DNA of 64,000 nt from Amoeboaphelidium protococcarum X5 (GCA_023515725.1 JALDTO010000200.1:300275-364274); one strand, 5' to 3'. Counted from the stretch's first letter, positions 1 through 64,000 are shown. Made by a program: numbers and translations. The notes: generated from the sequence alone by a model not told the origin.

Positions 1-1158
1 ACAAGCTCTGGAAGAAGCAGTGATTGGCCCTGTTTGGTGGACATATCTAAAGGTGTTGAAAAATGTCCTGAAAACGTTCCTCCGTCATAATAGAGAAGAC
101 GCAGAAGACGTCTTATAACCAGACGTCGTGGCAGAGGATTGCGGCTGTTCAGTTTAGTACCAATTGGGAAGCTTCGTCAGAAGCACATCTTGGTTGACAC
201 AGACGCGCTCCATGACCTCTATCAAATGGCTGACATGGAAGTCCCTCCTAAGCCTGAATTCAGAAACTAGGCCGATGTATGGTGGAGAAGAGCTTTTGAC
301 GTTGACTCTGTGACCACTGCCAACAGAAGATTTGGGTACTCTCTAAGCACTGATGGCGTCCAGGTTAGTTTGCACCTGATGAAGCCATTCCAAGAGGCTG
401 AAGTCAATGACTGGGGCTTTGATTTAGATGGGGCGTATTATCCGCTGGAAGTTGGTCCAAATACTAATGTCGTTGGTCTAGATGGAGGCCGTAGATGCCT
501 GTACACCACTGTGTCTGGCGAGGGCAGAGACGATGAGCAAATGTGTCGAAATGTCAGATGGCAAGAAATCTCTGGCTCAACATATGCAAAGAAGAAGAAA
601 GCTGTTTGGATGAGACACGATCCGCAAATGCAAGCTTGGATAACTCTGATCCCTACTCCTCGCTGCATGACACATGATGCTTATCATGCTCATCTTACTC
701 ATTTTCTGGGGTTGCGTAATCAATTGCTGGGCTTCTACCGCGACAGTAAATGGCGTCGTTTGCGCTGGAAGACACGTATCAAGCGATAGAAAGCGTACGA
801 TTAAATTGCGTAAGAGTTGTCCAATGGCAATGAGGACACAATAATTGCCTATGGTGGTGGTTCGTTCGATAGCTCCTCAAGAGGACATCCTCCAACTCCT
901 ACCAAGCATCTCTTTGTGGAGCTTAAACGGAGATTCAAATGCAGGCTTATACCTGAGTATCGAACAAGCTAGGTATGTTCCAATTGTGACGGTTAGTTGA
1001 CATAAACTAGATTCTGGGCGGTCAAAGAGTGCCAAAACCTTTGCTTGACTCTCTGGAATCGTGATGTTAACGCAGCCAGGAACATTAGTCGCGTATTTCT
1101 CTACAGGAATGAACACAATGGTGAACGGCCAGAATAGTTTCGTCCCAGAAGGCGTTGA
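1..1158 (+). CDS. Fanzor1-like RNA-guided RuvC endonuclease (TnpB-derived), 5' truncated by the window edge
   Basis: With TAR=Gln the frame is open from 1 to TGA at 1156-1158. Motifs: FSLVP..HILVDT, STDGVQVS, RuvC-I VVGLDGGRR, IAYGGG, RuvC-II IPEYRTSQVC, Zn finger CSNC...CQNLC, RuvC-III WNRDVNAARNI. Confidence 0.9.
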
Positions 1159-1292
1159 ATGACAATCTGATGCCCACTGTGGCTACGGCGGATATAAGGA
1201 GGGTTGGGCAGCCTGTTGATCTATATTGCAAAGTCGTGGCCAGCTGCAGGTCCCATTTGGACCGCTTCAGCGTGCAAATATTGAGTGATCAA
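1159..1292 (+). ncRNA. Putative Fanzor omegaRNA scaffold / element right end
   Basis: Immediately downstream of the Fanzor stop. Pairings: TGCCCA 1171-1176 / TGGGCA 1205-1210; TGGCTACGGC 1180-1189 / GTCGTGGCCA 1233-1242 (with G-U); GGTCC 1249-1253 / GGACC 1259-1263 inside GCTG/CAGC; TTGATC 1216-1221 / GATCAA 1287-1292. Boundaries approximate. Confidence 0.6.
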
Positions 1293-1412
1293 TCCTTGTT
1301 ATCTCTTCTTGTCTGCATTCCGTGATTGTCTTTAAACTCTGCTACAATACATTGCATTTATTTCAATTCTCTCTTTATTATTATTAGTAAAACAATTGAA
1401 TAAGTAATACTT

Positions 1413-3713
1413 ATGTCAACGCAAGTATATGAAGGGAAATCTGTGCAGTGGGTGAAGAGCACTTTGTAGCAGTTGAAAGACAAGAAGGCTAATCTTGGTT
1501 ATGACTTATAATCCGAGATATCTAGCCATCACTCTGAAGTTGTTCAGTTTGTTAGTCTTGTTAATTAGTGCGTTGGAGATCTGACAGGTATCAAATCGAG
1601 TTTAAATGTTGATTTTGGTGTATTGAAACTGGATCGAAGTCAGAGGCTGACAGTAGGAGAAGTCTCAGCATCTAACGGCAATCCGTCCAGTGATGATCAA
1701 CATCAGTCTTAGCTAATGGCCTCTAAGCGTAGAGAACACAAAGAATGTTTTAGTCCTGAAGTGGAGTGGCTTGTTAAGGAGATGATTGATGAGTTGGATG
1801 TTCTGATTGCTCACCGGGAATTCAAGGATGCTGTTGACTGTCTAAAGCGCGGTGAGACTGTGTATTAGAATGTTGGATCCTAGTTTATTGAAGATTTTTA
1901 TGGTGAAGATATGGTTCGAGATGTACAGCTGGTATTGTAGAGTAGAAAAGATTTTATTGGTAAGCTGTTATTGAAGCAGATGAATATTGATGCTCTTGTC
2001 AGATTAGGGCCTGGATATGCGCATCGAGCTCAAGTATTATACCTGTAGAGTTAGTAGGAATCTCTGCACACTAAGCTCCGTATGATATCATTTGAGAATG
2101 ACATTGAAGCGTATGTTCACGATTAGTGTTATGTGTTTTTTACTCTGCTCAGTAGAGTGGTTGGAGAATCTATGCGCCTGTTTGTTAGTCAATAGTCTAC
2201 TCTTACTATATTTGTATGGATTCAGGATGAGGTTTAATGGTTTTTGAACAGATTCAGATCTTTGGTGTTTAATTAAAAGTAGCGGTAGTAGCGTGATGGA
2301 GAATTTAATGATTTTCGAATGGTATTGAATTGTCTCACATACATTGATGAAGGTGTTTAGATTATGAAAGATGGTGGTTTTGATATTGGCGCTATATTTC
2401 TTCGCTAGACTGATGTTTATGGCTTGAAGCAAGATGTTTAACAACTTTTAGAGGTATATTCTGGAGCTAAATAAGCATAATTGTCTGCCAAGTTGGCTGA
2501 GGATGACTTTAATTTGTTGGTTGGAGTATCCGAGATGAATGTTGAGATAATAGACACTTCTGAGTAAGGAGGTAATTCTTAACACGAGAAAATTAAGTTG
2601 GTAGGTGCTGCAGTTATTGTGTCTGCCTAAAGCTTTATGAGGACTCTTTTTGAGGCTATATTTATTGATTTGTGCCCATTTATAAGTGATGAGTAGTCTG
2701 GAATAATCTTTGGTGGAATGTATTTTAAGGAGGTTATCGATCAGTTGCAGTAGATGATAGATCACTATTCTAGATAGTTGATGGATTCTCTTAAGGACCG
2801 GTTTATCACTTTTAAGTAACGAATTAATATGCTTATTAGTATGTAGTATTTGTATAGATATTTGTTTCCGCTACTGCATAAAGTACTGTCCGAGTAGTGC
2901 AGTGTTTTATCGACTGAAGTCAACCGCGTTCTTGGTGTAAAAACGTCTCCATTATTATAATAGGAATCTTATATATCTCTTGGATTTAATCGAGAAATTT
3001 ATAGATTTGTAAAAACTCAGGATAAACTGCTGGCAATGTGTGAGATTGCCACAGATTTGACTTGCAGTCTGTATGAACGTGAATTAGTGAAATCAACATG
3101 GTGTTTTGGTATCGGCTGTCTCGGTGGTCTCGGTGACAGTGTTAATCCATCTGCTATTTGTATGAGCTACGCTGGTGACGCGTATCCTGTAATAGAGTAA
3201 CTGATTCCCAATGATTAAATGATAAGATTGGTGAAAACATTGCAGGCAGCTGATGATGAGATTGAGAGTATAATTGGTTAGTTTAATGTCGCCAAATCTG
3301 CCTTTGATACGGTATGTTTTATCGATAAAAAGTTTCTAATGACTGCAATATTGACAATTTTGGTTAATGATCTCGGTGACGATAGGAATTGGGTAAAAGA
3401 AAATGGTCAGAGTAGAGACATTGGATACACAGGTCTGCATCAACTGCTTTTGGATATCCATTTCTTTACCAAACTCTGTGACAACTACCTCACTGAAGGA
3501 ATGATTAAACAATGTACTGATGTCTGTTCGCGAGCTGTAAAGATTTACCTGAAGAACTGTAGCGATACCGAGCGTAAGAGAGTTCTCAAAGCCAGCGACT
3601 GGTATGACAAGCGCTTTGCTGAAGTTGTGGGCAAGGAGAAGCTTCGTAAACTAGGTTCCGTCGCGGCTAAATCTGCTAATGTGGATGGCAAAGCAGCGAA
3701 AGATCGAAAGTGA
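1413..3713 (+). CDS. EXO84: Exocyst subunit Exo84/EXOC8-like protein
   Basis: Single ~766-aa ORF ending in TGA (middle not checked codon by codon). Motifs EWLVKEMIDELDVLIAHREFKDAV, LVRLG, YVHD..YVFF and GLHQLLLDIHF resemble the Exo84 helical C-terminal region. Confidence 0.7.
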
Positions 3714-3763
3714 CTAGGCTGATACACAATAATATTTCGATTTTTTATAATTTACAGGTGTAT

Positions 3764-4459
3764 TCATTTTTATTGCTGACGCTTCTATGTATTACTATTA
3801 TTCTTGTTCTTACTCTTCTTGGGCTTGAGGTTCAAGATTTAATTAAAATCTGTAATCAACTCTTCCTCATCAGAGGATAAAGGACTATCAAGGAGATTCT
3901 CATGCTGGCGCAATTCCACCTCACCACGCCTGACGTTAATTGTGATACGTTTAGCAATATTGTCGCGTTCGACATCAGCGTGAGGATTATCGCGACTCTT
4001 CAAAATAGAGTGAGGCCGGGCACCAAAACTTGAAGCAGATTCTCCAGAATCAGATTAGTTGCCACCAAAAGAGTCTACCGCAGACGTAGATAGGAAAGAT
4101 GAGGAATGTGACGAAGAGGTACTGTTGGAGGCATAAGACTCTTGCCGTTTATATCCATCGTCATTAACGCCGTCTCCATGGCCGCGACAGGACTTTTTGA
4201 GAGACTTCTTTGAGGGAAGGACGATGACGTGATTCTTGGCGAGGTTGAATTGAACAATCTACACACACACACACACACACAAAATAAATACATCATATGA
4301 TATAACAATATTATATAGCATAAAACTTACAGGATGATGATGATGATGTTAATTATGATAATGACCATGATACTCATGGAAATGATGCGTGTGATGATGA
4401 TGATGAGTATTATGCTGGTGATATGATACAGGACTTTCAACAGAAGTAGAGCCAGTCAT
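3764..4459 (-). CDS. Hypothetical ~207-aa protein with His-rich N-terminus; exons 4459-4331 and 4258-3764
   Basis: ATG at 4459; GTAAG...TAG intron 4330-4259 (72 nt) joins the exons in frame; TGA at 3764-3766. Confidence 0.6.
4261..4280. repeat. (AC)n microsatellite inside an intron
   Basis: acacacacac acacacacac. Confidence 0.9.
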
Positions 4460-5413
4460 GATTCAAAAGTTGTAGATAATTCCAAAAAGTGTTAGAGAGA
4501 GTAGAAGTAGTAGTAAGTATTCAGATATAGCAGGATTCCAGTTGATGACGATGTAGAGGATGTAGTCGGAGATTAATTCTACACAAACACAATACACACA
4601 CACACACGGATTAGGTAGAGACGGAAGTTGGTCGAATCACTGCGAATAAAACAATTTCGGTGGCGCATGTCTTGTGACTGGACGCTAAGCCGCGGCCGCT
4701 GATCACACGCACGCCTGATCCCCTGAGGGAAAGATGCGACGTTCACACGGCTTGGCTTGTTTCAGCATGGCGCGCGTCTAGGCGCCACCACTATTGTTTT
4801 ATTCACAATCATTTAAAATCTTACCCTTTTTTAATTATCTATAATCACTAAGAGAAGATACAATTTCTTCAAATTTACTGTGGGAAGAGAATTGATTTAT
4901 TTATCCGATGCTATTATTGTTGCCAGGAAGACGCGAGAGAAATCGATGCTATCAACAATTGGCAATGTTGAACATCGTGATTCGCGCTTCAATATGCCTA
5001 GATGCTGCGAATAGTAACACAGATCTGGTAGTACACAATATTGCTGATTGGAGCGCTGAGTAGTACGAGCCTCACGCATTATAAGAGTGACCGATTTGTG
5101 TAATCGAGAAATCGCTGAGATTGTTTCAAGTGTTAGCCATTCGTATAGCATCTAGGCGCGTACAGTACGATGCATCAGATGGTGTATGTGTTGTATTCTA
5201 TTTCATATGCCAATTTCACTACAAAAACGATTACAGCTATATTTATGAGTTATTTCTTTCCAAATTATACCACGCATACTTGAATGCGGCTTGTGCCAAA
5301 GCTATCGAACTGATGCATCGTAGCAACAGAAATGCGAATTGAAAATAGCCATATCGGATCTAACACAACAAAAACTAACTTCTCTTAGTAATAACTGATT
5401 ATCAATACTTCAT

Positions 5414-8400
5414 ATGACCATGTAAAGTACAATAGACAAAATAAAATAGATATTACATCTATCGGTCAAGAAGGATTAACTTGACAGGTTTAGAACAGTT
5501 GTAGTCAATAAGGCAGACCCTTTAGTATTGCCACAGGCATACCTGTCAAACTCAGTATCAACATCAAAGTACACAGTGTACAGCTTCGTGCTGAAATTTC
5601 TATATGAGCAATTCTCAAAGTATGCCAACCTGTTCTTTCTATTTACTGCATGTATTCAGGTTAGATTAAATCTACTCAATAACAACTTTTAACTAATGAC
5701 TCGTCATTAATAATGTGTAGTAAATCGATGGAGTCTCGCCTACTTCCAGGTACACTACTATTGTACCGTTACTGTTTGTGCTGGTTGCCTCTGCGGCCAA
5801 AGAGATGGTGGAAGATTTTAAACGGCACAAGAGTGATGAGGAAGTGAACAATCGTATGTGCCACAAACTGCAGAGTGGATCTTTTGTGCAGGTGCTATGG
5901 AAAGATCTACAGGTTGGTGATATTATCAAGGTGACGAATGAGAACTACTTTCCCGCTGATTTGGTGCTCCTCAGCTCAAGTGAACCAGAGGGATTGTGTT
6001 ACATTGAGACCAGCAGTTTGGACGGTGAGACTAATCTGAAAATCAAGCAGAGTCGATAGGAGACTTGTCACATTTTGACTGCAGAACTTGCACAGGGATT
6101 TTAAGCTGAATTGAGTACAGAATTACCCAACAGTAGTCTGTACACTTTTGATGGTACAATGATCATGTCTAATGGTGGCCAATAGAAGATACCTCTGGAC
6201 CCATCCCAGATATTGTTACGTGGTGCAATGCTACGGAACACGGCTTGGGTCTATGGCGTTGTAGTCTTCACCGGGCATGATTGCAAATTGATGTAGAATT
6301 CCACCGCGGCACCTATTAAACAGAGTAGAGTGGAGAAGATGACTAATCGTCAGATTGTGATGCTGTTTATCATACTGCTCCTGATGTCTGTTTGTAGTGC
6401 TGCTGGATAGCTAGCCTACCTATAAGCTGATCAGTTTAGCTACCTATACCCAGACGGTCTTAGTAATCGTCAAGTTGCTGCCAATTTCTTTTTGAATATC
6501 CTGACTTTTATTATCCTATACAATAATTTGATTCCGATCAGTTTAATAGTTACTATGGAGGTGGTAAAATTGGTATAATCGCGTTTAATTGGCAATGATT
6601 TAGATATTTATAATCCCAAGAACGATACACCAACTGTTGTGCGTACGAGCTCTCTGGTTGAAGAACTGGGCTAGGTTGACTACATTTTTAGCGATAAGAC
6701 TGGAACACTGACTTGTAATGAGATGGAATTTTTGAATTGTACTGTGGCAGGTACCCGGTATGATTTGCAGAAAGGTGTCAATAAGACATTTGCCGACCTG
6801 TCATAAGTGGCGTTAAGTAATGAAGGATCCGCAGGGTAGGCGTGTGACATGTTTCTCACCATACTCTCTGTGTGTCATACTGTGATTCCAGAGATGGTGA
6901 AGCCGAAAGATGGGTCCTCCGACTAGCCCAAGATCAAGTATCAGTCTTCCTCTCCTGATGAGGCTGCTCTTGTTGATGGTGCGGCTGGAATGAGCTATGT
7001 GTTCAAACAAAGACGTCCAAGTTCACTTGTTATTGAGAAGGGTGGAAAGGAGGTGGAGTATCAGGTGTTGAATATTTGTGAATTCAATTCCACGCGTAAA
7101 AGAATGTCTGCTGTTGTCAGATTTCCAGACGGTAGGATTGTATTACTGATCAAAGGCGCAGATACAGTCATTTTTGAGCGTTTATCTAAAGCTGGCGAGA
7201 ATGTGAATCTTTATTTTGAAAGTGTCAATAAAGAGTTGGAAGTTTTTGCCTTGGAAGGATTAAGGACACTGTGCTTTGCGTATCGCGAAATTCCTGAGCA
7301 GGAGTACGATAGTTGGGTCAAGGTGTTCAATGATGCGGCTACTTGCCTGACTGATAGATCTCAAAAGCTAGATGAAGCTGCTGAGCTTATTGAGAAGGAC
7401 TTGATTTTGGTTGGTGCGTCGGCGATAGAGGATAAACTGTAATAAGGTGTACCCGATACAATTCATACTCTGGCTGATGCAGGCATTAAAATCTGGGTTC
7501 TTACTGGAGACAGACAAGAGACGGCCATTAACATTGGGTATAGTTGCAAATTATTAACTCAGGCGATGTCATTAGTCATTATTGAAGGCGAGGATGAGAA
7601 AGAAGTTAACCTGTCCATCTGCAAGAAGTTGGATATCATCAAGGATTGTATGAAAAAATATAAATTTCCTTTGCCTGAAGGAAGGTATGATCCGGCACTG
7701 AGTAAGCAGTCAAAGGGATCTAACAAGTTTCGGGATTACGCTCGAGATCTACTTTACTCTCTTAATGGTGCCAAGAAGACTGCATACAGTAAAGCAGTGG
7801 ATAGCTAAAGTAATTTCGTGATGGTTGATTTAGGCACTGGTGGCAATGATGATTTACAATTGGTACATGATGAGTAGAATGCTCCGATTCTTGCGCTGGT
7901 GATTGATGGTAAAACTCTTAAACACGCTTTGTAGCCTAATATTGCGCTGCTGTTCTTGTAACTTGCCACTCTGTGCAAGTCTGTCATATGTTGTCGCGTC
8001 AGTCCTCTTCAGAAAGCCTTGGTCGTAAAGCTGGTTAAAGATAATATGGACGCAGTGACTTTAGCTATTGGAGATGGTGCGAATGACGTTAGTATGATTC
8101 AAAGTGCCCACATCGGAGTAGGTATCAGTGGAAATGAAGGATTACAAGCTGCTAGATCATCTGATATAGCCATCAGTTAATTCAAGTATTTGCAGAAACT
8201 AGTCCTGGTACATGGAGCTTGGAGTTATGCACGTCTGAGTAAGTTGATCTTATTCTCGTTCTACAAGAACATCACTCTGTACATGACACAGTTATGGTTT
8301 GCCTTCTACAATGGATTTTCTGGTTAGACCATTTATGAATCTTGGACCATATCTCTGTACAATGTGATATTTACTGTGCTGCCACCTCTGTTCATTGGTG

Positions 8401-9131
8401 TGTTTGATCAGTATCTATCGGCTAGAGTACTTGGAGAGTACCCGCAGTTGTATAAAAGTTATCAAAAAAAGGAGTTTTTCAATCTGCATGTGTTTTGGGG
8501 ATGGGTTATGAATGCAATATACCACTCCCTACTTTTATACTTTATAACATACATTGGTATAACGGGAGGTGGATTCGCGTTAGGTGATGGTCCTTACTAA
8601 GGCACAATGTCCGGTATGTGGTTGGACGGAACACTGTTGTACAGTTGTGTGTTAATGACTGTTCTGCTTAAAGCTGCATACACTTTGGCCACATGGAACA
8701 AGTATACCACACTGGCTATTGTCGGATCTTTTGTGTCATGGATCGTGTTCCTACCAATTTATTCCATCGCTGCACCAGCCAATAATCTGTCGATGGAGTT
8801 GAATGGAATCACGCCGCCGCTATATGGAAGTGGCGTATTCTGGTTCAGTCTGATTCTAGTACCAGGTATCTGTATATTGAGGGACGTAATCTGGAAGTAT
8901 GCCAAGAGAATGGCCCTATTCAAAGATTACCATATCGTGCAGGAGATTCAAAGATACGGCACGGTGGATCACAGTCCACAGTCGAACAATTTCAAGCGCG
9001 CGGTGAAACGACTGTAGAAGATTCAAAAGTTTCACAATCGCGGCTATGCCTTCAGCTAGAATGAGAGTGGAATGGCGGACATTGTGAAGAAGTATGACAC
9101 GCTGACTCTAAGTAGGCCATCTGGAAATTGA
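5414..9131 (+). CDS. DRS2: P4-ATPase phospholipid flippase (Drs2/ATP8A clade); intron 5660-5720
   Basis: Motifs [45 protein letters not shown] and C-terminal RGYAFSQNE. A GTTAG...TGTAG intron restores the frame. Confidence 0.95.
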
Positions 9132-9291
9132 ACCCGTGTCTGTAATAATAAAAATTAGAAATTTAGAATTATGATGTATGATGTATGTTTCAAAACGGTT
9201 GGCGATAATTATCATCACTGTTTTAATCACTTCAAGGCGATGTGAATCGTTTAAGCGAGTGAGAGTGCGAGTCAAAAGTCAACTCACTAAA

Positions 9292-9308
9292 GAGAGAGAG
9301 AGAGAGAG
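9292..9308. repeat. (GA)n microsatellite upstream of the epsin gene
   Basis: gagagagagagagagag. Confidence 0.8.
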
Positions 9309-9514
9309 AAACTAAAGTTGTTTTGGCTCTTTGGCCGTTTCGACGATCCAAACAATTGACGATTGTTCTTTCTATTTCTCAATCAATCATCACTACGGTA
9401 GTAAAATTTTAATTACTACTGCTATAACAACTTTATCATCTTATTATTATTGTTGTTTAATTATAAAGTCTTTTTATTACTTTGATAATTGATACACAGA
9501 GATAATCGGTAAAG

Positions 9515-11431
9515 ATGAATTAGATTGCTAGAAGTACAATGAGGTAGGCCAAAAACTTCACCAAGGGCTATTCTGATGTCCAGGTAAAAGTTAGAGAGGC
9601 TACCAGTAACGATCCATGGGGTCCTAGTGGCACTTAGATGGGCGAAATTGCTGATTGCACATATCGCACCCAAGACTTTATGGAAATTATGGATATCCTG
9701 GATAAGCGTCTGAATGATTCTGGCAAGAACTGGCGACATGTGTTCAAAGCTCTTACTCTGCTTGACTACTTGTTACACTGTGGAAGTGAGCAGGTTATTG
9801 CTTATGCCAAGTAGAATTTGTATGTGATAAAGACGTTGAAAGAATTTCAGTTTGTCGATGATGAAGGCAAAGATCAAGGAGCCAATGTCAGAGAGAAGAG
9901 CAAGTAGATTGCCTCCCTTCTGGCCGATGATGACCGCTTGCGTGATGAGAGAAAGAGCAGGGCAGCGCTGAGACAGAAACTGGGCCAGCCCGGAATTGGT
10001 AATGGCGGATCTGTATCTGGAACATATAACAGCAGTTCTAGATTTGATGGTGGTCGCCATGAAAGAACTGCTTCTTATGAACCCCGCTCCGAGTATGAAG
10101 AAGAGAGGTAGGTGGAGAAGGCTCTGGAGGAGAGCAGACGTCTCGAAGATGAACGGCGTTAGAAGGAGAAGGAGCGTGAAGAGGCTGAGCTCAGGAAGGC
10201 TTTGGAATTGTCCAAATCTGAGGCTGCTGGTGGTGGTAGAAGTAATGTCGTAGTTGGTTCTTCCTCTTAGCAGTAACTTTCGACTCAATAGTAGTAGTAA
10301 CAATAGCGCTAACAGCAAGTATAGCCTCAATCATCATAATAGCAAGGTATGATTGATTTGTGGGGTGATGCTAATGTTGACCAGAATAAGAATGATTTGG
10401 ATTTCTTTGGCTCTATGGCTTAGACTCAGCCTGTGTAACAAAGCCAGCCAGATCCATTCGGATTCAGCCCTGGGAAGATGCCTATGAATTAGTCAGGTCC
10501 TATTGGAGGATAATAGTCTTAGTATGATAGGTATGGGAATCAGGCTCAGCATTATCCTCAAGGTGGAAACGGAAGTGTTTATGGATAACCATTATAACAA
10601 TCCTAAGCTCTGGCACCTTAGTAGTAGTAATAACAATAGTTATAACAATAGAAAGTTGGAGGTGCAACAGACTTTTTTGACTCCGCATTTGATGGCGGTG
10701 CTGGATAGAAGAATCTTGTGCCAAAGTATGTGCAGGGCTAGTAGAATATGAACCCGAATGCTGCACTTGCGCACATTGCTCGAAATGCCACTTAGATTGA
10801 TCCTTTTGCTAATCTGGCTGCCAACTCTTCTTCTGGTGCTGCAAAGAGTGGTAGCGCTAGTAATTTTAAGAATAGTTCGAATGATTTGAGTCTATTTGGT
10901 GCTGGCGGAAATACTGGTGGAAATGCTCCTCTTTCTCAGCAAAATCAATAGACTATTCAATTGTATGGTGGTGGAAATGGTATGAATAATCAGATGTAAC
11001 CTTACTCTGGTGGTAATAACAATAACTTTTAGCAGCCTTAGTAGCAACAGTAGTAGTAGAACTCTAACCGCCCGCCAATGTTTAATGGTAGTGGATATTC
11101 TTGTGGGAGTATGATGATGATGCAATAGTAGCCATAGTAGCCATAGTAAATGTACTAACAGCCACAAAGCTAGTACACTTATGGTGCACCTGCGCCTGGG
11201 TATCAACAGCCTAATTCGTTTGGATTTATGCCTCAACAGCAACCATATGGTGGATCTGGTTTTGGAGCAGGAAATGGAGGTGGATTCGGCGGACAATAGT
11301 TTGGATAACAGCAGCAACCGCCTGTGCAAGGTCAAGGATTTACCGCACAGTAAACTTCCAACTAATAGTAGCAGTAGTAGAAGAATAACACGAACGACCC
11401 GTTTGCTAATCTGGTGTCTTTTGGTAAATGA
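9515..11431 (+). CDS. Epsin (ENTH domain, UIM, DPF motifs, Q-rich tail)
   Basis: KVREATSNDPWGP and GKNWRHVFKALTLLDYL (ENTH), EEAELRKALELS (UIM), several DPF motifs, polyQ from mixed CAR/TAR codons, ends in TGA. Confidence 0.93.
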
Positions 11432-11785
11432 GAGAAAATATGTTGTATGTGAGTATGTGTGTGAAGATTTATAAATTTTGTTGTTGTGTTGAATTTTAAA
11501 TATTATTTTGATTTGCAATACGGCTTGGCAAATGATAGTTGGACCGCAATAGTGCACATTACATCTAGGCTGTGACCAAGTCAGGCGAGCGAATCTGGTG
11601 AACCAGATTGGACGCGGCAAATGGTGCTACTCAAGCTTCCCGCTAAGCCAATGAACACAAGACTTAATGTGCCTGCTTTAGCTTCATTATTGCTGTTTGG
11701 GATTTGTAACTCTATTTACCCAAAATATCAAAGATCACATTATATCAACTGTTTGCGCATAAAGTCTACTACCTGATCGAATAAT

Positions 11786-13342
11786 ATGGATAACAACAAC
11801 TAAGATCGTCATTTGTAAGCTCTTTACGGCGTGATTGATTAGCCGGTCGCTGATGCTCGTTAGCACCTTCATCATCATCAACATCAGTAGTAGTAGTAAC
11901 ACTAGTCTGATTAATTTGCGCTTTAGTAATAGTAGTAGCGGTAGTAGTAAGAGTTGTAACAATTGCATTATAACGATCAAGTGTCTGGTATACTCCAGGC
12001 TCAAGATTATGTCTAAATGGCCCAATCACCTCTCCCTGTGCAGCAGTAACAACAGCCTATGGTGTCTAAATACTAGCCAGTGTAATAGCTATAGCTTACT
12101 CCTCAGCTGGCTGATTATTCTTATAATATCATCCCCTCTGACCAGATTATATAATAGCAAGTCAACGAGATTCCTAATGGAACAAAGGGCTGGCCGCAGT
12201 TTATCGATCAGCACATCACTAATCAAATTCTCGCTCTTGATCCTGGTGCTAATGGTGATATTGACGCGTTTAGCGGGTAGTCGCTAAGCTTGGATCGCGT
12301 CTAGCCTGTTGATTTGAGCGTCTTGGGTCGCATCGAGGGAGGATTCTTTGTGCATGAAGACTGCTGGACGTGCTATCGAAGAAACTACTTTCATGTCTGT
12401 GCTGCTCTTCATATGGCATCTACCGCTTTCCAATAGCAGCTGTCTCACTCGGCTACCACTCAAGAGCCAGATCTGTATATAAATCTGCGTGATGATGGCT
12501 CCATGAATAATCTTAATCTGAAGAAGGTTGAATCTTTTGATCTGGACGTTGGTGTGAAGAGCACAGCTGGATTTGAAAACAAAGCTACCGAGATTGTGGC
12601 TCATGGCGTAAAGCGTAATGGAAAGGCGTGCAAGGTGGAGCCTCAGGCTATTGTGCCTAGTTATCATCCATCGTAAATGCTCAATGCTCAACTACTGTAA
12701 GCAGAGTTTCTGAATGGAAGTGCTGGCATCGGATGTCAGAATTCTCCTGATGACCCTAATGGCAATCTTCTGGCCTTCTAGCGCCTGTAGTTCCGGCATG
12801 CTACTGCCAATAATGGGAAGAGGCGCGCAATTTAGCAAAGGTACATGATTGTTATGACCTTATACGCCAATATGGAAGATGGCTCAAGAGTGGAAGTGAC
12901 GCGTTACCAAAGCGAAGAAATTGTTGTGCGTGGCCGATCTCCTGGTCATTACGCAGAGCAAGAGCAATTGAAAGAGGTGCGCAGATACAGCCACTTCTCA
13001 TCACCTCGCTCCTCAGAGCACACAATCACACCTCAGATGAATAGCTCTGAGCTGTCTTCTGCTCTCATTCCTCCAGTGAGTGCAGAGGGTGGCCATGATT
13101 ATGTCAATGCCTTTCTCAATATTGCCGGTAATGGCAGCGGTGATACAAACTAAGCTGATTGGATGACAAAAATCAATGCTAATGATGGTCTCGTTATTCC
13201 CACTGACGAACACCTTTATGAATACTTTATGAATGGTAAAGTGACTGCGGTTACCCCCGATCAAACCCAGTAAGTCAAAAGAGTCTCCATCAGTCAATAG
13301 TCGCGTCGAATCTCTGACATTAGCGGCAACATTGCCCTTTGA
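11786..13342 (+). CDS. NDT80: NDT80/PhoG-family transcription factor
   Basis: GFFVHEDCWTCYRRNYF, FQRLQFRHATANNGKRRA and IVVRGRSPGHY; Q/H-rich N-terminus; TGA at 13340-13342. Confidence 0.92.
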
Positions 13343-13520
13343 AACGTCTACTTTCCTCATTATCGAGATTAAGAATGTCAGACTGACTTTTGTCCCCACC
13401 ATGAATCAATGAAGGCATTAAATTCTCTCGATAAATAATTTTCCTTTTTAATTTACACTAAATATGACTGACTGCCAAACTACTACCTGACTAAATGCAA
13501 CCAACCATTTACTCAGTCGT
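13338..13520 (+). repeat. Direct repeat copy 1 (NDT80 stop codon + 3' UTR)
   Basis: 13374-13442 matches 17144-17212 at 61/69 nt; 13469-13488 is identical to 17233-17252 (20 nt). Confidence 0.9.
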
Positions 13521-13527
13521 ATGTTAA

Positions 13528-14197
13528 TCAAAACCGCGCTTCTTATCTCGTTGTGTAAGGGGAATCAAGCGGTGATTGATCAAAATCAATAGCGCGATTG
13601 AATTGCAGGCAGACCAGAATATAATGAAACAACTCCTTTGCATCGAATTAAACGTATAAAGCTGCGCTTTCTATGTACGCGTTCATCCAAAGTTTCAAGC
13701 ATTTAAAGAAATTCAACTTGACATGATTCTTCAGATCAGTATGATACTCCAAGCAATTTATTATATCACCCCATCCAGAAGAGGATTGTTTGCGAAACGA
13801 GCTCGGCTGTTATTCCAAACCAACTGCTTGTAGTTCTGGGCGCGGCGATTTATTAAAAGAAAGTCTAAACCAGACTGCAACATGTAGAAGTCAGTGCCTT
13901 CAGAATTGCCCCATTAAACGCGAAAGAGCCTAGTAACCATAGCTAAATTTAGATGAAGAAAGTCCAATTTGATATCATCTCGTGCAGCCTTGTGAAAAAG
14001 ATCAGTAAATCGTCTTTAAAACTCAGTAAATACATCCAATTAATGACATTGCGTTACCACGTAATACAGAAACCAGTGGCTTGCATCTACTCTAAATTTT
14101 AACGAAATTCATACAAGTTAATCAGCATTCTCTTCACAGCAGGTGGTCCAATCCATATATCGTCAAATTTCTTTTTGATAACGCGTGTGTTCTGCAT
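13528..14197 (-). pseudogene. Disrupted ORF, possibly the N-terminal half of a second Fanzor1
   Basis: Starts MQNTRVIKKKFDDIW and later reads EYHTDLKNHVKLNFFKCL, resembling the Fanzor1 N-terminal T..KNH...NF motif. Contains an internal TGA and frameshifts; no RuvC. Confidence 0.35.
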
Positions 14198-14813
14198 ATT
14201 TGTATTATCACAGGATGTTGCAAGTGAAAATATAAGCCAAGTACAAGATAATTAACAAGGAGAAGAGAAAATTTATATTTGTTGCACTTTAATGATGAAT
14301 AGATTGGCTGAATTGGTTTGGATTATGATTTAATTTTAGCCAGTCGACATATTGTTAAAAGGTGGTAATATAGTAAGTATAATTAATCTTTTGATGATCA
14401 TAACAGATATACAGTAATCACAAGACCATCTTATACTAAAAGCTACGTCAGCTCTTCCAGAGTCGTTCTCAACAATTAACTGTTCCGGATGACGTGCCAA
14501 CCGTTCTTATTCTTCACCAACTTAAACCTTATTGACATTACTTGTGAGAATTTAAAACTGAACAATTACTTATACGTCTATTTTAAAAACAAAGTTATTA
14601 TTCAATCATTTTGCGATCAGAAGTACGCATTTGTCTGGTCCATTCATGCTTCATGTTTAGATATAAGAAATAAGTAAACAACTGCAGGCTGTTGAAACAG
14701 ACCTTGAATATTATCCTACTATTGATACCTTTTTTCATTTACACCATTTTGAATATACGCGCCCGCCATACACTGGCCTACACCATCTAATCACCCTTTA
14801 GCTCCTACATAAA

Positions 14814-15721
14814 ATGGTAAGCACACATTAGCGAGTTTGGTATATTATTGTTCACGCAGATGGCTCACAGATCCCTAATTCCACCACTGATACTGTGTTT
14901 TTATCTCATGATGCTTTTATGGTCGACCTCCGTGATGCAATCATGGCTAAAATGCAAACGGGCCTTTAAAGAGCATTTCTGGCATTATGTTGAAAGTTTT
15001 TAAGGGTATATCTGAGTTGAGTGGATTGCCTATCAGCAGTAGTAAGCGCGTGAGTGATATTGGTGGAGAGGCTGAAATGACGGAAGAAAATGCTCTGGTT
15101 ATTTTGGTGCCAGATTTGCGTGTATCTGGTCGCTCGCTGCCGTAGAGTAGTAGCCGCATTACAAATGCGCGTCAATTATATATGATGGCACAACGTAAGG
15201 GCCAGTTGTTGAGTGTTGAATAGTCTTGCAGAAAGTTTCTGGACTCCATAGCGAGAAAGCTTTCTCTGTATTACAACTTTGATTACACTCTCCCTGGTCC
15301 CACTATTAGCGATTTAATAAAGGCCAAGAAAGGAATAGAAGTTTTTGAAGATGCACCGGATGATGATGATGATAATAATGTATATTGGAGTCATAGCAGG
15401 GCATAAAGTGAGTATGAATGTTATGATTATGGTGGGACTAGAAGTATTATGCGCGATGGGGACCCATTGATACCGACGAAGTTGCCTGATATTTTCACGG
15501 CTAATGAATGGGAAATATTAAGTAAGCTAGACAGAATTGCAGCTTAACGATTTATCGATGGAAGGATACCTCGGTTGCATACGAAGTCTTATGTCGTCAT
15601 TCCGCATTCAGAGTTTACACCTGAAAGTGTCGCCTCTCTCAAGAATATCTGTGTAAAAGCTGAGCTAGCCGCTGATCCTGATGGTTTCCTTGTATATGAC
15701 CAAGATGGCTAGATGGAATGA
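14814..15721 (+). pseudogene. Crinkler (CRN)-like effector with two frameshifts (~14950, ~15480)
   Basis: N-terminal CRN ubiquitin-like header: RVWYIIV...DLRDAIMAK..LKVF...EENALVILVP. Followed by a C-terminal domain containing KFLDSIARKL and LPDIFTANEW. Confidence 0.65.
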
Positions 15722-16173
15722 GTTAGCATAGTGTGATGAAAATGAAGAACACCGTTCTCTGTAATCAAAAGCATTGTTTAAACGCGTCTTCTCTTTCTTC
15801 CCCAACAAGACTCGATATCACACACTGTCTCCTATACAATGAACGGTTTGATGGAGGACATCCAAGAGTTTCTAAGAACTTTTATTCCGAGATTGCAATA
15901 AAACAACATAGAATAACATATGTCAAAGAGAAACGCGTCGATCATGAATGAAATTGCTAACTGCTACGAGAAGATTAGTATTTTGCTGGGTAATCTCTAA
16001 TTGCTTTTTGAAGTTCAGATTCATCTAATAGTAAATAAGTCTTATTCTTTGGATTCATCGTTGAGATTTAGTTGAGGTATTTTTACGAGATGTTATTCAG
16101 CTTGGCTTGACGCGATAATGCGTTTCACTTCTTCTCACCAATCATTGTCTACTTATGCAGTAACTACAGTAAA

Positions 16174-17103
16174 ATGAGCCAATCAAAAGACAAGTAATAA
16201 AAAGAGCCTCGTGATTTTGATGAATTACCGTTCATTACTGATATTGCACGCCCTATGGAGTCTAAATCTGGTAGAGTAAAGAATATTGAGCGTTTGTTTA
16301 AAGAGAAGTTTGGTTTGTCGTCAGACGAAGCTCTTCTGTTTGCAGAAGATATGGTGGATGTGATTATTCCTGAGGGACGTGATTAAAATGACTACCTGGT
16401 CATGATGGCTATTGACAGAGGAATCAATAGCAGGAAATTACCAGTTGGATACGTGCCTGCATCTGTCACCAAGGATCTGTAGCTGCTAAAGCTGAAACAG
16501 TTGTATGGCGGCGCACGTGGAGATCGCGCTGAGAAAGAAATCTACGCGATTCAATGCGGACAGAGTCTGGATCAGATCAGAGGCGTTATTGATTAGATTC
16601 GAGCGCAAGTAGAAGCTAAAAGATTAATATTCCACGGAGTCGTTAATTCATCGATTGTTAGCCACTTGGTTGCGCATGATTTCCAATACGTGTCTTCAAA
16701 CTTCGAAAATCCTTGTGAGTTTGGTAATGGAATATATTGTTCGTACTAGTTGGAATATGCATTCCAGCACATCAGTAAGTATTAGTCAGCAGGACAGGCG
16801 ATTTTAGTTTTCGATTGGTCTTGTGTTGATGATCTGGAGTACCATTATATACAAGGATAAGCGTGGAAAATGCTGGTCAAGTAAAATGTCTGCATACACG
16901 ATGAAGTGAAGATGAGAGAAATTGGGTTTCCTCCGAATCTGTTCAAAAGTTTCGATGTAGTTGAAGGCTCTATCACGAAAAACTACAAGGCAATTCAATC
17001 GTGTTCAGAGCCCATCAGTGGAACTTCAACTTAAGTTGTAGTGTTGCGACATTATGGCGAAATCTTATTTCCTCGTTTAATTGGTTTAATCTACTTGAAA
17101 TGA
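16174..17103 (+). CDS. Putative ADP-ribosyltransferase-fold (PARP-like/DUF3990-like) protein, 309 aa
   Basis: Intact ORF checked codon by codon. Motifs LIFHG, EFGNGIYCS..LEYA, AILVF, W..LV..N, FDVVEG and TQVVV, matching the H-Y-x ART strand pattern. Confidence 0.65.
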
Positions 17104-17105
17104 TA

Positions 17106-17284
17106 TTTGAAAGAGTTTACTTGGCTCCTTATCGAGTATTGTGAATGTCAGACTTACTTCTGTCCCCATAATGAATCAATGAAGACGTTAAATTCTCTCA
17201 ACAAATAATTTTAAATTAGTTTACACTGACTTTGACTGCCAAACTACTACCTTTTTAAATACGACTAACCTTTATCAATTGTAT
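17106..17284 (+). repeat. Direct repeat copy 2, acting as 3' UTR of the ART-like gene
   Basis: Begins 3 nt after the ART TGA and is homologous to 13338-13520. Confidence 0.9.
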
Positions 17285-17460
17285 AACGAGGCTGCCACGT
17301 GTTTAACCAGCGCGTGGTTGTTGAATTTCGTCATTTCTCTCGCCCTGAACGCGCGTTCCTTTCAAACGTTTTAACGCTCACACAAAGAGACTGGTGGACT
17401 TAATGGCTTTTTTAGTCTTTCGGAATATACGTTCCTGTGAAATTGATAGAACATAGTACC

Positions 17461-20400
17461 ATGACGGAATTAGTAAAAGAACAACCAGAGTAAAAGCAAG
17501 CTGTTATTGCCCCATAGGATTATACTGGAGATCCGGCTGCGAATGCTCTTGTCAGCTCGTACATGGGTAATGTAAAAATTTCTGGTGTTATATGTGCTTC
17601 AGTCTTTGCACCAATGCTAATTTTCTATCTCTTGAAATTATTGGGCTTATAACTCAATTTCTTATCCACATCAATTATTGGAATTCTAATTGTATCAGCA
17701 CTGAGTGGTGTAATTCGTAAAGAGATTGAGACGTACAAACGCCTGGTCAGAGTAGAGTTGTAGCGGTAGTAGGGATTGCGACAGCTGGACACGGACATTG
17801 AGAGCGCCGAGTGGTTGAATCTCATCCTGGGAAGGTTCTGGCTTATATTCGAACCGGTAATTAGCGATATTGTGACTGGCTCTGTTAATTAGATTCTGGA
17901 CCAGTACACGCCGTCGTTCATAGATTCTATTGGTCTTAGCGAATTTACTCTGGGCACTGTGGCCCCTCGATTGGCCAACTTTAGGGGTATCACCAAGACT
18001 GATGATGACATTATCAGGTTTGATTGTGATGCTATATTTGAGCCTAAGGATTCTGAAGACTTGGTGGTGACGAAAGATGAGCGTAACTCGAAGATTGTAC
18101 TCAGCACTCGTATTGGCAAAGGTGTGATGGGTGTCGAGATTCCCGTGCTGGTCAAGAACATTGGATTCTCTGCATAGGCGCAGATTGAGCTGTAGACCAT
18201 GCAGGGATTCCCATTCGTGAAGATTGTCAAACTGTAGTTGCCACAACATCCATCTGTTTAGTTTGTGTTAAAGCCGCTGAAAGGTATGGATTTGATGGAT
18301 CTTCCCGGTTTGAATGCATTTCTGTAGACTTTGATCAGAGATATTGTGGGAATGCTTTTCGTCCATCCAAATGCTTTCGTCTTGGATCTGGATGCAATTA
18401 TGAATGGAGATTACGCCGTTGGGGAGTAGGCAACAGGTATCCTACTTGTAAAGGTGTATGAAGCTAGAGGGTTGAAGAACATGGAGTCATTTGGTGTTAG
18501 TGATCCATTCGCCAAAGTGAAGATTGGTGGAAAGGAGGTGGCCAGGACAAAAGTCATTGATAATAATCTCAATCCGTACTTTAATGAGTCCTTCTATGTA
18601 ATCGTGCACTCCTTGAATGACACTTTTGAATTGGGAATCTATGATAAGGACTTGATCAAAGATTCAATGATGGGCTCGTACAAGTCCACTCTGGCAGAAT
18701 TTGGATTAGATCAGAAGCCAAAGACTGATGATATGTGGAAGCCGTTAAGTATGAAAGAGTCCAAGTAGTTGGGGAAGGATTCTAAGAGCTCTCTGCCAGA
18801 TCTGTCTATGCCGTCCATTGGTGGAAAGGGTGGGAAAAGTTCTAAGGGAGATGTGAGATTTGAATTGTCATTCTATCCACTTCCTTCTGTCGAGCAGGTG
18901 GCTGAGGCGGCTCAGTAACTTACTGAAGATGTCTCACGCTCATCTAATCAACAGTAATCTGCTACATCCGCCGGAGTTCTGCGTGTCACTGTGCATCAGT
19001 TGAAAGAATTAGATTCCAAGAGAACTAATATCGGTGTATTTAGTCCCTATGTCGAGGTACTACATTTCGGTAATGTCGTGTTTAAGAGTAAGGTGGTCAA
19101 GAGGAAGAATAATCCATCCTTTGAGCAGACATTTCAGCTGTTTATCAGAGATACAACGTTTGATCAGCTCAAGTTTGTAGCTTATGATCATCGTGAGCTA
19201 TCCAATAATGTCGAGTTGGGTGACTGCGTATTGACTCTCAATGAAATCATAAAGAATTTGAATAAGAAGACCAACAAGATCGAGTGGTGGTCTCTGCGTA
19301 ACGTCAATTCTGGTCAGATTCGCTTGTCTTTCCAATTCACCCCAGTTGAATTTGACCATGCTGTGCCTCACTTAAGTCTCACTGGTAAGAATATTGCCTT
19401 ACCTGCTATTGGAGTATTACGTGTGAAGGTAATAGAAGCGCTGGATTTGAAGAATGCTTAGAATGTTGGCATTTCTGATCCGTATGTCAACATTGTCTAC
19501 GCTGGCATGATTCGCGCCAAGACTGACATTATTGAGAGTTCTCTGGAGCCAATGTGGAATGAGACGCATTACATTCTGGTGCAAGATGACTCTCTGAAGG
19601 GGAAGTTGTTCTTTGAGATTTTTGATTTTAATAATCTTCAGAAAGATAAGATGATGGGCGATGCCGAGTTTGATTTGAAGTAGTTGGAAAGTAGTAATAC
19701 CAAGCAGAATGCAGATTAGGGTAAGGCGCAAGAGTTTTGGATTCCAGTCACTTTGAGTAAAAAGCAGGCTGGCTCTTTGAGGGTGGAATTGTCATTTCAT
19801 CGCACCATTGTGCCTAAAGCTGTTGAAAATGCTGCAGAATCTACGGCCCCATTGGCTGATGGAAGTGTTAAAGACGTTAGAGGCACTTAGATTGTTGAAT
19901 CAAGCAATAAGGTTGCTAGCACACAGTTAAGTAATATCGATGATTTTAGATCCGGAATTCTATCTATAGAGATTGAATAGATTGAATTAGACAAGGCCAC
20001 TCAACTCAAGAATGAAGATGATATACCTGAGCCTTATTTGGAGTTTTATGATTCCACTGGAAGTATTTACAGCAATGAAATCGCATCTCTGTATGAGTAC
20101 AACACTATTGCGATGAGGAACGCGGTTGAAGGATCCAAATCTAGTTTATTTGGCTCTATCCGCAAATTGGGTGGTAGTGCTGCAAAGGGATCTAATGATT
20201 TGGACTCGTTGATGAACTCTTTGCAAAACAAGAATGAGGCTGCGATTAAGAATGCAAGAAACTATGTCTTGGTGGAGAGAAAGCTGTCCAATAAGAAAGG
20301 TCTCGATGTCGCAATGGATGAGCAGTTTGAGTTATTTGTTACGGATGTTGAGTCTGCGTCACTATTAGTTGTATGCAAGGATTATGCTAGACCAAAGGGA

Positions 20401-22251
20401 TTACCAGGAGTAGCCGGTTTGAGTAATGTTGGTAGAATCATTAGTGGCAGTGGTAATAAAAAGGATCTAAAAGGATCTCCGCGCGAGTCTGATTCCGAAG
20501 CTGAGGATGAACCAAAGAAGGTGGAGCGTGCTCAAATGTTGATGCATCCAATCTTGGGCAAGAACGAAATATCAATCAAGGATTTATTGCAGGATGTGGC
20601 CAAATTGTAAGGCTAAGCTGTGATTGTTGACACTAATGAGGCTGCTACTTCCTCCTCCGAGGCATAGCCTGATGTATAGAAGACTGTAAACTAGAGTCTA
20701 TGGCGTAAATTGGTGTCAATTAAGTCAGAGGGGAATCCTATTTCTGGTAGATTCAAGATTAATGTCAACTTCAAGCCTGTGCCTTTGAATGAAGATTAGT
20801 TGTACGCAGAGTAACTGTTATGGCTCACTAATTCCGGAAACTTGTCTGTTAATGTGATCGAAGGACACAATCTTCCGGCTGTTGATACTAGTGGCTCTTC
20901 TGATCCATTTGTCGTATTGAAGCTGAACAGCGACAAGTCTGTAAAGACCAAAGTGGTGAAGAAGAACAATAAGAATCCTCGATACAATGAAACGTTCAAC
21001 TTTGAGTTGAAGAATCGTGCTGCGTCTCGACTGTAAATTGAAGTCTATGACTGGAATTAGTTTGAGGGAAATAAGCTTATGGGGCATATACCTGTTGACT
21101 GTAGCAAGTTTTTGGCTGACGAGAGTTAGGAAGTGTAATTAGCTCTTTTGGATGAAGATAGCGGAGAGCCTTTGAAAAGCATTGATGGCCTGCCATCCAC
21201 TTTGCAGTTGAAGTTTACATTCAAACCTGATGCTAAACTTGCCGCGTTCAAGAGAAGGAGACCAAAGAATAAGAATCTACTGTAGAATACTCTGGGCACA
21301 GCTGTTATTAGTCCAATGAATGATGCTGTTGGTCTGATCAGTGGTACGGCGTTGGCCGCTTAGAAGATGATGCATTTTAAGAAGAGCAATAAGGAGAAGA
21401 AGAAGGCTGAGGGGGCAATGTCAATAACTTCTGTGGCGTCCAGTTATGAATTCAGTGGTCAGAGTGATACCGAAACACCAGCTGCTGATAGCGCTCCTGT
21501 TAAATAAATTGACGCTCCTCTTGAAAATGCAGCTGGTAAGAATGTGGACGATTTATAGCAGATTGTGCCTGAACCATCTGCACTTGCTCCTATCGGTGGT
21601 TTGAATACAAGTTTATAAAACTCAACACAATCTTTGAGTGAGAGCGGCACCCTTTTGGTGACTGTTGTTGAATGCATGAACTTGAAGGCTGTTGACAAAG
21701 GTGGCAGCAGTGACCCGTTTGTTAAAGTCAAGTTTAGTCGCAAAGAGGATTAGAACCAGGCTAATAATCAGCACTCGGAAAAGAGAAGCTTATTCCATGG
21801 TGTTGGCGGTGGTAAAGATGTGCTGGAGAAGGTTCACTTTAAGACTAAGCATGTGAAGAAGAATTTGAATCCAGTGTTTAATGAATAGTTTATGCTGCCT
21901 GTCTCCGTGAAGAAAGATGATGGTCTGATGGTTACTTTGAGCATCAAAGATCATAATACATTTGGAAATGCCGTCGATATTGGAGATCTGTAGCTTGATG
22001 TTTGGCAGCTATTTGCCGATGCTTAGCACGAATCCGAGAATCTACAAGTTGTCGATTTCATTTCATCTCCTGGTTAACTTCTGAACGGTGATAATGGACA
22101 GATTCGCGTCAAATTGGAGTATCGCGCTGGCTTGGCTCCGTCTGAGCTGAGTCCTAGAAGTCGCTTCGGCTCTAATGCTTCCCTGTCATCTGGTGGTGGC
22201 ATGTCTGATGAAATGAAGAAATCAAGAAGCTTTCTATCTGGTAAAAATTGA
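17461..22251 (+). CDS. Tricalbin / extended synaptotagmin (TM hairpin, SMP domain, multiple C2 domains), ~1596 aa
   Basis: ESAEWLNLILGRFW (SMP) and repeated C2 motifs (GVSDPF, GISDPY, GSSDPFV, NLNP.FNE); all sub-ORFs share one frame ending in TGA 22249-22251. Confidence 0.92.
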
Positions 22252-22825
22252 ATAACTTGAAATGATTAATGAACTCTTATTTAGCTCAATATCAATCAAT
22301 ATCAACTTCCTCTCTGTCCTCAATTGCGTTTCGGACATCGTTCCTGGACAGGTTACGTGGTCCACAGACATAGCGAGTATCAATCTAGATTCGAAGTGGC
22401 CGCTCTAATATGCGACGGTTCCACATATGGCGATAAACTATCATTTCAAGATATATATACGCACACTAAATCAAATGTCATTATGCAAAATTTTCACTAT
22501 CAGAAAGAAGTTGGCAAGAATTAACTCATGAGTACATCAATAATTAAAAGCTCTACGTCATCTAGCTAGTCGATTCAAATGACATTGTTTCAGAGCCGAA
22601 TTGAGCCATGTGATCACGTTCGCTGAAAATACTTTAATGAGGCTTTCAGAATTCCAAAAAATCAATGACGAATTGTTTGACGATAAGCCACAAATCCGAT
22701 CTGAATCTCATCAAACAATGCTTGGCTGAAATTCATGCTGTTCATCCTCAACAGTCTTTCTTGTCTTCTTCTCTGCACTTTAATACTTGCACAAATAAGA
22801 ATACTGAGTCGTTCCAACTCATACA

Positions 22826-25800
22826 ATGACTTCAGTAACACCAGTCTCGATTAAGGTGAGCAATTTGAATGTTGCAGTCTCGTCGGGTAAGCGGTTGTTG
22901 AATGACATCAACCTGGAGTTTAAGGCTGGCTCACTTACGGCTCTGATGGGAGGTAGTGGCTCTTCAAAGACATCTCTCCTCAATGTTCTTGCTGGTAGAT
23001 TTCCTCTTCCGTACAGTGGGGAGATATTGTTTAATGGCTAGCGAAAGTCTGGCAAGATTGGCTACTGTCAGTAGAATGATTATCTGCTGCCGTACCTCAC
23101 TGTGAAGGAGACGCTATTTTACTCAGCTAGACTGTTGGTACCTGGTTTAGAACATGCTGAGTATAAATCATTGGTCACCCAAGTTATGCACGAGCTGGAT
23201 TTGACTGAGTGTGCAGATACCATCATTGGAGACTCTTTACAACGTGGTGTATCCGGCGGATAGAGAAGACGTACATCTGTGGCTATTTAATGTTTGTAGA
23301 AATGTTCAGTTATATTTCTGGATGAGTGTACTAGTGGACTGGACGCTTATATGGCTCTTCATCTAGTACAAGTGCTGAAGAGATTGGCTGTAGACGGTCA
23401 CACTATTGTAATGAGCATTCATTAGCCAAGGAGAGATATTTTCGACCTGCTGGACAATGTCGTACTTCTCTCATAAGGCAGTTTATGTTATGCTGGTGCT
23501 ACTACTGAAGTGGCGTCTTATTTTGATTCACTAGGATTGAAGTGTCCTGTGGAGTAGAATATCGCAGACTTTATAGTTGACTGTTCGTCTATTGATGGAA
23601 CGTCGCCTCTGATGGAAGAGTAATCTTTAGTAAGAGTCAAGATGCTCATAGATTAATGGAAGTCATCTTAATCTGATAAAGAAATTCATGCAGATTCTGA
23701 GACGTAGAGGTAGGAATCTGCCGATAGTGCGTCTAAAGGTCCACTGTAGCAACAAGAAATTCCAAAGGGTCAGAGATCATTTATAACTAAATTTTTTGAA
23801 GAAACTATGATCCTAACTAGTAGAGGCTTTGTAAACTTGAAGAGAGACTTTTTGGGCACCTTTGGAATGTTTATGGCTGATATTTTGATTGCTGTGCTGA
23901 TGGGTCTTATTTTCTACTAGTTACCTGTGAGTGCTGATGGTATTAGATCTAGAGCTGGAGCGGCGTATGCAGTGTCTGGTCTTAAGCCGTATTTGTACTT
24001 GATTTTGGACATTTACAGACTCTCTGATGAGATGCGTATTTTTGATCGTGAGCGCAAAGATTCCTTCTATGGTGTTTGTTCATATCTAACCTCGAGCTTT
24101 ATTGTCAACTTTCTGCCTCGCTCTCTGTCTCACGTAGCTTTTACGACTATAATGTTCTTCCTTACTGATTTGCGACCGGTATTCGGATGGATATTCTTTC
24201 TTAGGTACACTGCTGTTAACTTGATGCATTCATGGCTCTTGATATCCATGGCTTGGGCTGCTATTTCTATCTCTCGTGATTTCAGTGTATCTTCTTTAAT
24301 CGCGAATACGTTTGTGAGCTTTCTTACATTATCCTGTGGTTTCTTTATCAATACGGCTGATTTGCCTGTATATGTGGCATGGATTAGATATGTATCGTCA
24401 TTTTGGTATACTTATCGTGCGAGCTTGTCTGCAGCTCTGACTGATGTGGATTTCGCCTCACCTGGAGATGGAAACGCATTCTTGTTGACGTAGGAGAGTG
24501 AGCCCAATTACTTTGGTGATGCGATTTGGCATTAAGCTTTGATTTGGCTTACCACAGCTTCTGTCTGTGTTATACTGCTTCATGTTAAAGTTCCTCAAGT
24601 GTCGTATAAGAATAATCAGGTGAAACACAAGTCAACCAAAGTTCATCCTCTTGAATCATCCCTTCCAGGCAATTTATAACCTGAAGTGTAAAAAGTTGTG
24701 GAAATTGATGAAATCAGAAAAGCACCACTGATAGTTGTACGCAATCTCAGTCTCAGAGTGGAGAAATTCCGTGAATAAAAGATCATCCTAAGTGATGTGA
24801 GCACTTGGTTCTAGCCTGGTTAATTGAATGTTATCCTTGGCTCTTCAGGCTCAGGCAAGAGTTCCCTGTTGAATACTTTGGCCGGCCGTTTGCATTCCAA
24901 CTCTTTTAATAGATTCGTCACTTCAGGATCTATTGACTATATTATTGACAATAAGAAGATCCGTGTTAGTAACACACAAATGAAGCGCTTTATCTCCTAC
25001 GTTACGTAATTTGATGATCGGCTTTTACCATCGCTGACTGTTCGTGAGACTTTGACGTTTGCTGCCATGCTCAGAATGCCTAGTGCCATGTCTACAGAGA
25101 ATAAGCGCAGAAGAGTGGAGGAATTGATTCAGATGCTCGGTTTGAAGGAGTGTGCAGATACTTTTGTCGGCAATGAGTTTATCAAGGGTATCTCTGGTGG
25201 TCAGGCACGAAGATTATCCATAGCAATTCAGCTTTTGATGGATCCATACGTCCTGCTGTTGGATGAGTGCACAACCGGACTAGATGCATTTAATGCGAGA
25301 AATGTTATGCTACTCTTAAAGTAAATTGCAAGTGGGGAGTTGACTGGCAGACAGTGCACTGTCATATGTACTATTCACCAACCGTAATCTGAAATTTACA
25401 CGGCTATTGATAACATCCTACTGCTGGCAAAAGGAAGTCAAGTCATATACAGTGGATCGCGCCAAGAAATGCTGCCCTTCTTTGAATCTAATGGCCATCA
25501 ATGTCCAGAGATGACGAATCCTGCTGATTTTGTACTTGATGTCTCTGTAAAGCATAGAGATTTGTTTAAAGTATCAGCAGCGGATAGCGGCGCCGTAACT
25601 TAATACCAAGAAAGTGCAATCAATAATTTAGATGTTTCCAAGCCGTCTGATGTATCCTTGATACCAACTTTGCTGAAGAGGAGTTATCTTAACATTTTCA
25701 GGCAGTCAAGTCTTGTTATAGCTCGCTTGTCTTAAGTGGTTGCTTTCGGTGCGGTACTAACGCTGAATTTTGCCCCTCTCAGAGATGGACAGAGTTCTAT

Positions 25801-26512
25801 TCAGACGAGATTTGGAGTGATTTAGGAACATTTGGCATTGCAGTTTGTCGGCCTTTTGAACAATCTTGCGGTTTATCCACAGTAAAGAAACTCATTTTAT
25901 GAAGAGTATGAAGAAGGTGTTGTAGGGACGTTGGCCTTTTAGCTGGTTTATCTTTTAACTGAATTGCCGTTTGAAATTTTGTCAAGTATGATATTTGTTC
26001 TCATTACTGATTACGCTGGTGGATTCCAAATGGATGTACCAACCTTCTTCAAGTATTCCTTAGTAGCATTGACACAAGTATCTGTGGGCGAATCAGTTGG
26101 TATCATATTCTGCACATTTTTTATGCATTCAGGCATAGCTGTCTCGTTTACTAATCTAATACTGAGTCTTTTATCTTTCCTCTCTGGTATTGTCAATGTT
26201 AACATTGCTGTTGTCTGGAACTACATCAATAAAGTAACGCCTACATTTTATGGAGCGCAGGTTATGGTATAGCGTGAATTTGATAATATTACTTTTACAT
26301 GCACTGATTCTGAATTACTCACCATTCCACTACCTGGTGGTGATTTATTGTAAAGATGTCCGATTTAGAATGGCAGAGAAGCTCTGGAAGCTTATAACTT
26401 GGACCAGACTGATTACTCTATCGATCCACTGATTGCATTGGTGGTGTGCCTAGCTGCGTATCGCGTACTGGCCTGTGTCGTAATGCTGGTGGTGATGCGC
26501 TTTAGAAAGTGA
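22826..26512 (+). CDS. Full-size ABCG transporter (NBD-TMD-NBD-TMD, YOL075C-like)
   Basis: Two Walker A motifs (GGSGSSKT, GSSGSGKS), signatures VSGGQ and ISGGQ, two LDECT.GLD, SIHQP and TIHQP, two TM blocks. Confidence 0.93.
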
Positions 26513-26759
26513 TTCTGTTTGAAAAAGAATACAATTGAGTTATGAAATGTGATGTCGCTGCATGTCAGTCATCTCTTTAAATGGCATTAAATGCTAGTCT
26601 ATATCATGAGTGATATTACCAGTCATTCATAGTAAAGACGCATGACACTTTACTTTTAAAATTCGAACAATACTTGAAAAATTAAGTTCCGAAAGCACAT
26701 GACTTGCATTGACTATCAACCAGATAGAAAATTTATTTGATTACATTTTAAAAGAAATC

Positions 26760-28589
26760 AAATTTCCTAATAGCAGGCACAGCCTTGTTTACACGTTGCA
26801 CTTCCAGAGACACTACAGATAACAGCTCAATCCTCAATACTTGCGCGACAGCTCAATCATCTAACATCTCTTCCACATACGAGGCCAGAACTTGACACAA
26901 CACTGTGCATCGGAGCATAAATGAAGATAAGTTAGAATGGAGAGACCGAGAATTGCATGTTCAGTCTTTTAGTATCGGTGGGGAATGAGCTGAAGGAAGC
27001 ATCCAACTTTCAAGTCAACTTGAGTAGCTCTAACAACTCATTAAGCATATGGATGCTTGATACATATCATTGCATATCTTTGATCACTCATGATGACTGT
27101 GTATCATACATGACTCTGAGTCCCATGCCAACTTCTCCTTGTCGCGGTTCACGGAATACTTGTATTTCTAAATACCGCCTTTGATTGTGCCAAATATTTC
27201 CCAGTACTGGAACATTTCTTCCATCTCCGGTATCACCTGCGTCCGTCCTTATCTTATCTCTTCCGATTGCCAATACGTTCCACAGCACATTGCCCAGTGG
27301 TCTACAATATGACCATGAATAATCTTGGCCTACCAAGTCTTCTACAATCTCCTCAGGTAAATTGCAATAATTCGCAATTCTAAACGGACCCGGAGTATCA
27401 CGGACCAACACCACTCGTGATCGTTCAAATATCTGATCAACAGACGTTTTAAGACTACATGCAATCTCAACTGGATGTTTCTAGGCATGTAGCATCGTCA
27501 ACATCTTTATCTCATGTTTCATGATCCAGCTTTACGACCTTGTTCTTGGCAAATTGGCCTGGTTCTAGTCACTCGTCCTTCTCCGGTATCTAAAATTACA
27601 CTATGCTCTGCACACCACTCACTTCAGGCGATGCAAGCAAGCTCTTCCGATGACTATCATTAGGAAGAAAATATGCACCATATCACCTTAATCAATTTCA
27701 ATATCAAGATACTAGAATTGAGTCAGTTTCTCATGACAGCTATAACACGTATCTACTACCATTAACTTTAAGTCGTCCGATTCACTAGATTCATAAAATC
27801 ATTACGAGTCTCTTGCTGTTACGTGAACCACATTTTAACTTCCAATACCAGAATTGCAATCACCCTCACTAAATTCAAGCATAATTAACACTAGGATATA
27901 CCTGTTACTGAAAGCGATGTGAAAACTCAACTATAACCGGCAGTCGAACCAACTATGCGTTATCTTGCAACATTGACTGAAACTTACAGCAGGAAAGGAA
28001 GTCCTTTTAAAACTTCACTACCACAGCAACCAACTCATGGCAGATAAGTTTATCTTGCTCACGCAGAGTAGAGCAATCAATTCTTCATTCAAATATATTA
28101 AATCGTATAAAGAACGTCGGAGCTACTTCCAAACCGAGTCCAGCTGTGTGACGACCAATCAGCCAGCAGAACACTTAAACGAAACCATGGCCCCAGTTCC
28201 AGCAGGTAGAACAAATTTTTATCAGATCTGGTTTTGTTGGCATTTAGCACGAAAGTATTCCAGAATATCAAGTTCTGAAAGTCACTCCTATGGCTCTCAG
28301 CAGTAGGCATTTCGTTCTCACAGCACTTGTAATAATACGCGACATTGCAGGTCTCACGGTCAGTATTCTCATTCTCTCCAACTCTATGCTGCCAATGAGT
28401 GCGCACCAAGATTCCGCAGGAGGAAAATTAATGATTCTAGTCACCTTCCTTGAAACCAAAAGCGTAACCTAGATTGGGCCTTAGCTTTCTTCGATAAGTA
28501 GACGGTAGTTTATAAAACTTCAATTCATTACACGCCATGCCCGCCAGTACGAACGACAATAAGCCGAGAGACGCAACACTTCTTTGCAT
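26760..28589 (-). pseudogene. Degenerate gene for a putative secreted protein
   Basis: Signal-peptide-like start MQRSVASLGLLSFVLAGMAC at 28589, open ~166 codons, then coding-like segments broken by TGA and frameshifts. 3' end uncertain. Confidence 0.35.
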
Positions 28590-29422
28590 TCTCTCACACT
28601 CTCTAAAGTTTTACTAATTGAATGTCTGATGCATTGTAATGTTGTTTAAATCATATTGTAGTAAAATGCATTCAATTCTATTCCATTTATGCTACAGTGA
28701 AAGACCACTCTAGTCACAATATGATCACTAACATCCAATGTAAGTTTTATAAACTTTCAATACTTGCACGACAGTCAATAAGTCCAGCATTTACTGCACT
28801 TTAATTAGTGTTGGATAGCATAAAGTATTGTGGGTAGAGCCCGCCCAGGTAAAGACCCGGAAGTTGTATCAATAATATACACAAATGTTATTCTTGTAGA
28901 CACTTCTTAAGAGAGTATACGGCGATCCGAGATCTTCTTAGAGCGATCAGGGGGCAGACTGCTTGTCTACATCTTAGAATTTCACCAAAACTCGGTTTGA
29001 TGGCGTAAAACTCATTCAACACATGAAGTAGACGATTCGCTACAGACTGAGAGTAGTTGGAGCGATAGAGCTCGGCGACTCGCAACGTGCGGCGATGAGG
29101 ACAATCTGTCAGCGCTTAAGATCAAGAGAAATCAGTTCTGATTCAAATAGGAAGAAAATCTGGAAACAGCATGCTCTATTTGCGTTGATTCCAAGTAATA
29201 ACCATTATCTAAATTTATTCATTTCGTATTTTAAAGAGCTGCGATACTTTTGTGATGCATAATGTATGCGATGAATGATTTCCAGCATTGTAAACTGCCG
29301 TGAATTTCGTTCTCGTTTCCTTTTCCTTCAGGCGTTTTATATTACTTTGCCTGTTTTAAAGTAACACTTTGAGCATCTAAATTCTAGTGTTATTATCACT
29401 CTCATTATATCTCTTACTAATT

Positions 29423-32400
29423 ATGTCTTCATCATCAGCATAATATTCATCCAGACAGTCTCCAGCAGCTTATATAGATGAAGACGAGGAGTACGATTTT
29501 GATGCAGATGAAGATTACGATGAAGAGGCTCTGGTCAAACAGCGAAACATGCTAGTTGAGAAAGTAGGTCACTGCTATATAATATTTACTGAGTATAAAC
29601 ATTTATTTTATATTGTTTTATAAATAATATCTATTGTAGATTAATAAAATTCAGGAGCAGATTTCAAAAGAGAATAAGATGAAGTTGGCCATTGAGAACA
29701 TGCTCTCTCTGTATAAGGACCCCGATGCTGCCAAAGATGTCTAGAGTCAACTTAATACTGTAAATGCCAAGATAGCCACACTCTTAAAGTAGCAGGAGAG
29801 TCTGCGAAGTCATGATAATATACAGACTAATAAGCGTAGAAGTCGCAAGAGTACTGTTGCATCAGATGGTGATTCTATTATTCAGCTGCGAAAGTCCACC
29901 ACAGTGAGCCATATGCCTGCTAATTGGAAGCATGAGCTGAGCCATTTTAAAGGCGGTGAGACTGTGAGTGGAGCTAACGTTAGACAGGCCAGGAAGCGAC
30001 CAAATTTGAATATTATGAAGGGAATTCTGCCTAACCTTTAGGATGCTCTTCAGAAGGTGAATGCTCGGTTGGAGAATGCCCAAGATCGTCTGGATGGTGC
30101 CAACAATCTATTTAAAATCCTAAAAAGTACCAAGCACGAACTAAGTCAACATAATGAAGATATTATGAAGGCTGCTTTCGTATGCCTGGATGATTTTGCT
30201 CAAGAACTCAGGGCCGTCGGCTATCGTATATTGAGATATCTCATCAATGACACCACTATCATGAAGAGTTTATGGCACTATGGCCTTGAATTCTATATTC
30301 TGAAAGCTTTGGTTCGTGACCAGAAAGGCGAGATTGAGAGGGAGTAGGCATTTAAGCTTGTGCGAGCTTTCATTGATGTTCACGGTGGATTGAAGTTTCT
30401 ACCTCGTGGTGTTATTTCTGTGTTGATTTCCGTGGCAGAGTAGGGGGATGATAAATTCAAGAATCTGGCTCTGGTTACGCTTTGTGAAATCAGTGTCAAA
30501 GACTTGTAACTCCTTTCGTATTGCGGTTCTTAGAGAGTCGTATTCTAGCAGCTTCTGGATGGAACTTCGAATATGTTGCAGTTTGCCGTGCCTGCCATCT
30601 TGAGTTTTGTTGATAGTCCCGATACTCGCCGCTTTGTCCGGCCTTTTATTGAGATTGAGGCATTGGTATCTAATTTTACTGATGCTTAGATAAAGTCGCT
30701 CTAGTAATAGCAACAGCAGCAGCAGTAATAGTAAGGCTAGTAGTAAGCCTAGTAATAATAGCAATAGTAATAGTAGTAACAATAGGGTGGAAATAATTCA
30801 GATTTACTGCAAGTTGGCGAATAGAATATTGCTTAGTGTTGTCGTGCTTTGGCTTTGATGTTGAGCACTTGGACGGGATTAATTTATATGCTCGGCCCGC
30901 AATCTTCTCCTACTCCTTGGTGTGCTTAGTATATCGTCGATGCTCTAGCTCTTCCATATGATGAAAACAAGAAACTGATTCTAGATATGCTTTTGGAGCT
31001 CTTTGGCATTCATATTCCTCGCTGGCTGCCAGATTTGGTCTTTGCCAATAGCAAGAGTGTAGTCCGCGCCAACAACGCTTTGGAGAATCTCAAGTTTTAA
31101 CGTCGATCTGCGCACCAGGCAGAGCGTAATACTGTGACGCGGTAGTTCCTGTTAAACTAGCATATGTCTCTGTTGCTACAGATATTTATCAACGCCGGTT
31201 TGATTGAGGTATTGATGATGACATGTGAGCAATCTGCAAGATACATTGCGGCGAAAGCTGTTATTCTTTTAAGAGAGCTGCTGTTTATGTGCAGTAAATA
31301 CTTGCCTAGGGATCAGGTGGCTCAGCTGTATGCTCTTCCAATGTTGTTTAAAGAGGCCAGCAAGTTTGCTCCCAATGATCTAAACTTGTAAGCTATATCT
31401 GCCTTAGTACATATTGATAAGGACGGAGTGTACTTTAGTTCTGCTGCTGCTGTATCGTAATTTTAATATCAAGATGGTTGCGTTCATTAAAGCCAGGCTA
31501 ACAATTAGCAGAACATATCATAGACATCTTCCGTGGTTAGCACCAAGATTGCCGGCTCTATTGATGATTTATCCCTCAAGGCAATGATCACTGACTGTCA
31601 GATTTTACTTACAAAAGATTACAAGTGTTGGAACTGGGATCTTATCGGTCAAGTACTTGTCGGACCGCTTATGTTCAGCAATCGCTTTGAGGATGTGATG
31701 AAGACGACCAAGTTTGTTAAAAGACTGCTGGCCTTCTTTAGACCTGATAACAAACGATTTGCAGATATGAAGAGTGGCAAAGGTGCACAGGCGTATATTA
31801 CTGTATTATTCGATTTGTTTTCATTACTGTTGGGTAGTAGTGAGGGTGTCAAGTATCTCGGCGCTAATAAGTTCATGCGCAGTTTGCACAAGTGTCTCAC
31901 TGAGTTGGATCCCAGTGCTAGGATTGTATCTAATGATGAGCCTGTATTCTCTAGGGAGCATCTGGAGAAGACAGTTAGTAGTATGTACTTTAATCTCATT
32001 GGATTTATGTCGAGGGATGAGAACGGCTTAAGACTATTGGAAGGTTGTCATATATTCTCGAGCTTGTACAAGCTGTGCGATTTGAAGAGTAGAGATGATA
32101 TAAAGAGGCTGATTGTTACGAATTTGGATTGTTCCATTAATGGTCATGCTCGTATTATCATTCAGAAGATTCTATCATCTGGCTATAAAAAGACGCGATT
32201 ACTTGCCACAAAGTACCTGAAGCATGTTAATTACGACTCGTCATCACCTTCTGGAAAGAGATGGCTCTTTAAAGTCTTGGTATCGTAGCTCTATGATCCG
32301 TCCATTGAGGTCTGTGAGTAGGCCGTATCAATACTGTTGGCTAAATGTCGGTCTGATGGCGATGTTCGTTTGATTATTAATCTACGGCCTCAACTTGAGC

Positions 32401-33911
32401 ACTTGGCTGGCTCTGGCAATCCTCTGATTCTCAAGCTATTACAGGTTACTGAAGGATATTAATATCTGCAGATTACTTCGTACATTGAGAGAGAATTACA
32501 TTTCTGGAACAAGGTCGGTAATTTGCGCTATGTAGTCGAGCTTGAGTTGGCTCTCAGTGAAGGCAATAAGCTGGTGCACTATGATGATTATAATCCAGTT
32601 TAAAGACCGTCCTCCCCTCAAATGTAGAATAATAAGTATACTGGTGGACTTGGAGATAGTGCAAGCCACTCTGGTAATAGTGCTGTGATTAGCCAAGGAG
32701 ATGATACTCCTTCGATGCCTGTTCATTTCTTTAGTGCTCTGTGCTAAACACAGCAAGGATGCAGCTTTTTGCGTTAGACTGGATACATTGCATAAAGTTT
32801 GGGAATATTGAAGCAATTTCTCACCTTATAATTCCCAAATCATGATCAGGTTCTAAAGTGCAAAAGTATTCTATGGGCACTGGGTAATATTGGTTCTGGT
32901 GAGCTTGGTGCAGGGCTTCTGAAGGAGGAAGGAGCGATCAAAGTTATTTTTGAGTATGGCAAGTAGGTGTCTGTACTGTCTTTGAAAGGAACTTCAGTCT
33001 TGGTGTTAGGTCTGATCTCACTAACTTTGGTTGGGAGACGGTGTTTGGTTAATTATGGGTGGTAGTTGAGTGCGTGTGATGATGCAGTAATCTATTCATT
33101 TCCTTCTAATTGGAAAGAGTATTTATCCATTCCTCAGTGGTAGTTTCATAATTTTCAGATGGATGAACCTACTGCTGAAGTATATAGTCAATTTCAAGGT
33201 GTTGAATTGGATATTATCAAGCATATCGGTAATCTGAGTAATCATGTTCTAGCTAGTGCCTCGTCCAAGTAGTTGAGTAAGCTTCGTATGGAGAAGCCGT
33301 ACATGTTTAGCGATATTAATCTCTTTGTAAAAGTGATGAAATTTGTAAATTCTTACCATTATAGACTGACGCCAAGGCGATTTATTCATGATCTGTTTGA
33401 TGCGGTTGATTTTAATCAATAGAATGGCGGCATCGTTGGTATGACTCTCTCTGATAATAGCTTCACACGGGATTCAGTTGCCGTCTATATGGCTGAATAG
33501 GCTGCAATTGCCTCGTAGAAAGCCTCAACCGCTGCTTCTGGTGGTACAAATTACGCTGCATAGACTGGGAGTAAACGAATTTCTACCGCGTCTGCAAGAA
33601 GAAGATCTACTCTGCATTAGTACCAGAACAATGTCGGCGGAGGGGGTGATTAGAATGAAGTAGCTGGACGTGGGAACTAAGTCGGCGGTGGTGGTGGCGA
33701 TACTAATCAAGATGGGAATGCAGACGCGGATGATTAGTCGCAGTAGCCGCAGCAAGATGGTGATAACAAATAAAAATTTAAACCGGCGCAGTAAAAATTT
33801 GGATTTGCTCTGTCTTCTAACGGCAATGGTAGTAGTAATGTCGGAGGTCCGAATAGTAAACTGGTTACTAATTCTTAAAGCTAGAACAAGACTAAAAGCG
33901 CTGTGTTATGA
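29423..33911 (+). CDS. RICTOR: TORC2 subunit Rictor/Avo3 with N-terminal HR1-like domain; intron 29564-29639
   Basis: RAVGYRILRYL, EREQAFKLVRAF, WNWDLI, KFVKRLLAFFRP, QLYDP, LWALGNIGS; GTAGG...TGTAG intron; polyQ insertion ~30690-30785. Confidence 0.92.
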
Positions 33912-34159
33912 AGATTATGATTGCGTCTGTCCTCAAATCTACTGTTTTTAATTAATGCTTCACCTATCTGTACCTGTGATTACTGTTGTAGATGATGAAT
34001 GTCCGTTCGTATAAAGCTGAGAAGATGAATAAAGTGTGAAATGTTTCAACGCGCGCGCTCTCTCTCTCTCTCTTTCTCTCTTACATCTCTTAGCCTTTTT
34101 CCGGTACGGAATAGATTCGATCCAGTTTGATGCTGTTATAGTGAATAGAGACGGCTGTT

Positions 34160-37100
34160 ATGTTCACTTTGAGCAATTTAGTTTAGAGTTTTGTGCATGG
34201 AATTTTGTTTACTATTTTTATATAGATCATTTTGCTGTATTATTGGGTTTATAAGCCATTTAAATCATTGAATGATGGTAATGCATTTAATGCTTATTCA
34301 GATGGACATAATAATGAATGCGGCCGTGATGAAGATATGAAAAATCAAGATTTTAAGCGGGAGTAAGAGGAATGGCCACCTGGTATAAGACAGTACTTGA
34401 AGAATATTCTCAATTGCGATAATAATTCCAAGTCCTCGTAAAGTAATGAATGTAACATCGATTGGATCAATGCTATAGTACATCGATACTTTTTAATTTG
34501 CCGATCCTCTGAAGTATTTAGAATTAAAATCTGCTAGAAACTGTTGACTCGTCTTAATGCCAAGCTGCGTGGACCGAATAGTATTGTGTAAGAGATTAGT
34601 ATTGCTGATTACTCCCTCGGCTCTGAGTGTCCTATTGTACATTCAGTGCGATTAGTACAGCAATCCTCAAGCTTCAAGTCGTCTTCATTGACTAACACGA
34701 AGGATCTAGATGTGATTATAGAAGCTGATGTTGAGTATGCCGGTGGATGTAGACTGAAGATTGTGGCCAGTTTGAATTTGGGCATTAAAGTTCCAGTGTC
34801 CATATAGTTGAATGGATTTCGAGGTCGGTTATAGATTAGAGTTCCCGCACCGTATCGTAAATTCTGTTATGCTATTGCATTTACTCAAGATCCAGGTTTT
34901 GATTTTAGTGTTGAGACGTCCGTGGTGCGGCGAGATTATGAGTTTGTGATGAAGGATGTGCTTACAAAGTTCATGTCTCGTAAATTGAAGTAGATGATGT
35001 TGCAGTCTTTTGTATTGCCTCAGTGGCGAGCATTTGAACTTCCTGTTGTTAATTATCGTCCGATTATAATTCCAGAATTAGAGGCTCTACTAGGATTTAG
35101 TAATGTGGATCTGCTTTCTCAAGTATAGTCTGATCTATAGTAGATGAAGAGTGGACGATAGAATTCCCCCTCCTCTGATAATAATAGTAAAGACTTGATG
35201 GTCGCCTCTACTATATATGGTGATTAAGAAGGATCGTCATCATAGTTGTAGTAATAATAACCATTAAAGTCTGACAGTGCAGTTAGCGTCACTTCTGATT
35301 AAAATGTAAATGTGGAGACCAGTTCTGTTAATAATAATGGCAGTGGTGGGTTGAGTAATATTAGAAATAGAAGACTTCCGACTCTGAGTTCTTTATCTCT
35401 GAACCTCTATAGACAGTAGCAATAGTCTCAAAAGTCCAATCAAAATGCTCAAGAGATAGAAGGTGAAGATAAGGACAACTCTAATGTTTAGAGTGGTAGT
35501 GTTAGATCTTCTTCCTTTATACTTGGCCGCAAGAATGTTATTGGCGATTCCAAGTTGAACTTTGGCAATAGCAGAAGGCGGAGTAGTTTGAATAATGACA
35601 TTTTGATAGACAGATGCTTCCCTGTTACAAGTGTTATAACTTGGTAAAACTACGAGAGATATGCAGAACAGTTGGTGGATTAATTCGTTTAGCTCTGTCT
35701 TGAAAATAATGCGTACTTTACTGCTAATGTACAACTAGGCGATGATGCAGACTAATCTTATGCAGATGATTAGAATCATTAGCATATAAATAATTGGCTG
35801 TCTTAGTACTGGAGCACGTAGCGGAACAAGAGAGATGTGTTTATGCAACGTAAGTCTGTATAAATTCCTTTGGGAACAACTGGCGCAAATAGCTTGATCT
35901 AATCACAATAGTCACAGTAGACCGCTTCTTCTGCTTCGACTGTATGGAAGAGTGAGGCTTATAGATCATCGTTTATTTTGAAATAGTACAATGCTGATCT
36001 CTGCTTTAAAGTTGTGGAGAATATCGAGCATCTTCGCCACGTTGAAGATTCGTTTGTGGAATCCAAGATTACATAGATGTTTAATAACAAGAATTAGGAG
36101 GATAATGCTAATTCATAGTCTCAGGTAAATACAACCGGCGATGTTAGTGTAAATTACAACTCTTTACCACGTAGTTAGCGATATAATTGTCGTCTGGTTG
36201 CTCTCAAGTTCACCACTGGTCGAGGTGAGGATATATCTCAGTTTTATACAATGTGTGTCACTAAACGCGTATCGATCGATGGCATTACTGGCTTTGTCGT
36301 TGTCTACCGCTCTTGTTCTCCCACTTCTTCTGTAAATGCTGGGATTAGTAATAACCCATCTAATACATCTGATAGCACTACCTCTAGTGACCCTGTGTAA
36401 GTCAATGAGCATAGTGGTTCAATTCCCCGGACTTAATCGATGCCCACGCAGGGATAATAGTTGCAGAGACAGCTTGACTCTTAAGCGATAGTCAAGCAAA
36501 AGTCCGACATTGATTCTGTTAGTAATAGTTTAACTCCGTCGACTTCTAATAAACAAATGATGGATGATGAAAGTCAATTGCCTGTGATGAACATTTTTGG
36601 TTATTTAGTTCTACCTATTCATGGTGATAATAACAGAGCTGACGCCACTGGTCAGAGTGTAGGAGGTGGCGGCTGCTTGGTGATTAATCTATCGTCTTTT
36701 GGATCAACGCGACTCTCAAAGTTGGAGGTGAACTGGCCAAGATCATTCAAGCTGAAAAGTTTTATTGAAGAGCTTGCCGGATGGACTCAGTTGACTTCTC
36801 CGAGATCTCCCACTATGAGCTCTTCTGATTTGCCTTCTTCTATATCTGCCAACTCTTAGGTGGCAAGTGCTGGGCGGAGGCGCACCACAGATCAAAGAGG
36901 AGGAGTTGGTCAGCGATTTCCTAATCGTTCCAAGAGTGAGATGGTGAATAGATAAAATGATTAATCTAGAGGCGAGATGATGGATGATGGCCAGGGTGAT
37001 GATAGTAATTAGAAGCAGCCTTCATTATAGTCACTGTCCTCATCATCCATTACTACTACAAGTGATAAATGGAAACAGCAACTGGTTGGTTATTCTTAGA

Positions 37101-37315
37101 GCATAAAGTAGTACGTCAAGTCCAAGAATTCAAGTAAGCGGTAACTAGTTTCTCCATAGTCTTCTTCATCATCGTCAACTACTGGACATGTATCTTCGCA
37201 GTCTGCCAACAACATTCCGTTAATTTCAGGTAATATGCGGAGTAAAGAGAGCGTGTAGGAAGAGGATACAGAGCAAGGTCCAGTTCAAGAGAGAAAACAC
37301 TCTGGCGGTTAGTGA
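34160..37315 (+). CDS. ER-anchored SMP-domain lipid-transfer protein (PDZD8/Mmm1-like) with a probable START-like domain
   Basis: N-terminal TM helix; SMP motifs DWINAIVHRYF, DYSLGSECP, DVEYAGG, IAFTQDP, FVLPQWR; same frame to TGA 37313-37315. Confidence 0.75.
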
Positions 37316-37412
37316 ATTTGCATCTTGTTGATATCTTAAATCTCACGGGAGAAAAATTGATTGAGTATAAACATGTCATTTACTTATAAATTCTATATCA
37401 ATTTTTTTTTGT

Positions 37413-39821
37413 TCATTGAGGCGACGGGTTAATACTTTAACGTTTTGAGCTTGTGGATACTGGCAGTATATAAGGATCATCATCATCAATGTCCGTATCG
37501 TATAAATTTTAGGCTCTTGCTGTCGCTGTAGCGCCACTAACACCATTGTTATAACTTCGTTCGTGCTACTACTACTTTGTGTACCTGAGCAAATCCTTCT
37601 TGGTTATGATACCGGCAAGTTATCCCTCATTCTCTATCAAACAATAGCGGAGTCCAAAGCGAATGAACATTTCGAGTACTATACCTAAATCCATGCGCAC
37701 CTGCACAGTGATCGGATTAAAATCCACATACTGCTAAACATACAGAGTACGTTCGTTCTATACAGCATTAGCGGGGCGATGTATAGACATTTTACCATCA
37801 TTTTATCCCTGAGGTGAAGACAACTAAGAGGGCATTGATCGTTGATCCGCCGCATGTTATTATTATTACTGAGGCTATGAATATACTGATCTCTAATCCA
37901 CTGCCGTCATATTGGCCATAACATTTGACTGCATGTTCGACTCAAAATTATTCTAATTCATAGATACTTCAGGAGACACGAAGCATATTCGAGTAGATGA
38001 TGGGAATTGAGGTGTGTAAGTACGGAGAATATACTTGAGATCTGATCGAGTGATGAATCCAAATATTAGGGAATCTTATCCAGTAACTGGATATCCTTAT
38101 ACATTAGTACTATCCAATAGCCTCTCAATAGACTCTAGAGTTTCGGAGGATCCAGAAAGAGTATATAGTCGGTCCATAGGTGTCATCACATCATCAACCA
38201 GAGCATCATCAATAAACTCTTCGTTTTCATCAAGATATGGGTATCCTTTCAGTTCCACTATGCATTCATAAATACTATTCTTACCATTAAGAGCATCACC
38301 GACCCATTTAGAAGTCATAACAGCAATCATAATGGGCAGAACATAGGTGGATGCTCCCGTCAACTCAAACATGATAACAACCAACGATATGGTCATTCTA
38401 GTCACACCGCCAAGCGTTGCAGCAGCACCAACCAGCGCATATATACCCGGAGTTACGCAATGTCCACCAGTTGATTCAGCTCCACTAGCCAAGAGACAAC
38501 TCGAGAACAGAGACCATTCAGGGTGAGCCTCTTGTAGACTCTGAACAGCAATGCCAACCACACGACCAAAGCAGGCACCCACCACCATTGACGGTACGAA
38601 TATACCAGCAGGGACTTTAATACCAAATGTTATGGTCATAAGAACCAATTTCAAGAGACATACATAGAGTAGAGATAATGAATTGGATAGATAATTGTTC
38701 TAATCACAAAGACCGTTGAACTCATCCTTTTCACATTCTCTGAACAGAGATAACACCAATTCTGAATTACTGACACGGCTAAAAAAGTTGAAATACCCAA
38801 TACCGGCAGTCAGAAATGCAACAATCGCCACTTCTATCACCGGATACTGCTTGGCCCATGATGATACTTACCGCCACTGTTATATACGCACGTTAAATCT
38901 AATGAATATAGCACCAAATAGCCCACCAAATACACCAATAAGAATGAACCAGATGAGTTCAAACGAGTGCCACGCTCGATCGTAAATCACCTAGAAAAGT
39001 ACCAGCTAATTAGTTCTGAACGGATTCAACATGTGTAAAGTGACTGTGGACACCATGGCACAGACAAAGCATCGCCACATGGTTTTGTATGTAAAATATG
39101 AACTCACCTCCTCGAGAGCGAACAATACTCCACCGATAGGACTTCCGAATGCAACAGAGACACCAGCGGCGGAGGCTACAGTTAAAACTTCTCTCTTCTT
39201 GGCCTCATTATCTGCATACTTGTCAAATAGACGTATCACAATGTTGCCGATGGCATTAGTAACATGGACTAGAGGTCCTTCTTTGCCTAGCGATAGACCA
39301 CTACCTACAGATAGACAGAGGCCAACTGATTTAACTAGAAGTGTCCACGCTCCCAGAAACTTTCTAATCACAAATCCACCCAGAATCGTCTTCACCTCTG
39401 GTATTCCACTTCCGGCAGCGTATGGAGCAAGTGTAATCACAAAGTATCCAGATATGATGGCCATTAGAGTCGCTGTGAGAGGATACATCAGAAAGCCAGC
39501 TTTCCATTCCACCCAGGCAGTGCACTCCGCGTCCGCTCTGTCAACTTCATAGCAGCAGAAGTCTTGATTCAAATACCAAAGATCTGAGCAGTATCCGTCC
39601 TTAATATCCGACAAGTACTCGCTAACAACATCTATCCACGCTGAAGCAATACCACTCAATACACCTATAATTATAATCAAGATCCATCCAATAGACTTGT
39701 CATACAGCATAAAGAACCATCCCATCAATCCAGATCTATTAATCAAACTCTAATGCCTCTGCCTACTGACCGTCATATCCTTGATCCAATCAATCGTAGT
39801 GAAATCTTCATACTTTTACAT
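37413..39821 (-). CDS. CLC chloride/proton exchanger (Gef1/CLCN3-5 clade) with CBS domains
   Basis: YEDFTTIDW, GSGIPE, GKEGP, GGVLFALEE, GIFVP; start codon tentative. Confidence 0.93.
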
Positions 39822-40101
39822 TTCGCTCTACTGTTGATCTTCTTAATTGATAACTAATAAATTTAAAGTAATAGCGATATAATTGGCGAATTTAATTTTG
39901 AATCTACAGAAGATGAAGAGAGTTCAAGTGTAGTAACTGCGACAAGACGCGTCTCTTTTGATCGTGAAGAAGAAAATTCATCGCTCTCTCCAACGTACCA
40001 GAGTGGAAGAGGATCTCTTCGGCTGACTCTATGTACTGGTATAAAGAGATGGAAATTGAAACATGTAAGAGATAAAAAGATAATTAACATATAATTGGAA
40101 A

Positions 40102-43100
40102 TCACCAATCGAGAGAATTTTTGAATTACGGAGCAACAGCGTCGCGTACTCCCATGGCTTCTGACCAATTGCTGAAGCCATCACCGAATCGAGCGAGAAC
40201 ATTGTACGACTCGCTGGCATCCTTTTACACACGTTTGCGCATATAAAAGATCGGACAGTCCTTAGAGGTGCACAGAACGTCCTGGTGTAAAGATCCCTGA
40301 CATCTCTAGCACTGAGTCCATAATCTCGAGAATCTGTTCTCCAATTCATTCACATTGTCCAATTGCTTCATGTACAGTTAATTAATTTTGGGCAGGCAGT
40401 GCTGACACACGGCGGCGTTTTAATTTTTTAGCACCGCTTTACATCCAAGGCAAGTCATCTTCTTCACGGTAAATTTCATTAAACCGCCCGCTGATGATGA
40501 AGTCACCTGAATAGATCTGGTATGCTCTCCGGAAAACAACTGACTCTCAGCATTAGGTAGAATAGGTTCAAAGATACGCATCAGCGGATTCTTCAACTGA
40601 TTATCCAGATAGTACTTGGTATCGATCGGAATATTATTCTCAAGTACGTAGATTGGATCTTCAGCACGCTCGTACGCAGCACTTCCTTTGGCAGCCTTAA
40701 TGATCACATATGCCACACGATCACCCAATGCTGGGGCACTACCCGCATCTCTCTTTCTCATACGTTCTGCCAATTCAACATGCGCCTACTTTCCAGCATA
40801 ATCTTCACCAGATTTACTGAGCTGTTTTGTGATAACCAACTGAGAAAGATCAACTTTATTCTGCAATAGTTCAGATATGGTATTCTTGACATAGTTTACC
40901 GCCTTCTCAACATCCTTCTCCATCAGAATCATCTTCAAACAGGTATCAACCACTGTTGACACGAGCTTACAATTGTCTCTGCGCACAGTTTCCAATCCTT
41001 TAGTGTCCATCTTGTCAGGCTTATCCACACTGGTCCAATACAAGCCAGCATACCTCTTCTTGTTGATCAGTAGATACGGCCAATAAACTTTTTCAAATTC
41101 CAATTTAATGGGTTTAACAAAGCGCTAAGTGATAAACTCTGCAGCTTCGCGGCCCAAATCCATTGCTTCTTTAAGATCTTCAGTGCCAAATTTGACCATC
41201 ACCGAATCGGTATCACCATAAACAACATCAGCGTCATGTTTATAACCATTAGCTTTACAAAACTGCTTCTCCACCAGGTCTTTGGTGAAATCAATCATTT
41301 CTCTTCCGTAAGCTGTGACACTCTACGATACCTGAAGACACGGCAGCTTACCGACAGTCGCACCCGTAAAGCCGTAAACTGAGTTGGCACTAATCTTAAG
41401 AGCCAATTGTCGACCATCAAGCACAGCTCTCTTGAATGGATCCGTCTCCTTCTTCAGATCGGCCTTGGCTCTCTTACGCGCACCGATCAGATCCTCAAGA
41501 ATGGTAGGTAATATACCTTTGCGCACAGTGGATTTCACAAACTTATCACCAGACGGAGTGACTATATAATCCTTGTCTTTAACTAATTTCAAAGTATCGA
41601 TCACTTGATTGTTCATCACTAATGTGGAATAGCACAAGTTATGGGCCATCATAATGGATGGATACAGAGAGCTGAAATCCAGCGTTGCAATAGGATCTTT
41701 GTAGAATGCTCTCTTTGGTTCAATAACGGTGGCACCTTCATACTATTCATCGGATCCTTCAGATTTCATTGCTGGTATGACAAGATTTTCCTCTTTGGCT
41801 TTGCGGTACAGCTACGAGACAACTTTAATCTACTGCCCACGACTTAAGAGATAATTCAAAGGGACACCAGTTACACGAGCCATTTCCATGTAGTTAATTA
41901 CAACCATAAGTTTATCGAGAAGACGTTACGGCAAATACGCATCTTTCAAACAATATACGGCTAATCTACGTCTTGTTTAAGCATCACCGTTCTGTAAATC
42001 AGTAATAATCGAGTGGGGTACATCTTCCTTCTACTCACCTAGAAAGTGTGCAGATACAGAGTTCAAACTATAACTTCGCAACTTGTGATCACGCTGGATA
42101 ATCTAAATCATATCTAGTATGACTCTACCTTCCAATGCCACTTCTCTACCTTCACGGTTACCATAAGCCTTTGAGCTGAATCTTGTGTCTTTGATCTAAC
42201 TCATCTTGCCTCGAATTCTACCCAGATTGAAAAAGCTGTCCTTACACTTCAAGGCTTTAGCACGATCCACCAGGTATGGCATATCGAAATTGTTAATATT
42301 GTACCCAGTCACAATATCCGGATCAACCTCTTTAATGAAATCTGACCATTTCTACAACAACAGAGCTTCATCTTCATAAGACAAGATGTGGCTTCCTACA
42401 ATGTGGCCACACTCTTTCAAAGTGAAGATGTTACGAATGAGTGGCTTATTCTAGCCCTGTATGGTGACCATATTTGCAATCTGAATAACCGAATCATGCT
42501 AAGGATCTGGAAATACACCTTTCCTACCAGCACATTCGATATCAAAACTCAAGATCCTTAGCGGTGCCACCTTGGACCATTCACCTTCTGGAGCGTGACT
42601 GATCAAATCCTCATAGAAGACATCGACTTCAATCTATGCATGGGATGTGTGATCTTTACCCGTACGTACGCACCACTTTCCCGCAGGTAATTCAATCCAA
42701 TTAGCACCGACAATCTTGCAATCGATCATAAAACGAAGTTCATACGCAATATTACTCTCGAATCCGGGAAGAGTCACGGCATGTGGAAACCCAGGAAAAT
42801 GAAACGCTCCAGATTCCAGAATGCCTCTAGCTTTAGATATGAATTTAGGACTAGATACTGTAATCTTGAGAAAAGTTGAATCATCCTATCCATAATAGCC
42901 ATATATGGTCTTCTTCTTCATCAACTCAACGAGAAGCACAGCTTTGCCACCAGCGCTTTCAACATTCTAATTCAAAGAACACGTAAACTCCATTAGATGA
43001 GACGAATTAAAGTTGGGAGGAGCAGGCACGTAGAAATATGGAAAGAATCCATGGACATGACACAGAACACTATTACCATCCTACACACGGAAGTATTATG

Positions 43101-43427
43101 CAAATTATGTAGGTCAAACAATGATATACTTACCATAGTACAACCAAACATTTTCATAGTTGGAGCAGCGTCCAAGATACCAGAATTAGTTCCATGACCG
43201 GGGATCTTCATATTCTTCAGAGGCACTTAAGAGTCTTCATCCACCTCAGTCTATTGGAAGACCAAACCGTCTTTAGAAGGGTCAAGCTGGGGCATGAGAG
43301 GACGTGCCCATGATTGTTGAGGATCATACTCCATGAGTTCACTTTCAAAGCTAGTGGGAGAGTGTGTCAAAATCTAAGTGGCAGTTGAAACCTCATGCTC
43401 TTCCTAATTCGGCGTCTCAGATGTCAT
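40102..43427 (-). CDS. POL3: DNA polymerase delta catalytic subunit; intron 43081-43133
   Basis: [39 protein letters not shown] and C-terminal CysA/CysB motifs; GTAAG...TAG intron. Confidence 0.97.
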
Positions 43428-43556
43428 TTCACAATATTAAATGCCAGATCTAACTAATACTTGTCAAATTGTAAAGATGAAGATGTGAATATTATCTAAA
43501 GTACGTACAGAAGGTAAAGAGCAACTAATGGCAACCGGTGATCAAAACTGTTTCAA

Positions 43557-43572
43557 ACGCGAAACGACGCGA
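43557..43572. promoter_or_regulatory. Clustered ACGCG (MCB/SCB/E2F-like) motifs in the POL3-IFT172 divergent promoter
   Basis: ACGCGAAACGACGCGA about 130 nt upstream of the POL3 ATG. Confidence 0.4.
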
Positions 43573-43717
43573 CTTTGAATTGAAGAAAACTCTGCTGAAG
43601 TGAAGTTCTTTCGTTTCATCGCCCCGTTTCGATCTCCAATTGCTCTCTCAGTTTCTCTCTACCCTTTCCCGCTCTTGTTTCAACTTCAACTACAGTACAA
43701 TTGTTTGATGTGTTTAT

Positions 43718-46700
43718 ATGATGGATGGGATTCACCATTAGAATGTTAAAAATAATGAGATTTAGGCTTCTAAGATAACATCTAGTGATTTAGAGTAGTT
43801 AGTGGTGTATAATGGATTGATCTATCTTGTGGATTCTCATTGGAATTTGACGGTTTTGAATGCTGATAATTGTTCGATACTTCTGCAGACTCAATTGATT
43901 GAATATTTATCGTCTCTAAAAGTATAGTCGGAGGATTTGAACTCTGATAATGTTAAATTGATATTCTAAGAGGATTTGCTACTGCTTCTACTGGGAGGGG
44001 AGATTTTATAAGTTTAGATTAGTGTAAAACAGCGTGTGAAACTGATTCATCGGTGGAAGTTGTAGTAGCGCGTGGTAGATCCGAAATTTATTAGATGGTC
44101 TTTAGATAAGAAATTTGTTGCTGTTGTTGTTGATGTCAATACATTGGGAGTATACGAATTTGATTAAAAGAACCAAGCATGCAAGCAGATATTCACAACT
44201 TAAGGATAAATGGTTGACGCCTAATTTGATAACAATTCTGATCTCGTTTACTTGACTGATGGACTCGACTTATATAAGTTGACTATCAAGAGCAAATCAT
44301 CGTAGTTTATTTGCAACTTGTCACTTTATGAACCGTCGCCTTTATTGAGTCTGGCGGTGCTTTAATAGGATTAGGTAGTAGTATTTGGTTCACGTTATGT
44401 TCTGGCTATAGATTGTAAAACATGTAAAGTTATAGCGTAGAGAAAGTTTGACGAAGATCTGTATTGTATTAGAATGACTGACGATATTGGGTCTTTCATT
44501 ACTTTAGATCGCTCTGGCTAGTTTATTAGATTGAACTTATTGGAAAATTCTTGGTCGCTTTAAAAATGCTACTTTGAGCTCAAGTCTCCTTTTGTTAATA
44601 ATATTGCTATTGATTAGATCTAGAATAAGATTTCAGTAATATATGTAGATGGTGCAGTATAGACTTTTGATCTTAGTGTAATTGTTATCTATAAAAGAGA
44701 TGATTTAGCTATACTTCAAGTCGGATTAATAAATAAGTATTAAATTTTAATTAATGGCAAATGCATGATGGAGCTATCTAGTAAGTATAGCCGTTATATG
44801 CTTAGTGCATAATAAAAGCGTGGTCGGTTCATCTGCTGCTACTTTGATTCCTCAATACTCCTGTTTGATATAAATCTGTAGAAGTATTTTGAATATCCAG
44901 TAAGTCAGAGCCATGATTCTGATATTCTGCTCAGTGAAGACTTCGTAGTTTTGATTTAAAGTTTGGAAATGAAGGTGTATTTTTTTGGTCAGGATGTTCC
45001 CATATTCAGTGACAAGTTTGCTGATAAGCCATGCAGATAGCTCATCAAGTTGTAATAAAACTTGCTAGTGTTTCAAGATGGCAATACAACTTCTAATTTT
45101 AATGTTGTCACTCTTGGAGCTTCATCTACTATACGCAAAATTTAGTATCAAGAGCATATTATGTAGCTGTATTTGTTAGAGAACGGTGTAATTCTGTACT
45201 TGGATTCTAAGAGGTCTTTGTATGTAAATGATCTGAAATCTAAAGAGGTTCTTTTGCGCTCTATGGTTGATTATTGTTATGGTTTAGATAATGGGAGAAG
45301 CTGCGTGATACTTTCATGTGGTCAAATTTTGTATTTTGAAGATTTATTGAGGAGTAAATCTTACCAAGTTGTCCATGCTGGCGTGAGGTGCGTAAGTTAC
45401 GTGTCCTGGACTCAAAGTGGAGTTATTGTTAATGCTTTGAATTAAAAAGGAGAATCTGTGAAGTATGAGCTCTTCAGCGTTGATTAGTAGATTGAAGTGG
45501 CATTAAAAGGCGGATAAGTCTGGCACGCTATCAAAGTTGCTAATAACGCGATAATCCGTTAAGGCTTTAACTTCAATTTAGTTCAGATTCTGATAAAAGG
45601 CAATAATTACCTGGCGTTAGCATAGTATCTGTATCACTGCAATAAGGTTGATGTGGCTTATCAAAGCTATTTAGTTTCATCATAATAAGCTAGTCCCGAA
45701 GTTTTGGTTGATTCTATAAACAAATAGTTGACGTCTCAATCTGTTTCACTTGAAGATAACTCACCATCTACTGAAGACTAGAAGCAACTTGGTCGTTTGA
45801 TGGGCCAAGATTTTCTCAAGATTATATCATTTAATGAGTTGAATCACAGTTTGGGTAAACTTATTATATTATTGCGTGGAGATTTATCCGAAGCATGTAT
45901 ATTTCTAGTTTAGATACGCTTGCTAACGGATGCATTGATCTTGCTGAGATATAGTTAAGAGTTGCAGCTCAACTCTTTGATAATATCATTGTTTGAGAAC
46001 AAAGCTATAGAGTTGAAGAGATTCGGATGCTTGGCGTAGATCCAAGAGTTGTAGTAGAAGTTTGACGAGGCGTTTTAAAGCTATTAGCTTTCTCAAGAGT
46101 ATGAAAAATGCCTCAGACTCTGCCACTAACATTTTCCGTCGCGTGTGAAAGATGTTGCCTTGTAGCGAGTTACTTAGCTTTAGAGCTAGTCCAGGCATCG
46201 TGAGGCGATCAACCTTTGTATAGAGTTTGAATAGTCCTATCAATGCTTAATGATTATGACAGATTGTTAGTATTTCGAGTTATTGGATCGAATCTTGCCG
46301 TTGTTGTCACCAGAAAAGTAGAATGTCAAGTAGGCTTTGCTGATAGCTTATGAATGCTGTGTACGCTGTAAAGATTTTGCTAATGCTGAGAGAATAGCTA
46401 TTGTTGTCAATTGTTCTCGATAATTGCTCTCTGAATATGTAAATCGGTAAATGTGGAGCAATTATTATTCTCTTAGTTGTAACCTCTTTGGAGAAGATGC
46501 CAGTAAGTAAGCCATGAGAGCCTTAGCTTAGAATTTTGTTGAAAGTAAACAATACGCCAATGCTGAGTAGATATACTTAGTAATGGAAGATGCAGATGCT
46601 GCCATATAAATGTACATGGACTCAAATTTATTTCACGATGGCCTTAGGCTGATCCGTGATCACTTTCCTGATTAATACAATTAAACTGCTCAGGCCTTGT

Positions 46701-48826
46701 TAGAATAGTTTAAGGAGTAGAAGGATTTTGTTCAACAAGGACAAATTCGGATGATTCTGTAATAGTACAAATAAGCGGTAGAGCTTTTCTGTAAATGTGG
46801 TTAGTTTGAATAGGCATATTCTGTGGTGTAATCCAAGTCGATGTCTAGCAAAGTGGCCGTCCAAGTTCTCTATCTCTGGGCTAAATCTCTGAAGCTTTAA
46901 GCAGCTGTGGATCTCCTTGATAAACACGAATAAAAAGATTTGGTACTTTAATATGCTTAATAACGCGCTGATTTTGGACTCTTGAAGTAGTATTATTGTG
47001 AAACTCTGTAATTGGAACGACTCAACGAAATTTCTTTACTGAATGCTCAGCATTTAGAAAGTCTGGATTTAGTCAATGAAGCCTTGGAAGAGTATTCCGT
47101 ATTATCTCGGTATGAAGATTGTTTTCGTGTTTGTCTTGAGCGGCATCTGTTGGAAATGGCTGAGTAATATGGCCAAAAGCTGGAATATCATCAAGTGGAC
47201 AATCTGGTTTCTTAATAGCTGTAGAAGCTAGTCAAGTAATAGTAGAAGTTACAATAAGCTGAAGAATTGGCCTGCTTTTTTAGTATTCACAAGCAGCTGA
47301 TTGATTTATATGTTGAGTTGGCCTTTTGGAAGAATGCATTTGTATTTTCATGTATGTTTTGTGTGGAGTAGTTAGATCTAGTGCTCAAAAGTTTCCTGAA
47401 GGCAATAAAGCTTAAACAGGTCCCGCTGAAAGTTTTCAGAGTCTGTGGCAAGTTGCTGAGCTCAATGTAATAGGCTTAAGTGGCTCTTTTGGTATTTTTG
47501 CAGTTTGGGCAGTATTCTAACTAGAACGGAGATAATAATGTTTTGATGGAAGATTGTTTGGATGATATTGTATTTTTATTCATCTAGCTCAGCAAAGAAG
47601 ACGCTTTGTTATTTGTCAAAGATGTTGGTAATCTTTTGGTTAATTCCAAGTATTATTAGCAAGCGGGACGTGTCTTCTAACAATGTGAAATGATTAAGGA
47701 TGCCGTGAGCTGTTATCTTAAAGCGTCCATGTGGACAGAGGCTAAAGAGCTGGCCAAGGATGATATGATTCTCACTTAAATGGTTACTGAATAGTATCAG
47801 TAGCATCTTTTAGATAAAGGTGACATTTAAAAATTGTCTAATGTAAATGCAGAATCTGCCCTTTAAATTTTGTTCGCCAGGGCAGATTGGAATCAATGCG
47901 TGCAGCTTGCCTTATAACAACCACCAGCTGTGATGGAGAAGTGGATCGTTAGAATCGTGTCCCATCTGACTAGTAGCACAGATCTGGACTCATTAATCTC
48001 TGTGCTTTAATAAACTCTGCCAAAGGTTTCTCTTTCAGTTTTTGAAGAGTTCCTAGAAGAGTATTGCAAGAAGCATATTTTTGCCGCTGATGATCTGACT
48101 GGATGCCAGAAGATTCTAAGCGTTTTAAGGTCGTCTGTATCTTTAAATGATAGTCGTTTGCTAGGCGCGTGCTACTACTATTGCTTGTTCAAAAACGTAT
48201 CTGGTGTCGTATAACTTTAAGATTTATGCTTCAAACTTTCAGTGTCTCTATTTAGATTTACTGACATCATTCCTTTATCTTATGTGCTGAATTTATGTGG
48301 AACTGCGAGTAAACTACTGCGAAGGTAGACTGTATCGTATGATTGTTACAGCGCTCTTTTGGACTTGATGGATGATCCTGCAACATTTAATACTGCAGAT
48401 TAGCAAGTATTCAAGTATACTTATGCTCTTCCACAGCCTGCTTTGAACTTAAATATATCTTCGATATCATAGAATGTGGTGAAGGATATTAGGAACTGGA
48501 CTTTGAAAACTGCCTCTTCTATCAGCAATAAGACCAATCTAGATCGCGAGCAACTAAGTAAATGCGTAAAGTGTTAGTCTCTCCTTCTCATTGGTGCAAT
48601 TCAGTGTGGTAAATGCAAGTTTAAATATGAGCAGTGCATTGTGACTGGTAGTCCAGTGTTAAGTGAGGCTGTCTCTGTGCGATGCTCTTCGTGTAATCAG
48701 CTGGCGAACAAAGACGATTGGAATCATTATTTGGCGATCAAGAAGGCATGTCCCTGGTGCCAATAGATTTAGAAGCCAGTGTATGGTAAAAGTAACATCA
48801 GTCTTAAAAATTCTGCAGTAAAATGA
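43718..48826 (+). CDS. IFT172: Divergent intraflagellar transport protein IFT172-like, ~1702 aa
   Basis: Length, beta-rich N-terminus, alpha-solenoid middle (AIQMY, AVSCYLKASMWTEAKELA) and C-terminal CIVTG.PV...CSSC...ANKDDWN...CPWC. Frame not checked at every codon. Confidence 0.75.
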
Positions 48827-48922
48827 TGTAAGATTCTAATAATACATTGCATTGCTTGTTATTACCAATACCATGCTATTGCAAAATAGCCGGAATTCTT
48901 ATGCAACTCTGGTTACTGTATT

Positions 48923-50482
48923 TCACATTTCGAATAGCCTGAGTATGTCTTCATCAGACATTGGTTTGATATGGCCAGTGGTGTGATCCTTCTTCACCGC
49001 CGAGGGGGATGGAGCAGTCTCACGTTAAAGCTACTACCATGAAGTTTAAGCCCTTCTATACACATTAGCCTAATTACCGCTTGTGGAGAGATCTGAGGTT
49101 GAACTATCAACAGACTTGACGGCAGCATCAGCAGTCTCACTTTTCATCTATGAAGGAGGAAGAGGAGGAGGAGCATTCCAAAGATCAGTGCGCGAATGAA
49201 CATGCTTTGTGTTGTCATTCAAACTATTGACTCCATTCCATCCAAGTGATGGCAGAGGAATAGACTTTTTCACTTCGAATTTCTGCTTCTTTACTCGACT
49301 ACCAATATGATTATAGCTAAAATTGGAATCAACTTACTAATCATCAGAGTCAGCACGACGTTTTCTATTGAGCAACTACTAACCTGGTCCATTATTGGTC
49401 AGACTTTACTAAGCTTTCAATTTCATAAACTGACACAGATTCCTAGCTGTATCATATGGTAGTATTTCAAAGTTGTTATGTGAATACAGAGGCTTAATCT
49501 GAGCGCCATTAGCAGAATATGGTCTTTTAGGCATCAATTATTATACCCTTTTGTACGTCACCTCCACCTTCCCAATCCACTCCACCTCAAATGATAAGAT
49601 CATGTAGTTGATGTCCGTATTGTTAGCATATTCATGACCATTGCTCAATGTAGAAGATGACGCGGGTGTAGCATTATCACGTAAAAGCTAAATCTACTAT
49701 GCACTACTATTGCGGGAACTAATAATCCACTGATCGTAACCAACTTCTCCAACATCAGATATCATCCTGGCATAGCCTTGGTAATGATCGCTACCTTCCA
49801 CAGTGAACAGAAGATACAGCTCACACCCCCGTCTCTTCTGCTACAAGTACAATCGACTCAACTTCTCGGCCACAGATAGGCCAATCTGATAAGAGTTTAT
49901 GAACCATATGCCATGCTACTATGAGATCATTATATTCTCAAAATTGTCAGTCTTTGCCAGTACATAACAATCTCCACTTCCAACACTATGACTGGCTCTA
50001 ACAGAATATTGATGGCTTCTCTATGGCACGTTAGCTAATTTATAAGGGTGATACTTGCTGGCTCTCTTACGCTTTCGTCTCGACTTTTACTATAACACAG
50101 GTGGAAGAGGTACAATAGAAGTTGCACCAGTGTCAAACTGTACCCGTTGAGTTTGAATGCCATTATCACTGGGATACTTATCATACTGAGATTGACCATC
50201 GCTGCGTAAACTCACCATCTCCGGCACATCTTTGACATCTCTACTTGCTGCAGTACTGTTATCAACTTCAGCGGGTGACTTTTTATGCGATAATAAATCT
50301 CTCACACCATCATCCTAATCTTAATCATCATCAGATCCATCATGACCAGCTGAAGCAAAAGGATCATCGCGAAACTTGGAAATCTCATCAAGCCCAATAG
50401 TTTTCACAGACTCATTCTCCCATGAATCATCATCATCGTCATCAACTATCAAATCTTCCAATATATCCTCCTCCAAAAGCAT
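48923..50482 (-). CDS. YTH-domain RNA-binding protein (YTHDC1/Mmi1-like)
   Basis: KTDNFENIMISQQHGIW, LYLLFTVEGSDHYQGYARM and FEVEWI; acidic N-terminus; TGA stop. Confidence 0.75.
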
Positions 50483-50678
50483 ACCTTATTTTACTCAAAA
50501 TAGGTTGATGTCTGATTAACACCCTTCACAAAGCTGAGCGTGTTTAGAGCAAAGAGAATTCGATCTGATTTTGACGCGCGCGAAACTTTCTTTTCATATT
50601 TGAAGTTCTTTTGTATCGCTGGACAGTTTTAAAATACTATACGCGTCGTTATTATTGACTTACTGATAAAGTAGGAGA

Positions 50679-52007
50679 ATGTTGAGGATAAGCAAGGCGT
50701 CAAATTTGTTACATATGAGACTCGCTAGTTCGTATATCAAGTATAGTAGTTAGGCGACTGTTATTTAGCGGGATGATATTAAGCCGGCGAAAGGTGGCAG
50801 TAGTAGTGAACGATATTATGGACGACGTCAGGTTCGAAAAGTTACCATAAAAGACTAAGTTAATGCGTACATCGCTTTAACAAAGCCACGGTTATCAACA
50901 CTCGTTCTACTTACATCTGTATATGGCACCGCTCTGTCACCTTACACTTGCGCTATTGATCCATATCTCATGCTGCATACCATGGTGGGAATGTCGCTGT
51001 GTATTGGATCAGCGAATGCTTTTAATCAGATCCTGGAAGTTCCGTATGATTAAATGATGCCGCGTACAAAGAAGAGACCTTTATGTACCAATTTGAATTC
51101 TGGCGGTGGAATCAAATCAGTTCTTGAGCCGGTCATTAGTAGAAAGTAGGCGCTGACGTTTGCTATCGGCACTGGCCTAGTGGGATCTTTTACTCTATTC
51201 TCGCTGCCAGTGTTGAATGCCGCTTGGACGTGTGGACTTTTAGGTACGTGTAATATCGCGTTGTATTCCATAATGTATACTTTAGCCAAGAGGCGGACAG
51301 CTCTGAATACTCATATCGGTGCTGTAGTTGGGGCTATCCCACCGCTTATAGGCTATGCTGCAACCATTCCGAGTGATGCCATGTCTACCACCTCCGTATT
51401 AGGTCTGTGTGGAATTGACTCGCTTGGTCTCAGTTTAGCTTTTATTCTCTATTGTTGGCAATTCCCACACTTTAATGCTCTATCATTCAGGATTAGGGAC
51501 TAGTATCATAAGGCTGGTTACGTGATGAATTCCATTTATAGAGAACGGTATTCAGCTTTTGAATCGCTACTTGGTTCCATAGGTATTGCTGTCGGATCGC
51601 TGTGGACATATCAGGCTGGACTTTCGTGCCTTGGAAGTATTGAATAACATCATTAGTTGCTGAGTTCATATTTCCCTGTGCTTAGTCTCGCCGTCAATGC
51701 TCCTATGATATATTACAGTTATCGATTCCTCCGTTCATTTGATGGAGAGCCATGGTTCAAAACTGATCCAAAGTCATGTACATCTGTAATCCGGACATAA
51801 TAAGGCACCGTCATATAACGCGTTTAATAATCCGCTGATCATGATACTCGAGAGCGTCAAAAGTAACATACACGTAAAGAATCTGCACGACTCTGCTTTA
51901 AGGCTTCACTCTATCATTTGCCCGCGCTGATTCTGCTTATGCTTTTGTGCAAATCTGAATGGCGGAATTAGTAAAAGTAAGACGATAGTATCACAGAGCA
52001 ATCTTGA
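50679..52007 (+). CDS. COX10: Protoheme IX farnesyltransferase
   Basis: LTKPRLS, ANAFNQILEVPYD.MMPRT..RPL, GAVVGAIPPLIG, WQFPHFNALS; basic presequence-like N-terminus. Confidence 0.95.
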
Positions 52008-52338
52008 TTGAAAAGGTCGCAATTAATAGATAGATTTCTGATACTTGTTAAAATGTTATATTTGTCTTCAATTTGACACTTTTCATACTTACTATATACA
52101 GGTTGTTTAGTATATCACTTTTAAACTTTGAACATTGATGCCGAGTTGGTCAAACGTCTCTTTTTCTACAGATAGCATAGTGAGAACGCGTATAAACGAA
52201 TAGAATAGTTAGGACTTATTACAAAAAAGCCGTAACGGGTCATGACCGTGTGACGCGGGCGATGTGTGACACGAGTACTAATAACACGCTCGGAAAAATT
52301 TGTCAACTTTTCTTTCGCTTCCTGACCATCAACACAAT

Positions 52339-54360
52339 ATGCTATCATCACCCACTCAATAGAGACATCGAGAAAACGATCTGTATCTGCAGTAAAGGGC
52401 TCAGGAGACTTATGAGCTGGCAGCGGAGAATAGGCCGGAGAATACTAATTTGGCATACAACCCAAAGCAGATTGAATTTCAAGATTGGTGTACTGAGCGT
52501 TAATTCAGAGACAGAGATACAGTGTCCGGGGAGAAATTGCATGCATTTGTGAGCGATATGGTGGTTGGCAGACCGAGTAGAACTGATCCCACTGTCACTG
52601 TTGGTGCTCCTACAGTCAATTCATATGTGGCAGCTATCACAGATTTGTATAAGTAGTAGAAGCTTCGCAACATGAACAACTACCCTCCGCCTCGAGAATT
52701 TCCGGCAGTGAAGCAGTTACTTCATCAAGTGAGAGGAGCGCAAGATTAGGTAAATAGGCGCAATTATGCTGATAGAATAGCAGGTACCATAGCTGATGGC
52801 TATTCGAGTGTCGAAGAGCTGCAGAGAATTGCAGATTGGTTCATGAACTCAGGAGGTCGGAACGGGCTGCGTGACAGATTTATGTTCCTCATGGCGCACT
52901 ATTGCTTATTACGTGGCGAGTCTTTAAGATCTTTGGAGTTGGCTGATTTATATGCCATCAAATTGGAAAATGAAGGATTCACTGAGTGTTGGGCATTACT
53001 GGTACTCATGTGTTAAGGCAAAACCAATCAGTTCAATCGTAAAGAGTTTGGCTCATGCCTCAGAAATAAGCGCGTTGAAATATGCCCTTTCGGAGCATTG
53101 GCTCTTTATTTATTTCAGCGTTGGCATGACTTTAATGAGCCGTTTCCTGATTTGACTAGTCCTCAAGATTGGTTTTAGATCAAAGTTTGTCGAGCTCGTG
53201 GACTTACTGAAGAGATGACTTACCAGACTCATTATAATGCTGTCAACAAGTGCTTGAGGGCCTGTAACATTCAAAGCAGTGCCAAGACTCATATCGGACG
53301 TGGTGCAGGTGCACGTATGGCAGAGTTGCAGGGTGCGTCTGAAGGTGATATTCGGCGCTTGGGGAGATGGAACAGCCAGGCGATGGAAGGCTGCTATTTG
53401 ACTGCACTGCCCAGAGGAGCGATGAGATCTTTGGCTGGTTTCCCTACTGATTCCGGATCATTCTATTTAGATCGAGGATAAATTGATCCGCCTGAACATT
53501 TACAGAGATTGATATTTCCAGAAATTGATACGTATGTTATTGCAGAACTAGCGCATACGACAACCGCCGGGTTTATTAAGCTGCTTAAGTACATGAGGAT
53601 TGTTGTTTTGTAGGACGCGGCTATTATGTAAGATTAGTATCCAGATTAGACTCTCTTTAATCATGCTCTATTTAGAAGTCAGGATTTTTTGCATTATAAA
53701 GAGTAACTGCTTGCTGCTCGGATTAATAATCTACCGCCTACCGAATTGAGATTGTAATAGGCTATGCCAGAGTTGGTAAATAAGATCGATTCTGTTGGTC
53801 ATTCTCTTCACGGCAAGATCGATGTTTTGAATCATAAAGTTGAACAATATGCTCATTCAAATACTCAAGTGCGCAATACTCTGAATGATTTACTCAATGG
53901 ACGCACTGCAGTCCGGTTATATGCTGAGCCATAAGCTGCTAATCATGTGCTGCATTAGCCGCCTATTTAAATTGATTTGAATGCGCCTAACGTCTTACAG
54001 AATCAAGTTGGTGATAACATTGATATTATACCTGCTCGAGCTCTTCCACCGCAGTAGTATACCATGTCTCGTGGGCTGTCAACTGTTCAGGATGTGTGGA
54101 GGGAGTATAAAGAAGGCATTGGTGGTAATCCATCAGTTGAATCATTGGAGTAATAATTTGGGGCCAAGTGGAGAAGCAAAGACAGTGAAAGGAAGCATTT
54201 TTCTAGGCGTTTAGTTATATACAAATTTATTCAGAGTAAGATTGATAGTGGACTTTCGGAAAATGACGTTCTCACTGCTTTGGAGCGAAAGCGCCTTGGT
54301 GATAAGCTGTCACTGGACAATCTATAGAAGAAAATTAAGTCCAGGGAAATTGATATATGA
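52339..54360 (+). mobile_element. Crypton (CryptonF-type) tyrosine recombinase transposon ORF, intact, 673 aa
   Basis: No internal TGA (checked). RPENT..AY, LLRGES (R), GKTN (K), THIGR (H..R), LGRWN (W), GCYL (Y); C-terminal GCR1_C-like TVQDVWREY..G...LE..FG.KWR. Confidence 0.9.
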
Positions 54361-54590
54361 CTTGCTTGCGTCGACTTTTATATATATATATTTATCATGT
54401 AACCTTGAATTTAGACTTCTTTGTAATACATTTTTATAAAATTCAAAAATTCTTTACATATCTGCATACTGAGCAATATCAATGTCATGTTTGGTATAGT
54501 CCAAGAAAATTCGGCTTTGAAATACAACATGCACTGTTTCAGCCAATTCTCAGTCACAGCAATGAAGAATAAACGGTACCGGAAAATTTT

Positions 54591-54679
54591 AGAATAACTA
54601 AAATAACTCTAGTTATTCTGTGACAATTCTTGTGACAAGTTTAATGGTTTGTTTGTGACCTCGCGCGAAATCTTGTGAC
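54591..54679. repeat. 10-bp inverted repeat plus four TGTGAC motifs (candidate Crypton right end)
   Basis: AGAATAACTA 54591-54600 / TAGTTATTCT 54610-54619; TGTGAC at 54619, 54631, 54654 and 54674. Confidence 0.55.
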
Positions 54680-55975
54680 CCAAATTGGGATAATTTACCA
54701 TATTTGACTTGCAACGTCCATCAATAACAACGTTGGGTAGAGTTCTTTTAGTAGATGCATGTTAATCAGTGTATCCTGTGAATGCAGTCAAATCCTGTTC
54801 AGACACTCGGTGTTCCCATTGCACAGGTACATTCGACTCGTTTCGCGTTAGAGATTGACGACTTTAATTTTGAGGATTCTGAAACAACAATTATTGAGAT
54901 CGATCACAGGATGAAACTATGGATGGTGGACTATATTGCAGTGATGATTATAGTGAGCAGTCTGTTTGAGTTGAAGTATCACGTGTTTAAGGTATTGTTT
55001 TTGAGTGCTTTTACTCCATGGCACTTAAGAGCTCACTGACCAGTTTCTAGCCAATATTCTTGAATCCTTTCTTTGCTTGATCGATCGAGTTTTGACCGTG
55101 TTATGTATGACTTTGAACCAGCTCTGACAAGGAGTTTTCTTGAGAGGATAACTTAGCCATTACTCCTCTTTATATTTCTGATAGAATTTGCTTTATTACT
55201 GCAATGTCAATAGCCATACGTGCGTCCATATTGAATCAAGGGTAGATGTAACTATAATTAATACTCACGCCTAGAAACGGTCAAGAGAAAGTGTTGTTAG
55301 GGGATAAAGTCTGATTTGAAACAACAAAGGTGAAGAAATTTCCAGTCGTTTCACATTGTCACAAGCTACCGGAAACAGTGCGAGACTGAACTATACTTAA
55401 AGTATGACTTCTGCTCTCCTAAATTTACGGAACTTTTACCCACCTTAAATTTAGGCTATTTCATGGCTCAACTATTTTGAGAAGAAGCAAACTACAACAA
55501 GCCGCGTGTTGAGTTTCGATCATGACGCGAACGATCTTAAATACGGTCCATGAGTTATTAAATTAAAGACGTGTGATATTTTAAGATAGCGCGTATCTTT
55601 TACCTTTAAAATCAGTAATGAAGAAACAGAAAGGAGCACTTGACTCCCCTTGCCATCTCAAACGCTTTATTAAGGAGGTATTTCCATAGCATCTTTCGGG
55701 GGCAAACATTTTCACTCATTCAAGTCATTAGTTACAATGTAGGTAGGTAGTTATTTATGTACGCCCTTGATCTGTATTACCCCTATATATTACTATGAGT
55801 GCAAAGCCACATGTGTGTTGTGAGTGCAGAGTTGTGCATGTTCTTGTCAGTTTGCTAACCCTCAGTGAACGCGACGATGACTCATTATGTCTTTCAAACT
55901 ACTGGTGCCTTCGATGACGCAAATGTTACTAAGTCTAACCCTGTAGCCATTCCACGCGGAAGCGTGGTCAAATTG

Positions 55976-56043
55976 GTTCAGAAAACCTGATAAAAAATCA
56001 AGCGTCAAAGTTCAGAAAACCTGACCAAAAATCACGCGTTAGA
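55976..56043. repeat. 34-bp tandem duplication
   Basis: GTTCAGAAAACCTGATAAAAAATCAAGCGTCAAA / GTTCAGAAAACCTGACCAAAAATCACGCGTTAGA, 29/34 identical. Confidence 0.85.
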
Positions 56044-56164
56044 GTAATGCGAATCACTTCTAATAAGGTATTGTGGCTGACGCGCGTGATGGTGTGGCGT
56101 TGTGCGAGCTGTTCACCTAAGGTTGGATCATTCTGTAAATGAGCAAATATTGCAATTACAGTAG

Positions 56165-57979
56165 TCAAAGATGTATTTCGAACAACTCTTCAGCAATATT
56201 GATTATGATCCAAATGAAATTCGGAATGAATAGTGTGTCGTGTAATAGATTGTCTAGTAGACTCTAATCCTGCCTTCTAGTAACCAAAGTATCCTAGATT
56301 TGTATGTCTCTCCATATGGAATTGTGCGGCAAGAATTGAATTGCTTTTCTGCCATTCTCTTTGCAACTCCCATGTATACCATCAAAGTCATGCAGTTTAC
56401 TTCCATGAACCTCGATTGGAACTAAACACCCACATGTCTCTTCATAATGCAAATTGTCTATAGCACGCTACTTTTCTCTGCACATATCTACTGTATGATC
56501 CTGTCCCAGACAGAAAAAGCACCTGCCGTGTAGATTAGTGCACATATGCTAGTTGTTACACAATCCTGCCTACTGGCCTTCTAGAACTCTTCTGTAGCAT
56601 ATCAAGCACATTCCTTCTGTCCAGCTGCAAAACTATTTCCACTTTCCAAATGTTATATGAATATGCCTAATCTTGTCTCTGGCGTGTTGAGTGGAGGCGT
56701 CCTCGTCACCAAACTATTCTATTCTAAGGCGCTCTCTCCAGTTGATATGTGGTTAATCTGGTCTTACCTGTCGTCCTGGCAATGCACAGTTATCACAATT
56801 TGCTATGCCTTATCTGTTACACGTCATCAGATCTTCTCCATCAATCTCTCTGTGCATCAACTCTCTTCTGCAAGTTGCCAAGTCTCTGCAGTACAAAGTC
56901 ATAAGAGGATCCTTCACATGCCTTGCCTTGCCTACATCCAAAAGTATTGCCTCGCACGGATGTCCATCTCTTCCAGCTCTGCCAGTCTCTTGAACATAAT
57001 CAATCAAGGTGTATGAGGGCCCGTAATGATACACTGCTCTGATATTGGCAATGTCCACCCCAAGTCCAAATGAACTACTGCATATCATCACATTGGTGTT
57101 GCCATTCATGAAGTTGCTCATCTATGTGTCTTTGTCCTCGAGCGCGTGGTAGTATTAACCGGCAGGAACAAGTACAGATCTTTGCAGGTTGGTGACATCA
57201 GCAATTCTATAACAGAACACCGCCATCTTACCGTGTCCCTCTAATTGCCTCGCCTTTTATTGGATCAAAGCCAGAGCTTGTGCTTCTGATACTCTCACTC
57301 TGGAATATCTTGTCGCTGGCTTGACATTTAGTAGTCTGACAGCTGCCGCCTTTAATTACCAATCTCTGACTATATCACGTATGTATGCATTTGGCAATGT
57401 TGCCGATAGCATGATCAATGGCGCGTCATAGAGTCTTGCCAAGCTAAGATTAAGCATTTGAGGTCTGAACGCTTGCCATAATATGTACACGTGGATTTCG
57501 TCTATTACTATGCATCCTAGCTAGTCTGTCCCTACCAGGTAAGTCATCAGCGAATGGTACGTGCCATACTCCAAGTGCTCCACCGCCACAAAGATCAGTG
57601 ATGGATGTATACTTGCAATATCCTGTAAAAGAGTAGCATAATTGGTGACTGCTGTAAATCCTAATTATCTAGCCTTGTCTGATGCATCCTTCTCCAATGC
57701 AATTGTTGGCGTCACTACCAGTACCGATTTACTAGGCATCAATTTCTATAATGCCAAGTAGATGAATGACTTGCCACTCCCTGTAGGGCAGACTGTGAAT
57801 GTATTTTAATTGCTCATTGCTCGCAGTATGGTTTATACTTGGAAATCTTTGGGCGTGGCCTCGGCACCGAATAAGCTTCTGCAGATTTGATTGATTTGCT
57901 CTATCATTGTGCCGTGTTGGATCAAGGAATATTGCGTTTTTTGCGTCCAGTATTTTGCACTTTATGAAATAGATCTCAT
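56165..57979 (-). CDS. RecQ-like SF2 helicase with C-terminal Cys/His clusters and Zn knuckle, ~604 aa
   Basis: PTGSGKS, VVTPTIAL, IDEIH, LSATLP, FGLGVD, YVQETGRAGRDG, CRR..CDNC and CFFCLGQDHTVDMC; frame open to TGA; start tentative. Confidence 0.85.
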
Positions 57980-58151
57980 GTCTATATATATCACTCGCGA
58001 GATGTTTTAAAGTTAGTACCCGCGGTAAATACGGCCTGATCTGTAGTGGTTGAATGATGTTTGCCTTCAATGTAGCGTGAGCAGTGCTAATAAAGAGATG
58101 GATATTAAAGATGATGTATGATCTTGAATGATCTTGTATTAAAATAGATTA

Positions 58152-59234
58152 TCAATTGATCTAAAGTAGTGCATGCCAACTCTTGCTAACCTTGAAAAAC
58201 TCCTCTAGTGCAAATTCTGTGATTCTTGGTGTAGCTTCTGCAGAACGACCATATACCTGTTGCCCAATATCTGCGCCATGCCCTGCCTACTCTTCCTATA
58301 CTTACAGTTACACCTGTATATTGGATGCATTATGGCAATTCCTTCTCATCAGAGCGATGATTGCGTGCCTATACTACGATATACCGACCGGATAACCAAA
58401 TCCGACACTGCAATTGTTCTTGAAAGTCTCTCTAAGCTGCTCTGCTGACAATCCAGCTAGAAGGAACGATAGATACTTTTACTCCTACTCAAAGACTAGA
58501 TACGCTATAGGCTGGATGAAAGTCACAAACTACAATACCAACCTTGAGGTGGTCTTATCTAAAAATCTGACAATGAAACTGTCTCTCTAAGTGATGGAGC
58601 TTGTCTTGTTATAAGTCTATGTCAGCATTATATGGTCTTTCATCCAGTATACTTGTCTTCCTTTCGAGGTTGTATCCGCCACTTGGATTTGCGCAAGTTC
58701 TTCAACTCTGCTTGGCATTCCACAAGCCAATTGAATCAGAGTCGCGAGAGTAGACACACATAACTTGAATCTCCTTTGCCAAATGATCTTGGTTCTTTCC
58801 ACAACCATCTGCTCTCTTACATCCCAAAAGTCTGCCAGTCTATTTCCCATCATCTCTTGTACCAATTCCCGCTGCAATCGAAGTAAATGATCACTTTAAT
58901 CAACAATACTGCGCTTACAGCTAGTCTTGTCCTTCACTCTGCCAGTCTATATTGCGCCTAGATGATATCCATATGTAAGCTGTCCAATTAGACGCGTCAG
59001 GTTGGTTTGCATTTCTTGAATAGTAGACTTTATTACGGCAGTAGAGATAACACTATTGTCAATGCTTAGAGATTTACCCGTGTTATCTGTCCACGTAATC
59101 ATTGAAGTGACATTTCTGTCATAACTGTTGTACCGTTAAGCCAAATGCAACATATTCATAATGTTGGTGAAAGACGAGTTCTCGCGCCCATCCCAAATTT
59201 ACAGTAGATCATTAAATTCCTAATCATCAAGCAT
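58152..59234 (-). CDS. Tyrosine-recombinase-like protein, probably 5'-damaged, ~360 aa
   Basis: GMPSRVEEL (R), YNKT (K), YRHAIIA (R), QAGH (H), VYGR (Y), then SKSWHALL and TGA. Confidence 0.65.
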
Positions 59235-60205
59235 TGCAGATGGGTATATTAGCTAATTACGATGATCATGGTACTAATTATTGTAAAGTAAAGCAAAAAT
59301 TTTTCACTTTTGCGTAGTATACACCTGATCATTCCGTTTAAATCACGAATACTATTAACAATGTACTGCGAACAATACCCTTAATTTACAATAAACAGTG
59401 AATACGGTTTAGGATCACCACCAGGATAGCTATCCTATATCGTGTAATATAAACTTCCATGGCAAGGGGCATCGGCGTAATGAACAAGAACCTTAGTACT
59501 AAACTTGTCCCAGCTAAGTTTATCCAGACCAACGTTCAGTCCACCGAATACGTCTTCTGGACCATCAGCACCGCCTTGAGCCTTAATAGTGGAAACAAAC
59601 CTTCTAAACTCGTCGTCATAACAAGTGAAATCCGGCACTGATATATTATTGCTTCCCATGTCAAAATCAGTGTAACGAACAAACGCCATCCTGAAATTGG
59701 CTTTCGGATAGTGTTCAGTTATACGCGTCGAAAGCTCCAAAATGTTATCCTTGACTCCATCAATCCAGGGCTACATTGATCCTGTGCAGTCTAACAAGAC
59801 GGCGAAATCGACGTTCTCTGATTCCTTAATATTCTGCAATGAGGGATTGATTTATCCCTTGCGAGCTGCTATTTTCAGTCTTCGAGATGACTTGTACTCC
59901 TAATCGTGCATCTTGACATCTCTTGTAAAAGTATCTGAAGTTCTACTACCAGAGGAACAACCTTTTGACGAGGATGTCGAAGAAGAAGCGACGCCAGCTT
60001 GATATTTTGCCTTTATGCTAGAGCCTTCCGTTGCAACTGTGCCAGACTTGACTTAAATGCGGGAGGTAGAGGAGCTCAGCTTAGTAGCACTATCCATATC
60101 TTCATATTCACCCGGGCGAACGTCTTGGCCATGGTGTTCGCCAGATGGAAGTTTGTATTCATTACCGAGGGAAAACTCTTTCTACTCATAGCGCATACAA
60201 TGCAT
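59156..60205 (-). pseudogene. Truncated vWA-domain gene (VwkA/alpha-kinase-associated type) running into the recombinase region
   Basis: VDFAVLLDCTGSM, FVRYTD, GGADGPEDVFGGL, ADAPCHG and YPGGDP; similarity is lost after ~59410. Confidence 0.65.
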
Positions 60206-60639
60206 TAAAAGATTACAAGATCTAGAAGAGGATTGGGCAAAGTATTTAACAAAAACCGTACATGATGCCATCAATCAGCCTTCAGTGACTAGTTAGCCAA
60301 CTAGATCCTACGCATGAAATTCCAAATCAATGAGCACTGCCATAATTCAAACCAGCATGCCCACAGAATTCAACCCATTTATCTTTACAGCTACTGGAGC
60401 TTCAAGATTTTTGGATCTATCACAAACTGAACCGCTTTCAAATGATATCAAGCACCCAGCGATAGGGGTACCCTCCAGCACCATCATATCGCAAAGCCAA
60501 ATATCAGACAACTATCATCCATATCATAGCCAGTACCATCAGAATTGCATTAATTTTATTAAAAATTCATTCACCATACCTTCATATCAAAGTGCGCGTT
60601 CCTTAAAGCTCATTATTCTAACCACAGACGCGATCATCA

Positions 60640-61670
60640 TTGCGGGTTGTCGATCTATCGTCTGCTTGTCTGTCCGTCCGCATCATCAACCGACGTGCCA
60701 TCCCTCTTTGTGGACGTGATAATGTGTTAAAGCAAGCTGCAAATTGCATGAAAACCATGTCATTGCCACCTGGAGAAGTTGACAAGGCATTGCGTAAAAT
60801 TCCTGTATGCTCTGGGTTGTCTGGTCTTGGAAAGACAATAATGCTGGATTGATCCGCTCAAATTCGAATCGTTCCGTTTTGACCTTTCGCGAAAGAGTGG
60901 AGGCGTATATTCGATTTAGCTGATATCCCTGAAAGTCGGCTGGGCGTTTTGGTGCTTTATCACAACGGTCACATGCCGCACCCTGTTGAACGCAAAATGA
61001 GCATTGAGGCATCGTTCGCTTGAAGGTTGTTGCATCGAGGATAATGGTGATATGTTTGCCCACATGTTTACCGAGTCATTGTCGGTGGCTGGCGAGGGAT
61101 TAACCTTTCGTTTGGCTCTCGATGTTATTCGCCAGAAGTATATCAACTTGGAATGATTAACGCAGATGAGAGTCTATATTTGTTTCTTGGTGTGTTGACG
61201 AGTGTCAAACGATTCATAGAGTCGGTGGCAGGAAGAAGTGAAACGAAGAACAACTCTAGGATCTGCTAAACTTACTCGGTGACAGCATGGCCTCTTCTGT
61301 TGCTGGTGTACGCATTTATCCAATGTTTGCAGGGACTGACTTTTCCGTGATTTCTATTGCAAACTCCTCCAAGATGGAAAGCTTGCGTAGGCCGAGGTAT
61401 TTTCTGACTCAGCGAGACGTGGAAACTGCAATTGGTTCAATCGCGAATGGATATAGGTTGCTATTGCACGCCTCTGTTCGCCGACATTTGTTTTATCTTG
61501 GTGAAGTTCGGATGCAGATTACGGAATATAATTTGCGATTGCTGAAGGAGATGGAAAGCATTCCGCCTGACGACTTCCTGACTATGGAAAGTATGAGAAT
61601 GCCCTCTCATCAATCAAGAATTGTTATATGGAGACATGGGGAAGATCACTTGGTGCCATCAATTTTATAA
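60640..61670 (+). pseudogene. Crinkler-associated P-loop NTPase (CR-NTPase-like) pseudogene
   Basis: LCGRD, Walker A SGLSGLGKT, YHNG, frameshifted Walker B LFLGV-DE, MFAGT; multiple TGA and frameshifts. Confidence 0.6.
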
Positions 61671-64000
61671 AATTTACCATTGCGTGTTCAAAGAGTATAA
61701 AGGACAAGAGTTAAACAAGAGTTGGTAGTTCATGATGGCAAAAAGTGGATAAATATCTGAAACGCACTGTAGTCCCTCAAGCTACTTCACTAGGTCTTTC
61801 GTTGTAGAGTTCCCAGCGCCAAAGACCAAATACCCAGTGCATCGTAGACTCGATTTCCGAGGCTGTAAATAGATCGCTTCCCCAATCGTAGGTCAAAAGA
61901 AACAGCAGTCGTAAATAGATGTTTAAGTTAATCAACAAAAGACATATCAACTTCATAACCAGCAGAACAGTAAAATCGCAACTTTGCCACACTATTATTC
62001 ACCACAAGATGGTATACATTCCAATGAGGAGGGCCTCTGTTCAAGAGATGACGAAGAATCACGACATCGGTGACATTATTAGTGAGTTTGCGTTCAAAGT
62101 AACGCCGACGCTGCTCAGGTTGATCATTCGAATGTTCACACCAACTCTCCAAATTTTAACTGTCAAGGAGAACGACTCCAGAATGAGCTTCTAACTTGAG
62201 AGACTTGAAGGCATAAAATAAGACATCATCTTTCAATCGAGGCTCAATCCCATTGCAGAAGCCCTCTAAAGCCTAAGTTATGGGATGAGTATCAACAGGA
62301 AAATCAGCGCCTTACTCGTCAGATTACTTTACAGGTGAATCGCCGAATTAGATTGGATTATGAAGATTATCACCCGCCACTTACTTAACATCTAGAGCAG
62401 CGTCTTGCATTGCACAATTCTCGACATTGACCTGTTAAGTAGTATCAGCATTATTCTCAACAGCTTGTTCACATTCTTATTCAACTTTTACACCAGGACA
62501 TTCTTATTCAATCTATAATGGAGCATTATCATCCGGTGTATTGTCCAACATAGGTCATTATCATCTACTGCATTGGCTGATTGTGGACGATTGAATTGGT
62601 TGACGCGTAATCTTTATAACAGATCTACATGGCTCTGAGATGTTAATTCATTAATATACGGCAGCAGCTTTTTAAAATCACTACGGCACTTTTACAATCT
62701 CTAGTGCATCATTTGATACAGAACAAGCTTACTACTCCAAGCGCTCGGTGTAGAGATGGACTTCAATAAACTAAGGACTATGACAATTTGAGATTTGATT
62801 AATTAGATTGATTCATGTCTACACAGCAGCATCTCCTCTAAACACCTCTATCTAGCATGGACCAACTGGCGAAGTTAAGTAGCATCATCATTAATTTGAG
62901 CAATATAATTAAAATTAACGTGAGTTAATGATGGGGACGCAGGAAACTCTTCGAACTCAATACAGTCAAAACCATGGTCAATCTTTACCATTTGCAGCAG
63001 ATCATTAAACTATCGAGTCAATTGGGTGATATTTACGCGTCGAGATTTTAAGGCTCTGGCAAAGACCTTCTTCTTGAATTGGCTGGACGTGTTCTTCCCT
63101 TTGTAATCTAACAGCACTGTGATCTCAACCATTTCGCTCTTAAGCTGCCTCAGAATAATGTTACATCTCTTTCTTACAAGCGCGATTCTAGCATCTTTAT
63201 ACTCAACTTTCTGCACGGTCCATCGACTGGCAGCATCGATGCCGAGCTCCAGCTCGAAGCTCTCAACTTTCTTCAATAGAGATCGATCATTCGGCATATG
63301 TTACAGATCTTCCAAGCTCTTAACGTATAACTCTTCAGACGTCCACTTCTGCTAATAATCACCAGGCGCACTTTCCACCGGTGCCAAAAGTATTGCTGCA
63401 CACTACTCATCTACTGACATTTATTGAGCATTCAGAACAGGATGATCATACAAAATAATCCTCCAACCCAAGGAGCTCCTGTTCTGCGATCTCGTATCTC
63501 TGCACTATTTACAGAACGATCTTATCATTCAGATCCATGCTGTGTTTCCAGAGTATATGATCAATGACCTCTTCACGCGCTGCAATACAAAGATTCTTAG
63601 TAATGTAGCCAAAGTTCCCAATAACAGACCAGAGGCTCTCCATCAATTCACCAGCAGTTTTGCCGGACCAGAGAGAAACTTACTAGAAAATTTAGCTTGA
63701 CAATAACTTTAATGCGCGTAAAGATGCAAAGCAGGTACTAATACATCTATATCAATGAGATCAGTCTTGTCAATCCTACGCGCCAAGTTCACCACCCACT
63801 GGCATCCGACGTCATAATACACTTTAAGTTAATCAGGACAATCCTAAAATGATGCGAGCATTCGTAAAACATTCAACACCGCCACATCAGCATGCAAATA
63901 TTTCTCACCTTTCTCAAAGTTAGAATATGTGCGAGAGATTGCAGGCCCATGCCTAGCACAACATGCTCCGAACAATCCAGTAATATCATTAAACTTTGAC
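61670..64000 (-). mobile_element. KDZ (Kyakuja-Dileera-Zisupton) transposase remnant with C-terminal Ulp1-like peptidase; 5' part lies outside the window
   Basis: TGLFGACCARHG, GEKY, YYDVGCQW, PALHLYAH..YCQ and (after a frameshift ~63665) GELMESLWS; later RCLEE; near the end HWNVYHL..RFYCS and LQP..S..C. Several frameshifts. Confidence 0.75.

Follow-up and report, generated by a model that had tools for sequence, protein, structure and literature searches.

A tyrosine recombinase-like reading frame beside a RecQ-like helicase gene in the aphelid Amoeboaphelidium protococcarum: resemblance to telomere-linked helicase genes

The window considered here, a 64-kb stretch spanning 300-364 kb on a contig of 733 kb from Amoeboaphelidium protococcarum, contains two neighbouring reading frames on its minus strand: ORF A, encoding a protein that resembles tyrosine recombinases (YRs), and ORF B, encoding a RecQ-like helicase. 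They lie in a transposon-rich island, together with a Crypton and a KDZ element, and the only long ORFs in the interval 55729-60800 are these two and the exons of a vWA domain. The features of the locus, in which TLH stands for telomere-linked helicase, are the following:

59390-60487, minus strand: exons 1-2 (60353-60487 and 59390-60181) of the NCBI model MIR68_006750, its N-terminal part, in unique DNA
59253-59389, minus strand: GT..AG intron of MIR68_006750, joining half a vWA domain to ORF A, placed by mapping protein P0001 onto the window
58152-59234, minus strand: ORF A, a YR-like ("TLH-domain-like") protein of 360 aa, open under table 6
58695-58721, minus strand: box I-like motif GMPSRVEEL, with the candidate catalytic Arg codon at 58707-58709; GxPxRxxE is kept in paralogs
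58563-58613, minus strand: YNKT ... FIVRF, with the candidate catalytic Lys (58605-58607) flanked by predicted strands 2 and 3
58248-58376, minus strand: box II-like region with YRH and GH-x8-Y; Arg at 58368-58370, His at 58278-58280, Tyr at 58251-58253
57980-58151, minus strand: spacer of 172 nt from the ORF A stop to the first ATG of ORF B, across which the frame changes
56165-57979, minus strand: ORF B, RecQ-like SF2 helicase of 604 aa counted from the first ATG, or 580 aa if the conserved start (57907) is used
57767-57790, 57491-57508 and 56963-56992, minus strand: Walker A, DEIH and motif VI of ORF B
56783-56890 and 56480-56521, minus strand: RecQ-type Zn cysteines and CCHC knuckle (CX2CX4HX4C) of ORF B
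56699-57887, minus strand: multi-copy helicase core, with a 94% copy on contig C235 and an ~89% copy in a second strain
55729-56164, minus strand: non-coding tail behind the helicase stop, common to contigs C144 and C135 (two places)

In the code of A. protococcarum, TAA and TAG specify Gln (table 6; PMC5304391), and the ORFs were read with this table, in which TGA is the only stop codon. ORF A comprises 361 codons including the stop, with six TAA and ten TAG in frame, and ORF B comprises 605 including the stop, with nine TAA and ten TAG; TGA appears in each only as the terminal codon. Since the frequency of TGA in the six frames is 0.023 per codon, a TGA-free frame would arise by chance with a probability of ~2e-4 at the length of ORF A and ~8e-7 at that of ORF B. 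Both ORFs are open and intact under the aphelid code. The alternative view of a RIP-like, stop-riddled pseudogene, which arises under table 11, was rejected because every stop is TAA or TAG, codons that the aphelid code makes Gln; tools that apply the standard code detect only fragments of the locus. A scripted listing returned eight candidate GT..AG introns able to join the frames of ORF A and ORF B.

The Pfam models DEAD and Helicase_C match stop-free pieces of ORF B, and its best PDB sequence matches are RECQ1, RecQ, RECQ4, BLM, RECQ5 and WRN, with the RECQ1 match reaching into the Zn subdomain. These matches and the motifs listed above identify ORF B as a RecQ-like helicase that has both a Zn subdomain and a CCHC knuckle. 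Its conserved start (MIEQINQ, 57907) is common to a paralog of 55% identity, and a dN/dS of 0.27 was obtained for the helicase against the C235 copy. The tail behind it holds a 34-bp tandem repeat in two copies (55976-56043) and ends in a partial terminal sequence of foldback-MITE type (55732-55751), from which the outer ~45 bp of other copies are missing.

The original prediction described a protein with the YR catalytic residues R, K, R, H and Y in the correct order, followed ~170 nt later on the same strand by an intact RecQ-like helicase with Zn-binding tails, and in these respects it agrees with what was found: all five residues have been located in ORF A and are conserved in its paralogs, the spacer measures 172 nt between two minus-strand ORFs, and the Pfam and PDB matches, the Zn cysteines and the knuckle all concur for ORF B. 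The order of the five residues is maintained among paralogs at ~27% identity; YNKT and VRF are invariant across the paralog alignment, and the box II-like residues are kept as YR[HQ] and GH..YG. By eye, the residue spacings of ORF A resemble those of reference YR enzymes, and its His-to-Tyr spacing of 9 also occurs in XerD, Cre and lambda Int. When the aphelid family was compared by hhalign with a profile of XerC, XerD, FimB and FimE, a score of 21.3 (P 0.033) was obtained, with box I in register with that of XerD (R148 region); none of 240 column shuffles reached the box I score, and the box II part by itself gave no significant hhalign match. The nearest named ESM-Atlas clusters are Phage_integrase (0.88), NDC10_II (0.87) and ResT/TelK (0.85), and the ten best named protein-language-model neighbours (0.85-0.88) all belong to the YR clan, although ESM-Atlas scores below 0.9 rank as leads only. 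Another 28 fungal clusters, all unnamed, score 0.93. AlphaFold2 models built with shallow paralog alignments are of low confidence for the whole of ORF A (pLDDT 43.2) and for its catalytic half (40.4), and both contain a strand-strand-K-strand pattern.

When residues 310-675 of P0001 were scanned with Pfam at E <= 10, the only match was a weak one to Phage_rep_O; neither a YR model nor DUF3435, the family of Starship captains, was hit. No match was returned by a PDB sequence search or by metagenome scans for relatives, and word-based database searches recovered aphelid paralogs and nothing outside aphelids. A 92-aa piece of ORF A, compared by phmmer with 1.84 billion representatives, recovered itself and a spurious repeat protein, but no relative. 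An hhalign comparison of the aphelid family with the Cryptons of the genome, and with the single canonical PF00589 gene there, detected no similarity. Taken together, the motifs, the profile comparison and the named protein-language-model neighbours make it probable that ORF A has a YR fold. Its catalytic centre would then be that of a tyrosine recombinase with Arg, Lys, Arg, His and Tyr, which, if active, would cut and rejoin DNA via a 3'-phosphotyrosine link.

In the public annotation, ORF A is exon 3 (58155-59252) of MIR68_006750, corresponding to residues 310-675 of P0001, a public protein from A. protococcarum. Of a vWA domain, exons 1-2 carry the first half, matching positions 3-91 of the 169 in the VWA_4 profile, and no paralog of this half-gene was found in the genome. 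The vWA exons are probably flanking or captured DNA that does not belong to the ORF A/ORF B family.

The pair of ORF A and ORF B is present in a single copy in the genome. Only here do the helicase and the recombinase-like domain stand together; at other loci of the genome each is found without the other: the members of the ORF A family on contigs C179, C142 and C207 have no helicase nearby, and a helicase-only paralog on the contig of the window adjoins a KDZ-Ulp1 gene. The DNA from 57888 to 60795 is found once, except for 375 bp that recur on C233, and the dN/dS of ORF A against the C233 fragment is 0.15. The repeat boundary at 57887 falls inside ORF B. As the 55% paralog and the copy of the window have the N-terminus MI[ED]QINQICR in common, the boundary is attributed to loss of the 5' part from the other copies; the helicase copies have one end in common and vary in length at the other. 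The C179 paralog, of 973 aa, has C2H2 motifs (CSIC-x9-H-x4-H and CFIC-x14-H-x4-H) followed by a recombinase-like domain as in ORF A. ORF A starts at a point that corresponds to residue ~455 in the long paralog, the N-terminal ~450 aa being missing. On the contigs of the second strain the pair is absent and only a helicase fragment is found, and the helicase relatives found in metagenomes (P0007-P0015 and three further loci) are decayed fragments with no adjoining recombinase-like domain. The family was duplicated in the genome under purifying selection, and its survivors are one pair, several helicase-only copies and several copies with fingers and the recombinase-like domain. The copy of the window has no finger part, and the unique half vWA gene stands upstream instead.

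It had also been proposed that the two genes form an undescribed class of eukaryotic DNA element. No paired termini, terminal repeats or target duplication were found around the pair, and the 64-kb window offers one truncated terminal sequence and no second terminus. This sequence, at the end of the tail, was discarded as the inverted repeat of an element, as it is unpaired in the window and also forms foldback elements of 130 bp and ~820 bp that are unrelated to the helicase. A long ORF beside one copy of the tail encodes a host amidase and no transposase, and the interval 55729-60795 contains no DDE gene. No empty site was found: an ~79% homeolog on C249 matches as far as 55734, and its continuation is not present elsewhere on the contig of the window. 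The homologous loci, which were to be compared for linkage, shared termini and empty sites, give linkage in this genome at this locus alone. A new class is not supported, since the architecture is of a known (TLH) type, the pair is a single copy without termini, target duplication or empty site, its domains are separable elsewhere, and the models of the YR fold (pLDDT 43 and 40) fall short of structural confirmation. The proposal was to be given up for a pair that was single-copy, syntenic and without defined ends; the pair is single-copy and has no defined ends, so that the transposon claim fails in this genome, but it is not syntenic, as the second strain lacks it. The copy in the window is best explained as a relic or domesticated remnant and not as a demonstrably autonomous transposon.

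Like Cryptons, one of which, a young copy, lies 4 kb from the pair in the same island, the locus has a recombinase-like ORF at the DNA level and no reverse transcriptase. However, NDC10_II (PF16787) matches all Cryptons of the genome and not ORF A, which shows GH..Y where the Crypton has RW..Y, and Cryptons lack a helicase; the motifs do differ from those of the neighbouring Crypton, as had been noted. The predicted absence of a reverse transcriptase (DIRS) and of an HUH Rep (Helitron) also holds in the pieces scanned. In contrast to DIRS, Ngaro and PAT elements, no reverse transcriptase/RNase H ORF accompanies ORF A, and ORF B is an SF2 RecQ-like helicase, whereas Helitrons have an HUH Rep fused to a Pif1-type SF1 helicase. 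AcademH and KolobokH are eukaryotic (including fungal) DNA transposons that carry accessory SF2 helicase genes (DEAD + Helicase_C), and by their description the locus resembles them in this gene; unlike the pair, they are moved by a DDE transposase and bounded by inverted terminal repeats. ORF A shares the order of catalytic residues with XerC/XerD, FimB/FimE, lambda Int and Cre, and box I in register with the Xer/Fim profile, but differs from bacterial and phage YRs in having no Pfam-level similarity, ~13 extra residues between Arg II and His, and a eukaryotic, helicase-linked context.

The closest likeness is to the TLH genes, which include tlh1/tlh2 of Schizosaccharomyces pombe, TLH1 of Magnaporthe oryzae, UTASa of Ustilago maydis, TAH1 of Metarhizium, the TLHs of Fusarium oxysporum and the TLH of Monosiga brevicollis. 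Complete TLH proteins of fungi and Monosiga, in an architecture described since 1998-2009, combine in one polypeptide two C2H2 fingers (Cx2-3Cx8-14Hx3-5H and Cx2-5Cx11-16Hx4-5H), a TLH domain of ~250 aa and a RecQ helicase. The TLH domain sits directly upstream of the RecQ domain and has been left without an assigned function in 25 years of literature, in which TLH genes are treated as host subtelomeric genes. TLH genes lie at the ends of chromosomes in many fungi and in a choanoflagellate; they are induced in fission yeast upon telomerase failure, and a 2024 preprint states that TLH function "is yet to be determined". The earlier remark that similar fungal proteins carry the annotation RecQ or telomere-linked helicase fits this literature.

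Measured against this published architecture, the aphelid locus has a RecQ-like helicase preceded by a conserved domain of similar size (the ORF A core of ~230 aa, ending 172 nt before ORF B) and followed by additional Cys/His motifs, the C179 paralog has two N-terminal C2H2 motifs at the published spacing, and the family has multiple copies, many of them truncated or mutated. It differs in that the domains are separate ORFs in different frames, the finger region is missing from the copy of the window, and the position is interstitial; no telomere arrays of TTAGGG type were found in the window or in any retrieved copy, and the small contigs C144 and C147 could be subtelomeric. On balance, the locus is best read as an interstitial, N-terminally truncated TLH-type gene of A. 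protococcarum. In this reading ORF A would be homologous to the TLH domain, and in a putative mechanism shared by recombinase and helicase, the helicase would unwind or branch-migrate the substrate while ORF A recombines it.

Other explanations have to be weighed against this reading. The helicase and the recombinase-like fragment might be chance neighbours from two repeat families with no functional link, as could be argued from the contrast between the multi-copy helicase core and tail and the largely unique DNA beyond 57887, from the position of that boundary inside ORF B, from the helicase-only paralog that adjoins a KDZ-Ulp1 gene, from the recombinase-like members without a helicase on C179, C142 and C207, and from the Crypton and KDZ element of the island. 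Such a coincidence is unlikely, given that both ORFs lie on one strand, 172 nt apart, in exactly the domain order published for TLH proteins, that the finger-bearing paralog completes this architecture, and that truncation of the other copies accounts for the boundary.

It is also improbable that ORF A is a non-enzymatic DNA- or protein-binding domain of TLH type, in which R/K/R/H/Y are fortuitous and a host family has spread by segmental duplication and ectopic recombination. The conservation of five ordered residues at 27% identity, the His-Tyr spacing, box I above all 240 shuffles and the single clan of the ten best named neighbours speak against it, even though sequence comparison links ORF A to no YR model or solved structure, its box II part falls short of significance, ESM scores stay below 0.9, pLDDT is near 40, the search for ends, target duplications and empty sites found none, and the literature views TLH genes as host subtelomeric genes. 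Far less credible is an autonomous, still active transposon of an undescribed class, using its own YR for excision and integration and the helicase for replication or unwinding. Two intact ORFs, purifying selection between copies, the presence/absence difference between the two strain samples and helicase copies with one shared and one variable end would fit it, but the pair exists in one copy, without flanking terminal repeats or a second terminus in the 64-kb window, the N-terminal ~450 aa of the longer paralog are absent from ORF A, and the shared tail end also makes small foldback elements unrelated to the helicase.

Taken alone, the window gives a modest result whose value lies mainly in annotation: one truncated copy, isolated within its transposon island. 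The public model fuses ORF A to half a vWA domain. The interpretation of the TLH-type gene may nevertheless be extended, tentatively, to the whole family: the TLH domain of fungi, choanoflagellates and aphelids could be a divergent tyrosine recombinase, and TLH genes could descend from, or still be, self-propagating recombinase-plus-RecQ elements. If true, this would account for the multi-copy, truncated and chromosome-end-hopping behaviour of TLH genes. With a YR as TLH domain, site-specific cutting and rejoining, with the helicase processing the joint molecule, would become a testable mechanism, and the origin of subtelomeric helicase genes from domesticated mobile elements would become addressable.

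Under the standard or the bacterial code, window positions 55950-59400 resemble debris, with longest minus-strand ORFs of 86-112 aa and a helicase frame interrupted about 10 times. The interrupting stops are, without exception, TAA or TAG, and reassignment of UAR to Gln is on record for Amoeboaphelidium protococcarum (PMC5304391). With translation table 6 (TAA/TAG = Gln, TGA stop), two intact genes are read:

58152-59234, minus strand: ORF A, tyrosine-recombinase-like protein, 361 codons, of which 16 are TAA/TAG; its one TGA is the terminal codon
56165-57979, minus strand: ORF B, RecQ-like helicase, 605 codons with 19 TAA/TAG and one TGA, again terminal

Counted in every frame of the window, TGA has a frequency of 0.023 per codon, so these open frames are not due to chance, the probability of a TGA-free frame being about 2e-4 for the length of ORF A and 8e-7 for that of ORF B. 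The two genes are separated by 172 nt, with a change of frame, and a script lists eight candidate GT..AG introns that would join them in frame. The original prediction had described a protein with recombinase residues followed, about 170 nt later, by an intact helicase; since all interruptions are TAA or TAG and the frames are open under table 6, this description is correct.

The RecQ-type nature of ORF B, predicted together with its Zn-binding tails, is confirmed. Stop-free pieces match the Pfam families DEAD and Helicase_C, and the motifs found include a Walker A (CPTGSGKS), DEIH, SAT and QETGRAGRDG, behind which lie a CX2CX4HX4C knuckle and more Cys/His clusters. The best solved relatives in the PDB are RECQ1, bacterial RecQ, RECQ4, BLM, RECQ5 and WRN, the query being not ORF B itself but a 135-aa piece of its 94% copy on contig C235; with this piece, the RECQ1 alignment extends across the Zn-binding subdomain. 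An intact helicase-only paralog, 55% identical and 120 kb distant, indicates that the helicase can stand alone. Both proteins have in common the N-terminus MI[ED]QINQICR, which suggests that ORF B probably starts at 57907. At the paralog locus (C200:477271-483204, or 1272-7205 of the fetched locus L035), the 580-aa helicase gene is followed immediately, in the same orientation, by a gene for an 806-aa KDZ transposase and by a 456-aa Ulp1-like ORF. The same KDZ-Ulp1 genes are found upstream of the pair in the window, so that helicase and KDZ are adjacent twice, in differing order.

ORF A is contained in the public protein 'hypothetical protein MIR68_006750 [Amoeboaphelidium protococcarum]', in whose model a GT..AG intron (59253-59389) connects it with a pair of upstream exons that encode a vWA domain in its first half only. 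Neither a paralog nor a homeolog of this half vWA gene (window 59390-60487; positions 3-91 of 169 of the VWA_4 profile) exists in the assembly, the contigs of the other strain lack it, and no second half of the domain was found. With residues 310-675 of MIR68_006750 as the ORF A reference, no Pfam family was retrieved at E <= 10 and no sequence match in the PDB. Among 1.84 billion cluster representatives, a 92-aa piece retrieved nothing beyond itself, in 5.8 billion proteins word-based searching returned aphelid paralogs only, and AlphaFold2 on shallow paralog alignments gave pLDDT values of 43 and 40.

ORF A carries the conserved five-residue pattern of the tyrosine recombinases. A second subfamily in the genome, about 27% identical (contigs C179, C142, C207 and C98, plus fragments), keeps GxPxRxxE, YNKT, VRF, YR[HQ] and GH-x8-YG. 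The distance from His to Tyr is 9 in both aphelid subfamilies, as it also is in XerD, Cre and lambda Int. In a profile comparison set in advance, of the aphelid family against XerC/XerD/FimB/FimE, the best local alignment fell on box I, pairing LIQLACGMPSRVEELAQIQVADT with XerD 138-167 and bringing the catalytic Arg into register, at a score of 21.3 and P 0.033; this score was reached by 0 of 240 column-shuffled controls (mean 13.5, maximum 19.9). Taken by itself, the C-terminal part gave no significant alignment, and comparison with the Cryptons of this genome yielded no signal. By protein-language-model features, the nearest ESM-Atlas clusters overall are 28 unnamed fungal ones (0.93), while the nearest named ones all belong to the recombinase clan (Phage_integrase 0.88, NDC10_II 0.87, ResT/TelK 0.85), scores under 0.9 being leads only by the tool's rating. 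Motif conservation, profile comparison and these neighbours together make a tyrosine recombinase fold for ORF A rather probable. The sole locus in the genome reaching the Pfam Phage_integrase cut-off is a different one (C249:841573-843333; L040 613-2373), an open frame of 587 aa that ends in a canonical HxxR ... GH ... Y pattern and whose recombinase type differs from both the Cryptons and ORF A.

The pair had also been proposed to be a mobile element, which the evidence does not bear out. When the 23.6-Mb assembly was searched with DNA and, in six frames, with protein, ORF A recurred only as a 375-bp fragment on C233, apart from which 57888-60795 is unique. The helicase core (56699-57887) has its 94% copy on C235, and further copies of the helicase C-terminal part and of the tail are found on the small contigs C144 and C147. 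In the source sample, contig depth is consistent with this, corresponding to about one copy for ORF A and several for helicase and tail. A second sample with the same species label holds the helicase core alone (56841-57888, about 89%), with no ORF A, vWA part or tail among its contigs at 80% likeness. The copies diverged under purifying selection, with dN/dS of 0.27 between the helicase and its C235 copy and 0.15 between ORF A and C233. No helicase lies within 10 kb of the recombinase-like paralogs, the helicase paralog has no recombinase beside it, and no inverted or direct repeats were found bracketing the pair. The tail behind the helicase (55729-56164), which includes 2 x 34-bp repeats and is common to C144 and two places on C135, ends in sequence that forms foldback elements of 130 bp and ~820 bp elsewhere. 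The window copy lacks the outer ~45 bp of this terminal sequence, and no second copy of it was found in the window; it may belong to the helicase unit as its end, or it may be an old insertion next to that unit. With a single copy, no bracketing repeats and domains that separate at other loci, the pair is not demonstrably a mobile unit.

The foldback elements constitute a MITE-like family with palindrome-rich termini (CTTACAATGTAGGTACCTACCTA ... TTACAATGTAGGTAGGTAGG), present at no fewer than 10 loci in a ~820-bp form and a ~130-bp form built from the two ends only. Several small contigs start exactly at its terminus, and no transposase was identified for it.

Members of the foldback family (L-numbers, fetched loci)
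window 55729-55830
L031 1457-2271 (C150)
L018 116-252 (C179)
L038 1-109 (C147)
L036 3136-3252 (C135)

On C135 (L036 3327-5387), 406 bp of helicase tail with the foldback terminus occupy the promoter region of a gene for a host amidase (GGSSSGEG signature), whose open frame continues into the tail copy under the aphelid code. Another repeat, present in 8 or more copies (C135, C285, C8, C66, C211, C205, C235, C192), occupies window 60796-61750 and is probably the 3' terminal region of the KDZ element; it contains a 306-aa ORF of unknown kind, and its start coincides exactly with a break of the source-sample contigs. A ~79% homeologous locus (L029, C249:809364-812446) matches window 51760-52201 and 54681-55734 contiguously, so the Crypton at 52202-54680 is missing there, which provides a natural empty site for it.

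A family with this combination of domains has been described as the telomere-linked helicases (TLH). Their 'three critical components' are two N-terminal C2H2 motifs, a TLH domain of ~250 residues immediately preceding the helicase, and RecQ motifs; such proteins occur in S. pombe, Magnaporthe, Ustilago, Metarhizium, Fusarium and the choanoflagellate Monosiga, and their function 'is yet to be determined' (bioRxiv 10.1101/2024.02.27.582403). TLH genes are multi-copy, truncated or mutated copies being the majority (PMC1635262). All three components are present in the aphelid genome, although not in one ORF: a 973-aa ORF on C179 has C2H2 motifs with the published TLH spacing followed by the recombinase-like domain, whereas in the window the RecQ helicase comes after this domain. 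The alignment of ORF A with the C179 protein begins only at about residue 455 of the latter, and the window copy therefore lacks the finger-bearing N-terminus. This close architectural match, together with the unnamed fungal Atlas clusters, suggests that ORF A may be homologous to the TLH domain. The original interpretation is supported in part: the recombinase likeness stands, the claim of an undescribed element does not, the pair being probably a lone truncated copy of the known TLH-type family.

As a tyrosine recombinase, ORF A would form a 3'-phosphotyrosyl intermediate and exchange strands in the manner of Cre or XerD, and the helicase would unwind or branch-migrate the joint molecule, or open structured chromosome-end DNA. 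In complete family members a single protein would combine recombinase and helicase activities, with the C2H2 fingers guiding them. In the collection of papers searched, none treats telomere-linked helicases together with tyrosine recombinases. That the TLH domain may be a tyrosine recombinase is a hypothesis worth following.
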